Both the position numbers and the translations under genes were made by a program. Positions 1 through 64,000 of a stretch of DNA of 64,000 nt are shown one piece after another; the stretch's first letter is position 1, and each line of letters starts with the position of its first letter. The notes beneath the pieces were generated by a model. It ran no database searches and was not told where the DNA came from. It worked only from the letters and a program-made list of their open reading frames with translations. Location of the stretch: NCBI GenBank assembly GCA_963765495.1, contig CAVXWP010000002.1:128001-192000 (forward strand), in the 5' to 3' direction. Source of the DNA: Blastocatellia bacterium (GTDB taxonomy: Bacteria > Acidobacteriota > Blastocatellia > UBA7656).

Positions 1-2
1 CA

Positions 3-413
3 AAAGAGGACGTAATGAATGTAGTAAACCGGCTTTTTGATGTCATGCGGAGCAGAGATGTCGCGGGTATGCGACAGTTATTCTCTCCCGAAGGCCGGTT
101 GCTCTCCATCTTTAAGCGCGATGGTCAGAAAATCGTAAGAAACCTCTCCGTAGATGATTTTGCAAAGATGGTTGAACATACGAAGGAAACATACAGCGAG
201 CGCATGTTTGAGCCCGAGGTTCAGATCAGCGGAGACCTCGCAACGGTCTGGGGCTGGTATGACTTTCACGTCGGGGAGCAATTGACCAATTGCGGCACGA
301 ATGCGTTTCAGTTGCTTAGGACGGATGAGGGATGGAAAATCGCGCAGATCGTCTCAACGATCCAGACCACAGACTGTGATCGCCTGCGGGGCGGGAAGGA
401 TTTGCGAAAGTAA
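3..413 (+). CDS. NTF2/SnoaL-like (DUF4440-type) protein, probably 5'-truncated by the window edge
   Basis: Frame is open from base 3 (KEDVM...). The pattern ERM..PEVQISGDLATVW..YDF..CGTNAFQL..GWKI is typical of NTF2-fold proteins. Confidence 0.7.
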   Translation, partial: KEDVMNVVNRLFDVMRSRDVAGMRQLFSPEGRLLSIFKRDGQKIVRNLSVDDFAKMVEHTKETYSERMFEPEVQISGDLATVWGWYDFHVGEQLTNCGTNAFQLLRTDEGWKIAQIVSTIQTTDCDRLRGGKDLRK

Positions 414-469
414 TCAAAGGCGCGTCGGGGAAGGCTAACAAGAAACCGACTCGAAGAAATCAGATCATT

Positions 470-1432
470 ATGCGAGTTGTCATCCTCGATGATTATCAGG
501 ACGCGGTGAGAAGGCTCGGCTGCTTCTCGAAACTCGAGCATCATCACGTCACCATATTCAATGATACGATCAAGGATATTCCCACCCTTTCCGACAGGCT
601 CAAGGAGGCCGAAGCCCTCGTATTGATTCGAGAGCGCACCGCGATCTCCGACGCCTTGCTTGCCAACCTCCCGCGCCTCAAACTGATCAGCCAGACAGGC
701 AAAGGCGTCTCGCACATTGACCTTGGCGCGTGCACTCGGCGGGGCGTTATCGTCTCTGCCGGAACAGGCTCTCCTTACGCCCCGGCGGAACTGACCTGGG
801 CGCTTGTGCTCGCCTCCCGGCGGAACATCCCGCGCGAAATCGAAGGATTGCGCGCCGGAGGCTGGCAATCCACTCTCGGCTATTCGCTACGCAATCAAAC
901 GCTTGGGATCTGGGGTTACGGCAAGATAGGCAGCCTCGTCGCGGGCTATGGCAGGGCATTTGGTATGAATGTTCTGGTCTGGGGGCGTGAGAATTCGCTC
1001 TCTCGGGCACAAATGGCTGGATACGCCTTATCCAGCGACAGGCTCGCGCTTCTGGAGCAGTCCGACGTGCTCTCTCTGCACATAAGATTGACCGATCAGA
1101 CGCGCGGGCTTCTCACCTTTGCCGATCTTTCACGGATGAAGTCGGACGCCTTGCTCGTCAACACCAGCCGGGCCGAGTTGATAGAATCGGGCGCATTGGA
1201 GGCGGCGCTCGAGGCAGGCCGTCCGGGTTTTGCGGCGGTCGATGTTTTCGAAGATGAGCCTGTCCTCGACCGAAATCATCCTTTGCTAAAGCTGGAAAAC
1301 GCATTGTGCACGCCTCATCTCGGGTATGTTGAGAAGGATAGTTATGAGCTTTATTTCGGCCAGGCATTCGATCAAGTCCTGGCATTTGCGGAAGGCAGTC
1401 CCGTCAACGTAGTAAATCGCGAGGCGCTATGA
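470..1432 (+). CDS. D-2-hydroxyacid dehydrogenase family protein (SerA-like)
   Basis: GIWGYGKIG Rossmann motif, LVNTSRA, DVFEDEP, TPHLGY catalytic His. Confidence 0.93.
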   Translation: MRVVILDDYQDAVRRLGCFSKLEHHHVTIFNDTIKDIPTLSDRLKEAEALVLIRERTAISDALLANLPRLKLISQTGKGVSHIDLGACTRRGVIVSAGTGSPYAPAELTWALVLASRRNIPREIEGLRAGGWQSTLGYSLRNQTLGIWGYGKIGSLVAGYGRAFGMNVLVWGRENSLSRAQMAGYALSSDRLALLEQSDVLSLHIRLTDQTRGLLTFADLSRMKSDALLVNTSRAELIESGALEAALEAGRPGFAAVDVFEDEPVLDRNHPLLKLENALCTPHLGYVEKDSYELYFGQAFDQVLAFAEGSPVNVVNREAL

Positions 1433-1499
1433 TGCCCCGCTTGCATATAGAGTTTGATTTGTGGAATACGGTTTATAATATCTCTGGTAGGAATCAAGT

Positions 1500-1829
1500 A
1501 TGAATACACAGGTTTTTCAAGTGCTTAAGTTCATGCAAATAAATCTTGGCAAGACTATATCAATTGACGAGATGGCTCATCTGGTTCACCTGTCCCGTTC
1601 TCGTTTACACTACCTGTTTAAAACCGATCTTGGGGTGGCCCCAAGACAATATCTGAAGGCCCTTCGTATACAGAGAGCGTGTCATCTCTTAGAGGCCACG
1701 CTCCTTGGCGTAAGAGAGATAGCATTAGAAGTCGGGTACAAAGATGATAGCCACTTCATGCGCGACTTTAAGAAGGTCCGGGGCGTCACTCCTTCTCAAT
1801 ACAGGTCGAACTTTTTAGAACCCGAGTAA
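1500..1829 (+). CDS. AraC-family transcriptional regulator, DNA-binding domain only
   Basis: Two HTH signatures (LSRSRLHYLFK; IALEVGYKDDSHFMRDFKKVRGVTPSQYR) in 109 aa. Confidence 0.9.
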   Translation: MNTQVFQVLKFMQINLGKTISIDEMAHLVHLSRSRLHYLFKTDLGVAPRQYLKALRIQRACHLLEATLLGVREIALEVGYKDDSHFMRDFKKVRGVTPSQYRSNFLEPE

Positions 1830-2653
1830 TGCCCAAACAGGCAAAGGGCAGAACAACCAGGGAGTTTGATAAGAACGGGTGGGAAGAGCGCCGACCAGTC
1901 ATTCGTCCGACCTGCTCGTTTCGAGGGAGTGTTCTCATGATTTCCCGAACTGATTTTTGTGATTTCTCCGACTCAAACCTTCGACCGACACCTATTCTTG
2001 ATCACGAAAATCCAGACATCTGCGGTCTGGTTTCCAGGTTGCGAGCCGGTTCCTCATCTGCAATCTCATTTCTTCGGTCGGCTCATCGCTCGATCAGTTC
2101 AAGTCTCAGACCCATCTATACTCTCGATGAATTTCAACCCGCATCGATCACCCTCTCAAAAGGCAAAGGCTCTTGCAGCCAGCGCATGGCCTGTCTTGAG
2201 GCCGTCTCTCGCGCAAACAATATCCCAACACGAGTTCGGGGTCTGCGGATTGAGGGCCGCTTCTGGTATCCCCGATTCTATCTTTCACGCCCCTTTATAC
2301 CGTCGAGTATTCTCTTAGCCTGGCCGCAATTCTATATTTCCGACCAGTGGGTTGATATAGATGAGTTATACGGGAGCACGTCCGAACTCGTAGAGAAAGC
2401 CTACGACGGGTTTAGCAATGCCGGTGAGACCCTCTTTGAGGCCGTCGCGCACACGGCAGTAGATTTCTTCGGGAAGACACGCGATTGCGGAGTGATCTGC
2501 TCGACCACGCAATTCGATCTGTCCAGGTACGTAGTCGGAGATGAAGGATTTTTCGATACGCGAGATGAGTTATTCGACAGGTTCGGGTCGTTCCAAAACA
2601 GCTTGCGAGGTAGAGTATTTGAGATGGTGTTTGGAGGGCGAAAAAGCGCGTAG
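1829..2653 (+). CDS. Transglutaminase-like domain protein (alternative start ATG 1937)
   Basis: TLSKGKGSCSQRMACLEAVSRANNIPTRV core with catalytic Cys; WVDID motif; TAATG overlap with the AraC stop. Confidence 0.75.
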   Translation: MPKQAKGRTTREFDKNGWEERRPVIRPTCSFRGSVLMISRTDFCDFSDSNLRPTPILDHENPDICGLVSRLRAGSSSAISFLRSAHRSISSSLRPIYTLDEFQPASITLSKGKGSCSQRMACLEAVSRANNIPTRVRGLRIEGRFWYPRFYLSRPFIPSSILLAWPQFYISDQWVDIDELYGSTSELVEKAYDGFSNAGETLFEAVAHTAVDFFGKTRDCGVICSTTQFDLSRYVVGDEGFFDTRDELFDRFGSFQNSLRGRVFEMVFGGRKSA

Positions 2654-2785
2654 AGCGATCATGCGCAAGCATTAGAGCCGGCATAATTTTGCCTTTTGAG
2701 TATTTGGTTGTGCTTGCAAAAGTTGAGGGGCTTAGTAAGACTAAGACAGGGGACGCTCGAACCTCGAACCGAAAGGAGAAGCTGC

Positions 2786-3313
2786 ATGTCTACGTTTCTC
2801 AGCAGGATATTTCTGACGATGATTGCGATCACGATTGCTTCCCTGCTTTCAACACCCTCACGGGCCAGACAGGACCGGGATGAAAAAGGCGAGTCCGCTC
2901 AATCGAAGGCATTGAAGAATCGCCGAATGATGCCAAAAGCTGCCGATATGGACAAGGCTGTTACATTAAGCGGTCTCCTCGAAAAGAAGGATGAGGGCGA
3001 TTGGTCCGCAAAGAAAGCCGCGACTATTGAGGGCTATGTCGTTCAGGTCGAGAAAGAGGAGGATGGAGATTTTCACATCGTCCTTGCCGAGGAAAAGCAG
3101 GAGAATAACACTAAAAAGTGGGCTGTCGTAGAGATGACACCGGCCTGGAGAGCAAAAAAGGCGACCTATTCAGATGCGCGTCTTAGAGGGCTTGTTGGTA
3201 AAAAAGTGCGCGTGACGGGCTGGCTTTTCTATGAACCGGAGGAGGGGCAACATGATCCCAGAGGAACGAGATGGGAACTGCATCCGGTGACCGCGATAAC
3301 TGTCGTAAAGTGA
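2786..3313 (+). CDS. Secreted OB-fold-like hypothetical protein
   Basis: AAGGAG RBS before ATG 2786; signal peptide; motifs EDGDFHI, VEMTP, KVRVTGWLFY, WELHPV. Confidence 0.7.
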   Translation: MSTFLSRIFLTMIAITIASLLSTPSRARQDRDEKGESAQSKALKNRRMMPKAADMDKAVTLSGLLEKKDEGDWSAKKAATIEGYVVQVEKEEDGDFHIVLAEEKQENNTKKWAVVEMTPAWRAKKATYSDARLRGLVGKKVRVTGWLFYEPEEGQHDPRGTRWELHPVTAITVVK

Positions 3314-3322
3314 CGAATCCAG

Positions 3323-3676
3323 ATGAAAGTTGCGCCTGTCAAACCTGCTATTACCTCTGACATCTTCGACAAACTGGATGTTCGCGCAGGCACTATCGTG
3401 AGTGTTGAAGATGTCAGAGGATCAAACAAACTCGTAAAATTGACCGTTGATTTTGGCGATCACAAGAGGACCATTCTGGCCGGATTGAAACAGGAACGTG
3501 AGAATCCCGAAGAGATAGTGGGCAAACAGGCATTGTTTGTAATAAACCTGGAGCCGAAAAAGATGATGGGTGAAACATCAGAAGGAATGTTGTTTGATCT
3601 TGGTTACGCGGACGGGATCAAGCCGGTCCTTGCGGTCCCCGAGACACCCGTGCCGAATGGAACCAGAGCAGGGTGA
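3323..3676 (+). CDS. tRNA-binding domain protein (CsaA/Trbp111 family)
   Basis: FDKLDVRAGTI, KLTVDFG, NLEPKKMMGETSEGM, VPNGTR motifs. Confidence 0.9.
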   Translation: MKVAPVKPAITSDIFDKLDVRAGTIVSVEDVRGSNKLVKLTVDFGDHKRTILAGLKQERENPEEIVGKQALFVINLEPKKMMGETSEGMLFDLGYADGIKPVLAVPETPVPNGTRAG

Positions 3677-3681
3677 GTCAG

Positions 3682-5088
3682 ATGAAAAACGCAAAATCGT
3701 TAGTCCTGATGATAATGCTCTCGATAATAGCCTTCCAGCTTGCCTCAATTCCCAACCATTCAGATGCACATCCAACCACCAGACTTCTCGATAAGCTTCC
3801 GGGTGATGAGCCTGCTCACTTATCTCATAATGCGAAATGGACATTGTACGATCCTGATCCGAATCATATCTGGAATCGGCTCTATCGCGCCCTTTACGCA
3901 AGGACAGGCCCGGACGGACAGGAATACGGCTATGATGAACTCGACCCCATTCTCTGGGTTCGGACAAAGCATTTGATCAGCGGCCCTTCATATCAGCAGG
4001 CCATAAAAGTGTTGAATGAATTTCTCTCATCAAACGCAGAGCGTCTGGTAAGCTCCCCGATAAAGCGCGCCGTATTTCAGCACGACCTCTGGGCAATTTT
4101 TGACTGGACTACGCGCAATGATGAAAATGAAGAAGTGCTTTCTCAAAGGCGAGAGCTTCAGATCAGGCTGGCAAAGATCATCCGCCGTCTGGCCTTATCC
4201 AGAGAACAAATTCAGAAACTCGATAACAATTACGCAGATGTGGTCGCGTTAAAGGAGTTCGCAGCGCGCTATGATGCCGACAAACCGACAGCCCCCTTTT
4301 TGCCGCCCGATCTGTTCCGAGAGAATGGGGAGTGGGTGTCAATAAGCACAGCCGACCAGGACCCGGTGGCCCTGTCACACGTCTTCAGTGTCTCGGGGCG
4401 TTCGGCGTTCCGAGTCTTCATACACCTGCCGGGGGGACGAGAGGCCACACTAAAATATATAACGACCCTCCGGGAATTCCCACAGCCCTGGCTACAGCAA
4501 AACCAGACGGCAAATCCCGATGGCTTTCGAAAGAACCCTTTACTTCCTCAGTTTCCCGCCGGCACGCAGTTAGCTCTGATTCGGCAGATGATTTTGATTG
4601 ATGATCGGGGCAATCTGGTCCCAACCACCCTGACCGAAGACGTACAGATACGGGTTCATCGCGCAATCCCTACTCGGCTTACCGAGGGACTCAATACCAG
4701 TTTTAATGAGGCGGATACGGCGCTTGATACATATGAATTCAGGTTGAGCCGGGAAATGCTGTTTGCGGAGAAGGCAGGTGGACTGCGCGCCCTGACACGT
4801 TCAGATAATGAATTCCCGCTTTTTCAATCACACGATATAGACCTGTTTGAAGAGGAATCAGGTGACGATGCAATCCAACGACACCTGCGACCGAGTCTAG
4901 CCTTTTGTGCGAAGTGCCATTTTGCGCCGGGGATTCATTCAATGCTCAGTTATCGCCCTCTGCGACCGAAGGTTTCCTGGAGCACTGAGAGTGAGGCAGG
5001 CACTATTTTAAGATGGAAAAGCGAGAAATACAGCTGGGGATTGCTGAACGGTTTGTGGATGAAAGAATCCAGCGCTCCGCCCAGGTAA
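3682..5088 (+). CDS. Secreted hypothetical protein with a single CxxCH motif
   Basis: N-terminal hydrophobic signal; long clean ORF; CAKCH near the C-terminus. Confidence 0.7.
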   Translation: MKNAKSLVLMIMLSIIAFQLASIPNHSDAHPTTRLLDKLPGDEPAHLSHNAKWTLYDPDPNHIWNRLYRALYARTGPDGQEYGYDELDPILWVRTKHLISGPSYQQAIKVLNEFLSSNAERLVSSPIKRAVFQHDLWAIFDWTTRNDENEEVLSQRRELQIRLAKIIRRLALSREQIQKLDNNYADVVALKEFAARYDADKPTAPFLPPDLFRENGEWVSISTADQDPVALSHVFSVSGRSAFRVFIHLPGGREATLKYITTLREFPQPWLQQNQTANPDGFRKNPLLPQFPAGTQLALIRQMILIDDRGNLVPTTLTEDVQIRVHRAIPTRLTEGLNTSFNEADTALDTYEFRLSREMLFAEKAGGLRALTRSDNEFPLFQSHDIDLFEEESGDDAIQRHLRPSLAFCAKCHFAPGIHSMLSYRPLRPKVSWSTESEAGTILRWKSEKYSWGLLNGLWMKESSAPPR

Positions 5089-5157
5089 TACCAAATCTTT
5101 TCAGATTACGGCGGCCTTTCGCTCAAACTCATTTGCGTAAGGCTCTTTCGGTATCAT

Positions 5158-5928
5158 TTATGCAGCGTCCCGAAAGACGATACTCAGACACGTCAAAGCG
5201 CCTTCCGCCTTTCCCAGTTCCGAAGTGTCAATCGCTTCGACTCTCGGTGCCACGCGACTCACGATTTCGATAGTCCTCTGAAATCCCGCCTGAACGCACG
5301 CTGTTTCATCGATTCGTAGTATGTTGGCTGACCACGGTTCTTCAATCGGCGTGAACAGACGGTTGAACCCCTTGAAAATATCGGGGTCCACCCAGTCTCG
5401 ATTTATCAGCAACGTCTCGTCATCGATTGCGGTGCAGGCGGATTTGATGTGCAGACTTCCGCTGGTTTTAACCGGCACTACCTCATACCCGAACGGCTTA
5501 ATTACCATCGCCAGTTCGTTGATGCCTTGAAGATTTGTCCGACTCGATTCGCCAACAAACAATCTCCTGCCGATCCTCAAAACATCTCCGCCTTCGATTG
5601 TAGCCGGAAAAGAGAGACGGGCAATTTCGCGATACTCGGACAACTCGCGCTCAATCAGCGCGGGTTCACCCCGGCGCGAAGCCACACCCATGCTACAGAT
5701 TACCGCAATCTCATCAAGCACAATGGCGGTATCTTCAACAAAGCAGGAATCAGGAAACGCGAGATTTTCGGAGAGCTTTTTGACCGAGACTCCGAGCCTG
5801 CTCAAGACATCGCAGTATTGATCGTGCTGGCGAACGGCCAGTTGATGATCAATCGGCAGTCTCTCAACAAACGTAAGCTCGCACGCTGAGATTCTCGGGG
5901 ATACTTCGTGTGTTATCGCTCTAAGCAT
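5158..5928 (-). CDS. ddaH: Dimethylarginine dimethylaminohydrolase (DDAH, pentein fold)
   Basis: FPDSCFVEDTA, SRRGE, IEGGDVL, HIKSA, EGALTCLS (Cys-His-acid catalytic set). Confidence 0.88.
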   Translation of the reverse strand: MLRAITHEVSPRISACELTFVERLPIDHQLAVRQHDQYCDVLSRLGVSVKKLSENLAFPDSCFVEDTAIVLDEIAVICSMGVASRRGEPALIERELSEYREIARLSFPATIEGGDVLRIGRRLFVGESSRTNLQGINELAMVIKPFGYEVVPVKTSGSLHIKSACTAIDDETLLINRDWVDPDIFKGFNRLFTPIEEPWSANILRIDETACVQAGFQRTIEIVSRVAPRVEAIDTSELGKAEGALTCLSIVFRDAA

Positions 5929-5968
5929 AGGATCAGATTCAAAAGACGCATCTTGCGTAAGTCACCTC

Positions 5969-6610
5969 TTAACTCAGATAAAAATGCCAGAGAACGCGCG
6001 CGGCAACGGCCCTCCACGGACGCCAGTGCTGGCTGAGAACATCTATTTCCTGCTCGGTTGGCCTCATACTCAAACCTTTGATTTTCTGAATTGCCACTGC
6101 CAGCGCCAGATCGCCTCTTGGCCAGATGTCCTGTCTCTTGAGCGCCATCAGCAGATAAATGTCAGAGGTCCATCTGCCGATGCCCTTTATCTTCATCAAC
6201 TCTGATCTGACCCGATCATCAGGCAATAAACCAAGCCCTTCAAGATCGAGCCGCCCCTCGATTATTGCCTGCGCAAGCAGTCGACCGTAGACGGTTTTCT
6301 GCCGACTGAAGCCGATTGCCTTCAACTCGGAATCCGTCAATAGGAGGAACCCTTCGGGAGTCAAAGGAGAAACAGCCGCGATCAATCTGTTGAATGCCGC
6401 CTGGGCCGATCTGAGAGAGACCTGTTGCTCAAGAATTATATGGATGAGTGTGGGAAATCCGGGCTGGCGCTCCCACATCGGTGGAGGCCCAAGACGATTG
6501 ACTATACCGGCGAGGCAAGGGTCGCGGTCGGCCAGATGGCTCACGCCTTTTAGGAGCGTCACCTGTGTCAAAACTACCGGCCCGTTATCGGTCTTGTGTG
6601 TCTCTAACAT
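5969..6610 (-). CDS. DNA-3-methyladenine glycosylase 2 family (HhH-GPD)
   Basis: ILEQQVS, HhH LMKIKGIGRWTS, WPRGDLAL, WRPWRAVAARVLWHFY. Confidence 0.92.
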   Translation of the reverse strand: MLETHKTDNGPVVLTQVTLLKGVSHLADRDPCLAGIVNRLGPPPMWERQPGFPTLIHIILEQQVSLRSAQAAFNRLIAAVSPLTPEGFLLLTDSELKAIGFSRQKTVYGRLLAQAIIEGRLDLEGLGLLPDDRVRSELMKIKGIGRWTSDIYLLMALKRQDIWPRGDLALAVAIQKIKGLSMRPTEQEIDVLSQHWRPWRAVAARVLWHFYLS

Positions 6611-6685
6611 CGGGAATGGATTATAGCAGCCGGTCTCGTTCTTTCAGAACCCTCAAAGAATAGCGGCGGTTCAGATGATGGCAGG

Positions 6686-7591
6686 TCATCGCATGAGCGC
6701 AAAATACCTGCCGTTCCAGACGTATGTACTACCGAGAAGGCGGCGCTTATAGAGAGTATAAACGGTAAATCGCGGCGCAAGCCGCCCGTTGCGAATTATC
6801 CGAGGTGCTCTCCAGCGGGAAGCCATCCTCTCATCCGGGCCGTCACTACCAAAAACATAACTGTCATACCCGAATCGATTGGTGAGTTTGCTTGCTTCCT
6901 TAAACAGGCTCTTAGGCACGGCGCGATGCGTGCGCGGCGATATGGTATAAGCCTCGAACGTGACGAAAGGCGATGGCGGCATCGTTCCGTCATAAGTATC
7001 TGTTTCAATTATGATGAGTTTTTCGCCGTTGTGATTCGCCAGCAGCATGTTTACTGGCGCGTCTATTCGCGAGAAGTACCCGTCAAGAACCTGAGTCGCG
7101 TAAACCCGCTGGCCAACGCGTTGCAAGATAAAGGCATTTAACGTACCGAAGCTATACCAGATGCAAGGGTCCGCCACCATCACCAGTCGCGTCGAATCGT
7201 CGCCGTAAATATTTGTGCGATAGAGCAACTCTGCGGCTTCCTCATCAGTCGCCGGGCGCGCTTCCTGTGTTACGGCGCAGACGTTCAGGGCTTTGACTGG
7301 AGCGGCCCACCATTCGGGGTCGTTGAATGTTGACTCCAGTTCCAGCGCATAATCTTTCAGCGCCTCGTCTCGCTCAGGTGCTCCACGGTTGTCATCGTCA
7401 CTTCCCGCACATTCATATTCCAGTTTGGGGACGGCTCTGAGCGCCGAAAGCGCCTGTGGGCTACAACGCGGCGACGGTTTTTCGTTGCTGCGCTGGACGG
7501 CAGAAACGGCGTGGGCGAAAGACGGCAATATCAGCGAACCGGCAAGCAGCACAGGCAGGCAAAGGGCACGGCTTCGATTTATCATTTGCAT
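6686..7591 (-). CDS. Secreted hypothetical protein
   Basis: Signal peptide ending AHA; 301 aa clean ORF; ends YVWNGRYF. Confidence 0.65.
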   Translation of the reverse strand: MQMINRSRALCLPVLLAGSLILPSFAHAVSAVQRSNEKPSPRCSPQALSALRAVPKLEYECAGSDDDNRGAPERDEALKDYALELESTFNDPEWWAAPVKALNVCAVTQEARPATDEEAAELLYRTNIYGDDSTRLVMVADPCIWYSFGTLNAFILQRVGQRVYATQVLDGYFSRIDAPVNMLLANHNGEKLIIIETDTYDGTMPPSPFVTFEAYTISPRTHRAVPKSLFKEASKLTNRFGYDSYVFGSDGPDERMASRWRAPRIIRNGRLAPRFTVYTLYKRRLLGSTYVWNGRYFALMR

Positions 7592-7627
7592 ATTCTCTCA
7601 GCGATTGTTTTACGCTTGCGCTTTCTT

Positions 7628-8032
7628 TTAGCGATACTGCCTCTTGAGTAGCTGATGTCCAAATCCTTCATTCGACAATATCAATCCGGCGCGAGTGATC
7701 TTGCCGGTAAACTTGCTCCCCGGTGCGCCAGGATCGTCTTTAGGCAAAGTAAACTCAATGTTCATGCCGACTCGCTCTACCCTGACAAGCACAGGGTCAT
7801 TTGCTACACCGGAGGCGATTACAACGGTAGCCCACTCCCCGCCATAAACCGGGGTGATTATCACTTCCATTCCGCCGACGTCTCCGGTTTCAGGTTCAAG
7901 AGCCAGGTTGCTGTAGATTTCAGGCACGCCCCAGGCCGACACGCGATGGCGCTTTTTTTGAGCGACCGCGCCTGACGCGAGCACCGCTAAGAAAAGGGTA
8001 ATTACTATGATTCGAAGAGTTGGTTTAAGCAT
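7628..8032 (-). CDS. Small secreted hypothetical protein
   Basis: Signal peptide ending AVA; AGGA RBS-like sequence upstream; divergent from the ECF gene. Confidence 0.65.
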   Translation of the reverse strand: MLKPTLRIIVITLFLAVLASGAVAQKKRHRVSAWGVPEIYSNLALEPETGDVGGMEVIITPVYGGEWATVVIASGVANDPVLVRVERVGMNIEFTLPKDDPGAPGSKFTGKITRAGLILSNEGFGHQLLKRQYR

Positions 8033-8226
8033 AAATCATCCTGATAGAAATTCACACCTCGCTGACCCTACTCTATCTTGCGAAGATTCTCAAATCATGA
8101 TTATATGCGCCTGTTTCCGGATTGAAGTAAAGGAGTAGAACCACTTCCCGCAATCAATATCGCAGTTCGAAGTTTGATGCAGAAAGATAGTTGTGCCAAG
8201 ACATTTCTATCGAGAGATTAAATATC

Positions 8227-8856
8227 ATGGATGCCCCTTCCCCGCCAAAAAAAGACTGGACCCTGACTCAAAGCGCATTTGATAAATTGCTTGTTATTTT
8301 GAACCCCGACCGCGAGAGGGCAGCAGAAAAATACGAAATTATCCGCAAAAGGCTTATTACCTTCTTCGAATGTCGGGGTTGTACGGTTGCGGAAGATTGC
8401 GCCGATGTAACTATTAATCGAGTTGCCAGAAAGATTAGCGAAGGCAAGGAGATCTATTCCGGCGACCCGGCCTCCTTCTTTTTCGGGGTGGCGCACAAAA
8501 TTCTATTGGAATATTGGCAACGCTTGCCGAAGGATTCTAAGCCTCTCGAGGATGTGCTGATCGAAAGGCAGGGTTCAAAATCTCTGGATGAAACGAACGC
8601 AGATGAAGAGGAGCGCAGGGGGAGCGATCAGAGGTTCGAGTGCCTGGAATTGTGCCTCCAGGGGCTCGATCCCAACAATCGAAAAGTGATTTTGCGGTAT
8701 TATCAGGGAGAAACCGCAATAAAGATTAAAAACAGGCAGACTCTGGCAGAAGAACTCAGCATAACATTGAATACATTGAGAATTCGTGCCTTACGAATCA
8801 GGAAAAGGCTTGAGGGTTGCATCGACGATTGTCTCAAGCGATTACCCCTTGTATGA
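8227..8856 (+). CDS. ECF-type RNA polymerase sigma factor
   Basis: Region 2-like (RLITFF..AEDCADVTINRV..FFFGVAHKILLEY) and region 4 (CLQGL..NRKVILRYY..LAEELSITLNTLRIRALRIRKRL). Confidence 0.88.
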   Translation: MDAPSPPKKDWTLTQSAFDKLLVILNPDRERAAEKYEIIRKRLITFFECRGCTVAEDCADVTINRVARKISEGKEIYSGDPASFFFGVAHKILLEYWQRLPKDSKPLEDVLIERQGSKSLDETNADEEERRGSDQRFECLELCLQGLDPNNRKVILRYYQGETAIKIKNRQTLAEELSITLNTLRIRALRIRKRLEGCIDDCLKRLPLV

Positions 8857-8884
8857 AATGAAATTCTGTTTTGGCCAATAACTA

Positions 8885-11800
8885 ATGGGCGATCAAGACG
8901 CGAAAATGAATACAGATACAGATAAAACTGATCTGTTGATCGAGTATCTCTTAAGCAATTTAGCTGAGGAAGAAATGCTACGCATTGAAGAACAATTCTT
9001 TGTTGATGACATTGCGTATGAATCTCTTGAGTGCGCCGAGTATGAGTTGATAGACAGATACGTACAAGGCGAGCTTTCCAAAGAGCAGCAAGAGAAGTTC
9101 GAGCGATTATTTCTTTCCGTACCAGGCCGCCGCAAGAAACTGGAGGTTGCCATAGCTCTGAGCAAGTATGGTTCAACAGACGAAGAAATGGAAACCCGGG
9201 AGAGAACCGATAATAAGGGTAATCCTTTTCTGTTATCCCAGTTATTTTCGAATACTTATCTGAGGTTGGCCGCTTTTGTCGTTATAGGGCTTGGAGTCGG
9301 ATTTGGGACGTGGTATTCGTTCTTTTACAATTCGGGAATAAGTAAAGGGATGGCTGCGCTCGACAGTGCTTATCGTGACGGGCGTCCCGTTGAGTCTCGC
9401 ATATCCGGGTTGAGCTATGCGCCGTGGTCAGCCACAAGAGCCGGAGGTCTGCCCGATGGAGAGCCAACCCATCGCGAGCTTGCCGAACGGCTGTTGCTTG
9501 AGGCCGTGGCGGACCACCCCGACGCCGCATCTCATCACGCGCTCGGGCAGTTATATCTGGCTGAACGACAATTTGATAAAGCCATCGCGCAATTCAACGC
9601 GGCATTACAGTCAGCCCCGTCAAACCCGGGGCTTCAAAGCGATCTCGGAGCGGCGCTGTTTGAAAAGGGCAAAGCGAATAGATCAGGCGATGACTCAAAT
9701 AAGAATGCAGAACTGTTTGCCGAAAGTCTTCAACATCTCAATGAAGCTTTGAAGCTGGATTCCTCGCGACTGGATGCGCTCTATAATCGCGCCCTCCTGC
9801 ATCAGGAGATGAGGTTGCCCGAGCAGGCAAAAGAAGATTGGCAAAAGTATCTTGAGCAGGACTCCACATCGCAATGGACGGAAGAGGCAAGACGCAACCT
9901 GAGAAGAATAGAAGAACAATCGGGCAAAGTCTCTCAGAGTAAGGAGGAGATACTTGGAGCCTTTTTAAAAGCCTACGAGGCCAGAGACGACCGCGCGATG
10001 TGGGAGGTTATAGGTCAGAACAAGGATGTTATTTCAGAAAAGGACGTCTCGTCTCAGTTATTAAATTCATATTTCAATTCTTTGGCCAACAATCAAGAAG
10101 GTGAGGCCGCTCGAACGCTTCAAACATTGGCTTATGTTGGAGAGTTGGAGACCCAAAAAGCGGGTGATCCCTACCTGTCTGGTCTTGCTGAGTTTTACCG
10201 GCAGTCGCCTCGCAGCAAACTTCAGATGATTGCACAGGCTCGCGAACTGATAAGGGTCGGACACGACAACTACTTTCAGGAGAATATGACACAGGCCGTT
10301 GAGGCTTACCGCAAAGCCGGAACGATATTCGGCGATACCGGCGATAGATGGGAAGCTCTGACGGCAGATTACTGGACAGGGTATGCTCTTCTGGAAGACT
10401 CCAAGACACTCCAAAGCCTGCCATATCTATCGCAACTAACCCAAATCTGCGAAAGGGAGAATTACAAGTGGCTGCTTGCTCGTACTCTGCTTTCGCTTTC
10501 GAGCGCGCAATTCAATCTGAATGAATACTCAAAGGCTATCGAATACAATCATCGTTCGTTAAAACTTGCCAGGGAGATAGAGGATTTAATCGGCACATTC
10601 AACGCCTTGAGTGTCTTGATCGAGTATTACCGCTACATCGGCAACTATCAACAATCTCTATATTGCATTCAGCAGAGTCTGCCTCTGTTTGATTCCCCCT
10701 CGTTGAACCCGACGCAAATCTGGCGACACTGCTCGATAATCGCATGGGCATACAACTCCGCAGGGTTTTATGACGCGGCAACGGATTATCAAAAAGAAGT
10801 TCTACTCTACGCCGAGGCAAGGCAGGAGTCTTCGATGATTTGCGTCTCTTATGTGCACCTCGGATTGATATGCGGAAGAAAAGGGGATTACAGCGAGGCG
10901 CTTGCAAACGCCCAACTCGCCTATCAGAGAGCGGGAGAGATTCCGAACAAGGATATAAGCAACCAGATGATGGCCTACGTATCACTGCAAATGGGCCATA
11001 TCTACAGGCAAGGCGGAGATCTCGAAAATGCCCTCTCCAGGTATGACGATTCAATTGAACTATATAAGGCATCTGAATTCTCTACACATCTATATCAAGC
11101 TCATAAGGGCAGGCTTTACTGTTATATCTCAGAAGGTAAGGATCATCTGGTCAAAGAAGAGTTGCAAACAACATTGAATCTCATTGACAAGAATCGTTCA
11201 ACCATACTTGAAGAAGACAATCGAAACAATTTCTTTGACATCGAGCAGAGTGTATACGATCTGGCGATGGATTATCTGTATTCAAAGATGAACGATGCGG
11301 AGGGAGCCTTCGCGCTCTCTGAGGACTCCCGCGCAAGGTCACTGCTCGATTCCATGAATTCTGAGGTAAAGACTTTTGAGGAAGACGGCTCAACAAAGAT
11401 CAGTGTTGAAGCAATTTCTCACTCGCTCGCGCTCACAGACATCCAGCAACATCTGCCTGAACATGCTCAAATACTCCAGTACGCCGTGCTCGGTGACAAG
11501 GTAATAATGTGGGTTGTCACAAGAACCGGCATTCAGACCGTAAAGCAAGATATTATCGAAGAAGAGTTAAATAGAAAGATCGGCAACTTTGTCGGATCAA
11601 TTTCTGCCCCGTCTGATGGCAAAGACCAAGACATCGACGTTGCCGCAAGAGATCTGTATGACATTCTACTCAAACCCGTAGAGCCATTCTTGGACAGAGG
11701 CAAACAACTCTGCATAGTGCCGGACAAGGCTCTCAATACCCTGCCCTTCGACGCGCTCGTTTCTACGAGTTCGGGCAATTATTTGATAGAGGATTACTGT

Positions 11801-12523
11801 CTGGGATGCGCGCCGAGTTCGACCGTCTTTCTTCTATGTTGCGAGCGCGCAGCCGGGAAAGATGCGGCGAAAACCGAAAGGCTGCTTGCGGTAGGCAATC
11901 CGCGCTTTGACCGCAACACTTTCCCCGCGCTACTCGATATATCTTCGGCCCGTAGAGAGGCCGAGGGCATCGCTAAATTTTATGATTCAAAATCGGTCCT
12001 GACCGAGCCTGCCGCCCGAAAAAGGCCGGTTATATCCGAGATGGAAAAAGCCGACATCATTCATTTCGCCCTCCACTGCATCATCAATGAAGAAGCGCCT
12101 ATGCATTCGAAACTGGTGCTGGCGAAAGCCTCCAACGCAGATTCCGATGAGAATGAGGCAGACGGCGTTTTGCAATATTACGAGATATACAAAATAAAGC
12201 TGCCGCAAACACGAATGGTAGTGCTTTCGGCCTGTCAAACGGCGGTCAACCGCTATTACGGCGGTGAAGGGATGCTGAGCATCGCGCGCCCTTTTCTGGT
12301 CTCAGGAGTCCCGCTAGTTGTCGCAAGCCTCTGGAGGGTTGATTCCGTCTCCACGGCAGAATTGATGATCAGATTTCACGAGCACCGCAAGAGAGATAAT
12401 CTCTCATCAGCCGAAGCCCTCAGACGCGCTCAACTCGATATGCTCAAGGGGTCCGAAGAGAGCTACCGTCGTCCCTATTATTGGGCAGCCTTTATCGCAC
12501 TGGGCGGATGGACCAGCTATTAG
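8885..12523 (+). CDS. TPR + CHAT (caspase-like, clan CD) protease with N-terminal anti-sigma-like domain and TM helix
   Basis: N-terminal YLL..L.EEE..IEE..ELIDRYV.GELS domain; hydrophobic LAAFVVIGLGVGFGTWYSFF; TPR helices; CHAT motifs IVPDKALNTLPF, IHFALH, VVLSACQT, VVASLWRV, PYYWAAF. Confidence 0.93.
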   Translation: MGDQDAKMNTDTDKTDLLIEYLLSNLAEEEMLRIEEQFFVDDIAYESLECAEYELIDRYVQGELSKEQQEKFERLFLSVPGRRKKLEVAIALSKYGSTDEEMETRERTDNKGNPFLLSQLFSNTYLRLAAFVVIGLGVGFGTWYSFFYNSGISKGMAALDSAYRDGRPVESRISGLSYAPWSATRAGGLPDGEPTHRELAERLLLEAVADHPDAASHHALGQLYLAERQFDKAIAQFNAALQSAPSNPGLQSDLGAALFEKGKANRSGDDSNKNAELFAESLQHLNEALKLDSSRLDALYNRALLHQEMRLPEQAKEDWQKYLEQDSTSQWTEEARRNLRRIEEQSGKVSQSKEEILGAFLKAYEARDDRAMWEVIGQNKDVISEKDVSSQLLNSYFNSLANNQEGEAARTLQTLAYVGELETQKAGDPYLSGLAEFYRQSPRSKLQMIAQARELIRVGHDNYFQENMTQAVEAYRKAGTIFGDTGDRWEALTADYWTGYALLEDSKTLQSLPYLSQLTQICERENYKWLLARTLLSLSSAQFNLNEYSKAIEYNHRSLKLAREIEDLIGTFNALSVLIEYYRYIGNYQQSLYCIQQSLPLFDSPSLNPTQIWRHCSIIAWAYNSAGFYDAATDYQKEVLLYAEARQESSMICVSYVHLGLICGRKGDYSEALANAQLAYQRAGEIPNKDISNQMMAYVSLQMGHIYRQGGDLENALSRYDDSIELYKASEFSTHLYQAHKGRLYCYISEGKDHLVKEELQTTLNLIDKNRSTILEEDNRNNFFDIEQSVYDLAMDYLYSKMNDAEGAFALSEDSRARSLLDSMNSEVKTFEEDGSTKISVEAISHSLALTDIQQHLPEHAQILQYAVLGDKVIMWVVTRTGIQTVKQDIIEEELNRKIGNFVGSISAPSDGKDQDIDVAARDLYDILLKPVEPFLDRGKQLCIVPDKALNTLPFDALVSTSSGNYLIEDYCLGCAPSSTVFLLCCERAAGKDAAKTERLLAVGNPRFDRNTFPALLDISSARREAEGIAKFYDSKSVLTEPAARKRPVISEMEKADIIHFALHCIINEEAPMHSKLVLAKASNADSDENEADGVLQYYEIYKIKLPQTRMVVLSACQTAVNRYYGGEGMLSIARPFLVSGVPLVVASLWRVDSVSTAELMIRFHEHRKRDNLSSAEALRRAQLDMLKGSEESYRRPYYWAAFIALGGWTSY

Positions 12524-12595
12524 AGTGGATTGGCGTGCTGACCTGCTAATCCCAACTATTGGAGTTCAATTTATCGCTGAAAGGAGAAGACTAAA

Positions 12596-13558
12596 ATGAC
12601 AGCACATGTGATAGTAAAATTTGAAGGCCTTATGGTGTTTCACCGATGTCGGAGCACCAACCTTTATGAAGTTGGGATTTTGCAAAATGCTACTGGCCAC
12701 AAGCTAAGTATCTCTTACGCCCAATCAGGAGAATCAAATACAACCATTCCAGACTGGCGAATAGCCCAATTAAAGGGCGTTAATAAACACTGGGAACTTG
12801 ACTTGATAGACACGGAGACATCAACGCCCAGACGTGAACCGCATATACCTACGGGGTCACACCAGAATAGGCACGATTTAATGCCCGATGGCCGTCAATT
12901 CGATTTTAGCTGGATCATTGATCTTGAGAGTGAAGAATTCCACGGCCCAATCATGCATCCTATCAATATCAACGCGCTTAATCCGATTCTGCATCTGGGT
13001 AACGGCACGCTATCAACGCATTCCAAGACTGTTAGGCTGGACCGAAGAAGAGGGGCTAAATCTTATGAGAGATTTGGGTTTATAGCTGAAACAATAGCTC
13101 TATGCCTTGAATTTCGGGAGGGTGAAAAGGTTGTATTGAAGGTAAAAGATTCCGATGAAGAGGTTTTCCATTTAGAACATAGCCCCGGAGCCACTTATAG
13201 GGTGAACATTGTAAATTCATCAGGGCCTGCACATCCAGGGGACCCCGATCACTTCCAACTCTATTATGAGCATTTGTTTCCTAATATTGTCGAGAGGTTT
13301 GGGCTAAGGCTTCACACACCTCGTACTGAAGACGATTATCCACCCAACCCCTGTTTGGCACCGGGATTGACATGCATCCCTGCGACGGAGGAGCCTGAAA
13401 TGAAGGTAAGTCACGAACACAATGGTGAGAAACATACGGGGGAGGAAAACCACCACCATGTTATCGTTGAATCAACCGTCGCTGGTATTAATCTTACTGT
13501 AAACCCTTTCAGGTGTGGGGGTGTCGCCCTCGGCAACCGGCAAAACGATTTGCCGTGA
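12596..13558 (+). CDS. Hypothetical protein encoded downstream of the CHAT protease
   Basis: Strong AAAGGAG RBS; 320 aa; no recognisable family. Confidence 0.8.
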   Translation: MTAHVIVKFEGLMVFHRCRSTNLYEVGILQNATGHKLSISYAQSGESNTTIPDWRIAQLKGVNKHWELDLIDTETSTPRREPHIPTGSHQNRHDLMPDGRQFDFSWIIDLESEEFHGPIMHPININALNPILHLGNGTLSTHSKTVRLDRRRGAKSYERFGFIAETIALCLEFREGEKVVLKVKDSDEEVFHLEHSPGATYRVNIVNSSGPAHPGDPDHFQLYYEHLFPNIVERFGLRLHTPRTEDDYPPNPCLAPGLTCIPATEEPEMKVSHEHNGEKHTGEENHHHVIVESTVAGINLTVNPFRCGGVALGNRQNDLP

Positions 13559-13636
13559 ACTTGCTCCCATTGAAGACAGCGTCCTTCAGTTTTTGACCTG
13601 ATAGCAAAAGAGAGTGATAGTTATAAAGTTTGATTT

Positions 13637-13765
13637 GAAGAAAAAGCGAGTTGGAGTAAGCCACGGATGCGACAGATTTTCACAGATTAAATCATATAAG
13701 GTCTGATCTGCGAAAATCCATCGCATCCGCGTTCATCCGTGGCCTATTCCAACTCGCCTTTCTTC
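13637..13765. repeat. Palindromic intergenic repeat element (CCACGGATG...CATCCGTGG family)
   Basis: Arms GCGAGTTGGA..GCCACGGATG and CATCCGTGGC..TCCAACTCGC are reverse complements; homologous copy at 58282-58362. Confidence 0.85.
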
Positions 13766-13833
13766 CATATACCGCTTCATCAATATTCGCAGGCCTATTC
13801 GGACATTAAAACCCGCCTCGAAGCCGATTCGAT

Positions 13834-13862
13834 TTGACGCTCGCTCGGATCATTAGTATGCT
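13834..13862 (+). promoter_or_regulatory. Putative sigma70 promoter of the cox operon
   Basis: TTGACG-N17-TATGCT about 215 nt upstream of the coxM ATG. Confidence 0.6.
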
Positions 13863-14076
13863 ACGTTTCGTTGGGATTTTGGCTTTGTATCGGACAGTTC
13901 ATGACCGATATAACAGCCGGTTTTTAGGGGAAACAGGTCTAATAACCGCTTTTGTCTTGATTAGAGATTATTAGAGAAACCGACGGCCTTCGACCGGGGA
14001 TTCCGAAAACCCTTCGGTCACTACACAGGCATCGCACGCTCCACTCCGTATTGCGTTGCCGGGAGGAAAGCCCCCT

Positions 14077-14952
14077 ATGATTCCGCGTAGCTTTGAATAC
14101 TATGCGCCCGCCTCTCTCGATGAAACCATCTCGCTCCTTCAAAAGCTGGGGCCGGAGGCAAAGATACTCTCCGGCGGGCAAAGTCTGATACCGATGATGA
14201 AACTGAGGCTCGCTTCGCCTCAGTATATCGTTGACATCAATCGCTTACCTGATCTGAATTACATCTCAAACTCAGACGGCAATCTGAGAATCGGCGCGCT
14301 CGCGCGTGAGAGCGATCTCGAAGTCTCGCCCTTGATAAGATCCGGCTTCCCGCTGATTGCCGACACTACCGCGGTCATCGCCGATCCTCTTGTGCGGAAT
14401 CAGGCTACCGTATGCGGCAATCTGGCGCATGCCGACCCGGCAAACGATCATCCGGCTACGATGCTCGCGCTCGAAGCGACGATGGTCTTGCACGGGCCGG
14501 GTGGCGAGCGCACGGTGCCTATCGAGAGCTTCTTTACAGGGATGTTCTCTACCGCGCTTGAGCCCGACGAGATACTAAAGGAGATAAGGGTTCCGACCCC
14601 TCCTCCGATGAGCGGCGGAGCCTACCTCAAGCTTGAAAGAAAAGTCGGCGACTACGCTACGGCCGGCGTAGCCGTTCAGATAACGCTTGATGAGTCGGGC
14701 ACATGCACTCGGGCCGGGGTCGGTCTTACAAACGTCAGCTTCACTCCGCTCAAGGCGAAATCGGTAGAGGCTTTCCTCGTAGGCCGGATGCTCGACGACG
14801 CCACGATCAAACAGGCGTCAGAGCTTGCGGCCGAGGAATCGCAGCCTTTTGATGACATAAGGGGTTCGGCAGATTACAAGCGGGACATCGTTCGCGTTCT
14901 GACTGTGAGGGCATTGAACCGGGCGCTTGAGCGCGCGAAAGGAGGAGCCTGA
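14077..14952 (+). CDS. coxM: Aerobic CO dehydrogenase FAD subunit
   Basis: GGAGG RBS; SGGQSLIPMMKLR, VRNQATVCGNLAHADPANDHP, KLERKVGDYA. Confidence 0.95.
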   Translation: MIPRSFEYYAPASLDETISLLQKLGPEAKILSGGQSLIPMMKLRLASPQYIVDINRLPDLNYISNSDGNLRIGALARESDLEVSPLIRSGFPLIADTTAVIADPLVRNQATVCGNLAHADPANDHPATMLALEATMVLHGPGGERTVPIESFFTGMFSTALEPDEILKEIRVPTPPPMSGGAYLKLERKVGDYATAGVAVQITLDESGTCTRAGVGLTNVSFTPLKAKSVEAFLVGRMLDDATIKQASELAAEESQPFDDIRGSADYKRDIVRVLTVRALNRALERAKGGA

Positions 14953-14955
14953 GCA

Positions 14956-15438
14956 ATGGCAAAAATCGGCATAAACGTAAAGGTCAACGGCGAGGAGCAT
15001 TCGGCGGAAGTCGAGCCGCGAATGCTGCTGGTCCACTTCATCCGCGAAGTTCTTCGCCTCACCGGAACCCACATAGGCTGCGACACCAGCCACTGCGGAG
15101 CCTGCACGGTCGTCGTTGACGGCAGGGCCGTAAAGTCCTGCACCATGTTTGCCGTACAGGCCAACGGGCGCGAACTGCTCACGGTCGAAGGGCTCGAACA
15201 GGACGGCAAGCTCCACGCTTTACAGGAAGGCTTCTTCCAGGAACACGGCCTACAGTGCGGCTACTGCACGCCCGGCATGCTTATGACGGGATATGTTTTT
15301 CTCAAGGGCAACGCGAACCCGACCGAAGACGAGATTCGTCACGCTATATCAGGCAATCTGTGCCGATGCACTGGCTATGTAAATATCGTCAAGGCTTATG
15401 AATATGCCGCGGCAAAGCTCGCCGAAGGAGGTGCATAA
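14956..15438 (+). CDS. coxS: Aerobic CO dehydrogenase 2Fe-2S subunit
   Basis: [22 protein letters not shown] and NLCRCTGY. Confidence 0.96.
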
Positions 15439-15439
15439 G

Positions 15440-17806
15440 ATGACGCTAAAAACACCACCGGAAATCGGAGGCATGGGCCACTCGGTCAAGAGAAAGGAAG
15501 ACCCCCGCTTTATTCGCGGCAAAGGGACATACGTGGACGACATTGTGCTGCCCGACATGCTCTATCTGAGCATCGTTCGCAGCCCCTATGCTCACGCTAG
15601 GATCAAGAACATCGACACTTCGAAGGCGCTCGCGATCCCCGGAGTGCTCGCGGTCATTACGGGCAAGGACCTTGAAAAATATAACCTCCACTGGATGCCC
15701 ACGCTGATGTCGGATACTCAGATGGTCTTGCCCGTAGAGAAAGTTATGTATCAGGCACAGGAGGTCGCGGCCGTGCTTGCCACAGATCGCTACATCGCGG
15801 CCGATGGAAGGGATGCTGTCGAAATTGATTATGACCCTCTGCCCGTAGTGGTCGATCCGAAGAAGGCATTGCTTCCCGACGCGCCCGTACTCAGAACCGA
15901 CAAGCCCGATAAAAAAGACAATCACATCTGGCACTGGGAATGGGGCGACCGCGAAGCGACCGACAAGATGTTCGAAGAAGCCGAGGTCACTGTAAAGGAA
16001 GATATTTACATCCCGCGTATTCACGTCTCATCGATTGAGACCTGCGGCTGCGTGGCCTCTTTCAACAAGATAAGTGGAAAGCTTACCGTGTGGATGACCA
16101 CGCAAGCGCCGCACGCGATACGAACCGTATTTGCGCTTGTCGCCGGTCACGTAGGGCTTGCCGAACACAAGATTCAAATCATCTCGCCCGACATCGGCGG
16201 CGGGTTCGGAGGCAAAGTCCCGGTCTATCCCGGTTATGTGATCGCGGTCGCGGCTTCGGTGCTCACGGGCAAGCCCGTCAAGTGGATCGAAGACCGCATG
16301 GAGAACCTTCAGGCCGATTCATTTGCGCGCGATTATCACATCACGGCGGAACTGGCCGGGAAAAAGGACGGAGAGCTTACGGCCCTGCGCATCAAGACCA
16401 TAGCCGATCACGGCTACACCGATGCCGCCGCGAATCCCTCAAAGTTCCCTGCCGGTCTGTTTCACATCTGTACGGGGTCATATGATCTGAAGGCCGCGCA
16501 CGTCGAAGTCGATGCCGCCTACACAAACAAACCGCCGGGAGGGATCGCTTATCGCTGCTCGTTCCGCGTGACCGAAGCCGTACACACAATCGAGCGCATG
16601 ACCGATCTGTTCGCTCACGAAATTGAGATGGACCCGGCTGAGCTTCGACTCAAGAATTTCATCCAGCCCGAGCGTTTCCCCTACAAATCGGCGCTTGGCT
16701 GGGAGTATGACAGCGGCAATTATGCAGCCGCGCTGCACAAGGCTATGGAGAAGATAGGCTATGCCGATTTGCGAAAGGAGCAGATCGAGCGCCGCGCTCG
16801 CGGAGAGCTTATGGGGATCGGCATAAGCTCTTTTACCGAGATAGTCGGGGCAGGCCCGTCAAAGCACTTCGACATCCTTGGTCTGAAGATGTTCGACAGC
16901 GCCGAAATCCGCATACACCCCACGGGCAAGGCGATAGCGCGATTCGGGACCAAATCTCAAGGGCAGGGACACGAGACGACCTACGCGCAAATTCTCGCTG
17001 AAGAACTCGGCATCCCGGTTGACGACATAGTAGTTGAGGAAGGCGATACCGACACGGCACCATACGGGCTTGGCACATACGCCAGTCGCAGCACGCCGGT
17101 CGCGGGCGCGGCGGCAGCCGTAGCCGCTCGCAAAATAAGAGACAAGGCAAAGAAGATAGCCGCCTATCTGCTCGAAGCCAGCGAAGATGATCTTGAGTGG
17201 GAGCCGGGCAGATTCTTTGTAAAGGGCTCGCCTGATCGCGCAAGCACGATTCAGGAGATCGCGCTCGCCGCCTACACGAATCATCCTCAAGGAATGGAGG
17301 CCGGTCTTGAGGCCGTTTCCTATTACGACCCGCCGAATCTCACTTTTCCGTTTGGCAGCTATATCTGCGTAGTCGATATTGACAATGGAACGGGCGAAGT
17401 AAAGATACGCCGTTTCGTAGCCGTAGACGACTGCGGCAACATCATCAACCCGATGATAGTCGAAGGCCAGATACACGGCGGGTTGACTATGGGGCTCGGA
17501 CCGGCGCTCTACGAAGAGATTCAGTACGACGACAGCGGAAATATTCTGCAAGGCAGTTTCATGAATTATCTGTTGCCCACGGCGGTCGAAACGCCAAACT
17601 GGGAGACAGATAAGACCTGCACGCCTTCGCCTCACCATCCGCTTGGCGCAAAAGGCGTGGGAGAGTCTGCCACCGTAGGCGCGCCTGCCGCGATAGTCAA
17701 CGCCGTGGTGGATGCGCTCTGGCATCTTGGCGTCAGGCACATTGACATTCCGATCACTCCGCCAAAGGTCTGGAAGCTTTTGCGAGAAGCGGGAGTAAGG
17801 GAGTAG
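15440..17806 (+). CDS. coxL: Form I aerobic [MoCu] CO dehydrogenase large subunit
   Basis: Active-site motif AYRCSFR (form I AYxCSFR); M-S-L gene order; AAGGAGG RBS. Confidence 0.97.
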   Translation: MTLKTPPEIGGMGHSVKRKEDPRFIRGKGTYVDDIVLPDMLYLSIVRSPYAHARIKNIDTSKALAIPGVLAVITGKDLEKYNLHWMPTLMSDTQMVLPVEKVMYQAQEVAAVLATDRYIAADGRDAVEIDYDPLPVVVDPKKALLPDAPVLRTDKPDKKDNHIWHWEWGDREATDKMFEEAEVTVKEDIYIPRIHVSSIETCGCVASFNKISGKLTVWMTTQAPHAIRTVFALVAGHVGLAEHKIQIISPDIGGGFGGKVPVYPGYVIAVAASVLTGKPVKWIEDRMENLQADSFARDYHITAELAGKKDGELTALRIKTIADHGYTDAAANPSKFPAGLFHICTGSYDLKAAHVEVDAAYTNKPPGGIAYRCSFRVTEAVHTIERMTDLFAHEIEMDPAELRLKNFIQPERFPYKSALGWEYDSGNYAAALHKAMEKIGYADLRKEQIERRARGELMGIGISSFTEIVGAGPSKHFDILGLKMFDSAEIRIHPTGKAIARFGTKSQGQGHETTYAQILAEELGIPVDDIVVEEGDTDTAPYGLGTYASRSTPVAGAAAAVAARKIRDKAKKIAAYLLEASEDDLEWEPGRFFVKGSPDRASTIQEIALAAYTNHPQGMEAGLEAVSYYDPPNLTFPFGSYICVVDIDNGTGEVKIRRFVAVDDCGNIINPMIVEGQIHGGLTMGLGPALYEEIQYDDSGNILQGSFMNYLLPTAVETPNWETDKTCTPSPHHPLGAKGVGESATVGAPAAIVNAVVDALWHLGVRHIDIPITPPKVWKLLREAGVRE

Positions 17807-17813
17807 TTCGCCC

Positions 17814-18833
17814 ATGTGGAGTGATGCTATCGAGCAGGCCGGTCGGTTGCGCGAAAAAGAAGAGCCTTTCGTAATCGCCACCGTGGTGGCATTCAAGAGC
17901 CCGCAGTCGGCCCGGCCCGGCTCAAAGGCTATAATAAAACCCGACGGCTCGATAACCGGCTGGATCGGCGGCGGGTGTGTTCAACCCATAGTAATTCGCG
18001 AGGCGCTCAAGGCGCTTAAAACAGCCCGGCCAAAACTCGTGAGCATAAGTCCCGAAGATGCGCGCGAAGATTGGAAGGGGGTCGAGTCTTTCCAGATGAC
18101 CTGTCAGGGCGGCGGCTCGCTTGAAATATTTCTCGAGCCGGTGCTTCCAAAACCCCAGCTTGTAATCATAGGCCGCTCGCCTATGGCGCAGATTCTTTCC
18201 GGGCTTGGCCGCCTGCTCGACTTCAAAGTCTGTGTAGCAGACCCCGAGGCTTCACCCGAAGAGTTCACCGACGCACACATCGTCCTGACCGACCTTGTCG
18301 AGGCGCGGGGCCGTATAGATTCGCAGAGCTACGTCGTGGTTGCAACCATGGGAAACGGCGACGAAGAAGGTCTCGAAGCGGTCGCCCCGACAAACCCTGC
18401 TTATCTGGGACTGGTCGCAAGCAAAGAGAAGGCAAAATCGCTCTTTCAATATATCGGCGAGAAGGGGATTCCGCGTGAATCTCTCGACCGCATAAAGTGC
18501 CCTGCCGGGCTTGAGCTTGGAGCCGAAACACTGCCCGAAATCGCGCTCAGTGTTATGGCTGAAATCACACGGCTGCGGAGACAGGCGACAGCGCCTCCGG
18601 TTGAAGCGCCAAAAGCCTCAAAAGGCACGGCGCTGCCGATCATGCAAAAGGGCACGCAGGCGGAATCCGCAGATGAGAGTATTGACCCCGTGTGCGGGAT
18701 GAGTGTGGCGAGGGCGAACGCAAGATACACGGCTGAATTTCAAAATGAGATGTTTTATTTCTGCTGCCTTCGGTGCAAAGAGAGTTTTGAGAAATCTCCC
18801 GCATCATATCTCGAAACCACAGGCAAGCTATGA
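17814..18833 (+). CDS. XdhC/CoxI-family protein fused to a C-terminal YHS domain
   Basis: GWIGGGCV, MTCQGGGSLEIFLEP, PAGLELGAETLPEIALS; C-terminal DPVCGMSV..FYFCCLRCKESF. Confidence 0.9.
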   Translation: MWSDAIEQAGRLREKEEPFVIATVVAFKSPQSARPGSKAIIKPDGSITGWIGGGCVQPIVIREALKALKTARPKLVSISPEDAREDWKGVESFQMTCQGGGSLEIFLEPVLPKPQLVIIGRSPMAQILSGLGRLLDFKVCVADPEASPEEFTDAHIVLTDLVEARGRIDSQSYVVVATMGNGDEEGLEAVAPTNPAYLGLVASKEKAKSLFQYIGEKGIPRESLDRIKCPAGLELGAETLPEIALSVMAEITRLRRQATAPPVEAPKASKGTALPIMQKGTQAESADESIDPVCGMSVARANARYTAEFQNEMFYFCCLRCKESFEKSPASYLETTGKL

Positions 18834-19450
18834 GGAAGTTTATCACCGGGCTGGTTCTCGGGGCGGGCGCGTCGAGCCGTTTCGGACAGCCTAAACAGCT
18901 TTCGCCCTTCCGTGGAGGGACCCTTCTCGGCTGGGTCATCTCTCAGGCCGAAAAGGCATCGGGGCTTGATGAAGTAATCGTAGTCCTCGGTCGCGCAGCC
19001 GATGAGATCCGCGAGCGGGTCAGTTTCGGAAATGCCAGAGTCGTAGTCAACCCCGTGTTTGGCGAAGGCTGCGCTTCCTCTTATCGCGCAGGGATAGGCG
19101 CGCTCGACCCCGTATGCGAGGCGATTATGATTATCCTCGGCGATCAACCCGGAGTCGATCCTGATACTATTGACCGCGTAGCTGATTTCTGGCGGCAAAG
19201 CGATGGTCAGATCGTGCTGGCATCATATCAGGGCAGGAAAGGCCATCCCATGATTTTTGCAAAACCGCTGTTTGACAAACTCGTCGGACTGCATGGCGAT
19301 AAGGCGGCGTGGAAGGTCGTAGACGCAAACCCTTCGCTCGTTCGCGAAGTAGAATTTGATCGCCCTTTTCCCGAGGATATAAATACGCCGGAAGACTTCG
19401 AGCGCGCCAAATCGGATCGCCACGTTGAAGCGGGAATAGACCCCGGATAA
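18830..19450 (+). CDS. mocA: Molybdenum cofactor cytidylyltransferase-like NTP transferase
   Basis: LGAGASSRFGQPKQL, LGDQP, GHPMIF, DINTPED; ATGA overlap with the upstream gene. Confidence 0.85.
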   Translation: MRKFITGLVLGAGASSRFGQPKQLSPFRGGTLLGWVISQAEKASGLDEVIVVLGRAADEIRERVSFGNARVVVNPVFGEGCASSYRAGIGALDPVCEAIMIILGDQPGVDPDTIDRVADFWRQSDGQIVLASYQGRKGHPMIFAKPLFDKLVGLHGDKAAWKVVDANPSLVREVEFDRPFPEDINTPEDFERAKSDRHVEAGIDPG

Positions 19451-19519
19451 CGCGATCTATTTCGATCTGCTTCTTATTCAGATTCATCTGTACCGATCTC
19501 TTGCGGAAGTACATATCTT

Positions 19520-20269
19520 ATGATCTGTTCAACCCCCTCCTGGCAGGCTCCGCCGGAACACAATAGCCTTGAGCTTGATGAGGTGCATGTCTGGCGCGCA
19601 AGTCTGGATCAGGACTCTGCCTGCGTCGGCAGCCTGTATGAGACGCTGACGGTTGACGAGCGAAGCCGCGCCGAAAGGTACTATTTCGAAAAGGATCGAA
19701 AGCATTTCATCGTTGCGCGAGGGGTGCTCAGAGAGATTCTGAGTCGTCATATCGGCATCGACCCGAGTCAGCTTCGCTTCACCTATAACGAATATGGGAA
19801 GCCCGCGCTCGTCGCCTCGCAGGAGGGAGAGGGACTGCGCTTCAACGTGTCGCATTCGGGTGGGTTCGCTTTGTTTGCCTTCACCCGGCGGATGGAAATT
19901 GGCGTAGACATTGAGGAGATTCGCATGGATTTTGCGAGCGATGAAATCGCGAGACAGTTCTTTTCCCCCAAAGAGGTCCGCGCCCTCGCCACGGTCCCGG
20001 ACCCCTTGCGGGTCGAGGCCTTTTTCAACTGTTGGACGCGCAAAGAAGCATACATAAAGGCGAGAGGCTTAGGACTATCTCTGCCGCTGGACGGGTTCGA
20101 GGTTTCGCTCTTACCGGGTCAGAAAGCGACTTTGTTGAGCACGAGACCCAACCCCGACGAAGCCCTGCGATGGTCAATGTGCGAATTGAGGCCGGGCCGT
20201 GGATTTGCCGCTGCTGTTGCCGTGGAAGGCCACGAGTGGCGACTCAAGTGCTGGCAATGGACAAAATAG
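19520..20269 (+). CDS. Sfp/HetI-type 4'-phosphopantetheinyl transferase
   Basis: YGKP, FNVSHSG, IGVDIE, FFNCWTRKEAYIKARGLGL. Confidence 0.95.
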   Translation: MICSTPSWQAPPEHNSLELDEVHVWRASLDQDSACVGSLYETLTVDERSRAERYYFEKDRKHFIVARGVLREILSRHIGIDPSQLRFTYNEYGKPALVASQEGEGLRFNVSHSGGFALFAFTRRMEIGVDIEEIRMDFASDEIARQFFSPKEVRALATVPDPLRVEAFFNCWTRKEAYIKARGLGLSLPLDGFEVSLLPGQKATLLSTRPNPDEALRWSMCELRPGRGFAAAVAVEGHEWRLKCWQWTK

Positions 20270-20275
20270 AAAATG

Positions 20276-20325
20276 CGTGACGGGTGAAGAACGAGAAAGA
20301 ATTTGACCGCGATTAACAAGATTAA
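20276..20325 (+). repeat. Partial copy of the element at 50191-50299
   Basis: CGTGA..GGTGAAGAACGAGAA...GAC...GATTAACAAGATTAA is shared with 50191-50235. Confidence 0.7.
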
Positions 20326-20328
20326 GAG

Positions 20329-21225
20329 GTGAATGTGAGGGAAGAAGTCAGAAAGGTTCAGGAATTACTCCGCGAGCGAGCCTATGTCACAGACGCCGCG
20401 ATAGCCACTTCGCTTTATCTGAGCATGCGGCTGGGAAAGCCTCTGCTTGTAGAAGGACCGGCAGGCGTGGGCAAGACCGAAATCGCCAAAGTGCTCGCGC
20501 TCGCGCTCGAAACCAATCTGGTGCGCCTTCAATGTTATGAAGGTCTTGACGCCACGACCGCGCTCTATGAATGGAACTATCCCAAACAACTGCTCCACAT
20601 CAAACTTCAGGATGCCGCCTCGTCCGCAGCGGCTGAAAAAGAGGCAGAGATTTTCAGCGAGGCGTTCCTGTTAAAGCGCCCGCTGCTCGAAGCCATAAGC
20701 GACCCGGTTCGCTCGCCGGTCCTTTTGATTGATGAAGTGGATCGAAGCGATGAGGAATTCGAAGCCTTCCTTCTTGAAGTCCTCTCGGAATTTCAAGTGA
20801 CGATTCCCGAAATCGGCTCGATCAAGGCCACTCATCGTCCGCACGTAGTCTTGACCTCGAACCGTTCCCGCGAGCTTTCCGATGCCCTTCGTCGAAGATG
20901 TCTTTATCACTGGATTGATTATCCGTCGTTTGAAAAAGAGCTTGAAATCGTGCGCGCAAAAGTTCCCGCAATCAGCCAGACTCTTTCGATAGAGCTTACG
21001 CGCCTGATTCAAGCTGTCAGAAGACTCAATATGGCCAAGGTTCCCGGCGTAGCCGAAACGCTGGACTGGGCCTCGGCGCTCGTAGCCTTGAACGCATCCA
21101 AACTCGATAAAGAAATAGTTACAGAAACCGTCGGCTGTTTTCTAAAGGACGAATCGGACCTGCGCCGGTTTGAAGCCGAGATAAATGCCGGTCTTCTCAA
21201 CGAAACATTGAATCCCATCTCATGA
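20329..21225 (+). CDS. coxD: MoxR-type AAA+ ATPase, CODH maturation
   Basis: EGPAGVGKT, LQCYEGLD..LYEWNY, LLIDEVDR, SDALRRRC. Confidence 0.93.
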   Translation: MNVREEVRKVQELLRERAYVTDAAIATSLYLSMRLGKPLLVEGPAGVGKTEIAKVLALALETNLVRLQCYEGLDATTALYEWNYPKQLLHIKLQDAASSAAAEKEAEIFSEAFLLKRPLLEAISDPVRSPVLLIDEVDRSDEEFEAFLLEVLSEFQVTIPEIGSIKATHRPHVVLTSNRSRELSDALRRRCLYHWIDYPSFEKELEIVRAKVPAISQTLSIELTRLIQAVRRLNMAKVPGVAETLDWASALVALNASKLDKEIVTETVGCFLKDESDLRRFEAEINAGLLNETLNPIS

Positions 21226-22385
21226 CCTCACCATTAATCAAAACCGAAATGCTGATTGAAGCGGTCGCTTTTTGCAGGGCGCTCAGAGAGCGAGGCGTCG
21301 CCTTGACGCCTTCCAAAGCTATTGATGCAATCGCGACACTCAGCCTGATCGACACGAGCGACCGGCAGGAGACCTTCCTGAGTTTGAGATGCGTGCTCAC
21401 ATCTCGCGTGGAAGACCTCCCGGTTTTTGAAGAACTATTCGAATCGTTTTGGAGACGACTGGGGCGAGCCTCGGAGGCGCGTAAGTTCGTCGAGCCTGCG
21501 GAGTCTCAGCCAGCAAAGCCACGGGTGCGGTTATCTTCCCAACCACTCACACGAAAGGGGCTGGCCTTCTTTCTCGAAAACTGGGGCGCGAGGCGTGCCG
21601 AATCGACCGAGCCGATCAAACTGCCCGGCGCAAGCGATACGCCGGGCGCGACGGAAAAAGATTTTAGTTTGTTTGAAGCCGACGCGCTCGAAGAAATTTC
21701 GAGAACTGCGCGGAAGATACTTCGCCGACTTGCTCGGAATCCGAGCCGCCGATGGAAACCTGTCAGACGCGGGCCAAGAGTGGATCTTCGCCGCGCACTT
21801 CGCCAATCATTGAGATCGGGAGGCGAGATAGTAGAACTCTCATTCAAACGACGAAAGCCAAAGAAGACCCGCCTCGTAGTTCTATGCGACGTGTCGGGCT
21901 CGATGGATGTCTACAGCCGGGTTCTCCTTCAATTTGTTTACGGGCTTCAAAACAGTTTTGCGCGGGTCGAATCATTCATCTTTTCCACGACCATCGAACG
22001 CATAACGGGCCACATAAAGGGAAAAGGCTACGATCAGGCGCTTGAGCGGCTGGCCGGGAATGTGCGAGGCTGGTCGGGCGGTACGCTCATCGGGCCAAGC
22101 CTTGCGGAATTCAATTCCGGCTGGCCGAGGATCGTAGACCGGCGCACAATCGTCATCATTCTGAGCGATGGATGGGATACGGCTCCGCCCGATGTGCTTT
22201 CCGGCGCACTTGCCGATTTGAAAAGGCGCGCGGGAAAATTGATATGGCTCAACCCCTTGCTTGGGAATCCCGACTATCAGCCGCTCGTTCGAGGGATGCA
22301 GGCGGCGCTTCCGCACATAGATGTGCTCGCTCCCTTGCATAATCTGGCGAGCCTTAAGGCGTTGGAGCGACATCTGATCCTGTGA
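21222..22385 (+). CDS. coxE: VWA-domain CODH accessory protein
   Basis: DVSGSM MIDAS, WSGGT, ILSDGWD, WLNPLL; ATGA overlap with coxD. Confidence 0.93.
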   Translation: MTSPLIKTEMLIEAVAFCRALRERGVALTPSKAIDAIATLSLIDTSDRQETFLSLRCVLTSRVEDLPVFEELFESFWRRLGRASEARKFVEPAESQPAKPRVRLSSQPLTRKGLAFFLENWGARRAESTEPIKLPGASDTPGATEKDFSLFEADALEEISRTARKILRRLARNPSRRWKPVRRGPRVDLRRALRQSLRSGGEIVELSFKRRKPKKTRLVVLCDVSGSMDVYSRVLLQFVYGLQNSFARVESFIFSTTIERITGHIKGKGYDQALERLAGNVRGWSGGTLIGPSLAEFNSGWPRIVDRRTIVIILSDGWDTAPPDVLSGALADLKRRAGKLIWLNPLLGNPDYQPLVRGMQAALPHIDVLAPLHNLASLKALERHLIL

Positions 22386-22392
22386 GGCGATT

Positions 22393-23481
22393 ATGGAAGA
22401 GGTCTTTGATCAAATCGAGACTCTGAGAGAAACCGAGAAACGGGTGGCGATGACTACGCTTGTAGCTACCCGTGGCACGAGTCCAAAAAAAGAAGGCGCG
22501 AAGATGTGGGTGAGCGAACGCGGTCACATACTGGGGTCTGTGACCATCGGCGGATGTGTTGATGCAAGAGTGATCGAGGAGTCGGAGGAAGCGATTGCCT
22601 CTTTCACGCCCCGAAACCTTTCAATCGAACTGGGCGAAGAGGATGCCTGGGAAACCGGGTTTACCTGCGCCGGGACCATTCAGGTTATGATCGAACCCCT
22701 TGATCTGACCGACACGAAAAACAATCTGATAGGCGTATACCGCGCGGTTCGCGCCGAGGTCGAGCGCGGACACAGCGCCGCCATAGCCACGCTGCTTGAA
22801 GGCGACAGATCGCGGCTGGTCGTATTCGATGATGGTCACACGTCCGGCACTCTGGGGAGCACCCGTCTTGATCGAGAAGCGCAAGACCTGGCCCTCGATC
22901 TGATCGGAAGGCGTTTGTCTCGCACAATCTCGATCAACACCGACTCAGCACCCGTCGAAGTATTCTTTGAGGTACACGGCCCGCCGCCCACTATAATCAT
23001 CTTCGGGGCAGGAAACATCTCTATGCCTCTCGTGAATCTGTCAAAAGAGTTGGGGCTGAAAGCCGTGGTCGTTGACGGCAGACCTCGTTTCGCAACAAGA
23101 GAGCGGTTCCCAAAAACGGACGAGTTGCTCATCGGTATTCCTTCCGAAATCGCCCGGTCGCTTTCTTATAATTCTTCTACGATAGTCGTGCTGGCGGCGC
23201 ACGACTACAAGTATGATATTCCCGTGCTAAAGACCGTACTGACATCCGAAGCCGCCTACATCGGCATGCTTGGGAGTCACAGAAGAGGCGAAGCAATCTT
23301 GAAATTCCTGAAAGAGAGCGGTCTGGAAGATGAATCTCTCGCCCGCGTGCACGTCCCGACGGGGCTGGACATCGGAGCAGAAACGGCAGCCGAGATAGCC
23401 CTGAGCATACTGGCCGAAGCGATGGCGGTAAGAGCAGACAGGACGGCCCGAAAGATGAGAGAAGAGGTAGACAAGCGATGA
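22393..23481 (+). CDS. coxF: XdhC/CoxF family Moco chaperone
   Basis: TIGGCV, FTCAGTI, YIGMLGS, PTGLDIGAETAAEIALSILAE. Confidence 0.88.
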   Translation: MEEVFDQIETLRETEKRVAMTTLVATRGTSPKKEGAKMWVSERGHILGSVTIGGCVDARVIEESEEAIASFTPRNLSIELGEEDAWETGFTCAGTIQVMIEPLDLTDTKNNLIGVYRAVRAEVERGHSAAIATLLEGDRSRLVVFDDGHTSGTLGSTRLDREAQDLALDLIGRRLSRTISINTDSAPVEVFFEVHGPPPTIIIFGAGNISMPLVNLSKELGLKAVVVDGRPRFATRERFPKTDELLIGIPSEIARSLSYNSSTIVVLAAHDYKYDIPVLKTVLTSEAAYIGMLGSHRRGEAILKFLKESGLEDESLARVHVPTGLDIGAETAAEIALSILAEAMAVRADRTARKMREEVDKR

Positions 23482-23867
23482 CGGCGCTCTATGATGAGGT
23501 GCTGCTGGATCATTTCCGCAACCCTCGCAACGTCGGAAGCCTGGCGGACCCCGACATCGTTTACGAAGATGTAAATCCCTTGTGCGGGGATCGTATCAGG
23601 ATCGAGTTGAAACTTTGCGGGAACAGAATCGAGGCGGCTCGCTTTCGAGGCGACGGGTGCGCCATCAGCATCGCCTCGGCTTCCATGCTCACTGAGTTGA
23701 TCGCGGGCGCAAGCATTGATGAGGGCGATGTGATTTCCAGTGACGTGCTTCTTTCAGCACTAAAGAGCACGATAAGATCATCGCGGATGAAATGCGCTAT
23801 GCTTGCGCTTGATGTGCTTCGAGCGGGCGTGAAACATTACAGGGGGCCTGAAAACGCCGATCCATAA
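23478..23867 (+). CDS. IscU/SufU-like scaffold or sulfur-transfer protein
   Basis: LDHFRNPRN, NPLCGD, GCAISIASAS, RMKCA (three Cys plus Asp); ATGA overlap with coxF. Confidence 0.92.
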   Translation: MTALYDEVLLDHFRNPRNVGSLADPDIVYEDVNPLCGDRIRIELKLCGNRIEAARFRGDGCAISIASASMLTELIAGASIDEGDVISSDVLLSALKSTIRSSRMKCAMLALDVLRAGVKHYRGPENADP

Positions 23868-23877
23868 CGGCGCAGAT

Positions 23878-24660
23878 TCAATTGCCCTGCCCTCCAAGCA
23901 GACCTCGGAATCGGCGCGCGATCACCGCCCAGAGCGCGCGAAGTACAAGCCCGATACCACTCACTGGTTTTGTTTCAACCGCCGGGGCAGACGCTCTACC
24001 ACCATTGTCGGACTGTGAAACCAGCGTTGCAGAACTGGCCGGTCGAGCCTCCGCCGTTTCGGCTAAAGAGTCCTGCGCCCCCGGCGCAACGGGTTCAGCT
24101 CCGAGCGATTCATCAGCCTGAATTTCAGTCGATTGAGCTTCAGTCGATTGAGTTTCAGTCGATTGAGTTTCAGTCGATTGAGTTTCAGCCGGTTCAGGTT
24201 CTTCGGGGGCCTCAAGATGTTGCTTGACGCAGTTGGAAAATTGCCGAAACAGTTGCCGGGACACTTCTTCGATCATGCCGCGCCCAAACTGGACTATCTT
24301 TCCGACAAGATCGACGTCAGATTCGACAACCACCTGCGAGCCGCCGCCTTCGAGCGGCGTGACGCGACTCAACATCGAAACCTTTGCAGACCCGGTCCCG
24401 CCCGTTTCGCGACCTTCTCCTACGATCCTGACCTCGTGATTTTCTTCATCCACCTCGGTGAATTTCACGAGTCCCTTGTATGACATGCTGAGCGGGCCAA
24501 CCTTTACCTTAACCGCGCCGACAAATGTGCGCTCATCCTGCGACTCAAGCAACTCCGCGCCGGGGATGCATACGACTACCCTTTGAGGGTCGATCAGAAA
24601 TTTCCAGACGCGTTCGACCGGCGCTTGCAATTCAAATTGTTCTTTTATCTTAAAAGGCAT
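23878..24660 (-). CDS. coxG: CoxG (SRPBCC fold) with low-complexity linker and C-terminal amphipathic helix
   Basis: VW.FL.DP..VVVCIPGAEL, VKVKVGP, GKIVQFGRGMI; GGAGG RBS. Confidence 0.9.
   Translation of the reverse strand: MPFKIKEQFELQAPVERVWKFLIDPQRVVVCIPGAELLESQDERTFVGAVKVKVGPLSMSYKGLVKFTEVDEENHEVRIVGEGRETGGTGSAKVSMLSRVTPLEGGGSQVVVESDVDLVGKIVQFGRGMIEEVSRQLFRQFSNCVKQHLEAPEEPEPAETQSTETQSTETQSTEAQSTEIQADESLGAEPVAPGAQDSLAETAEARPASSATLVSQSDNGGRASAPAVETKPVSGIGLVLRALWAVIARRFRGLLGGQGN
24124..24188. repeat. 15-bp tandem repeat x4 in the coxG linker (encodes STETQ)
   Basis: TTCAGTCGATTGAG(T/C) repeated four times plus a partial copy. Confidence 0.95.
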
Positions 24661-24880
24661 CAATTACCTCCGTTCATGGAATGTCGACCCGGTTAAGCAT
24701 GGGATGAAAGTGAGTATACACCGGCTCCCGAGCATTTTCATGCAGGCCGTCGCAACTGCAAAAGATGACTGTCTTGCGGCAGGCCAGTGTGTTGACCGTT
24801 CGCGCACCTTGACACCGGCTATCGCTTCATGGATGGTAGTTGCTGCGGAGGCGTTTCCCAACTATTCATAAGGAGGGCAG

Positions 24881-25555
24881 ATGGCAAGACTGATAGTATC
24901 GAATTTCTTATCGCTTCTCTTCCTTTTTTCGATGCCCCTTCAGACCCCTGTTCCCGTAGCGAAAGAGCCGCGACATCGGGTTGTATTCCAGAACGAGTTT
25001 GTTCGAGTCATTGATGCGTCGGTCCCCGTGGGCGATGCAACGCTCTTTCATATCCACTCGAATGATAACGTCCCGGTAGCAATCAGTGGGGGCGATATCA
25101 AGACCGAGACCGTAGGGAAAGACCCGATTTTTTCCAAAGTCGAAACCGGCGCGGTCAGCTTCGCAAAGGCCGCCTACACCCATCGAATTTCAAATGTAGG
25201 GACCACACCGTTAAGGTTCATAGATGCCGAAATACTCGCCTCACCCGGCAAGCAAACAAGCAAAGCTCCTATGGCAGGAGTCGGCAAAGACGCACCCCTC
25301 ATAGACAATGAGCGCGTCCGGGTTTACCGTCTAATCCTTGAACCCGGTCAATCTGCGAATGTCAATACGCACAAGCAATGCTGGCTGAGTGTAATAGTGA
25401 GAGGCGGCCAGATGGCGAGCGCCCCTCACGGAAAGGCCACAACGGTTGAGGACGTAAGGCCGGGGGATTTCAGATGGCACACAGGCGAGGTGTCTCAATC
25501 GCTGACAAACGCGGGTCCCACTCCGCTTGAGATCGTAAACATTGAATTGAAGTAA
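24881..25555 (+). CDS. Secreted bicupin-like protein
   Basis: Signal peptide; two cupin-like repeats (NEFVRV..HIH..THRISNVG; NERVRV..THK..SLTNAG). Confidence 0.75.
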   Translation: MARLIVSNFLSLLFLFSMPLQTPVPVAKEPRHRVVFQNEFVRVIDASVPVGDATLFHIHSNDNVPVAISGGDIKTETVGKDPIFSKVETGAVSFAKAAYTHRISNVGTTPLRFIDAEILASPGKQTSKAPMAGVGKDAPLIDNERVRVYRLILEPGQSANVNTHKQCWLSVIVRGGQMASAPHGKATTVEDVRPGDFRWHTGEVSQSLTNAGPTPLEIVNIELK

Positions 25556-25588
25556 GAAGATTCAGCCATTCGGTCAGGAGATCAAGAG

Positions 25589-26074
25589 ATGTCAAATTCG
25601 ATAAATGATAAAGCCTATCTTCCCGACATAGCCCGGATACTCGGAGAGGCTCTGCAAGGTATTGAGCCCTCGCTCCAACCGTTGCTTCTCGCGGCGCTTG
25701 AACGCCTGGCTGCCCGGCGGTATCGAGCCTGGGCAGGCGATCACGATAACCCGGAGGTGGAAGCGGGATTATTGGCCTGCGCTGATCGTGAAGAGGAGAT
25801 AGCAAGGCGTATAGAATCGCTTTTCCCCGATGCCTCCGCCATTCAGGAAAGACTATTTGCGGAGAACCCGGAAATGCTGAACTTGAATCGCACGCTGTTT
25901 GAGGGACGACCGCTCAGGGATCAGTTCACCATCCAGGCCCGGGGCGAGCAGGCGGGCGCAAGGGCCTGGACAGCCATCGCTCTTGCGACATCCGACCCGT
26001 CGGCGAAAGAATTGATTCAAAGCTGTAGCCCTCTGGAGGAAGCAAACGCCGAATTCCTTCACTCGCTTTTATAA
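25589..26074 (+). CDS. Ferritin-like four-helix hypothetical protein
   Basis: Repeated E-helix pattern ALERLAA..Y / DREEEIA / GEQAGA..W / LEEANA; AGGAG RBS. Confidence 0.55.
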   Translation: MSNSINDKAYLPDIARILGEALQGIEPSLQPLLLAALERLAARRYRAWAGDHDNPEVEAGLLACADREEEIARRIESLFPDASAIQERLFAENPEMLNLNRTLFEGRPLRDQFTIQARGEQAGARAWTAIALATSDPSAKELIQSCSPLEEANAEFLHSLL

Positions 26075-26127
26075 GCCACGCAACCCCACTTGCTCGATGA
26101 GCGCTTCACTAAATCAGGAGAGAGACG

Positions 26128-26400
26128 ATGCTCTATATGGTAGTCGAGCGGTTTAATGAAGGCCGGGCACATGATGTCTATCGTCGCGCCCGAGAAAAGG
26201 GCCGGATGATGCCCGAGGGTTTGCAATACGTTGCAAGCTGGGTGGACCTTGAGTTTAAGACCTGCTATCAACTGATGAAGACGGATGACGCATCTCTGTT
26301 CGATGTATGGACAGCCGCGTGGCAGGACCTGGTCGAATTTGATATCGCGCCCGTGCTTACATCCGAAGAGGCCGCAAGGGCTATCGCTCCTGAGTTGTAG
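26128..26400 (+). CDS. DUF3303-like small protein
   Basis: MLYMVVERF..GRMMPEGL.YVASWV..CYQLM..WQDLVEF; AGGAG RBS. Confidence 0.8.
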   Translation: MLYMVVERFNEGRAHDVYRRAREKGRMMPEGLQYVASWVDLEFKTCYQLMKTDDASLFDVWTAAWQDLVEFDIAPVLTSEEAARAIAPEL

Positions 26401-26482
26401 GCTCTCGGATAGTATGCATTGGGGCAAGCGGATTACCAAAATTGAGAGGGCATAGGAGCGGTCTGCAAGGTCTTGAACTGTT

Positions 26483-27265
26483 ATGAGCCTGAGAACAGTA
26501 GTTGCGACAAGATACGTTACTCCGTTGCGCGAAGGCGGATCGCTTCCGGCAATAATCGAAGCCGATGACGACGGTATGTATGTGCTGAAATTTCACGGCG
26601 CGGGGCAGGGGCCAAAAGCGCTTATCGCCGAACTCGTGGCCGGCGAGATCGCCCGCCGGTCAGGGCTGCCGGTCCCCGAAATTGTCTTTGTTCAACTCGA
26701 TCCCGAACTTGCCCGCACCGAACCCGACCCTGAGATTCAACACCTGATAAGGGCGAGCGCCGGTCTAAATCTCGCGCTCGACTATCTGCCCGGCTCGGTT
26801 GCCTTTGACCCGGTAGCGCAAAAGCCCGACGCGGACCTCGCCTCTCAGATCGTCTGGTTCGATGCTTTTGTTACAAACGTAGATCGTACGCCACGCAATA
26901 CGAATATGCTTGTCTGGCATCGCAACCTCTGGCTTATTGACCACGGCGCGGCCCTCTATTTTCACCACACCTGGAAAGACTATCTTGAACGCAGCCGCGA
27001 CCCTTTCGCGATAATAAAAGACCATGTCCTGCTCCAGTCCGCCCTCGCACTCCACGAGGCAGACTTAAAGATGAGCGAGGCCGTTACACCCGATGTCATC
27101 AAAGAAGCAGTCGACCTTATCCCAGATCCCTGGCTGGCCGGGAAGACTCTGTTTGGCGGAAACGCTCAACACAGGGATGCTTATATAGAGTACCTGCTGA
27201 AACGACTCGAACCGCCGCATGCTTTTGTTGAGGAGGCGATCCGTGCGCGATCACAACACTTATGA
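26483..27265 (+). CDS. HipA-like Ser/Thr kinase
   Basis: LREGGSLP, YVLKF.GAGQG.KALIAE, DAFVTNVDRT.RNTN, LIDHG. Confidence 0.88.
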   Translation: MSLRTVVATRYVTPLREGGSLPAIIEADDDGMYVLKFHGAGQGPKALIAELVAGEIARRSGLPVPEIVFVQLDPELARTEPDPEIQHLIRASAGLNLALDYLPGSVAFDPVAQKPDADLASQIVWFDAFVTNVDRTPRNTNMLVWHRNLWLIDHGAALYFHHTWKDYLERSRDPFAIIKDHVLLQSALALHEADLKMSEAVTPDVIKEAVDLIPDPWLAGKTLFGGNAQHRDAYIEYLLKRLEPPHAFVEEAIRARSQHL

Positions 27266-27689
27266 TTACGCCATAATACGCATCGTTCCAAAGGTCGAGC
27301 GCGAAGAGTTCGTCAACGTCGGCGTGATAGTCTCGTGCCCGGGCCGGAGGTTCCTCGAAGCCCGTATCGAACTGGATGAAGCCCGTCTCCTGGCCCTTGA
27401 CCCGACAGTAGATATTGAAGCAATTCGGACAAATCTTGCGGCCATCCCGGTCATCTGTATCGGCGGAGAAGAGGCCGGACCTATTGGCCGACTTTCACAG
27501 CGGGAGCGTTTTCACTGGCTCATCGCCCCCCGGAGCGCCATAATCCAGACCTCGCCCGTACACACAGGCTATTGCACGGACCCGTCTGATGTCTTAGAAC
27601 ATCTGCTCGATACGATGGTTCGCAAACCCCGCGCGGAAAGAGATTCAAGTGAAAGCCGGTCGATGGAACCACCCAAAGCCGGGGAATGA
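27243..27689 (+). CDS. DUF3037 domain protein
   Basis: YDYAIIRIVP.VEREEFVNVGV, ERFHWL.APRS.IIQTSPVHTG; GAGGAGG RBS, GTG start overlapping the kinase end. Confidence 0.88.
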   Translation: MRDHNTYDYAIIRIVPKVEREEFVNVGVIVSCPGRRFLEARIELDEARLLALDPTVDIEAIRTNLAAIPVICIGGEEAGPIGRLSQRERFHWLIAPRSAIIQTSPVHTGYCTDPSDVLEHLLDTMVRKPRAERDSSESRSMEPPKAGE

Positions 27690-27739
27690 ATTCAGCGCGG
27701 CCAATAGTATAGACTGCAAAAAGAAAGGAAAAGATAAAG

Positions 27740-28624
27740 TTGCGATATTTATTACTGATTGCTTTTTTACTGGCACTTCCGGCGTGCCGCGATTCAACAC
27801 CACTCACAGAAGAGGCTCCGGTCAAACAACCCGAAGCCGCTGCCGGTACCGAATCCTCCGATGCTCAACCGAAGGGATTTTACGACCTGTTTGTAAAACA
27901 GGATTCTTTGTCCTATGAAGGATATGAAATCAGTAAACTCAATAAGCGCATAATAGATAAGGAGATTGAAGAAGAGCCTGTCGCAGTCTCTTATCTTGTG
28001 ATAAAGCGCGACGGAAAAGTAGTCGATAAAATTGAAGGACCGCATTATGGTCTGGATTATTCGACCGATTTCGGGTTGTTCTCTTTTCTTGGAGGCGATG
28101 AAAAACAACTGGCCGTTTCACAGACGATTCCGCGAGCCGGCCGACACGCAATCATTCAATTTTCCCCTGATTACCGGGTGATCTTTGATAGCTACGATTA
28201 CGAAGTAGGCCGGGAAGAGGTCTATGTCAAGGATATTGACGGCGACGGAGTCTATGAAATCTCTCTGGCGGTTGTGTCCTTTTACGAAGTCTTCCCTGGT
28301 CTGCCAGTGGCAGGAACCCCGCTTCCAATGGTCACATTCAAATACGATCCGCAGGAAGGCAAATACCTCCCGGCGAATCATCTGTTCCAGGCCCACGAAT
28401 TGAAAGAGATTGACCGCAGCCAAATAAACCCGAATACCATTCCACTGGCAGGCATGCTCGATCTTGTTCTCGATTACATCTATGCCGGGCGAGAGGATGA
28501 GGCGTGGGCGTTTTTTGACAGAGAGTACAAATCACCCGATAAGGCCGAGGTCAAGGCAAAGGTCGAGGCTGTGTTGAAGAAATCTCCGGCGTATAAGTAC
28601 ATCCGCGATCACAGCAAATCCTGA
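27740..28624 (+). CDS. Putative lipoprotein
   Basis: Signal with lipobox-like LPAC; DIDGDG Ca-binding-like loop. Confidence 0.7.
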   Translation: MRYLLLIAFLLALPACRDSTPLTEEAPVKQPEAAAGTESSDAQPKGFYDLFVKQDSLSYEGYEISKLNKRIIDKEIEEEPVAVSYLVIKRDGKVVDKIEGPHYGLDYSTDFGLFSFLGGDEKQLAVSQTIPRAGRHAIIQFSPDYRVIFDSYDYEVGREEVYVKDIDGDGVYEISLAVVSFYEVFPGLPVAGTPLPMVTFKYDPQEGKYLPANHLFQAHELKEIDRSQINPNTIPLAGMLDLVLDYIYAGREDEAWAFFDREYKSPDKAEVKAKVEAVLKKSPAYKYIRDHSKS

Positions 28625-28669
28625 CAGACGCCAGAGAGCTAATCCGTTCGCTCCATCTGTGTACATCAC

Positions 28670-29668
28670 TCATTTTCGGTCTGCCAGCGCGGCCCGCGCC
28701 TCAGCCATCTGTATGGCTGCTTCGAGCGACGTATAAGCAAAGACGGGCGCGTAGGCCTGCTTCTGAGGTTTCTGGCCTACGACAGCGCTTGCACTCCAGT
28801 GATACTCTTTCCCCGAAAGACTCAACCTGAATTCGATTTCGCCGCGCTCAATATCAAAAGGTTTTATGCGATAGACGATGGGCATCCAGGATGAGGTTTC
28901 TATAGTCTTCAGCCTCGCATCTTTTGACAGGTTTGCTTCCGCCCAGATCACAAAGCAATTGATGTTTGAAACATCATCCAGTTTCCAACTTGCGGTCATA
29001 TCGGTCAGAGCGGGGAGAGATTTCGCGCTGGCAAGATCAACACTTATCAACTCGACGGGATCGGAAAGAATCTTCAATCTCCTTTTATCCTCAAGGCGCA
29101 CAGGGATATTTAAAGCAAGCGCCGCCAGATAGCGTGATTCCACGGGAAGCCCCGAAGGCATTCGATTGCGCGGACCCTTGAGGTGCGCGGCCGATGTGAC
29201 TACAGAGATGGTTCCCGGTATCAAGACCCCTCCTCGTTTCAGGAATCGTTTCCTCGCATCAAGCATGATCGGGATGAGGTCTTCATCAAACCCTTCGTTG
29301 CCGATTGTCTCGCTGACGATGATATCGTATTTGCCTTCAAGATTGATCTCACGCGAATCCCCTTCGACGATTTCAATCCGATCAGCCACCCGATTTTCGC
29401 GCGCGAGGTTCTGGATGATGGGGATAAGCAATCTGTCTTTTTCGATTGCAGTTACGCGCTTCGCGCCAAGCTTTGCAGCGATGATGCTCCATATCCCCGT
29501 CCCTGTGCCGATGTCGAGTACACTTGTGTCGCTGGTGACATAGGCTTTGAGCGCGGCATAAAAGGCCCGATTTCTGGCCTCATCGCACAGCAACCCTTCG
29601 TGATACCTCAGCATGTTCTGCATATGGTTGAAGCGGCCTGTAATCTCTCTGTCATCCCTTTTCGTCAT
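28670..29668 (-). CDS. PRMT-like class I SAM-dependent methyltransferase
   Basis: H..LL.D..RN.AF, VLDIGTGTG, double-E-loop-like DIIVSETIGNEGFDE, RFLK.GG.LIP, and a C-terminal beta-rich region with SSW at the THW-loop position. Confidence 0.8.
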   Translation of the reverse strand: MTKRDDREITGRFNHMQNMLRYHEGLLCDEARNRAFYAALKAYVTSDTSVLDIGTGTGIWSIIAAKLGAKRVTAIEKDRLLIPIIQNLARENRVADRIEIVEGDSREINLEGKYDIIVSETIGNEGFDEDLIPIMLDARKRFLKRGGVLIPGTISVVTSAAHLKGPRNRMPSGLPVESRYLAALALNIPVRLEDKRRLKILSDPVELISVDLASAKSLPALTDMTASWKLDDVSNINCFVIWAEANLSKDARLKTIETSSWMPIVYRIKPFDIERGEIEFRLSLSGKEYHWSASAVVGQKPQKQAYAPVFAYTSLEAAIQMAEARAALADRK

Positions 29669-29835
29669 CGGTTTCCTCGTTTATTAAGCAAGTGATAATG
29701 TTTAGCTGCGTTTATCGTCGCGTGGTGACGGGCACGCATTATACCGGCAGGCTGCCGATATAGACAAACTTTCATTCAGGCGCAGCGTTGAATAGAATCG
29801 GTTAGCCGAAAACGTTTGAGAGATTATTTCGTCTT

Positions 29836-30804
29836 ATGATTGCCACAGACACATTGCGCGTACTCATATTCCTCGGCGTCATCGCCATGATTTATGTAAT
29901 GGCCGCCGGGATTCTCTTCAGGATGCTGCTCCATAAATACAATCAGATGTCTATGCCGTCAAGTCCCGGGCATAAATGGTTTCGGCGAGCGATTCTAAGC
30001 CTGGCTCTTGGCGGATTTTTCTGTCTTGGTTATGGTTATTTTATTGAGCCTTACTGGCCGGAGGTAACTCATGTGCAGATCAAATCTCAGAAACTCTCTC
30101 CTTCCTCGCAGAGAGTCCGAATAGCCCACATATCGGATTTGCATAGTGATCCGAAGGTACGACTCGAAGAGCGACTACCGGCCATTATTGCCGACGAAAA
30201 GCCCGACCTGATTGTCTTTACAGGCGACACGATAAACTCTCCCGGCGGGCTGGGCACATTTAAGAATTGCCTCACGAAGCTCTCAGGCATCGCTCCGACA
30301 TTTGTGGTAAAGGGCAACTGGGATTCGGGGTTCTGGCGAAGGCTTGATCTGTTCGGGGATACCGGCGCGCAGGAACTGAATGGAACGGCGACGCCTGTGA
30401 CAGTGGGAAATACTACTTTGCGGATCGCGGGAGTTGCGTTCGGGTCCGAGGAAAGAATGACGGAGGCCCTGAGTGAGGCTCCCGATGATGCGTTCACGGT
30501 TTTTCTTTATCACTCGCCGGACCTGATCACGGAAGTGGCCAGAGAGGGGGTTGATCTTTATCTGGCCGGGCATACACACGGCGGGCAGATAGCACTGCCT
30601 TTTTATGGCGCGCTCATAACGCTTTCGAAATTTGACAAGCAGTATGAAGCGGGGCTTTATCGAGTCGGCGAAACCTGGCTCTATGTGAATCGGGGCATTG
30701 GAATGGAGGGCGGCAATGCCCCGCGTGTGAGATTCTGCGCTCGCCCGGAAATAACCGTTTATGACATCATCCCTGATTCCGCATCCTTCGATGGTCAGGA
30801 ATGA
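29836..30804 (+). CDS. Membrane-anchored metallophosphoesterase (YkuE-like)
   Basis: SDLH, TGD, GNWD, HSPD, GHTHGGQ, YVNRGIG. Confidence 0.92.
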   Translation: MIATDTLRVLIFLGVIAMIYVMAAGILFRMLLHKYNQMSMPSSPGHKWFRRAILSLALGGFFCLGYGYFIEPYWPEVTHVQIKSQKLSPSSQRVRIAHISDLHSDPKVRLEERLPAIIADEKPDLIVFTGDTINSPGGLGTFKNCLTKLSGIAPTFVVKGNWDSGFWRRLDLFGDTGAQELNGTATPVTVGNTTLRIAGVAFGSEERMTEALSEAPDDAFTVFLYHSPDLITEVAREGVDLYLAGHTHGGQIALPFYGALITLSKFDKQYEAGLYRVGETWLYVNRGIGMEGGNAPRVRFCARPEITVYDIIPDSASFDGQE

Positions 30805-30856
30805 TCGAGGCTAAATCACGCATCACGTGAACGCATCATCACAGGTCTATTTGATT

Positions 30857-31258
30857 ATGACTAAGCGGCAAAGCAATAAGGAAAATCCGGTTACTCTTCA
30901 AACGGTGCGAGAGATGGCGCTTGCGTTTCCCGGTGTGGAAGAGGCTACGTCAGGCGGCAAACCCGTATTTCGCGTCAGGGGAAAGCTGATGGCTCGAATG
31001 CGCAAGGATGGCGACTCGCTTCTTATCAAAATAGATCTCTTCAAACGCGAAATCCTGATAAATGCGGAGCCACAGACTTTCTACATAACGGATTTTTATA
31101 GTTGTCATCCGATAGTCTATGTTCGGCTCGCGTCGGTTCAAAGCGACACATTGCGAGACCTCATCGAGCAGGCGTGGCGGATTACGGCTCCCAAGCGGCT
31201 CGTGGAGGCATATGATGCCGAGAGGCTGACGACCGATACGCCTGATCTGAATGGATGA
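30857..31258 (+). CDS. MmcQ/YjbR family protein
   Basis: ALAFPGVEE..PVFRVRGK..P.TFYIT..LIEQAWR..APKRL. Confidence 0.85.
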   Translation: MTKRQSNKENPVTLQTVREMALAFPGVEEATSGGKPVFRVRGKLMARMRKDGDSLLIKIDLFKREILINAEPQTFYITDFYSCHPIVYVRLASVQSDTLRDLIEQAWRITAPKRLVEAYDAERLTTDTPDLNG

Positions 31259-31299
31259 TGAAAGGGTGGGAACGGCCTCCGCTTCGGTTGTCGGAAATT

Positions 31300-32385
31300 C
31301 TATTCGACGGGCTCCTGTTGTGTAAGACAATGCAGGGTGCCCAGCCCCCAGACAAGATCGACCGCGTGTATGCCTACGACCTGTCGATCCGCAAACAGAT
31401 CGCTCAATGTGGCGAGCGCGATACGGTCGTTCGGGTCGTTGAAGGTAGGCACTAATACAATATTATTTGCTATATAAAAATTGGCGTAGCTTGCCGGGAG
31501 TCGCTGGCCCGCGAAATAAAGCGGGGCAGGCATGGGAAGGCGGACCACTTCGATTTTAGAACCATCTTCCAGTCGAAACCCTTCCAGCCGCTCTCGGTTC
31601 TCTTCCAGTATGGCGTAGTTCTCATCCTCTGGATTTGATTCGCGGCACAGGACCACTGTCGAAGGGTTTACGAAGCGACACAGATCATCAATGTGCCCGT
31701 GCGTGTCGTCACCTGCGATGCCTTTAGCCAGCCACAACACGTTAGAGGCCCCGAGATAATCGCGCATTATGGCCTCGGTCTCTTCCCGCCCCATGTCGGG
31801 ATTTCTAACCTGCACCTCGCGGTCCAGCAGGCATTCTTCCGTAGTCAGCAAGCTGCCGCGCCCGTTTACATCGATGCTTCCGCCTTCAAGAACTACTCTT
31901 TTGCCGTTGAATGTGACTGGGAAAATGGGGCGGTTCATCGCCTCCGCCACACGCTCCGGTACTTGAGAGTCAAGTTCCCAGTCGGGATACTTCGCCCATG
32001 CATTGAAATGAAATCTGGCGATAGCGAGTGTCGGTTGAGGCTCGTCGCGCCGGATGAATATGGGGCCGAAATCACGCGTCCAGCCGCGATTCGTAGGAGA
32101 ATAAAAAAAATCTATCTTCTCGAAATCCACTCCCGTCCGAACCAATACCCTGCGCGCCTGAACTTCGTGCGCTTCGGAGTTCACAAGGATACGAACTCTC
32201 TCATTGGGCGCGAGCTTTCTGGTGATCTCTCCATAGGCCCAGTGAACGGGGGCGATCTTTCCGGGCCAGTCATTTCTGTTATGCGGCCAGCCCAGCCAGG
32301 TAGCGGCGTGCGGTTCCCATTCGGCGGGCATTTTAAAGCCATCTGTCGCCGGAGAGTTTTGTGGAGCGCTTTTATCTATGCTCAT
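31300..32385 (-). CDS. aguA: Agmatine deiminase
   Basis: MPAEWEPH, WTRDFGP, EGGSIDVNG, DDTHGHID, ASYANF, GTLHCLTQQEP. Confidence 0.95.
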   Translation of the reverse strand: MSIDKSAPQNSPATDGFKMPAEWEPHAATWLGWPHNRNDWPGKIAPVHWAYGEITRKLAPNERVRILVNSEAHEVQARRVLVRTGVDFEKIDFFYSPTNRGWTRDFGPIFIRRDEPQPTLAIARFHFNAWAKYPDWELDSQVPERVAEAMNRPIFPVTFNGKRVVLEGGSIDVNGRGSLLTTEECLLDREVQVRNPDMGREETEAIMRDYLGASNVLWLAKGIAGDDTHGHIDDLCRFVNPSTVVLCRESNPEDENYAILEENRERLEGFRLEDGSKIEVVRLPMPAPLYFAGQRLPASYANFYIANNIVLVPTFNDPNDRIALATLSDLFADRQVVGIHAVDLVWGLGTLHCLTQQEPVE

Positions 32386-33278
32386 TCTTCGTCAATGAAT
32401 CGTTTCTCTATTCCCGTGTAAGAATCAATGCGCCGGTCGCGCAGGAAAGGCCAGTTGCGTCTCACCTCTTCTATGCGAGCCGGATCGACTTCGCCTATCA
32501 AAATCTCTTCTTTATCGCCGCTCGCCTCGGCTATTACAATGCCGAAAGGGTCCGAGAGAAATGTCGAGCCCCAGAACTCAAGACCGGGACCGCCCTCGGA
32601 GGGCGTTTCGTGGCCTACGCGATTGACCGCCGCTACGTACACGCCGTTTGCAATCGCGTGGCCGCGCTGAATCGTGCGCCAGGCGTCCTGCTGCGCATTG
32701 CCGTGACTCTCTTTTTCGTGAGGGTGCCAGCCGATGGCGGTCGGATAAAAGAGAATGCCTGCGCCGCGAAGCGCCGTAAGCCGCGCGCCCTCGGGATACC
32801 ATTGATCCCAACAGATCAGGGTCCCGATTCGGCCTACGGGTGTGTTGAATGCCCGAAAGCCGAGATCGCCCGGCGTGAAGTAGAATTTTTCGTAGAAGGC
32901 CGGGTCATCCGGGATGTGCATCTTTCTGTAGGTGCCCGCGATACGGCCGTCCGTGTCAAGCACGGCCACGCTGTTGTGATAGAGACCGGCGGCGCGACGC
33001 TCGAACAGGGGGGCTACGACTGTCACTTTGCGGTCACGGGCAACCTTTCCCAGAACGTCGGTAGACGGGCCGGGTATCGGTTCGGCCAGGTTGAAAAGGT
33101 CTATGTCTTCGCGCTGGCAAAAATACTGCGACCTGAAAAGTTCCGGCAAGCAGATTACCTGAGCGCCTTTTCGGGCCGCCTCTTCAACAAACCCGGCGGC
33201 TCGATCAAGGTTCTCATCAGGTTCAGTGGTCATCGCCATCTGAACCAGACCTACGGCGAATTTATCCTGAATTTGCAT
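32382..33278 (-). CDS. aguB: N-carbamoylputrescine amidase-like carbon-nitrogen hydrolase
   Basis: LPELF, YRKMHIPDDP.FYEKFYF, ICWDQWYPE (E-K-C triad); overlaps aguA. Confidence 0.9.
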   Translation of the reverse strand: MQIQDKFAVGLVQMAMTTEPDENLDRAAGFVEEAARKGAQVICLPELFRSQYFCQREDIDLFNLAEPIPGPSTDVLGKVARDRKVTVVAPLFERRAAGLYHNSVAVLDTDGRIAGTYRKMHIPDDPAFYEKFYFTPGDLGFRAFNTPVGRIGTLICWDQWYPEGARLTALRGAGILFYPTAIGWHPHEKESHGNAQQDAWRTIQRGHAIANGVYVAAVNRVGHETPSEGGPGLEFWGSTFLSDPFGIVIAEASGDKEEILIGEVDPARIEEVRRNWPFLRDRRIDSYTGIEKRFIDEE

Positions 33279-33323
33279 ATAAATTAGAGTACACAAAGAT
33301 TCGCTTCTATCCAAGTTGCTGGA

Positions 33324-33404
33324 AAGAGATCAAAGTGGCCACAGAGGCACAGAGAGGGATTCTTAAAAATCTCTGTGTCTTTGTGTCTCTGTGGCAAATC
33401 TCTT
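33324..33404. repeat. Palindromic intergenic element (GCCACAGAG...CTCTGTGGC family)
   Basis: GCCACAGAGGCACAGAG and CTTTGTGTCTCTGTGGC arms, with outer AAGAGAT/ATCTCTT. Confidence 0.8.
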
Positions 33405-33473
33405 AGCTTTCGGAACGGGTACAGTTACACATTTCAGTGTCGGGCGGCGACTGTTGCCACGGAACTATTTTCT

Positions 33474-34727
33474 TCATTTCAGAATGATTTCTGTGTCGGG
33501 ATTGTATGTCTTCCAATCGAACCAGTAGTCTTTTAGGATAGGAACCTTTTTCAATTCCCTGCCCGCAAAGGGGCCGCTCACGGCCTTGCCCGTGAATTCC
33601 CATTCGCTGCCGCTCTCTGAATCCACAAACCTCAGAGGCGCGGCCCCCGGCTTAATAAACAATTCCAATTCGCGCCCGTCCACCCTTCTTTCGAATGCGC
33701 GAACCGATTTTTTATCTTCTCCGAGGATTAACACTATAGGAACATCGCCTACACTACTGAGGACAGGCGATTGTTTTTCTATAAAGGAGAGCGCGTATGC
33801 CCTGGCGACATTATCGAGTTTCACCCCGATTATCACAGTCCGGGGGGGTATCTCGGCATCTGTATCCGACCCGGTAAAGACGGGGTAACGGGCCGTTTTC
33901 TCTTCCCAGTTGTCAGAAAATCGCTTCCAATCGGTGCTGTTATCGGGCAGTAAGACTCGACCGTCCGGGTGCTCTTTTTTCCACAGATCGAAGGAGGTTT
34001 CGTCATAAGAAACAGGCTCAAGCTGCCGCCCCTTGAGCGGACCAAAGATCGCCTGACCGGTGACCTGCTGCCACCACGAACCGCTTTCTTCATCTCGCAT
34101 AATGAAATTCTGATTGTTGATTCCCGCGAGATGAAAACTATGTTTGCTGCCGTCAACTGACGCGCTCCACACCAGACCGGTGTGACAGAGCGTTCAATAG
34201 GTAACGACTACCGGCGTCCCGCCTACCACGTCCTGAACAACGTGGTGATAGGCGATCTGGCGAATCGGATAGGCTGCCGCTTCTCCGTTCAATACGACCG
34301 ATAGAACCATATCCGTGTCTGAGACAAAATCGGCTTCACCCGGTCTGACGAAATTGCTGTTTGCAAGAGGCGAGAACATCCATTCGAAATGATTCTGCCG
34401 CGCAAACCACGCGGCAACGACTAGCGGGATGAGCGGCAGAATAAGCGCCGCTTTGCGCCACCATTTGCGAGTCCCGCTCCACATCCTGATGATGATAAAG
34501 ATAGACGCCGCAAGTGCAATCACGGTGATAATCGGCGACCAGGCGCGGAGGATGTATGAGAGACGCAACCCCTCTTGAGTCTGGACCGCGAAAGGGCGAA
34601 TCAGCCAGACTGGTATCGCGACTATCGCGAGTGATGCCACGGCAATGAGCGGCAGGAGCGCCCATCCAATCAAGCGCCGTCTGGAACGAGATTCGGATAA
34701 AGTGGCCTGCGTTTGTTGTGCTTGCAT
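33474..34727 (-). CDS. DUF3179-family selenoprotein (UGA at 34196-34194 read as Sec), 417 aa, with N-terminal TM helices
   Basis: ORFs 34194..34727 and 33474..34172 are in one frame: VVVTY-TGA-TLCHTG, matching the family's TYCxxC. DUF3179 motifs (AYP..HHVVQD, MRDEESGSWWQQ.TG.A..GPL.G, YWFDW) lie on both sides. Confidence 0.9.
34160..34193 (-). promoter_or_regulatory. Bacterial SECIS-like hairpin
   Basis: Directly 3' of the UGA: CGCUC-UGU-CACACC-[GGUCU]-GGUGUG-GAGCG; G-initiated apical loop begins at the 16th nt after the UGA. Confidence 0.75.
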
Positions 34728-34895
34728 TGAAATCCTCTCGATCTTGAATTGTTCAGGGCAACATTATAGACGGGCGGTTTTGATTGTCCAACGAGGCCGG
34801 GCCGGATCGAGCGTGCGGAGGCGGTTCCCAACCATCCTTATGGATTTGCATAAGGATGGTTGGGAACCGCCTCCGTCGTGAATTTGAGGGGGCAA

Positions 34896-37367
34896 TCACT
34901 CCTGTTTGAGGGCGATCATCGGGTCAACTTTCGTAGCGCGCCGCGCAGGGATGTAAGAGGCCAACAGCGCCACGCCTCCAAGCACAAGGGCCAGCCCCGC
35001 ATAGGTAACGGGATCAGTCTCGGCTACTCCGAAAAGCATGCCGCGAATCAGGCGGGTCAATGCGAGCGCGCCGATCAAGCCCGCGCTCACACCGATGAGA
35101 GCCAGCTTCATTCCCTGTTGAACTACCCATCTCAGAATCGCGGTGGGGCTCGCTCCGAGGGCAAGGCGAATGCCGATCTCGCGTGTTCGCTGGCTGACCG
35201 AGTATGTCATCACACCGTAAATGCCTATGCCCGCAAGCAGGAGCGCAAGAACGCCAAACAGACCGACTATCTGCATTGCGAAACGTCTTTGACCGAGCGA
35301 AGAGGAGACGAGGTCTTCCATAGTCTGCTGATCGAAGACCGGCAGGTTCGGGTCCACGCTCTGGACCTGCTGTCGGACCGCTTCCGCAAGCGCGCTGGGG
35401 TCGGACTGGGCGCGCAGATAGATGGCCATCGAGTAGCCCGGATTTTGAAAGGCGCTCATATAGATATGCGGTTGATCGGGTTGATCAAAGCCGTCGGTTT
35501 TGATTTTCCCGACCACTCCCACGACAGGAAGAAAAGGCCCGTCCGAATTGCGCGGGCCCAGTTTCAAGCGGCGTCCTACGGGGTCTTCATCCGGCCAGTA
35601 GAGGCGAGCCATGGTCTCATCTATCAGCACGACGCGAGGCGCTCCAACCTCATCGCCCGGGGTAAAAAAGCGGCCTCGCACAAGCGGCGTGCCGAGGGCG
35701 TTAAAGTAATCGGGGCTGACCGCAGAAAGCTGCGCCCGGGGCTGGGTCGAATCCAGATCGGGCGAGCCTTCCACGATAAAAGGAACGGTGTTGTGCGGCG
35801 TTATCAGGGGAACGCCGTTGCCTGCGCCGATGGCCGCATATTTCACGCCGGGCAGCGTGCTTAAACGACTCAAGACATCTTTCATAAACGCTACGCGTTT
35901 GGGCGGAGGGCGGTAAGGGTTGAGTTCAGGGTTGTTTGGTACGGGGAGCCAGATGCGAGCCATCAGTACGTTATGCGGATCGAAGCCTCCATCCACATCC
36001 ATCAGCCGTCCAAAGCTACGAATCAACAGTCCCGCGCCGATCATAAGGATTAACGAAAGGGCTATCTCTACTATTATCAGGGCGCTGCGAAAGCGGTGAT
36101 GTCGAGAACCGAAACCAGCCCCTTGCCCGCCTTCCTTCAGGCTGGTTGTCAGGTCGGGGCGCGAAGCTTGAAGCGCCGGAATCAGTCCGAAAAACAGCCC
36201 CGTAAGAATTGAGATAAGAAGGACAAACAAGAGTACGGTGCCGTTAAAACCGACTTCGTTGATTCGCGGAATATTAGAAGGCACAAAGTCGAGAAGCAGT
36301 TTCATCAGCCAGGCTACGACAAGAAGCGCGACCGCGCCCCCAAGTAATGCAAGAATCAGGCTCTCGGTCAGGAGTTGAAGAATCAAATGGCGGCGAGAAG
36401 CGCCGAGCGCCAGCCGAATCGCCATCTCGCGCTGCCGGGCCGAGGAACGAGCCAGCAAGAGATTCGCGATGTTTACACAGCCGATCAGCAATACGAGGCC
36501 TACGGCAGAAAGCAGAACCATCAGAGTAGCCCGCACATTGCCGACAAGGTTTTCGTGTGTGGGCAGAAGGCGGACCTGCCAGCCCAGTTCAGGCGGATAC
36601 TCTTTCGGGAACTCACCTTGCAAACCGGCCACGAAGAGATTGATCTGTTCCTGAGCCTGTTTATAGCTCAAGCCGGGTTTCAATCGTCCGATGGCTCCCG
36701 GCAGGATTCGCTGCGCGCGAACGGGGGTGCCAAAAGGGTTTGCGGCAAAACCGGCGGTCGCCCACATCTCTACATCGTTGCGAAGGGTCTGTCCCGGATG
36801 ACGAAAGCCGGGCGGCATGACACCGATGATCGTATAGAGATCGTTATCCACACGCACGTTGCGTCCCAACACATTGGGGTCGGCTCCGAAGAGGCGATGC
36901 CACAATCCGTCGCTTATGACCACGCCTTCGGCAAAACCGGGGGCTCGATCTTCCGGCCCGAAGACGCGCCCCAGAGCGGCGTTTGCGCCAAGCAGCGAGA
37001 AATAATTTGGGCTTGTAGCAAGCGCCTCGATGCGTTCCGGTCGGTCAGAGCCCGTGAGATTCGCGTCAATTGGCCAGACGGCCGAAATCTCTTCGAATAT
37101 GCCCGAACGTTCCTGAAAGTCTTTTAGCTCGTCAACCGACATGCCTACGTTTTCAACCTGCCGCCCCGGCAGATCGTCGCGCACAAGGACGAGTTGTTCA
37201 GGGTTTGGGAATGGAAGCGGGCTGAGCAACACAGCGTCCACGACACTGAAGATTGCCGTGTTGGCGCCGATCCCAAGCGCCAGCGTCAATACGACAACCA
37301 GCGTGAATCCGGGCTTTTTCACAAGCATGCGTGCGCCGTAGCGCAGGTCTTGAATCAGGATTCCCAT
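34896..37367 (-). CDS. Acidobacterial duplicated orphan ABC permease (ADOP, MacB-like)
   Basis: QDLRYGARML.KKPGF..LALGIGANTAIFSVV; duplicated FtsX/MacB halves; YIPARRATKVDPMIALK. Confidence 0.96.
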   Translation of the reverse strand: MGILIQDLRYGARMLVKKPGFTLVVVLTLALGIGANTAIFSVVDAVLLSPLPFPNPEQLVLVRDDLPGRQVENVGMSVDELKDFQERSGIFEEISAVWPIDANLTGSDRPERIEALATSPNYFSLLGANAALGRVFGPEDRAPGFAEGVVISDGLWHRLFGADPNVLGRNVRVDNDLYTIIGVMPPGFRHPGQTLRNDVEMWATAGFAANPFGTPVRAQRILPGAIGRLKPGLSYKQAQEQINLFVAGLQGEFPKEYPPELGWQVRLLPTHENLVGNVRATLMVLLSAVGLVLLIGCVNIANLLLARSSARQREMAIRLALGASRRHLILQLLTESLILALLGGAVALLVVAWLMKLLLDFVPSNIPRINEVGFNGTVLLFVLLISILTGLFFGLIPALQASRPDLTTSLKEGGQGAGFGSRHHRFRSALIIVEIALSLILMIGAGLLIRSFGRLMDVDGGFDPHNVLMARIWLPVPNNPELNPYRPPPKRVAFMKDVLSRLSTLPGVKYAAIGAGNGVPLITPHNTVPFIVEGSPDLDSTQPRAQLSAVSPDYFNALGTPLVRGRFFTPGDEVGAPRVVLIDETMARLYWPDEDPVGRRLKLGPRNSDGPFLPVVGVVGKIKTDGFDQPDQPHIYMSAFQNPGYSMAIYLRAQSDPSALAEAVRQQVQSVDPNLPVFDQQTMEDLVSSSLGQRRFAMQIVGLFGVLALLLAGIGIYGVMTYSVSQRTREIGIRLALGASPTAILRWVVQQGMKLALIGVSAGLIGALALTRLIRGMLFGVAETDPVTYAGLALVLGGVALLASYIPARRATKVDPMIALKQE

Positions 37368-37629
37368 TCTTTTGCTCCAGAGCAGAGATTTTCTACAGTT
37401 GATGTCTGCACCCGTCGGCCTGCCAGACTGGTATCAAATATTGTTCCGTCGAAGCCTTATCGGTAAATGCTGATGCCTCTCAAGTTGTCGGGACATGGGA
37501 AAAGAGCGGGTGGGAAGAGGTGTCCGGTCGTGGAATGAATATTTCCCAAAAGCGAAACCGGGGTGATGGCGATCGTGATGCGTGATTTATAGCGGTTTTC
37601 GCAAAGAAAACGCAAAGGTCGCAATGTAT

Positions 37630-38715
37630 TTCCTGAGAATCAGGAAAAAAAGAAAGAAAGAGAAAGAGAAGGAAAGAGAAAAAAAAAAGAAGAAAAAGGA
37701 AAGGAAAGAAGAGGAAACCGTAGAAAAAAGAAAAAAAAAGAGGAAGAGAGAAAAAAAAAAAAAAAGAGAGAAAGAAAGAAAAAAGGGAGAGACTAAGAGA
37801 TCGACAAAGACCATAGGGAGCATTGAGAGGAGAAAAAAAAAAAAAAAAGAGAGAAGCTACAAAGAACGGGCCTAATACAAATAGCAGACTGAAAGAAGAA
37901 GAAAAGAAAAGAGAAAAAAAAAGGAAGAAGAGAAAAAGAAAAAAGAAACAGAACTACAGACAAGCGGCAGGAGAAAAAAAAGAAAAGGAAGAAAACTGAG
38001 AACGACGCCAACAAGGAAGAAAGATATAGACGGTAGAGATAGGATCGCAAAGAGACCAAAGGCGCAAGGTATTTAAAGACCTGAGAGAATCTGAAAAGAA
38101 AGGAAAAAAAAAAAAAGAGAGAGAGAAAGAAAAGAAAGAAAAAAGAAGAGAGAGCAGGAAGGACAGAAAAAGAAAGGACTGCCAGACGGCACAAAAAAAA
38201 AAAAAAAAAGAAGAGAAAAAAGAAAAAAAGGAAGAAAAAAAAAAAAAAAAAAGAAGAAGAAAAAGAAAAAGAAAGAAAGGAAGGAAAGAAAAAAAAAAAA
38301 AGAACGACACTAAGAAAGAGAAACAAGCGACCGGAGAGGGAGAGCCAAGGATAGACGAGAGGAAACAGCAGAGAGCATACACAAGCGATGCGGCAAAGAC
38401 GAAAGGAAAACAGGCAGCGAGAGGGGACGGTACCAGGAAGAAACAAAAGGAAAAGAAATAACCGATGGCGGCCCGGAAAAGCAGGACACGAAAGAAGAGC
38501 AAGGCGCACAGGTCCAGCGCGACACAGTTACGGAACAGAATCGCCAAGATATAAATGTCAAAAAAAAGTCAGGAAGACGCGAAGAGAAGCGAAAAAACAA
38601 GTTATAAAAACATACAAAAGATAGCTCTGTCAATGTATCTCAAGAGTCAAAAAAATGAAATAGAATAAATAAAGAAAAGTAAAAAAAAAAGAGATGAGAA
38701 AAATGAAAAAAAAGA
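37630..38715. other. Extremely A/purine-rich low-complexity stretch, probable sequencing or consensus artefact
   Basis: Many long A runs and near absence of T/C on + strand, abrupt boundaries, no credible ORF. Confidence 0.7.
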
Positions 38716-38982
38716 CCCTGGCCACGACAACACCGTCTTTCACCTGTAACCCATTCAGTTTGTTTATGTACGATATCGTGTCTGTAGGTTTGTGCGACAC
38801 TTCGGAGCATCTCTTTATATACTAGCAGTTACAAAGCGGCACAGTAATTGTATCAGTAAAAAGAGGCAAAACCGATGATATGTGTTTTTGCCGGTTGTCT
38901 GATCTGGAGGATTTTGAGTAAGGAGACATCACCCTCACTGGTTAAGACAACTCGTAGCGAACAGGTTTTAAGGAGGGGTGTA

Positions 38983-40071
38983 ATGAAGGCAAATATTTTG
39001 AGCAGAATGGTCGCAGCGGTCGTGATAGGGGCAATATCGCTTACGGGAATCAGCGTACCTGTCAGCGCGCAACAAAAGCAACAGAACCCTAAGAAAGAAC
39101 AACGACAGGCTGAAAGACAGCAAAAAAAAGCGGAACAGCAACAACAACAACAGAAGAAGAAGGCTGATAATCAGGCGCAACATGTTCAACAAAGGCAAGA
39201 GCGCGCTCAACAGCAACAACAGAAACAACAACAGCGCGCTCAACAGCAGCAGCAGCGCGCGCAACAACAACAACAGAAACAACAACAGCGCGCTCAGCAG
39301 GAACAGCGGATCAGAGAGCAGCAGCAGCGCGCTAAGCAGCAACAGCAAAACAGAGCACAACAGCGCGCCCGGCAGCAGCAGTCTACAGAACAGCAAGTTA
39401 GAGACCGGCAGCGTGCTCAACAGCAACAGGACAATCAGCGAAGAGATAGACGTGACGAGCGTCTTTCGCAGCAGCGTCAGCAACAGCTGATCAGAGAGCA
39501 GCAACAGCGCAACAATCAGTACCGCCAGCATCTGGAGCGGCAGCAACGCATCGCGCAGCAACGCGCGGCGGCGCTACAGCGGCAGAGAAGAATAGCGCAG
39601 TACCGTTACCAGCAGAGGTATCTGGAACGACTGCGACAGCAGCAGATTCAGATTCAGAACGCGCGCAACTATAACTATTACAACGATCCGTATTTCTATA
39701 CGGCTCCGAGTTATCGTTATTCCCGAGGCGGCAGGTACTATGAGGTCAACCGATACGCAGCCGATCAGCTTCGACAGGCTGTGAATTACGGTTATGAAGA
39801 AGGCTTCCGCGCCGGACAGGCCGATAGAGAGGACGGCTGGAGATTCAGCTATCAAGACTCTTACGCCTATCAGGATGCGGAGTACGGTTATAACGGGTTT
39901 TATGTAAGTGAATCCGAGTATAACTACTACTTCCGCGAAGGCTTCCGTCGAGGTTATGAAGACGGTTATTATAGCCGCTCACAATACGGCAGCTATTCCA
40001 GTGGGAAGTATGCCATTCTCGGCGCGGTCTTGTCGCAAATCCTGAACCTGCAATCGCTCTTTAACGACTAA
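38983..40071 (+). CDS. Secreted Gln/Arg-rich protein with Tyr/Gly-rich C-terminal domain
   Basis: AAGGAGG RBS; signal peptide; QQQRAQQQ repeats; GYEEGFRAG..D and FREGFRRGYEDGY motifs. Confidence 0.85.
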   Translation: MKANILSRMVAAVVIGAISLTGISVPVSAQQKQQNPKKEQRQAERQQKKAEQQQQQQKKKADNQAQHVQQRQERAQQQQQKQQQRAQQQQQRAQQQQQKQQQRAQQEQRIREQQQRAKQQQQNRAQQRARQQQSTEQQVRDRQRAQQQQDNQRRDRRDERLSQQRQQQLIREQQQRNNQYRQHLERQQRIAQQRAAALQRQRRIAQYRYQQRYLERLRQQQIQIQNARNYNYYNDPYFYTAPSYRYSRGGRYYEVNRYAADQLRQAVNYGYEEGFRAGQADREDGWRFSYQDSYAYQDAEYGYNGFYVSESEYNYYFREGFRRGYEDGYYSRSQYGSYSSGKYAILGAVLSQILNLQSLFND

Positions 40072-40116
40072 GTCGTAGACGAGCAGACAGGCTCTCTTAA
40101 AACAGGCTATCTTAAA

Positions 40117-40170
40117 AGATGCCCGGCTTCCATTGATCTGAACAGAGAATGGAGCCGGGCATCTCTTTTT
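40117..40170 (+). terminator. Intrinsic terminator between convergent genes
   Basis: AGATGCCCGGCT..CCATT / AATGG.AGCCGGGCATCT stem followed by TTTTT and preceded by AAAA. Confidence 0.8.
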
Positions 40171-40222
40171 GTGACGGGTCAATTGTCTTGCCTATGATAG
40201 AGGATATGCTTCCCGCCCTCTG

Positions 40223-42363
40223 TTAATTCGCTATATCCAGTTGGACCGAGCGCGTAATGCTGTCGGTGCCGCTCGTGACTATTATCTTAAATTCATACTG
40301 CCCGACAGGTATGCTTTCCAGCGGCAGGCTTCCGGCGTATTGAACGCGACCTGCCTGATCGGCAGGCGGCAACTCGGCTGGCAATTGAGCCAGAGCCTGT
40401 CCATGTTGCGCCAGTTGAATCATCAGCTTCGGAGGTGAGCCTGCTCCCTTTGGAACATAGACGGTAAAGAAGAAGGGTAGCTGTTTATACTTTGCTTTTT
40501 GAATCGTCTCGCCGAGATTAGGATAGGCGAGGAGTTCCCCTACGTGAAAGGGGTTGAACGATTTCTGTTCCCTGGCATCCAGTCGCTCGGCCCGCTTGAT
40601 CAAAACGATGCTGCTTACTCTGAGGTCGCTGTCACTGGCCTGTGGAACATCTATTGTTGCCTCGCTGACACCGGCCTTTTCCCCGAACGCATCATAGACA
40701 ATCGCCTGCATCTGATATTGCCCGGGGGCAAGGTCTTCCTCGCGATAAAACAGGACTTCATCCTTGCGTGTCGCATCGAGAGAGGCAAGCGGACCCGTCA
40801 GCATATAATGATGGCTCAGTTTGCGCACAACCTGTTTGTCCGAGCTTTTGAAGATCGCAACCACCGAAAAATCGGTCGAAAAGGTCTTTGTTTTGTCCTC
40901 CGAATGAAATGTGATTGCCTGCATAGGAATTTCTGCCAGAGCGGCAACCAGCCCCGTGCGCGATGCTTCGGGGAAGCTCATCGCCGCCGATCTGACGGCA
41001 AGGTCTTTTGGTTGGCGATTGTTGGCGGCAAGGGCAAGCGCCGGGGTCTCAAAATCGAGCACGGGCGAGCCGTAAGAGGTATTGATGGCAAAATATCCCT
41101 TGCGGTTCTGAACAGAAACACCAGATCGTTTTACCTTTACTTCGATCTTGCGAAACGACCCGTCCGATGACTGATCCTTGGGCGTGTAGTTTACCAGATA
41201 ATAGTTTCGCAAATCTTCGCCTATACGACCCATCCTCCCCTTTAAATCGTTTGTGTCGTGAATAAGAAAACCGCCCGTCTGGTCAGCAAGATCGCCCAAG
41301 CCCGAGCGCGGATCCAATTTCAGCATACGTTCATTACGTTCCAGCCCTTTCGTCATGGGGCCGAAGGGGTCTGAGACACTACCCAGTTGCGACATGCGCT
41401 GTGCGCTCTGCGATTGAATTTGCCTGCTTGTTTCTGCCTGCGCGCTCTCAATACGCAATCCGGCGGCGTCAACGGCATAGATGCTGACCCCCGACTGGCT
41501 CGCGGTGTTTATGATTGTGCGCAGAAGGGGCTGGGCCGATGTAGGAAGAGCAAGACCTTCCGAAAGAAGTATCATGGCCTTGCGCCCAGGAAGCCTCCGT
41601 AACGAATCGACTATTGCGATGAGACCGTTGATGGAAGCGTGCCCCTCCTGTTCCTTTTGCAGATATTCAAAACCCCCAAGCAGATTGAGCTGTGCTATGA
41701 GCCGATCTCTTCTAAAGGGGTCTCCTGTCGGAACGGCGGACCTATCTCACTTTGTGAGAGTTCCGTAACTTCATCTCTTATTGTCTTGAGGTCCGGGAAG
41801 TCTGATGGGTTGCTGGTCGTACTTAACAGGCTGGCCCGTTCAACAGCGGCCCTGAGTAGCTGAACATCCGCCGTAAAAGGTTGGACCAGGCTAAGCGACA
41901 GGCCGGTCACATAAACGCTCATACTGGAATCCGAGCGTATGTTTTCGTCGATATATTTGAGCGCAGCTTCACGGGCGTAAGCCGAAGATGCGGGTGACAT
42001 GCGATCAAAGACCAGCGCGGTCGTCGCCACGGTGGAAGAGGCCGAGCATTCTCAGCCGGGGCTTCCCGCCGGCCCCGTCCCGGGGCTCGTCTGGTTGTCA
42101 GCGATGTCCTGCGATACCAATCGAACCGAGGTAATCTCTTGAGCCACGCCGTTTTCATAAACCTCGAAATCAGAGGCAGTCAACCCTTTTACCGGGCGGC
42201 CTCCCTTGTCTCTGACGATCACATCAACAGGGACCTCAACGGTGCTGGTTATAATAGGCTTTTCCTTATTCTGTTCAGTAGGGTTCTGGCTTATGGGGCT
42301 GGCCCATAGAACATTTCCGGTAACCAGTAGGAAGACAAGCAGAGTCTTTGTGTTAAAACGCAT
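40223..42363 (-). pseudogene. VWFA-related acidobacterial domain protein, interrupted (in-frame TGA at 42054-42052 and a frameshift near 41740); true pseudogene or read errors
   Basis: Signal + VPVDVIVRDK.GRPV.GLT.SDFEVYE; ALVFDR; LPGRKAMILLSEG; SIYAVDAAGL; LADQTGG; YYLVNYTP..FRKIEVKV..RKGY, spread over three ORFs. Confidence 0.8.
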
Positions 42364-42621
42364 GGCAAAACCTCCAACATAATTCTTCGGCTTCGGAAAG
42401 ACTGAAGACCGATATTCTTGAAAACCATTTTGACAAGGAACGCGAGCCGTACGAAGGAATTGGACCTAAGGACTGGTATGGCTCCGCGAATTATTCAATA
42501 GATCGATTTGTTGAAGCGGCAGCATAACATAGGATTTGATTGTTGGAAAGCAAACCAGAGCGAGGAGGTATACATAATACTGGACCGACAAAGGGCCATA
42601 TAATTCTCAGGAAAACCGTTG

Positions 42622-42936
42622 CTATTCTGAAAATTCTAGCGCGAGAAGCGTCGAGCAATCCACGCACATAAGCAAAGGATTGTTGGCTTCTGTTTGCTCT
42701 ATAACGCCTACGCGCAAAGAACCGCATCTGGCGCAAGCCACCGTAGGCGCGCACGAATCTCTTTTCTCCACTTCGATCTTGTCAGACGACTTTCTCTCCA
42801 GATCACGTGTGAGCAGCTGGAAACTTGTGAGACATTCTCCGCATACATGATTGAAACAGCAATCAGGTTCGCAGCTATATACGACGTCGCCCGAGCCGCA
42901 ACCGGGGCAGTTTACACTGAGTGGTTTTGCTTTCAT
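42622..42936 (-). CDS. Small Cys-rich zinc-ribbon-like protein
   Basis: CPGC, YSCEPDCCFNHVCGEC, CAPT..CARC, CVDC. Confidence 0.75.
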   Translation of the reverse strand: MKAKPLSVNCPGCGSGDVVYSCEPDCCFNHVCGECLTSFQLLTRDLERKSSDKIEVEKRDSCAPTVACARCGSLRVGVIEQTEANNPLLMCVDCSTLLALEFSE

Positions 42937-42955
42937 CTCTTTGCAGATACCAGAG

Positions 42956-43825
42956 TCACAAATCAAGTTCTCGCGGTGTGATCCATCTCAGTATCAGACC
43001 GGCAATCATCCCGGTTGCTGTGACTCCCATAATGCCAAGTATGGCGGCAATGGTACGGCCGATGCTGGTCCTTGGAGTAATATCGCCATAACCGATTGAC
43101 CCGGCTGTGATTATTGACCAGTACAGCCCATCCGTGTAACTGAAATAGCGCCGCTGCTCCTCCGGCAAGTCCACCTTTGCGACGCTTTCTATCCTATCGC
43201 GAATCTCTCCATTCTCGGCGTAAATAAACAACAGCGGGAAGGCAAGTACGATCAGGAACACCTGTACCGCCAGATAGCCATAGAGGAAATTCCGGTTGCG
43301 CCGCACCCTTTTCATTTCGTAGATATAGGCGCGATTACGGAGGCGCAGCAATTCGCCATCCGCCATATTGAGGCTTATCGGCGCAAGCTGGAACAGCTCG
43401 AACATCTTTCCGAACTCGCCTTTTTTTTCGAACTGCTTTAGCGCATAGACCACGACTTCAGAAAGATGTTTTCTTATGCATTCAGTAGTCGATTCGTTCT
43501 CGTGTTTGAAACTGTAAAGACTCTCGAAATAAGAGATCACACGGGTTGGCATGCGCCAGGCAAGGACGCCGAAATCAGTCGCGTCTATGTGCTCCCCAAG
43601 AAAATTTGAGAACCTCTCTTCGGCAAGCACGCCGGGAAAATTACGCAAGGCCAGCAGGAAGGCCTGGCGTAGTTTTTCGAGCGTCTCGTCATCTTTGGTC
43701 TCCGGTTCTTCATAAAGATCAATGATTTTATTAAGCAACTCTCTGATCTTGTCGCCTCCTGTTGTCTTACGACTGAGAGCGACCAGTTCAGCAACGCGGT
43801 TATCAAGTGAATTTTTTGAGGCCAT
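42956..43825 (-). CDS. Two-TM potassium channel family protein with large N-terminal soluble domain
   Basis: DGLYWSIITAGSIGYGDITPRT..GR pore signature. Confidence 0.85.
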   Translation of the reverse strand: MASKNSLDNRVAELVALSRKTTGGDKIRELLNKIIDLYEEPETKDDETLEKLRQAFLLALRNFPGVLAEERFSNFLGEHIDATDFGVLAWRMPTRVISYFESLYSFKHENESTTECIRKHLSEVVVYALKQFEKKGEFGKMFELFQLAPISLNMADGELLRLRNRAYIYEMKRVRRNRNFLYGYLAVQVFLIVLAFPLLFIYAENGEIRDRIESVAKVDLPEEQRRYFSYTDGLYWSIITAGSIGYGDITPRTSIGRTIAAILGIMGVTATGMIAGLILRWITPRELDL

Positions 43826-44224
43826 TATGAATCTGCCAATCGGTCTGCATGTCTTTTCAACCTGCCGAGCAAACCTCGGTATTTGCCTCAGAAGCGCCCG
43901 CTCAACCTCCGGCAATGAGATTGATTATGCTACAAAAAGGAGCGACCAACAATCCGACATCCGCCGCCCTATTCTATTATCTATATTCCTGATGATTTAG
44001 TTGAGATGAAAAGCCTGGCCTAATTTGTGGCTTTGCGTTGATTTATTTCTCGCAAAGCCGCAAGGTCGCAAAGTAGGCTAAGAATTTCCCGAGAAACCTG
44101 AGGCGCTGAATGGGCCTCGGGTTGAATTGTCATTAAAACCGCATGTGGTTTTGTAAATTGTTTTACTTGTGATAATCTCTTGCCGCTTCTCGAATTTACC
44201 CCAAAACTCTCAGGAGGAAAACTG

Positions 44225-47116
44225 ATGCGCAAGTTGATCAAGGTCATGTTGCTCTCTATGTTTATGGGCGGAATCGGCTATTTCAGTCTCTTGAGTTTGA
44301 CTGGTCACGACAAGGTTTTTGCGGCGGTCGAGGCCCCGACGGCGCTACAGGAGGATGGGAAGTTGTGTCAGTGCCCGGATGCAAAAGAGTCTACACTACC
44401 CAGGCCAGGCTCACTTTCCCCTGATGAGTTTCACGACCGATTACTTGCCTTTCTTGAAGGGGGCGAGTACGCGAAGTTGAAATGGTGCGAAGACAAAAGA
44501 GTGCGCGACACCGGGCCCTGGATTGACGGAAAATATTACGGGGTTCACCCCGCGGTCAGAGTCTTTTATTCGCCCGGGGTGATGAACTGGCTGGTCGGGG
44601 GCAGGCTCGGCACGATTCCAGACGGTGCGATGATCGTAAAAGAGATGTATAACCCCGGCCCGGCGGCCAGATGGCAGGATCAAACATTGAAGCCGAAAAG
44701 CTGGACCGTGATGATCAAAGACTCGAAAGGCTCAAAGGACGGGTGGTTCTGGGGCGACCTTTATACCGACAATCCTCCTATGCCAAAACCGAGCGCGAGC
44801 CTCAACCCTCCATTCCCCGTAGCAAGCGAAGGCTATAGCCTCGCCTGCATTCACTGCCACGCTTCGGCCGAAAAAGAACTCACATTCTCGTCGCTCAACA
44901 ACATAAAAGGGTTTCAGGGGGATCCGATTACTTACTTCATCGACGACACCTGGAGAGAGACCCCCAAAACAGAGCCTTCGCCGGAAGAAGCAAGCAATCT
45001 GGCCCCGAGTCACAGAAAATCACTCGCCCGGTTGAGAGCGATCATGCCGCGGAAAGCGGCGACAACCGCAAGCCCGGAGTTTGCAAAATTCTTAGGACAG
45101 CTTGCGCCCGATCCGGCTGTGCGCGTGATGCCCGCAGAAACCTATGACCATATTTTCGCCTCGGCCAAAGGGCCGGAGATGTTCGTCACATCGGATAACT
45201 GTCAGTGGTGCCATAGCGGAAATGCATGGTATGGAAAGAAAAATTATATGATCCTGCAAACTTCGGCTAAAGATCGGGTGAATGTCTCGCCTTATGGAGA
45301 GTGGCGCTGGTCCCCCATGGGTCTTGCGGGGCGTGACCCGGTCTTTTTCGCTCAACTCGATAGCGAGATCGCCTATCTGAAACGAGAGAAGACCGAGCAG
45401 GATGTTCAGGCGGTTCAGAATCTCTGCTTTAGCTGTCACGGCGTGATGGGCAAACGGCAGCTTGATCTCGATCACGGTTATATGGGCAATCCCGGCAGCG
45501 GCCCTCCCGGGAAAGAACCGAACTTCGATTTGAATTTCGTCTACAACACAGACACGAGTGATGCAAACTTCAAATACGGCGCTCTGGGCCGTGACGGGAT
45601 AAGTTGCGCGGCCTGCCATCACATCGTCGAAGACAAGACACCTGTCGGCAAAGACTCTCTGCAATGGTTTCTCGACCATTCCATCACGGGCAGGTTCAAG
45701 GCAGGCATGCCCGAAGAGCTTTTCGGCCCCTTCAAGGACAACGAAATCACTACCTATCCGATGAAAGAGACGCTTGGGATTGATCCGAAGCACGATGCAT
45801 ATGTAAAAGATTCGCGGCTGTGCGGCAGTTGCCACGCGATTGATCTACCTGTAATGGACGGTAAACCGGGCGAGTTTCATCTGGAACAGGCGACCTATCT
45901 GGAATGGCTCAACAGCGAGTATCAGACCGAATTTTCACCCGGCCCAAACGCGAAATCCTGTCAGGATTGTCATATGCCCGCGGGCTTTGCCAACAAGAAA
46001 AAGAAGGTCAACATAAGTCAGATAGAATCGGTCATCGCCGATATTCAGGATGAGTCTTTCCCGATGTCGGAACACCGCGCCTCCGAAGATAAGGTGCAGG
46101 TTCGATATAGAACCGGCGTTGTGGCAAAGGGCGAAGATGGATTTGTTCGACATCAGATGCAGGGGCTTAATCTTTATCTGATCGAGATGTTCAACCAGTT
46201 CATGCAACCGGATGCCGCAAACAATTTCTACAACGACATTCTGGGCGTCCGAAAAAGCGATTACATGAGCACCTTGAACAACGATCTCGATAATGCAGTG
46301 GATAATCTGGTTCAGCAGGCGGAAAACGATACTGCCACGGTGGAGGTTTCGCCTCCAAAGATCGAAAACAATCAGCTCATAGTCGATGTAAAAGTGACGA
46401 ACAAGACCGGCCACCGCCTGCCGAGCGGAGTCGGTTTCCGCCGCGCCTTTCTTGAATTCGATGTCATAGATAACAGCGGCGGCAGCGAGAAGATTATCTG
46501 GGCTTCGGGGCGCACAAACGAAGTGGGCCTTATAGTTGATAACGATGGAAACCCACTCGACTCGGAGTATGTAGGAACAAACGGCGAGAGGGGAAAGAGC
46601 TGGCAGCATCATTACTATGGTAAGGATCATCCGATCAAAAGCTCGAAGGAAGTGCAGATTTATGAAGAACTGGTCAAGGATGCAACGGGCAATTTCACAA
46701 CCAGTTTCTTGCGGATTGATGAGGATTTCAAGGACAACCGATTGCTGCCCATAGGGTGGAAGCCAAAGGGGCCGAGCCCCTCGCTCACGGGCAGGTATTT
46801 AGAAATCACGCATCCAAAAGGCGAAGCCGAAGAAGACCCGAATTACAAAAACGGCAGTGGGACGAGCGTCTTACGATACCAGATACCGCTCAGCGAATTG
46901 CGAGGCCTCGCCCCATCACAATTGACCGTAAAGGCCGCGTTGTACTATCAGGCAACTCCGCCTTATTACCTGATGCAGAGATTCCAGCAGGCCCCGAACG
47001 GCGACGGCACGAGGCGGTTGTATTACCTGACATCAAATCTCAAGGTAAAGGGAACGCCTATTGAAAACTGGAAGCTCTTTCTCGCTTCCGGCTCTGCGCC
47101 TGTTGTCGGAAGGTAA
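44225..47116 (+). CDS. Cytochrome P460-domain multiheme cytochrome c (6 CxxCH)
   Basis: AGGAGG RBS; N-terminal signal/TM; PDGAMIVKEMY..VMIKD..DGWFWG..CIHCH; then CQWCH, CFSCH, CAACH, CGSCH, CQDCH; GHRLPSG..RR. Confidence 0.88.
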   Translation: MRKLIKVMLLSMFMGGIGYFSLLSLTGHDKVFAAVEAPTALQEDGKLCQCPDAKESTLPRPGSLSPDEFHDRLLAFLEGGEYAKLKWCEDKRVRDTGPWIDGKYYGVHPAVRVFYSPGVMNWLVGGRLGTIPDGAMIVKEMYNPGPAARWQDQTLKPKSWTVMIKDSKGSKDGWFWGDLYTDNPPMPKPSASLNPPFPVASEGYSLACIHCHASAEKELTFSSLNNIKGFQGDPITYFIDDTWRETPKTEPSPEEASNLAPSHRKSLARLRAIMPRKAATTASPEFAKFLGQLAPDPAVRVMPAETYDHIFASAKGPEMFVTSDNCQWCHSGNAWYGKKNYMILQTSAKDRVNVSPYGEWRWSPMGLAGRDPVFFAQLDSEIAYLKREKTEQDVQAVQNLCFSCHGVMGKRQLDLDHGYMGNPGSGPPGKEPNFDLNFVYNTDTSDANFKYGALGRDGISCAACHHIVEDKTPVGKDSLQWFLDHSITGRFKAGMPEELFGPFKDNEITTYPMKETLGIDPKHDAYVKDSRLCGSCHAIDLPVMDGKPGEFHLEQATYLEWLNSEYQTEFSPGPNAKSCQDCHMPAGFANKKKKVNISQIESVIADIQDESFPMSEHRASEDKVQVRYRTGVVAKGEDGFVRHQMQGLNLYLIEMFNQFMQPDAANNFYNDILGVRKSDYMSTLNNDLDNAVDNLVQQAENDTATVEVSPPKIENNQLIVDVKVTNKTGHRLPSGVGFRRAFLEFDVIDNSGGSEKIIWASGRTNEVGLIVDNDGNPLDSEYVGTNGERGKSWQHHYYGKDHPIKSSKEVQIYEELVKDATGNFTTSFLRIDEDFKDNRLLPIGWKPKGPSPSLTGRYLEITHPKGEAEEDPNYKNGSGTSVLRYQIPLSELRGLAPSQLTVKAALYYQATPPYYLMQRFQQAPNGDGTRRLYYLTSNLKVKGTPIENWKLFLASGSAPVVGR

Positions 47117-47193
47117 ACTTTCGAGTAGCCCGCACAGAGATTTCCAGAAGGTTATCTGCATCGTAGACTATCGTTTCTGAGCTTCAGGAAATT

Positions 47194-47271
47194 CTTTGCG
47201 TGCTTGGCGTTGCTTGCGACCCGACGAACAACAGGTTCTCGCAAAGACACAGAGACGCCAAGCACGCAAAG
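47194..47271. repeat. Palindromic element (CGCAAAG family) with perfect 17-bp inverted repeat
   Basis: CTTTGCGTGCTTGGCGT (47194-47210) and ACGCCAAGCACGCAAAG (47255-47271); related half element at 44048-44073. Confidence 0.85.
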
Positions 47272-47346
47272 TTTTCCGATCAAACACCGAGTTGTTCCTG
47301 TTTTTGCCCGGTTTGAAATTCTCTATTTTTTGATATACTGCCCCGC

Positions 47347-47973
47347 ATGGCTCGCTCAAAGTTTGAAGACAAAGTCTGGTTCAATCAGAATCGTAAGCTT
47401 GACGGGATTTGCAGAGATGTTTCACTGGCCCGGACCAACCACCGGAACGTGCTGATCCTCGCCCACTTTCAAAGCACGCTGTCTTTGATGGAATCGGCGC
47501 TCCGCGCCCGCTCGATTGGTTACGGGAGCTATTCATCTTTCGATTTTTCTACGCTGCTCAATCGTGGAGCCAGTGCCAATTCTTCCGAGGTATGGCTCGG
47601 ACTTTCCTCATCCTTTCAAAACCCAATCTTTTCAATCGACAGCAAAACAGAGCTACTGGTCATTTTTCCTGAGCACCATCCCAGGCGTTCCAGAGATCAG
47701 CACCTTCTGGACCTTCTCGATGCTTCCCCATGCAAGAAAGAGATAGTCTTTCACACCGCGCTGACCGATCCGCTGATGATTCACTTTGGAGGGGAAAGGA
47801 TTCAAGACTTGATGAGGCGGATGGGAGCCGACGAAGAGCTTGAAATTTCCCATCCACTTGTGAGCAACGCCATCAGCAACGCGCAGGAAAAGATCGATAA
47901 GCAGGTTCAGCAAGAGATCCAGACCCAATCGGATGCGGATTGGTTCAAGTACAATCTCGGCAAGAGAGATTGA
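47347..47973 (+). CDS. Stand-alone protein resembling a SecA fragment
   Basis: EHHP..SRD, ALTDPLM.HFGGERI..LM.RMG..E...HPLVSNAI.NAQ.KI resembles the SecA NBD2-to-scaffold segment; no Walker A. Confidence 0.7.
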   Translation: MARSKFEDKVWFNQNRKLDGICRDVSLARTNHRNVLILAHFQSTLSLMESALRARSIGYGSYSSFDFSTLLNRGASANSSEVWLGLSSSFQNPIFSIDSKTELLVIFPEHHPRRSRDQHLLDLLDASPCKKEIVFHTALTDPLMIHFGGERIQDLMRRMGADEELEISHPLVSNAISNAQEKIDKQVQQEIQTQSDADWFKYNLGKRD

Positions 47974-48835
47974 ACCCTTTTCGACTTCTTTTTCGCTCTT
48001 CCCGCATCACGCATTTCCTTCATTTGTAGCTGTCTTTCGCGGTGTGGTTTAGCCAGCCCCGGTAATTGCCGCTATCTGGATCATGATGCGACTGAGACTC
48101 TGCTGGCTTTCCGCGACCTTGTTGTCTGATAAATCATCAAGGTGAATCTTTGCGCTAAGCGAGGAGGCCTCCTGGCGGAGTCTTTCAAGACGAACATAGA
48201 GTGTAAACAGATAGCGCCTTGCCGAGTCTAACTGGCTCTGACACCGCGCTGCGGATTCGGTCAATTCCATAATCGTGCTGTCAACTTCAATGGAGCGCGA
48301 TTTGAGCACAAGCAGTTTATTGATGTCACCCGTTCCAGCCAGTGCCTGCGGGTTCGAATCAAGCCTGTGCTTTTCGGTCTTCTTCTCTTCGAGCAAATTC
48401 TTTATCTGAACGAGCTTTAACTCGAGCCTTTCAACAGCCGATTCAGCCCTTCCCATCTCACCATTACTCACTTTTATTTGATGCATGTTCACCCTCACCA
48501 TTGCCAGTGCAGTTTTTCATCGGGCCACAGTGCTCTTACAATTTACGAATTGCCAATAAATACAATCTGAGACGAGGTGAGTCAAAATATGATCACTCGG
48601 CCCTCAACACAAGATTAGTGTTTTTTTACACCCGGCTCAGATGTTTAAAGCGCGGTCCACCCCGACGGCAGGGCTCGGACATCGCGATACTTCTCTATGA
48701 GTTCCTGATTTTCAGGTATATTCTTGACAAGAATATTGGCCACCCCGTCGGCATAGATCAGTTTCCACCCCTTGCTTGATTGCAGCAACCTGCACAGCGG
48801 AGCGTTTGCAGAGATCCAGACCCAATCGGATGCGG
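47913..48835 (+). repeat. Exact 26-bp direct repeat (47913-47938 and 48810-48835)
   Basis: AGAGATCCAGACCCAATCGGATGCGG at both sites. Confidence 0.95.
48049..48501 (-). CDS. Coiled-coil hypothetical protein
   Basis: 150 aa ORF with Leu/Glu/Arg heptad pattern. Confidence 0.55.
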   Translation of the reverse strand: MVRVNMHQIKVSNGEMGRAESAVERLELKLVQIKNLLEEKKTEKHRLDSNPQALAGTGDINKLLVLKSRSIEVDSTIMELTESAARCQSQLDSARRYLFTLYVRLERLRQEASSLSAKIHLDDLSDNKVAESQQSLSRIMIQIAAITGAG

Positions 48836-49463
48836 TCAGCAAGAGGACCATACCAAAGATGCATCCTGCGTGAAGGTTGACCCAGACAATCATCAGTGGC
48901 GGCAGAAATTTCAGATAATTCAATCCTTCACGTTGAAAGAGTTCCAGTACTATAAAAAATGCGAGAGTCATCAGGAAGGAAAACAGATGCGGACGAGCAT
49001 GCCAGTGGGCTCTTGATGCCAGTACGGCCATCACGACAAGCTGGATTGCCGCCAAAGGGTTTACCCGTCTGAAGATCAGAAATTTGTAAAGCAACAGGAA
49101 TGTCAGGCTAATGATCGCCACCGAAACCAGCACTACCCCATTCAACCCCATCAATTGATAAAAGAGAGCCATTATGACCTCGGCCAGCCATTCGTGAGCC
49201 GTCCAGGGTGCTCCGGCCATTGTGTGTGAATATGGGTCCTGTAAGGGAACACTAAATGTCCTCAGTATGTTCTCACCCGTTAAGATGTGCCAGGCCGTAT
49301 CGCCATCACCCAGAAGCGTCTGACCAATATTGAGACTCAGCAGAAAGATGCCTATAAACAGGGCATCTCCTATTGACGGCATCAGAAACTCTCGCACACC
49401 GGGCCGTTCAACCGCTTGATTACTATAAGGGCTTTCAATGATATCCCACATATCCATAGACAC
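48645..49463 (-). pseudogene. GT-C-like multi-TM membrane protein with internal deletion
   Basis: DGDTAWHILTGE..DPYS.T..W.AHEWL, ARPHLFS and WVNLHAG jump directly to a C-terminal-looking WKLIYAD.VANI segment; the junction carries the 26-bp copy. Confidence 0.65.
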
Positions 49464-49865
49464 AAATATTGAGCGATTTATAGAGCCCCGATCTTTGCAT
49501 GTACTGGGGTGAGCGTCGCGGGAGCAACCAAATGGACCGTGAATATTACAGGAAACAGTAACCCTCTTCTGCCACTCGAAATCCTACCATCCGAGCAAAC
49601 GGGGGACAACAGTTTTGTTTGCCATGAATTTTACTACTTTCGAATCAGCCAGGTATTGCCGCTTTATGCTTCCATCTTTGACAGTAATCTTGTTCTCACA
49701 TGTTTATTGTGATATACATGTCGTTTCAAACTCATGCAGTAAGGTTTTCGGCACAAAAGCGGGGTGAGCTTTTTCGGGTGGAAATCGTATACTGTATCCT
49801 CGCTCGTGTCGGCAACCAGAGCTTTTTCAAATCCAGCACCAGATTACCTCTCAAGGAGTAAAGCC

Positions 49866-50195
49866 ATAGCCCATTCAAATTCAGGTTTGACGCGACGGCG
49901 CTTTTTGGAAATGGTTGGTATGGCAGGCGGTTCTGCTGCGGTCTACGAGACGATGGTTGCGGTGGGATTGATAAACAGACCGGAGGCGTGGACCGGCCCG
50001 CCTCAGATACCGGCGGGGGCAGGGGAAGGTAAAACCGTTCTGATTCTGGGCGCGGGCATCGGCGGGCTTACAACCGCTTATATGCTCAGCCGAGCCGGGT
50101 TTAGATGCCAGATTTATGAGGCTCAGGACAGAGCCGGTGGCCGCAATCACACCGCTCGCCGTGGGACGATCATAGTCGAAGAGAGTAATTCGTGA
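49866..50195 (+). pseudogene. Truncated Tat-exported flavin amine oxidase / L-amino-acid oxidase
   Basis: AAGGAG RBS followed by ATA in place of ATG; TRRRFL Tat motif; ILGAGIGGL..YEAQDRAGGR; stops after about 109 codons at a repeat element. Confidence 0.8.
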
Positions 50196-50299
50196 TCGGT
50201 GAAGAACGAGAATTAGACAGGATTAACAAGATTAACACTTTTTTTTCAACCGCCTTTCAGAAATCCTGTTAATCCTGTCAAAAACATTCATCTCTTCAC
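50191..50299. repeat. MITE-like palindromic element (GACAGGATTAACA family)
   Basis: GTGAAGA..GACAGGATTAACAAGATT / AATCCTGTTAATCCTGTC..TCTTCAC nested inverted repeats. Confidence 0.8.
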
Positions 50300-50342
50300 A
50301 CACACTCTCGCGCAGCGCCACGACTTGTCATAATATTTAGGC

Positions 50343-51113
50343 ATGAGTTTTAAGGATCATTTCTCAAGCCTCGCCCCGGACTATTCCCAATTCAGACCGC
50401 GCTATCCGAAATCATTGTTCGAGTATCTATCCTCGCTTGTAGCTCGCCACGAAAGAGCATGGGATTGCGGAACCGGCAGCGGGCAGGCGGCAAACGGCCT
50501 CGTGCCTTTCTTCGATCAGGTCGTCGCTACCGACGCGAGCCGCCAGCAGATCGCAAATGCTCAAAAACACGAACGGATTGTCTATCTTGTCTCTTATAGC
50601 GAGAGCGTAAATATTCAGTCCGACTCGGTTGATCTTGTCACAACAGCCCAGGCGATTCACTGGTTCAAGATTGACGGGTTCTTCAAAGAGGTGGCTAGAG
50701 TGGCGCGGGAAGATGGTGTGGTTGCGGTCTGGGCTTATCGCTTCATCTATATCTCCGATCCGATTGATGAGTTGCTTGAATACTTTCACGAGAAAATCAT
50801 CAAGCAGTACTGGAGCGCGGAGAACCGGATCGTAGACGAAGGATTGAAGTCACTCCCCTTCCCTTTCGATGAGATTCAGACGCCTGAATTTGAGATGGAG
50901 GCTGATTGGGATTTAGACCATCTGATCGGATTTCTGGGTACGTGGTCAGCCGTCAAACTATTCAAAGAGCACGAAGGGACCGATCCGATAAAGCCGATAG
51001 AGCGCGAACTGAGAGAGGCGTGGGGTGAGGCGCATCAGAAACGCAACATCAGATGGCCGCTCAGCCTGAGGGTCGGACGTATAACCGAAGGCGTAAAGGA
51101 GAGTGTGAAATGA
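50343..51113 (+). CDS. Class I SAM-dependent methyltransferase
   Basis: FKDHFS..Y..FRP.YP, WDCGTGSGQA, TAQAIHWF, TWSA. Confidence 0.92.
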   Translation: MSFKDHFSSLAPDYSQFRPRYPKSLFEYLSSLVARHERAWDCGTGSGQAANGLVPFFDQVVATDASRQQIANAQKHERIVYLVSYSESVNIQSDSVDLVTTAQAIHWFKIDGFFKEVARVAREDGVVAVWAYRFIYISDPIDELLEYFHEKIIKQYWSAENRIVDEGLKSLPFPFDEIQTPEFEMEADWDLDHLIGFLGTWSAVKLFKEHEGTDPIKPIERELREAWGEAHQKRNIRWPLSLRVGRITEGVKESVK

Positions 51114-51652
51114 GTGTCCTTGATTTTTTGCGGGAATCTTTTCGATATATGAAATGGGCAGATGCAGAAATATGGAAGACAGCCTTTGACACGACAGATG
51201 CTGAAACCGATAGTGAACTGCGAGATCGTTTTCTGCACATACACGTAGTCCAACAGGGTTTCTTTCACGTCTGGCGAGGCGCGGCCTTCGATTTTCAGGC
51301 CGCCATGCAGGCTCACAGCGAGTTGAACTCCATCTCATCGTGGGCAGAGCAATACCACATCGAGGTAGCCGATTTTCTCGCAACTCTCGATGAGGCGGCG
51401 CTTGATCGTCCGGTCGAATTGCCGTGGGCCGGGATAGTCACGGCGCGGATGGGTCGAGAGCCCAAAACGCCTACACTTCAAGACACGCTCCATCAGGTAG
51501 TAATGCACACAATTTATCATCGAGGTCAGGTGGCGACTCGATTGCGCGGGCTTGGAAGTGAGCCGCCGACTACTGACTTTATCGTCTGGGTCTGGGTGGG
51601 AAGGCCCGAACCAGTCTGGCCGACTCCGAAGAATACAAAGAGTGATGCGTGA
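51110..51652 (+). CDS. DinB/YfiT family protein
   Basis: Y..WAD, H(I)H, H..YHRGQV...LR.LG.EPP.TD; AAGGAG RBS; ATGA overlap. Confidence 0.9.
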   Translation: MSVLDFLRESFRYMKWADAEIWKTAFDTTDAETDSELRDRFLHIHVVQQGFFHVWRGAAFDFQAAMQAHSELNSISSWAEQYHIEVADFLATLDEAALDRPVELPWAGIVTARMGREPKTPTLQDTLHQVVMHTIYHRGQVATRLRGLGSEPPTTDFIVWVWVGRPEPVWPTPKNTKSDA

Positions 51653-51730
51653 TGCGTGATGCGTGACTCTCAGGGGCCTGCCAGTAAAAGTCAAGTTGTA
51701 AGACTGGTTAATCACGCATCATTCTTCACG
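51642..51730. repeat. Heptamer (GTGATGC)3 with inverted TCACGCATCA arm
   Basis: GTGATGCGTGATGCGTGATGCGTGA ... TCACGCATCATTCTTCAC; related arms at 30815-30842 and 48003-48013. Confidence 0.7.
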
Positions 51731-51750
51731 TCCCGATTTAGAGAGGCAAT

Positions 51751-52215
51751 ATGGGTTTGTTACCAGCCATTCAAATCAGTCTGTTGCTGATCGTTCTGCA
51801 CACACATCCGGCGTCCTCCGTTCCAGTCTCTCAGAAATACGCTCCCGTAGTGGGACGATGGCGAATCGAATTGAAAATTGATCGGACATCGGAGTCGCTT
51901 GAATTCGAAACCGACGGCAACGGCGTATATGGTCTGGGCACGGGATACTTTGTGTTCGTATCGCCCGAAGAGTCCAGACCCCGCGAGTATCCGGCCGCGT
52001 GGTCAAATATTGATCCGCAGCGAATCAACATCACAGCCGAAATGATCTTGCCTGACAAGGGCGCTTCTCATCCGGGAACGCTTCTGTTAAGAACGGTCCT
52101 GGCTGCGGGCAAGGACATAAAGGGAGAGGCGATATTTATTGACGAGGCTTTCAAGAGCCATCGTGGATCGTTCACAATGAAGCGACTGTTAAGCCCCGAG
52201 GAATTGAAACGCTAG
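51751..52215 (+). CDS. Secreted hypothetical protein
   Basis: GAGG RBS; signal-like N-terminus; VGRWRIE beta-rich domain. Confidence 0.6.
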   Translation: MGLLPAIQISLLLIVLHTHPASSVPVSQKYAPVVGRWRIELKIDRTSESLEFETDGNGVYGLGTGYFVFVSPEESRPREYPAAWSNIDPQRINITAEMILPDKGASHPGTLLLRTVLAAGKDIKGEAIFIDEAFKSHRGSFTMKRLLSPEELKR

Positions 52216-52307
52216 ATCTATTTCATGAGTGAATCGATTGCATAAAGTCCGATGGTCTGTATGATAAAAAGATCGATTTGCTGAGAGCTTGAACGGAGAG
52301 AAAAACA

Positions 52308-53513
52308 ATGAAACGAATCCTGCTTATAGTGTTGATCGCCTCGGTGTCTGTCAACATTGTCTACGGCCAAAAATTCGAGCAACTTGCGAAGAGACCTCCG
52401 ATGGGCTGGAATAGTTGGAACAAGTTTGGATGTGATGTAAACGAGAAACTGATCCGAGAGACCGCAGACGCAATGGTTGCATCGGGGATGAAAGAGGCCG
52501 GATACGAATATGTCAACATTGACGATTGCTGGCACGGGAAACGCGATGACCTCGGGTTCATTCAGCCCGACCCGGAGCGGTTCCCTTCGGGGATGAAGGC
52601 GCTCGCCGATTATATACATTCCAAAGGGTTGAAGCTGGGCATCTATTCAGATGCAGGCTGGAAAACCTGCGGCGGGCGACCGGGCAGCAGAGGATATGAG
52701 TTTCAGGATGCGCTCACCTATGCGAAATGGGGAGTCGATTATTTGAAATATGACTGGTGTAACACAGAGGCCTTGAATGCCGAAGGTGCTTATCTGACCA
52801 TGCGAGACGCGCTTTATGCTACGGGCCGCCCAATTGTCTTCAGCATGTGCGAATGGGGGAGCAACAAGCCCTGGGAATGGGGGAGTAAGGTAGGCCATCT
52901 GTGGCGGACTACAGGAGATGTTTATAACTGTTTCGACTGTGTGAAGGATCACGGCACCTGGAAATCGTGGGGCGTTATGCAGATTCTGGATATGCAAAAA
53001 GGGCTGCGGCAGTATGCCGGGCCGGGGCACTGGAACGACCCCGACATGCTAGAAGTCGGCAACGGCATGAGCGTGAATGAAGACCGGGCGCACTTCTCTA
53101 TGTGGTGCATGCTTGCCGCGCCCCTGATTTCTGGAAATGATCTGCGAACTATGTCGGATGAAACCAGGCGAATACTGACAAACCATGAAGTGATTGCGGT
53201 AGATCAAGACGGCCTCGGCATACAGGGCTTTCAATACTCGGCAAAAGACGGCGTAGAAATCTGGTTCAAACCTCTTTCAAACGGCGACTGGGCTATGGTC
53301 ATTTTGAATCGGAGCACGGAAGGGCGAAGAGTCTCGTTCGACTGGAAGAGCGAAAACGTGACCGACACCCTGTCGAATAGAGGGGCCGGTTTCAATACGA
53401 CAACCTATAAACTTCGAGATCTTTGGGCGGGGCGTGATGCAGGCACAACCGAACGAACCTTATCGGCTGACGTGCCTCCGCACGATGTCCTGATGTTTCG
53501 CCTTCGGAGATAA
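52308..53513 (+). CDS. Glycoside hydrolase family 27 alpha-galactosidase
   Basis: PPMGWNSWN, NIDDCW, YLKYDWC, WRTTGD, WNDPDMLEVGN. Confidence 0.96.
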   Translation: MKRILLIVLIASVSVNIVYGQKFEQLAKRPPMGWNSWNKFGCDVNEKLIRETADAMVASGMKEAGYEYVNIDDCWHGKRDDLGFIQPDPERFPSGMKALADYIHSKGLKLGIYSDAGWKTCGGRPGSRGYEFQDALTYAKWGVDYLKYDWCNTEALNAEGAYLTMRDALYATGRPIVFSMCEWGSNKPWEWGSKVGHLWRTTGDVYNCFDCVKDHGTWKSWGVMQILDMQKGLRQYAGPGHWNDPDMLEVGNGMSVNEDRAHFSMWCMLAAPLISGNDLRTMSDETRRILTNHEVIAVDQDGLGIQGFQYSAKDGVEIWFKPLSNGDWAMVILNRSTEGRRVSFDWKSENVTDTLSNRGAGFNTTTYKLRDLWAGRDAGTTERTLSADVPPHDVLMFRLRR

Positions 53514-53529
53514 TGGCTTTGTGAATGTT

Positions 53530-53853
53530 TCAAGTCGGAATATAGAGCGCCCCTTTTTCCCGCAACAGCTTTGCTGCGCGCTGATTCGATAGCTCATCGA
53601 GAATGGCCTGCCAGCAGACCTGAAAATCCAATTCATCGGCATTCGGGTTAACGAGCAGGAATCGGCGGCGGGTTTCTTCTCTCAATCGCTCTTCATCGGC
53701 TTTGATCTTCATCTGGCGGTCGTGATCGCGTTTTGTCCTCTCTTTTTCGATCCACTCAAGATACTTGCTTCTTGCTTCTTGTTTGCATTGCTGCCCATCC
53801 GTTGTTTGACCATCCATCCCATTTAGCTGCTGCGCTGTAATAAAAGCTCCCAT
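53530..53853 (-). CDS. Small helical hypothetical protein
   Basis: AGGGGG RBS before ATG 53853; 107 aa, charged. Confidence 0.55.
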   Translation of the reverse strand: MGAFITAQQLNGMDGQTTDGQQCKQEARSKYLEWIEKERTKRDHDRQMKIKADEERLREETRRRFLLVNPNADELDFQVCWQAILDELSNQRAAKLLREKGALYIPT

Positions 53854-54064
53854 TGAATATACCCCCTGCCGATGAAAATGATGCTCCTCAGCACCCAGAC
53901 TTCGAATTGAAATACAATTGAGATACCAGAGCCCGAACCATCTCAACACTCGTTCTAAGTGGCACAAACACAAAGGCAAACAAAAGGCGAGAAAAGAGGG
54001 TGAGCTTTTGTTCAGTCAGACTGACGGAATCATTTCGGGATATGTCCTTTCAGATTGAAGTGTT

Positions 54065-56014
54065 TTACCTGCCTACTCCACTCACAACCGACAGGACGAC
54101 TTGCGACGGGTTTGCCGCGTTGTGATAGACGCGCTCGGTAGCCGTGTGAAAATCGCGCTCGGTAGCCTGTTTATAATTCGGCATGAATTTTTGCGGGTTG
54201 CGCGCGACAAGCGGGAACCAGGTGCTCTGGACTTGTACCATTATTCGATGCCCTTTCTTAAACGTATGCACGATGCCTGGCATCACATATGAGATTTTCG
54301 TCGGCGTGCCGGGCTTCAATGGTTCAGGTTTTTCAAAGCTATTGCGGAAGCGCGCAGGGAACGGCTCTCCTCGCAAAAGCATTTGATAACCGCCCGGATC
54401 AAATACACAGGCGGCCGAATCTTCGGGCGGCTTTACGCCTTCGGGGTATTCATAATCATCCGGGAAAACGTCTATCAGCTTGACCACAAAATCCGAATCC
54501 GTCCCGCTCGACGAGATAAACAATTGCGGTCTGATGTTTCCCGCAACAGTAAGGTCATCGCTTAAAGGCTCGGTCTCATAAACGAGCACATCCGGGCGAC
54601 GGGCGGCGAAACGCTGGTCTTCTGTCATGAAATCTTTCGGATAATTGAGCGTTATCTTCTGTGTGTAAGGCACCGGCTTCAAGGGGTCGCTCACATATTC
54701 GTCATAACCTGACCCGCTTGCCGGTTTCTCAAATGAAAGCTTGCCGTCTGCTTGCAGATAAAGAGGCGTCTCGGTCGGCCCTTCCGGCTCCCAGGTCTTA
54801 TAATCGCGCCACTCATTTGCGCCTGTGTCGAAAAGATTGACCTCCTTGATTTGCGAGATGTCGCCTTTGTCTTTCAGGAAATGATTGAAGAAAGGCAGTT
54901 CGAACTTTTCCCGGTAGTCCAATGAATTCTTCTGCCCGAAAAAGGCCGTTCCCAACCAGTCGCCATCCGAACGTTCCCAGCCGCCGTGAAACCACGGCCC
55001 CATTACAAGCACATTGAAAATGCCCGGATTCTGGCGTTCGATGTGCTGGTAGGTTTGAAGAGCGCCAAAGAGGTCTTCGTCGTCGTACCAGCCGCCGACC
55101 GTCATCACGGCGGCCTTTATGTTTTTCAGGTTCGGCAGAATGTTGCGCTCTTTCCAGAACTGGTCATAATCGGGGTGCGCCATCATCTGATCCCAGAACT
55201 TGATCCGCGTGCCCAGTAGTTTTTGATATATATCGCCGGAATGGCCGAGGCCGCCCATCTTCAGATAGAAAGCGTAGCCGTCCTGGGTTCCCAGATCAGG
55301 CTTCTTCATATAATCAAAGGATGAGGTCGGAGAGGGACGCGGCTGGCCGAAGAACCCAAAGAAGGCATAGTTTTGCGCCAGTATGAACGCGCCGTTGTGA
55401 TGCATGTCGTCGCCGTGGAACCAGTCGGAAACCGGGGCCTGTGGCGAAATGGCCTTGATTGCCGGGTGTCCGTCGATCCCGGCCATCGAAGTGTAAAAAC
55501 CGGGATACGAGATTCCGTAAACGCCTACGCGCCCGTTTTGGTTGGCTACGTTTTTCACAAGCCAGTCAACCGTGTCATAAGTGTCGGTCGTTTCGTCGAT
55601 CTGCTTTCCGGTCTTGTTCGGGATATAAGGGCGCACATCCTCATACTCGCCCTCGCTCATCCATCGCCCGCGCACATCCTGATAGACGAAGATATAACCT
55701 TCACGCGCAAAAAGCTCGTTTGGCCCCAGGGATGTTTTATATTCGTTTGCGCCGTATGGAGCGACAGTATAAGGGGTGCGGCTGAACAGGATAGGATACC
55801 TCTGCGATGTATCTTTCGGCTCGTAAATCGAGGTGAAGAGCTTCACACCATCGCGCATCTCGATCCTGACTTCACGCTTGGTGTAATGGCTTTTGATATA
55901 GTCGGCCAGCTCCTGTTGTTGCGGGGTCAGTTGCTCCTGTGGGAACAAAGGAGCGGGCGACATGAAAAACAATAAGGCGAGGATCGCGAAATTCAAGTAA
56001 CGAGATGGTTTCAT
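54065..56014 (-). CDS. CocE/NonD family hydrolase (alpha-amino acid ester hydrolase-like)
   Basis: MRDGVKL, RTPY, QDVRGR..SEG, GISYPG nucleophile, GPWFHG; signal peptide. Confidence 0.95.
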   Translation of the reverse strand: MKPSRYLNFAILALLFFMSPAPLFPQEQLTPQQQELADYIKSHYTKREVRIEMRDGVKLFTSIYEPKDTSQRYPILFSRTPYTVAPYGANEYKTSLGPNELFAREGYIFVYQDVRGRWMSEGEYEDVRPYIPNKTGKQIDETTDTYDTVDWLVKNVANQNGRVGVYGISYPGFYTSMAGIDGHPAIKAISPQAPVSDWFHGDDMHHNGAFILAQNYAFFGFFGQPRPSPTSSFDYMKKPDLGTQDGYAFYLKMGGLGHSGDIYQKLLGTRIKFWDQMMAHPDYDQFWKERNILPNLKNIKAAVMTVGGWYDDEDLFGALQTYQHIERQNPGIFNVLVMGPWFHGGWERSDGDWLGTAFFGQKNSLDYREKFELPFFNHFLKDKGDISQIKEVNLFDTGANEWRDYKTWEPEGPTETPLYLQADGKLSFEKPASGSGYDEYVSDPLKPVPYTQKITLNYPKDFMTEDQRFAARRPDVLVYETEPLSDDLTVAGNIRPQLFISSSGTDSDFVVKLIDVFPDDYEYPEGVKPPEDSAACVFDPGGYQMLLRGEPFPARFRNSFEKPEPLKPGTPTKISYVMPGIVHTFKKGHRIMVQVQSTWFPLVARNPQKFMPNYKQATERDFHTATERVYHNAANPSQVVLSVVSGVGR

Positions 56015-56129
56015 AATTTCCCCAAAGATCATGGATTGAACTTCGTTTTCATTCTCTCTCAATGAGAAATCTTAGACAAGCCGCCGAGCGCACTTGAAAG
56101 TTCAGAAAATACGTCATAAGTTTGTCGGC

Positions 56130-57653
56130 ATGAAAAATGACCTGTTGAACCTCTGGAAAATCCTGACTCTCGCTTTTTTCCTCTTCCTGCCTATGATCGC
56201 CTCATCTTATTCAGGGCAAAAACAACTCGGAATATTTGAAGGAGAGACCGACATCGGCAACGATGTCCAGGCCGGTTCCACCAGTTACGACGCAACAGAA
56301 CAGGCATTTACCATCGAAGGTTCGGGCACAAATATGTGGCTCGACAAAGATGAGTTTCACTTCGTCTACAAGCGGATCAGAGGGAATTTCATACTGAGAG
56401 CCCGCGCTCAATTTATCGGCAAGGGAGTCGAGGCGCATCGAAAGATCGGATGGATAGTGCGGTCAAGCCTTGAATCGAATTCCGCGCACGTCAACGCGGC
56501 GGTCCACGGCGACGGTCTTACATCTCTTCAATTCAGGAGGGCTGCCGGGTCCACTACCGAGGAGATGAAATCGCCTCTGAGCGGAGCAGACATAATACAA
56601 CTCGAACGAAAGGGCAACACCTACATCATGTCTGTGGCGCGATTTGGCGACACATTCGTGACAGAGCAGATTTCAGATCTCGCGCTTGGCGACGAGGTTT
56701 ACGCAGGGCTTTATGTCTGCTCGCACAACAAGGACGTAAAAGAGAGAGCCGTCTTCAGCAATGTTCGAATCGTTATACCGGCCAAAGAAGATTTCGTGCC
56801 TTACAGAGATTATATAGGCAGCAATTTAGAGATCATGAATGTTGCTGACGGAAGGCGAAAAGTCATCTATCAATCACCCGATTCTATTCAAGCGCCGAAC
56901 TGGACCCCGGATGGCAAGGCATTGATCTACAACACGAAAGGGCGGCTTTATCGCTTCCATATGGCTTCGGAGAGTCCAGCCGTTATAGAGACCGGCTTCG
57001 CTACCAGTAACAACAACGATCACGTTCTTTCCTTTGGTGGAAAGATGATAGGCATCTCTAACCACAGCAAGGATGACGAGAATAAATCCATCATCTACAC
57101 TCTGCCGACCAGCGGAGGAACGCCGAAAAGAATTACCGCTCACGGTCCTTCCTATTTTCACGGATGGTCCCCGGATGGCAAGTATCTGGTTTACACGGGT
57201 GAGCGAGGCGGAAAGTTCGATATTTATAAGATACCGTCGCAGGGGGGCGAAGAGATTCGCCTCACAACCGCAGAGGGGCTGGATGACGGCCCCGAGTTCA
57301 CGCCCAACGGCAAGTATATCTATTTCAACTCTACGCGCACCGGGACCATGCAAATCTGGCGGATGAAACCCGACGGTAGCGATCAGCAACAGATCACGGA
57401 CGACGAATTCAATAACTGGTTTCCTCATATTTCGCCCGATGGAAAGTGGATTGTCTTCCTGTCATTCAACAAAGATGTCAGACCCGACGATCATCCATTT
57501 TACAAACATGTGTATATCCGATTGATGCCCGTTGAGGGCGGCAAGCCAAAGGTTATTGCCTATGTTTATGGCGGTCAGGGGACGATCAATGTTCCGTCCT
57601 GGTCGCCCGACAGCAAGCAAATAGCCTTTGTCAGCAATACGGAAACCAGATAG
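56130..57653 (+). CDS. TolB-like PD40/beta-propeller periplasmic protein with N-terminal beta-sandwich
   Basis: Repeated PNWTPDGK, WSPDGK, FTPNGK, ISPDGK, WSPDSK; signal peptide. Confidence 0.88.
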   Translation: MKNDLLNLWKILTLAFFLFLPMIASSYSGQKQLGIFEGETDIGNDVQAGSTSYDATEQAFTIEGSGTNMWLDKDEFHFVYKRIRGNFILRARAQFIGKGVEAHRKIGWIVRSSLESNSAHVNAAVHGDGLTSLQFRRAAGSTTEEMKSPLSGADIIQLERKGNTYIMSVARFGDTFVTEQISDLALGDEVYAGLYVCSHNKDVKERAVFSNVRIVIPAKEDFVPYRDYIGSNLEIMNVADGRRKVIYQSPDSIQAPNWTPDGKALIYNTKGRLYRFHMASESPAVIETGFATSNNNDHVLSFGGKMIGISNHSKDDENKSIIYTLPTSGGTPKRITAHGPSYFHGWSPDGKYLVYTGERGGKFDIYKIPSQGGEEIRLTTAEGLDDGPEFTPNGKYIYFNSTRTGTMQIWRMKPDGSDQQQITDDEFNNWFPHISPDGKWIVFLSFNKDVRPDDHPFYKHVYIRLMPVEGGKPKVIAYVYGGQGTINVPSWSPDSKQIAFVSNTETR

Positions 57654-57813
57654 TAGCCATCCATTCTGATCGGTCACTCCGATAGAAAAGGACTTAATCG
57701 AACAATTCAGCACATCTGTGGCTTTTGATGCGGAAAAATAGCTTTCAATTGTAACCGTGCGATGATTCGATACGTTTACCGGGTGACAGCAAATTTTTCT
57801 GGAGGGTTGAATT

Positions 57814-58236
57814 GTGAAATCGAAACTTATCTGCGCGTCGTTTCTCGTCCTTGGGTTATTTGTTTTTCCGCTAACGGCTCAGGAAAAGCAATCGAGAACT
57901 GCTCTGTCTCCGAGTCCGAAAATGGTTCTCGCTTCTTTTGAACACTCTTTCGGAGATGTCACGCCCGGCACGCCTCTTACCTACACCTTCAAAATCAATA
58001 ATCAGGGAGATTCCAATCTGGAAATCTCTGAAGTCCACCCGTCCTGTGGATGTACGACCAGCGATTACGATAAGGTTGTGGCACCAGGCACTACGGGAGG
58101 GATAACGCTTGTCGTTGCAAAGACCGAAGCCTACAAGGGCGAGGTGACCAAGACGGCGACCGTTACGACAAATGATCCTGCTCATCCGACCTTCACGCTT
58201 ACGCTTAAGGCCAACTTCAAACCCGAAACCAAATAA
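57814..58236 (+). CDS. DUF1573 Ig-like secreted protein
   Basis: SFGDV..F.I.N.G..L.I..V.PSCGCT..PG..G.I..K...V.TNDP; GGAGG RBS. Confidence 0.9.
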   Translation: MKSKLICASFLVLGLFVFPLTAQEKQSRTALSPSPKMVLASFEHSFGDVTPGTPLTYTFKINNQGDSNLEISEVHPSCGCTTSDYDKVVAPGTTGGITLVVAKTEAYKGEVTKTATVTTNDPAHPTFTLTLKANFKPETK

Positions 58237-58281
58237 CCTGGCCATCCGATTTTCCCCAAGACCTAGTTTGGGATAATAGAA

Positions 58282-58362
58282 ATAGACCACGGATGACGCG
58301 GATTAGATCATATATGGTCTGATCCGTGTGAATCCGTCTGATCCGTGTCATCCGTGGTCTAT
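58282..58362. repeat. Palindromic element homologous to 13637-13765
   Basis: ATAGACCACGGATGAC / GTCATCCGTGGTCTAT perfect 16-bp arms; shared core ATCATATAnGGTCTGATC. Confidence 0.88.
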
Positions 58363-58485
58363 CCCTCTTTGCCCGTACCTCAAATCACCTTTTAACAGGC
58401 TGTCATCGAATCTGTTGGAACAGCCCCTGCCTAAAATGTTAGAGTTTTCCGGCCAGTACATTTTCAGCATTGCTCAAGAGACGAA

Positions 58486-59733
58486 ATGAAGATCACCGAC
58501 GTGAGGGCTACGACCGTAACCGTACCGCTTGAAGCGCCGCTCAGGCACGCAAACGGCTGTCACTGGGGCCGGTTTGTGCGTACGGTGGTTGAGGTCGAAA
58601 CCGATGAAGGGTTGATAGGGCTGGGCGAGATGGGCGGCGGCGGCGAATCGGCCGAAGCCGCCTTCCGGGCTATAAAATCCTACATCGTAGGTCATGACCC
58701 TTCGCGTCTGGAACAACTGCGGTTCCTCATCGCAAACCCGACGGCCTCGCTCTATAATAACCGCACTCAGATTCTTGCCGCGCTTGAATTCGCCTGTCTC
58801 GATCTGCTTGGACAAAGATGGAATGCGCCTGTCTGTGACATCCTGGGCGGACGATTGCAGGACCGCGTTCCATTTGCCTCATACCTCTTTTTCCGCTATC
58901 CGAATCCTTCGGACGGCACAGGAGAGGTAAGAACCGTCGAACAGTTGGTCGCGCATGCGCGCGAACTGAAACAGCGATACGGATTCACATCGCACAAGAT
59001 GAAAGGCGGTGTCTTCCGGCCTGAATACGAGTTGGAATGTTATCGCGCTCTTGCCTCGGAGCTTGACGGTGATCATTTCCGCTTCGACCCGAACGGCGTC
59101 TGGTCTGCCGAGACGGCAATCTGGTTCGGTCAGCAGATCGAAGACATCCGCAACGACTATCTGGAAGACCCGGTATTTGGAATGGCTGGAATGCGCCGCG
59201 TTCGCGAGAAGGTGCGTATGCCTCTGGCCACGAATACTATTGTCGTCAACTTCGAGCAACTGGCTTCGAACGCGCTCAATATCGCCTCTGACGTCATCCT
59301 GCTCGACACTACTTTCTGGGGCGGAATTCGAGCATGTGTGAAGGCGGCGGCCGTGTGCGAAGCGTTTCAACTCGGAGTAGCCGTTCACTCATCCGGGGAG
59401 TTGGGAATCCAGCTTGCGACTATGCTGCATCTTGGAGCCGTAATTCCTAATCTGAGCTTTGCCGCCGACGCGCATTATCATCATCTTTCGGATGACATAA
59501 TCGAAGGCGGTAAATTCAAATACGAAGGCGGGGCCATACGGGTGCCGGAAGGGTCAGGGCTTGGAGTAAAGCTCGACCGAGAAAAGGTCGGAAAATATGC
59601 CGAGCTTTACAAACGCCTCGGCGGATACCCCTACGATCAGGACCCGCTCAGACCGGGCTGGACGCCCACTATTCCAAACAACCGATGGGCCGACCCTGCG
59701 GATTCGCGGCGGCCTGCGAACATTCCTTTTTAA
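58486..59733 (+). CDS. Enolase superfamily acid-sugar dehydratase (glucarate dehydratase-like)
   Basis: HKMKGGV (KxK), [30 protein letters not shown]. Confidence 0.88.
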
Positions 59734-59996
59734 CCTCCATCAACGCAAAATCTAAAAACTGCCTCTCTGCTTCAATTTCAAAGGTTTCTATTCAGTTTAG
59801 CGTCTATTGATAATAAGGGGATTTTCCACTTCTCCTTTTATCCTTCGAGATGAGAGAGGCTGTCTATGGGCAAATGCCTTCGGGCGAAATCCTAAACATT
59901 ATAAAAGCGGGGAGTCCCGGACGGTGTAACAGAAATCTCCGTTCGCACATTATTAGTCAGGACAAGTTTACAGTTGCAAATAATCAGGAGGATCAA

Positions 59997-62330
59997 ATGG
60001 CTAAAGGCAAAAACAAGAAAGAAGGGGCCGAAACGAAAAAGAGACCAAAGCGCGCCAGGCGCGCAAGCAGGGTGTCGGACGAACAGGTAGAGGTCAAAGA
60101 GATATCGTCTGTAAAGGCACCGGCAGATGAAGACCTGATTACGACAGGCCCGCGCAAGAAGCGGGTTCCGGGCGTCCCCGAGCCCAGGCTCTCGCATCAC
60201 AAGGCGCGAAGCGCATGGTTTCAATCGCGTACAACGTGGCCTGTGCGTGAAGCGCCTGTCCGTACATTGATTAACCAGCGGACGCGGGTCGCAAAGGCTC
60301 TCGCCACACCCGCAACAATCGAGCCGAGATGGGAGTGCGTTGGCCCGGTCAACATCGGCGGTAGAATGACCTCTATCGTCTGCCATCCTACTCATCCTGA
60401 GCGCATCTGGGCCGGGGCTGCCGGGGGCGGGGTCTGGCAAAGCAATGATGCCGGGGCGACGTGGCGACCCCTCTGGAACGATCAGGATATTCTGAATATA
60501 GGCTCTCTGGCGATTGACTCAAAGAACCCGGATATTATCTATTGCGGCACAGGCGAGGCCAACCTTTCGCTAGATTCCTATCCCGGCGTGGGGCTTTACA
60601 GGAGTTCGGATGCGGGCCAAACCTGGCAACTGCTCGCCTCGACGGAAAGGACTGGACTGCCGAGACATATTGGCGCGATAGCGATAGACCCTTTCGACTC
60701 GACACACCTGCTGGTCGGGGGAATTGGTTACGCCGAAGTCTCTCAGACGGGAAATGATTTTGGCGGAATTTTCGTTTCGCTCGATGCAGGAGTGACCTGG
60801 ACGCGGCAGACTTTTATCTCAGAGAAAAATTACTGGTGCCACTCGATTCTTTTCCACCCGACGAAGCGAGGGACTATCTTTGCAACCTTTACCGAGCAGG
60901 GGGCAAAAAACGGCATCTGGCGAACAACGGACGGCGGCAAGAACTGGGAACATCTGACAAAAGGCTTGCCCGAAGCAGCGCGCTTCGGAAGAACGAGTCT
61001 CGCCCTCAGTCACTCAAACCCAAGCGTGCTTTACGCCTTTGCAAAAGACGAAGCCTCAGGCAACAGCGACCTGCTGCTTGGAGTCTTTCGCACTGCGAAT
61101 GGCGGCAACACCTGGCGAAGCATCGGCGGGGATCATTTCGCAGAAGAGGGGCAAATTTCCTACGGCAACACGATTGCAGTACACCCTGCGAAGCCAAATT
61201 TCGTGATCTGCGCGGGAGTCGATCTACACCGGACCAGGGACGGCGGCAGAACCTGGGAACAGGTAACACATTGGGATGCTGATCGCGGCACCGCGCAATA
61301 CGCGCACGCCGATCACCATGCGCTGCTGATGCCCGCAGCCGTGCCGGGTCGTATCTATGACCCCAATGACGGGGGGTTGGATTTGAGCGATGATGGTGGC
61401 GACACCTGGACTAATCGCAGCAACGGGCTTGCCGTGACGATGTTTTACGATCTGGACATCGCGCAGAGCAACGGCCTGGTCTTTGGCGGCGGGGCGCAGG
61501 ATAACGGGACCGTCATCACTACCGACGGGACAAGCAGCACCTTCTTCGAACTGCTTGGCGGCGACGGCGGATGGATAGTCTTCGATCCGAAAAACGCGGG
61601 ACACGTTTACGCCTCATACTACAACCTGCACATCTTCCGTTTTCGCGCCGGGACGTTTGCCGATGTCTCGCCTCCGGCATCCAAATCCGAGCAAGGCAGC
61701 GTCTGGATGGCTTTCATCACGATGGACCCGACAAATGCCAACACGGTCTTCACGGGCTCCGTTCGAGTGTGGAGGACAAAAAATGACGGCACCAACTGGA
61801 CTCCCGTATCGCCTGTTCTGGATGGAAGCCCGATAACGGCCATCGAGGTAGCCGCAGCCAACCCGAAACGGGTCTATGTCGGCACAGAAAACGGAGGCTT
61901 CTTCCGCAGTCTGACCGGGGGCGATGCGTGGAGCCCAAATCTATCAGGGTCCACGCTGCCGGGCCACACCATCACCCGGCTTATTACTCATCCGAAGGAT
62001 GCGAATCTGTTGTATGCAACCGTCGCAAACTTCGGTCATCCACACGTATTTCGTTCGCAGAACGGGGGAATCACCTGGGAGGATATTGATAAGGGTCAAC
62101 TTCCCGACGTTCCGCATCACGTTGCCTTGATCAGACCGGATGAATTGAACAAGGTTTACGTAGGCAATGACGCGGGCGTTTTTGTACTGGATACTCAGAA
62201 GGGACTGTGGATGAATTTGACGAAAAATTTGCCAAACGCTATGGTCATCGACCTGGTTTATCACATCAAGGACGGGACGCTCAGCGCAGCTACTTATGGC
62301 CGTAGCATCTGGCGTATCCGCCTAAAATAA
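59997..62330 (+). CDS. BNR/Asp-box (VPS10/GH74-like) beta-propeller protein without signal peptide
   Basis: AGGAGG RBS; GP.NIGGR; many S.D.G.TW Asp-boxes; HADHH, GGAQDNG, GGDGG, ATYGRSIW; basic N-terminal extension. Confidence 0.9.
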   Translation: MAKGKNKKEGAETKKRPKRARRASRVSDEQVEVKEISSVKAPADEDLITTGPRKKRVPGVPEPRLSHHKARSAWFQSRTTWPVREAPVRTLINQRTRVAKALATPATIEPRWECVGPVNIGGRMTSIVCHPTHPERIWAGAAGGGVWQSNDAGATWRPLWNDQDILNIGSLAIDSKNPDIIYCGTGEANLSLDSYPGVGLYRSSDAGQTWQLLASTERTGLPRHIGAIAIDPFDSTHLLVGGIGYAEVSQTGNDFGGIFVSLDAGVTWTRQTFISEKNYWCHSILFHPTKRGTIFATFTEQGAKNGIWRTTDGGKNWEHLTKGLPEAARFGRTSLALSHSNPSVLYAFAKDEASGNSDLLLGVFRTANGGNTWRSIGGDHFAEEGQISYGNTIAVHPAKPNFVICAGVDLHRTRDGGRTWEQVTHWDADRGTAQYAHADHHALLMPAAVPGRIYDPNDGGLDLSDDGGDTWTNRSNGLAVTMFYDLDIAQSNGLVFGGGAQDNGTVITTDGTSSTFFELLGGDGGWIVFDPKNAGHVYASYYNLHIFRFRAGTFADVSPPASKSEQGSVWMAFITMDPTNANTVFTGSVRVWRTKNDGTNWTPVSPVLDGSPITAIEVAAANPKRVYVGTENGGFFRSLTGGDAWSPNLSGSTLPGHTITRLITHPKDANLLYATVANFGHPHVFRSQNGGITWEDIDKGQLPDVPHHVALIRPDELNKVYVGNDAGVFVLDTQKGLWMNLTKNLPNAMVIDLVYHIKDGTLSAATYGRSIWRIRLK

Positions 62331-62348
62331 GATCGGGGCGAAAAGGAG

Positions 62349-62549
62349 TCACTCGCTCTTGCCAGTGCGTTTCTTAAACCATTGCTCACGCCGACGGAGA
62401 TTGCCCGAACCTTCTCCGATCTTTTGATCATAGGGTTTTATGCAAACTTCGTCGGCGTGAGCAGAAGCCTCTCTGGCTTCCTCTTCCCGCTTGCTTGCAG
62501 CGGGCTCGTCTTTGGTCCTCGACTCATTCTTCTTTGCATCGTCTTTCAT
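62349..62549 (-). CDS. Small (66 aa) charged protein
   Basis: ATG 62549 is preceded by TG-C-TATAGT 9 nt upstream; C-terminal NLRRREQWFKKRTG. Confidence 0.6.
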   Translation of the reverse strand: MKDDAKKNESRTKDEPAASKREEEAREASAHADEVCIKPYDQKIGEGSGNLRRREQWFKKRTGKSE

Positions 62550-62719
62550 AATAGAAAAACTATAGCAATCGGCGAGCCTTATTGTATAGCATCGTCGAGT
62601 CGCCTTTTCAGATGTCACAGGGCCATTCAGTTGTTGATCCGCGAAACATCCGGCGTCAGACATATTCAAATCAATAGCCTTGCAAGCTAATTGGCGAATC
62701 ATTCTGATCGGCCTGGGGG

Positions 62720-63067
62720 GTGATTCTGTTGGGCGGCTGGGTCGTCGGGTCATTCATAATGGGGATATACCTTTTGATATCCTTAAACTGGTTTAGCCGC
62801 CATTCAAACGAGGCATTCTCTTCGCTTGCGATTGAAGACTACAAGAGCTTTCTCAGGATGCGGATCACGCCGGACGGAGAGCTTACGATCTTCCCGATAG
62901 GCATATCCAAAGTCGCCCGAGAGTGGAGGGGCTGCGGAGAAAATAAGAAAGGATCAAAGATTGTCCCCGCCGATCCCAGACACACCCCGTCCCACCTCAT
63001 CGAAGAACCTTTTCCGTGCAAATCGCTGGCAAATGAACAGGTGGTTTCCGTCTCCGCAAAGAGTTGA
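62720..63067 (+). pseudogene. C-terminal remnant of a membrane metallophosphoesterase-like protein
   Basis: H.NEAFSSL.IEDYKSFLRMRI..DG.LTIFPIG..KV...W resembles the C-terminus of a much longer family; no N-terminal part or RBS. Confidence 0.6.
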
Positions 63068-63084
63068 GATGCGAGACCTGAGAA

Positions 63085-63999
63085 TTAAAAAGATTTAAAG
63101 GCTGCCGGATTGTTGGTTTGACGGGTCAACTCGTCGAACCTGGGATTTGAGCGAAGCGGGTCAAGCTGCGGGTCTACGGCGAACCACATGACCCAGCCAT
63201 CACGGATGGCGAGGGCTTGTTCCATAAAGTCGAGGGCCTGCTCCTGATCGCCGAGATGGATGTGAATCAGCGCGAGCATGTAGGGTGAAACATAGATCGA
63301 CTGAGACATCTCAAGCAATTGCCGGATGGTTTTGCGCGCCTCCTGTTCGCGTCCCGCTTCGGCATAAGCTGCGCCAAGCCCGGTCAGATAAAGGGGCGTT
63401 CCGCCTGATAACTTGACCGCCTTTTTAGCCTGTTCGATGGCCTCCTCGTGTCTTCCGATTCGTCTGAGCGACCAGCTATACATCAGCCGCCCGTAGGGAA
63501 AACGCGGGTCGGCTTCCACTACCTTTCGATTGACGGCCAGAGCCTCATCGAAACGGCGCGACTGGTAATGACACCACCCAAGAGCGACTGTGACAAGCGG
63601 CGAGACGGGATCGAGTTCGACTGCATAAGTCACTTCTCTGAGCGCCTCGTCAAAACGCGCGCTACTCAACAGGATGAAGCTGTACCAATCGTGAGCCGTG
63701 GCGCTGTGCGAGTTGAGTTCGAGGGAGCGGAGAATCGATTTTTCAGCCGTGGGCCAGTCAAGGTCGTGGCAGTGGATCGCAAATCCTAATGCTGCATGGG
63801 CTTCGGCGAGCGTGGGATCGAGTTCGAGGGCACGCATCGCCGCTTCTATTGCCGCCGCCGAGCTTTCGGCAAACGGCATCACGCCGTAGACGCCAAGGAA
63901 GATGTAATAATCGGCGATGCCCGCGTATGCGAGGGCATAGTGAGGGTCGAGCGCGATGGCGCGGTAATAATCCTGAAGGGCCTTGGCGAAACCCTCTTC
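63085..63999 (-). CDS. TPR-repeat C-terminus of a larger signalling protein (partial, runs off the window)
   Basis: Frame open to the window end (EEGFAKAL..AIALDPHYALAYAG); ALELDP.LAEAH; VDPQLDPLRSNPRF. Confidence 0.9.
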   Translation of the reverse strand, partial: EEGFAKALQDYYRAIALDPHYALAYAGIADYYIFLGVYGVMPFAESSAAAIEAAMRALELDPTLAEAHAALGFAIHCHDLDWPTAEKSILRSLELNSHSATAHDWYSFILLSSARFDEALREVTYAVELDPVSPLVTVALGWCHYQSRRFDEALAVNRKVVEADPRFPYGRLMYSWSLRRIGRHEEAIEQAKKAVKLSGGTPLYLTGLGAAYAEAGREQEARKTIRQLLEMSQSIYVSPYMLALIHIHLGDQEQALDFMEQALAIRDGWVMWFAVDPQLDPLRSNPRFDELTRQTNNPAAFKSF

Positions 64000-64000
64000 G

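Follow-up and report, generated by a model that had tools for sequence, protein, structure and literature searches.

Does a caspase-like protease fused to a putative anti-sigma domain release its own sigma factor, and does it also process the product of the gene that follows it? The question is raised by a three-gene cassette in a 64,000-nucleotide stretch of DNA (hereafter the window, at its full length) from a soil acidobacterium of the class Blastocatellia. The cassette consists of three co-oriented open reading frames (ORFs) on the + strand, coding for a divergent ECF-type sigma factor (8227..8856), a 1212-aa single-pass membrane protein (8885..12523) and a 320-aa partner that matches no known family or fold (12596..13558), with intergenic gaps of 28 and 72 nt and, in a pattern scan, no + strand terminator-like site inside it. 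An earlier reading of the letters alone (hereafter the sequence-only reading) had described three co-oriented, closely spaced genes, and they are indeed real genes forming a conserved cassette: orthologous triads of sigma factor, anti-sigma-CHAT protein and partner are co-oriented in all seven other genomes first found with the partner. The surroundings are not conserved. Housekeeping genes flank the cassette in the window, no flanks common to different triad loci were found, and neither cas genes in the flanks nor CBASS or CRISPR genes near the cassette were detected, the PADLOC matches being to a generic TPR model only. A search of the regions ahead of 14 orthologous sigma genes revealed no conserved two-block promoter: its best motif occurred in 4/14, against 3-4 with shuffled controls.

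The sigma ORF opens at a TTG (8191), and alignment favours the ATG at 8227, which gives a protein of 209 aa. This protein matched positions 13-162 of the 165-position ECF superfamily profile TIGR02937 (E 7.5e-10), scoring 38.7 bits against a curated cut-off of 42.9, and all 14 sigma relatives matched the same model at E <= 1e-3. Its Pfam region-4 matches all lay below cut-off, as did, by a wide margin, its similarity to the CASP-sigma model NF041236 (E 0.0034). Four cysteines (C139, C143, C198 and C202), arranged as one CxxxC before sigma-4 and another after it, are invariant in 14/14 relatives. A sigma orthologue was present in all 14 loci of the 1212-aa type (P0002-type) that retain sequence upstream of the full-length anti-sigma gene.

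The sequence-only reading had also assigned the 1212-aa protein an anti-sigma-like N-terminal domain, a proposal that stood in part. The domain (residues 17-95, 8933..9169, +), delimited by alignment and homologous to N-termini encoded at paralogous loci, contains two tandem helical motifs resembling an anti-sigma domain, is encoded next to sigma genes, and shows weak similarity to zf-HC2 (PF13490; residues 54-74, E 0.0057), which 5/14 relatives also match at E <= 1. However, no family matched it above cut-off, no solved structure matched its profile at E <= 1, and residues 1-110 hold no His/Cys ligand set of the HxxxCxxC or CHCC kind. Since a true HxxxCxxC occurs at the aligned place in two N-domain relatives of the same genome (C8:174627-175511 and C1:532584-533612), the domain reads, from alignment, as a probable zinc-less derivative of the anti-sigma domain. 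A single hydrophobic helix follows (residues 125-147, 9257..9325, +), as had been noticed, and the hydropathy scan that located it found one N-proximal segment of this kind in each of 16 relatives. Because the N-domain is predicted to be cytoplasmic and there is one membrane helix, the CHAT domain should face the periplasm. Just beyond the helix lies the juxtamembrane peptide RPVESRISGLSYAP (residues 167-180, 9383..9424, +), conserved among relatives and found also on short anti-sigmas; the model of residues 150-1212 is non-helical over its residues 14-44 and falls below pLDDT 50 at its residues 36-39, which makes this region a candidate cleavage or docking segment.

The remaining TPR-CHAT region, of about 1060 residues, comprises a helical scaffold with a TPR superhelix, both predicted to be extracytoplasmic (residues about 194-830, 9464..11374, +), and a C-terminal CHAT caspase-like domain (residues 920-1207, 11642..12505, +). 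Several TPR families matched between residues 198 and 730, and the scaffold is all-helical in the model. The Pfam CHAT family (PF12770) was matched at E 3.1e-67 over profile positions 3-288 of 289, with 227.5 bits against a cut-off of 24. The intact-looking His/Cys dyad of the sequence-only reading held up under comparison: IHFALH (nt 12059-12076) and LSACQT (nt 12224-12241) are present, with His1064 at 12074-12076 and Cys1117 at 12233-12235, and H1060, H1064 and C1117 are invariant in 14/14 aligned relatives that are 26-47% identical. The predicted structure of residues 150-1212 (pLDDT 86.7, pTM 0.77) found DdvA (8rot_A) as the best Foldseek match of its extracytoplasmic part (E 2.4e-19, TM 0.51/0.58, 1104 columns), followed by separase (E 2.8e-13) and Csx29 (E 1.6e-12); the structures matching the TPR-CHAT part also included separase-securin complexes. 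VIA aligned 877 of the 897 DdvA residues (Z 23.2, rmsd 6.9), DdvA being the only solved chain aligned to the extracytoplasmic part over nearly its whole length, and the profile of 14 relatives matched the DdvA chain 8rot_B at E 3.5e-16. By VIA Z, nevertheless, Csx29 ranked highest for the TPR-CHAT part (28.1, over 612 residues at rmsd 10.3), ahead of craspase TPR-CHAT proteins (about 26) and DdvA, so that the CHAT half is not specifically DdvA-like. The NCBIfam Csx29 model NF041237 was matched over the last 95 residues only (19.8 bits, cut-off 300).

The architecture of the cassette is thus one already described, that of DdvS/DdvA of Myxococcus xanthus, and the claim of an undescribed system has to be withdrawn: the design, an ECF sigma factor with a transmembrane anti-sigma bearing a periplasmic TPR-CHAT part, was published in 2018 and 2024 (PDB 8ROT, 8RW5; PMC6061681, PMC11506125). 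In both systems the sigma gene lies directly upstream, the order of N-domain, single helix, flexible juxtamembrane linker, helical scaffold, TPR superhelix and C-terminal CHAT domain with its His-Cys dyad is the same, and the gene that follows the anti-sigma gene is of unknown function (MXAN_7287 in Myxococcus). The two also differ. The DdvA N-domain carries a CHCC zinc site that its counterpart here lacks, the sigma factor of the cassette comes from another, divergent family with four invariant cysteines, and the 1212-aa protein is about 220 residues longer. According to the parts of the 2024 account drawn on here, the DdvA CHAT domain lacks a three-helix motif, and the protein is a dimer with its active sites facing the linker of the other subunit (PMC11506125); the CHAT domain of the cassette, in contrast, covers the whole Pfam model and has a better VIA Z to Csx29 than to DdvA, and may therefore keep the three helices. 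Finally, a CBASS/CRISPR defence island adjoins DdvS/DdvA whereas housekeeping genes flank the cassette, and the lineage is different, Acidobacteriota (Blastocatellia) here, the DdvA-like proteins mentioned in those parts by the authors being confined to Myxococcota and one Comamonas (PMC11506125).

Craspase offers a second precedent. In the portion of its description used here, the TPR-CHAT protease Csx29 cleaves the neighbour-encoded Csx30, an inhibitor of CASP-sigma, so that a TPR-CHAT protease is tied to the release of an ECF-type sigma factor through cleavage of its inhibitor, as we propose for the cassette (PMC10028731). Craspase, however, is cytoplasmic, RNA-guided and activated by Cas7-11, with a separate inhibitor protein, while the cassette has no CRISPR component and carries the putative inhibitor domain fused to the protease.

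The association of these modules extends well beyond the window, and the sigma/N-domain pair proved to be expanded across the class, which is a new finding. The pair was found in 106/151 genomes of the class; among 40 sampled loci the N-domain gene directly followed the sigma gene in 39, and a CHAT protein was fused or encoded within 7 kb in 30, related genomes not being independent counts here or in the other co-occurrence figures. The genome of the window itself has two paralogous sigma genes; each has a CHAT gene before it and, after it, a gene encoding an N-terminus that matches residues 7-146 of the 1212-aa protein. Besides the fused arrangement, the sample contained 21 split loci (sigma / anti-sigma / exported TPR-CHAT), and three are present in the window's genome (C1, C6 and C8). 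These share the sigma family and N-domain with the cassette and encode a TPR-CHAT protein alongside, but protease and anti-sigma are separate proteins, the anti-sigma having its own outer domain of 115-225 residues, unrelated to the partner (hhalign probability 0.3%). Sigma, N-domain and CHAT genes thus travel together, and with DdvA as the best Foldseek match this supports the sequence-only view of a receptor-protease that carries the putative inhibitor of its sigma factor as a fused domain.

A different view of these data is that the CHAT domain serves as a sensor scaffold and has no catalytic role, a conventional separate site-1 protease or a conformational change inactivating the anti-sigma, with the partner an unrelated co-transcribed gene. 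The DdvA dyad is in a resting state, and neither H862A nor C907A altered the behaviour of the protein under the conditions tested; for DdvA, no signal is known and autoproteolysis is unproven in the text consulted (PMC11506125). Moreover, the covered stretch held no CHAT gene at 10/40 sampled sigma/N-domain loci, so the sigma/anti-sigma pair can exist without an adjacent one. Against this, the dyad and its surrounding motifs have stayed invariant in relatives as distant as 26% identity, the match to the Pfam CHAT model extends over the full profile, three quarters of the sampled loci have retained a CHAT protein in fused form or close by, and the linkage of the partner (see below) is far too faithful for a passenger gene. 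We consider a non-catalytic CHAT domain unlikely.

The reading that we favour, with somewhat better than even confidence, is that the cassette is a regulated-proteolysis switch of the DdvS/DdvA type, its partner most likely being a cytoplasmic, co-regulated output and not a substrate of the CHAT domain. The zinc-less anti-sigma domain would hold the sigma factor at the membrane, which the 1212-aa protein would cross once, placing the scaffold, the TPR superhelix and the CHAT domain, whose His1064/Cys1117 dyad is intact, in the periplasm. There the TPR/scaffold part would sense an extracytoplasmic cue that activates the protease, which may be ligand-gated. The active protease would then shed the bulky outer domain, the likeliest route being a cut in its own or its dimer mate's juxtamembrane segment (about residues 163-193), whereupon an M50-family site-2 protease and cytoplasmic proteases would free the sigma factor. 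The model of the DdvA authors likewise has autoproteolysis followed by RseP cleavage (PMC11506125). The genome does contain a gene for an M50 family protease, which is permissive evidence only, because the family is ubiquitous. The freed sigma factor would boost transcription of its own three-gene operon, and the window's partner would most probably be produced as a cytoplasmic output, possibly as a pro-protein cut by a protease of its own compartment.

Searches of Pfam and NCBIfam gave the partner no match at E <= 0.1. Its beta-rich core (residues 1-257) leads through a His-rich linker of low confidence (258-303) to a conserved C-terminal tail in which Cys307 is invariant, and its model (pLDDT 77, pTM 0.79) found no solved chain at Z 2.5 in a wide VIA search (best Z 2.4) and none at E <= 1e-3 in Foldseek; no known inhibitor resembled it in the same searches. 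The family is nonetheless sizeable, with 1436 representative clusters, and is bound to the fused arrangement. A CHAT gene of the 1212-aa type precedes the partner in 20/21 assessable partner loci, and the partner follows the fused anti-sigma-CHAT gene in 8/8 assessable fused loci of the sigma sample and occurs in 0/21 split loci. The neighbourhood survey suggested by the sequence-only reading therefore found co-occurrence with CHAT genes almost without exception, instead of the lack of co-occurrence that would have spoken against it, and the fused cassette is inherited together with the partner as its obligate third component.

This linkage is what would be expected if the CHAT protease cleaved the partner as Csx29 cleaves Csx30 (PMC10028731), the processing being an output or a step of the signal. 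A signal-like extension was present in 62 of the 153 partner representatives scanned (12 others had a non-hydrophobic extension and 9 were partial), and these members would be exported to the periplasm, where the CHAT domain is predicted to lie; no second protease occurred at the six assessable loci with a signal-bearing partner, and the variable linker before the conserved tail would suit a cut. The remaining 70/153 representatives, however, lack an extension and begin directly at the first strand. The window's partner is among the signal-less members, and it is not extendable upstream because an in-frame TGA lies 18 nt before its ATG. With the CHAT domain beyond the sole membrane helix and hence predicted periplasmic, direct cleavage is topologically disfavoured here, which weakens the processing of the downstream protein put forward by the sequence-only reading; we regard it as improbable, on a par with the non-catalytic scaffold.

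Less probable still is that the partner is a regulator, a pseudo-substrate or lid that silences the protease or the anti-sigma until a cue arrives, comparable to securin/separase or RseB/RseA. Its strict co-inheritance with the fused anti-sigma-CHAT protein only, the short gaps between co-oriented genes with no intervening terminator-like site, and the separase-securin complexes among the structural matches are consistent with such a role. Yet signal-less partners meet the same compartment problem as in the substrate model, no known inhibitor came up in the structural searches with the partner, and a regulator leaves unexplained the recurrence of a second protease of three unrelated classes beside the partner. 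This protease (S8, trypsin-like or papain-like) follows a signal-less partner in 12/18 loci, and 9 of the 12 lack a hydrophobic N-terminal segment; together with the lack of a signal peptide on the window's partner and of a second protease beside signal-bearing ones, this speaks for the partner as an output and against its being a CHAT substrate.

Bacterial gasdermins are protease-activated effectors, and the partner family resembles them in logic only: one constant small protein is found beside CHAT, S8, trypsin-like and papain-like proteases, and in it a flexible linker leads to a C-terminal tail that is short and conserved. The partner is known from sequence and model, with no fold match to any solved structure. 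We therefore entertain, as a speculative reading with a slightly better chance than the substrate model, that the family comprises protease-activated effectors of unrelated fold. The Cys-bearing tail would silence the beta-rich core until a protease of the same compartment cut the linker, the periplasmic CHAT for exported members and the adjacent S8, trypsin-like or papain-like enzyme for cytoplasmic ones, while the sigma / anti-sigma-CHAT switch would set the level, yielding an envelope-triggered, two-key response. At the window and at five other loci with signal-less partners (L019, L022, L052, L065 and L074) no second protease was recognisable, so that here the pro-protein idea is left without a protease in the right compartment.

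The preferred reading, a DdvS/DdvA-type switch with the partner as a co-regulated output, makes the cassette part of a large expansion, in Acidobacteriota, of a design so far studied in a single Myxococcus protein; this expansion had not been reported before, and the cassette adds to the design a constant partner of no matched fold. Because this expansion holds natural fused and split versions of protease and anti-sigma, the step in which the protease frees its own sigma factor is testable both in cis and in trans. The partner family is sizeable, has no known fold, and is linked both with the fused version and with proteases from four catalytic classes, which makes it a specific candidate for a new effector or regulator under proteolytic control.

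An open reading frame check bore out the three co-oriented genes that a sequence-only reading had claimed. All lie on the forward strand: the sigma factor ORF at 8191-8856, with its start placed at ATG 8227 in agreement with the aligned starts of relatives; the ORF of the 1212-aa protein, which combines an anti-sigma-like N-terminal domain (N-domain), TPR repeats and a CHAT caspase-like protease domain, at 8885-12523 by ORF scan; and that of the 320-aa partner at 12596-13558, preceded by an AAGGAG box and by an in-frame TGA 18 nt before its start. The intergenic gaps are 28 and 72 nt, and a pattern scan found no terminator-like site on the forward strand within the cassette. The G+C content is 0.44-0.51 at 8-14 kb (8001-14000), compared with 0.50-0.57 on either side. 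Housekeeping genes flank the cassette in the window, and since the flanks are unshared among the loci harbouring a partner gene, the triad is best regarded as a self-contained cassette, whose occurrence in differing, non-conserved contexts in other genomes suggests that it moves as a unit. A sequencing-run look-up listed the cassette in soil-metagenome DNA runs of one study only, and in no RNA run. Just past the partner gene, at 13617-13786, lies a long imperfect palindrome with 53-nt arms, 74% complementary, around a 33-nt hairpin pair, within the 500-nt gap ahead of an unrelated molybdopterin dehydrogenase operon.

With residues 920-1207 the 1212-aa protein matches Pfam CHAT over the full family model (E 3.1e-67); it also matches many TPR models and contains one N-proximal hydrophobic helix. 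The IHFALH and LSACQT motifs quoted in the sequence-only reading are present and correspond to His1064 and Cys1117. A structure model of residues 150-1212, built on an alignment of 14 relatives (pLDDT 86.7, pTM 0.77), was compared with known structures. Foldseek placed DdvA, the transmembrane anti-sigma factor with TPR-CHAT domains from Myxococcus xanthus, first (8rot_A, E 2.4e-19, TM 0.51/0.58, 1104 columns), followed by separase (E 2.8e-13) and the craspase protease Csx29 (E 1.6e-12). The order of VIA-align Z scores differs, with Csx29 at 28.1 (612 residues aligned, rmsd 10.3), craspase TPR-CHAT proteins at about 26 and DdvA at 23.2 (rmsd 6.9), but DdvA is the sole chain aligned near full length (877 of its 897 residues, against model 1-1058). 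The family sequence profile also reaches the DdvA chain 8rot_B (E 3.5e-16); this match may rest mainly on the scaffold/TPR part, because a profile of the first 200 residues, covering the N-domain, yielded no PDB match at E <= 1. Taken together, these comparisons indicate that the window protein resembles DdvA in overall design and that its CHAT half is a complete TPR-CHAT of generic type.

DdvA consists of a zinc-bound anti-sigma domain of about 70 residues, one membrane helix and a flexible linker, followed by a periplasmic scaffold-TPR-CHAT part of about 900 residues with His862/Cys907 (PMC11506125, PMC6061681). In the model put forward by its authors, a signal causes DdvA to cleave its own linker in trans, and RseP then makes a second cut; the same source describes the self-cleavage step as not yet shown, and dyad mutants as behaving like the wild type (PMC11506125). 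The proposal that the cassette represents an undescribed system consequently does not hold for its architecture, which was already known from DdvA and its sigma factor DdvS (PMC11506125, PMC6061681). A full-text literature search, judged by titles and the starts of abstracts, retrieved no description of the cassette in Acidobacteria. The window design nevertheless differs from DdvA in its zinc-less N-domain, in the phylum in which it occurs, in being part of a large class-wide family with both fused and split forms, and in its tie to a sizeable partner family without a known fold.

Residues 17-95, the N-domain, comprise a tandem pair of helical motifs with the pattern Y-L-L-G-x-L-x-E and contain no zinc ligands. 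Pfam zf-HC2 is weakly matched, at E 0.0057 in the window and at E <= 1 in 5 of 14 relatives. At the aligned position, a true HxxxCxxC is present in two shorter relatives of the N-domain that the same genome encodes. For both sigma paralogues of the same genome (C6 and C1), the gene immediately after the sigma gene encodes an N-terminus matching residues 7-146 of the 1212-aa protein. The evidence for sigma binding by the N-domain is consistent, though indirect. Beyond the membrane helix, a conserved non-helical juxtamembrane segment, part of it modelled with low confidence, contains RPVESRISGLSYAP at residues 167-180; since some short anti-sigmas that have no CHAT gene close by also carry this motif, it is a candidate cleavage site only.

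The sigma factor matches the ECF superfamily model near full length at 38.7 bits, against a curated cut-off of 42.9; its relatives behave likewise, all of 14 matching this model at E <= 1e-3. Four cysteines are invariant in the same number of relatives (14/14), one CxxxC pair just before sigma-4 (C139, C143) and another at the C-terminus (C198, C202). The cognate anti-sigma domain has lost its zinc ligands; the sigma factor may itself bear a metal or redox site at these cysteines. As a candidate relative we considered ECF54, an actinobacterial group for which CHAT, subtilase and carboxypeptidase-domain neighbours are stated (PMC8999054, PMC7826278). A crude search for a sigma-dependent promoter ahead of orthologous sigma genes revealed no conserved motif: the best 5-mer/4-mer pair (14-19 nt spacing) occurred in 4 of 14 upstream regions, with 3-4 in shuffled sequences.

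At E <= 1e-10, the sigma family is represented in 106 of the 151 genomes sampled from the class, with up to 13 copies per genome; the tally takes in G493, a genome flagged as unpublished. We sampled 40 of the 150 listed loci (L050-L089, L058 being the same record as L019), and an N-domain-type gene lies directly 3' of the sigma gene in 39 of them. Nine loci are of the fused type, with anti-sigma and TPR-CHAT in one protein (L079 is counted here though it is in adjacent pieces), and the fused gene is followed by a partner gene in all eight that could be judged, L061 stopping at a contig edge. Another 21 are of the split type, in which a short anti-sigma (N-domain, one helix and an outer domain of 115-225 residues) is encoded within 7 kb of a separate TPR-CHAT protein, and a partner gene is absent from all 21. 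The remaining ten show no CHAT gene in the fetched stretch, two of them being limited by contig ends. Of the computational evidence that the protease is functionally tied to the sigma/anti-sigma pair, this repeated linkage in fused or split form is the strongest; the survey also assigns the partner to the fused lineage only. Comparison with the outer domain of the short anti-sigmas led us to reject the idea that the partner is that domain in detached form (hhalign probability 0.3%). The window's own genome, which encodes about 13 CHAT proteins in all, has three split-type loci (C6:30175-35408, C1:867613-872916 and C8:174627-178841), each with an exported TPR-CHAT protein, a sigma factor and a short anti-sigma; the latter bears the same N-domain in C6 and C1 and a true HxxxCxxC domain in C8.

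The partner is present in a single copy in its own genome. The single sequence, used as query, recovered relatives in 3 of 400 further genomes from the phylum, and a 90-row profile in 9 of 400, eight of them from the same class; further relatives came from four contig records titled Pyrinomonadaceae or Blastocatellia and from six metagenome contigs. A word-indexed search with the 90-row profile added three proteins only. The family is large in metagenomes, where an exhaustive profile search returned 1436 representative clusters with E <= 1e-3, 166 of them reaching E <= 1e-30. Including the window, 22 partner loci were surveyed, of which L024 was too short to judge. The co-occurrence with CHAT genes by which the sequence-only reading proposed to check the association was borne out in 20 of the 21 assessable loci, where an upstream gene on the same strand matches the whole-length profile of the 1212-aa protein (the exception is L048). 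This gene lies immediately 5' of the partner in 17 of the 20, with one gene between in L023, L045 and L046, and all 14 loci that extend far enough past a full-length anti-sigma gene have a sigma orthologue upstream. On this genomic association, the partner is an obligate third component.

Several loci depart from the common arrangement. L044:1975-6783 encodes a 1602-aa CHAT protein whose N-terminus is extended by 500 residues that match no Pfam family, and no separate sigma gene is in view. L049:3151-7571, which belongs to another family in the phylum, combines a classical sigma factor with a true HxxxCxxC domain containing two such motifs, and is in these respects closer to DdvA. In two loci of one genus, L045:5021-8526 (reverse strand) and L046:2396-5907 (forward strand), the anti-sigma-TPR-CHAT gene is in two pieces, encoding 430 aa (N-domain, helix and first repeats) and a TPR-CHAT protein of 725-727 aa without a signal peptide, and a zinc-ribbon/CarboxypepD_reg protein is inserted ahead of the partner. 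L052:939-3088 (reverse strand) harbours two tandem partner genes after one anti-sigma-CHAT gene, the second with an N-terminal extension that contains RR and is twin-arginine-like. Partner genes are likewise found in tandem in L020, L024, L025 and L028.

The partner has no Pfam, NCBIfam or PADLOC match, and no PDB sequence match at E <= 10. In its model (16-row alignment, pLDDT 77.2, pTM 0.79), a beta-rich core spans residues 1-257, and a low-confidence linker (258-303) joins it to a short C-terminal tail. Nothing at E <= 1e-3 was found in the PDB with Foldseek, or in BFVD; a wide VIA search reached a best Z of 2.4, and the best ESM Atlas score, 0.78, is under the useful range. His35, Gly161 and Cys307 are invariant in 90 diverse members. 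A His-rich insertion of the window partner (residues 273-288, window 13412-13459) falls in the variable, low-confidence linker and is unconserved in relatives.

Whether CHAT could cleave the partner directly, as the sequence-only reading proposed, depends on the compartment of each. If the N-domain is cytoplasmic, the one membrane helix would place the CHAT domain in the periplasm, as in DdvA, whereas the window partner lacks a signal peptide and opens directly with its first strand; this topology disfavours direct cleavage in the window. Among 153 representatives scanned, 62 partners carry a signal-peptide-like extension, 70 no extension and 12 a non-hydrophobic one, nine being partial sequences, and these classes show no difference in cysteine content; for the exported members, direct cleavage by CHAT is plausible. 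The next gene goes along with this division. Signal-less partners are followed by a protease gene in 12 of 18 distinct loci: an S8 subtilase in six (L021, L042, L043, L044, L060, L081), a trypsin/Nal1-like protease in four (L023, L046, L047 and, by likeness to L046, L045) and a papain-like C70 protease in two (L054, L079). A hydrophobic N-terminus is absent from nine of these 12 second proteases, the other three having one helix and then an Arg-rich stretch. No recognisable second protease follows the signal-less partner in the window, L019, L022, L052, L065 or L074, and none was found after signal-bearing partners in the six assessable loci (L017, L018, L020, L025, L026, L029). All these counts describe a pattern among related, non-independent genomes and carry no statistical test. 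The association of the partner with proteases of four catalytic types suggests that it is a protein that is cut.

A switch of the DdvS/DdvA type is the best-supported explanation of the cassette. In such a switch, the zinc-less N-domain would hold the sigma factor while the periplasmic TPR-CHAT part senses a cue; TPR-CHAT would then sever itself from the membrane part, probably within the juxtamembrane segment that is conserved and non-helical, after which a site-2 protease, such as that encoded in the genome, would act. The sequence-only reading is thus partly supported: its sigma/anti-sigma-protease switch is the favoured explanation, as one of DdvA type, the novelty of the design does not hold, and cleavage of the partner is disfavoured in the window. 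The split and fused forms, together with the partner, make open questions on DdvA-type signalling directly testable.
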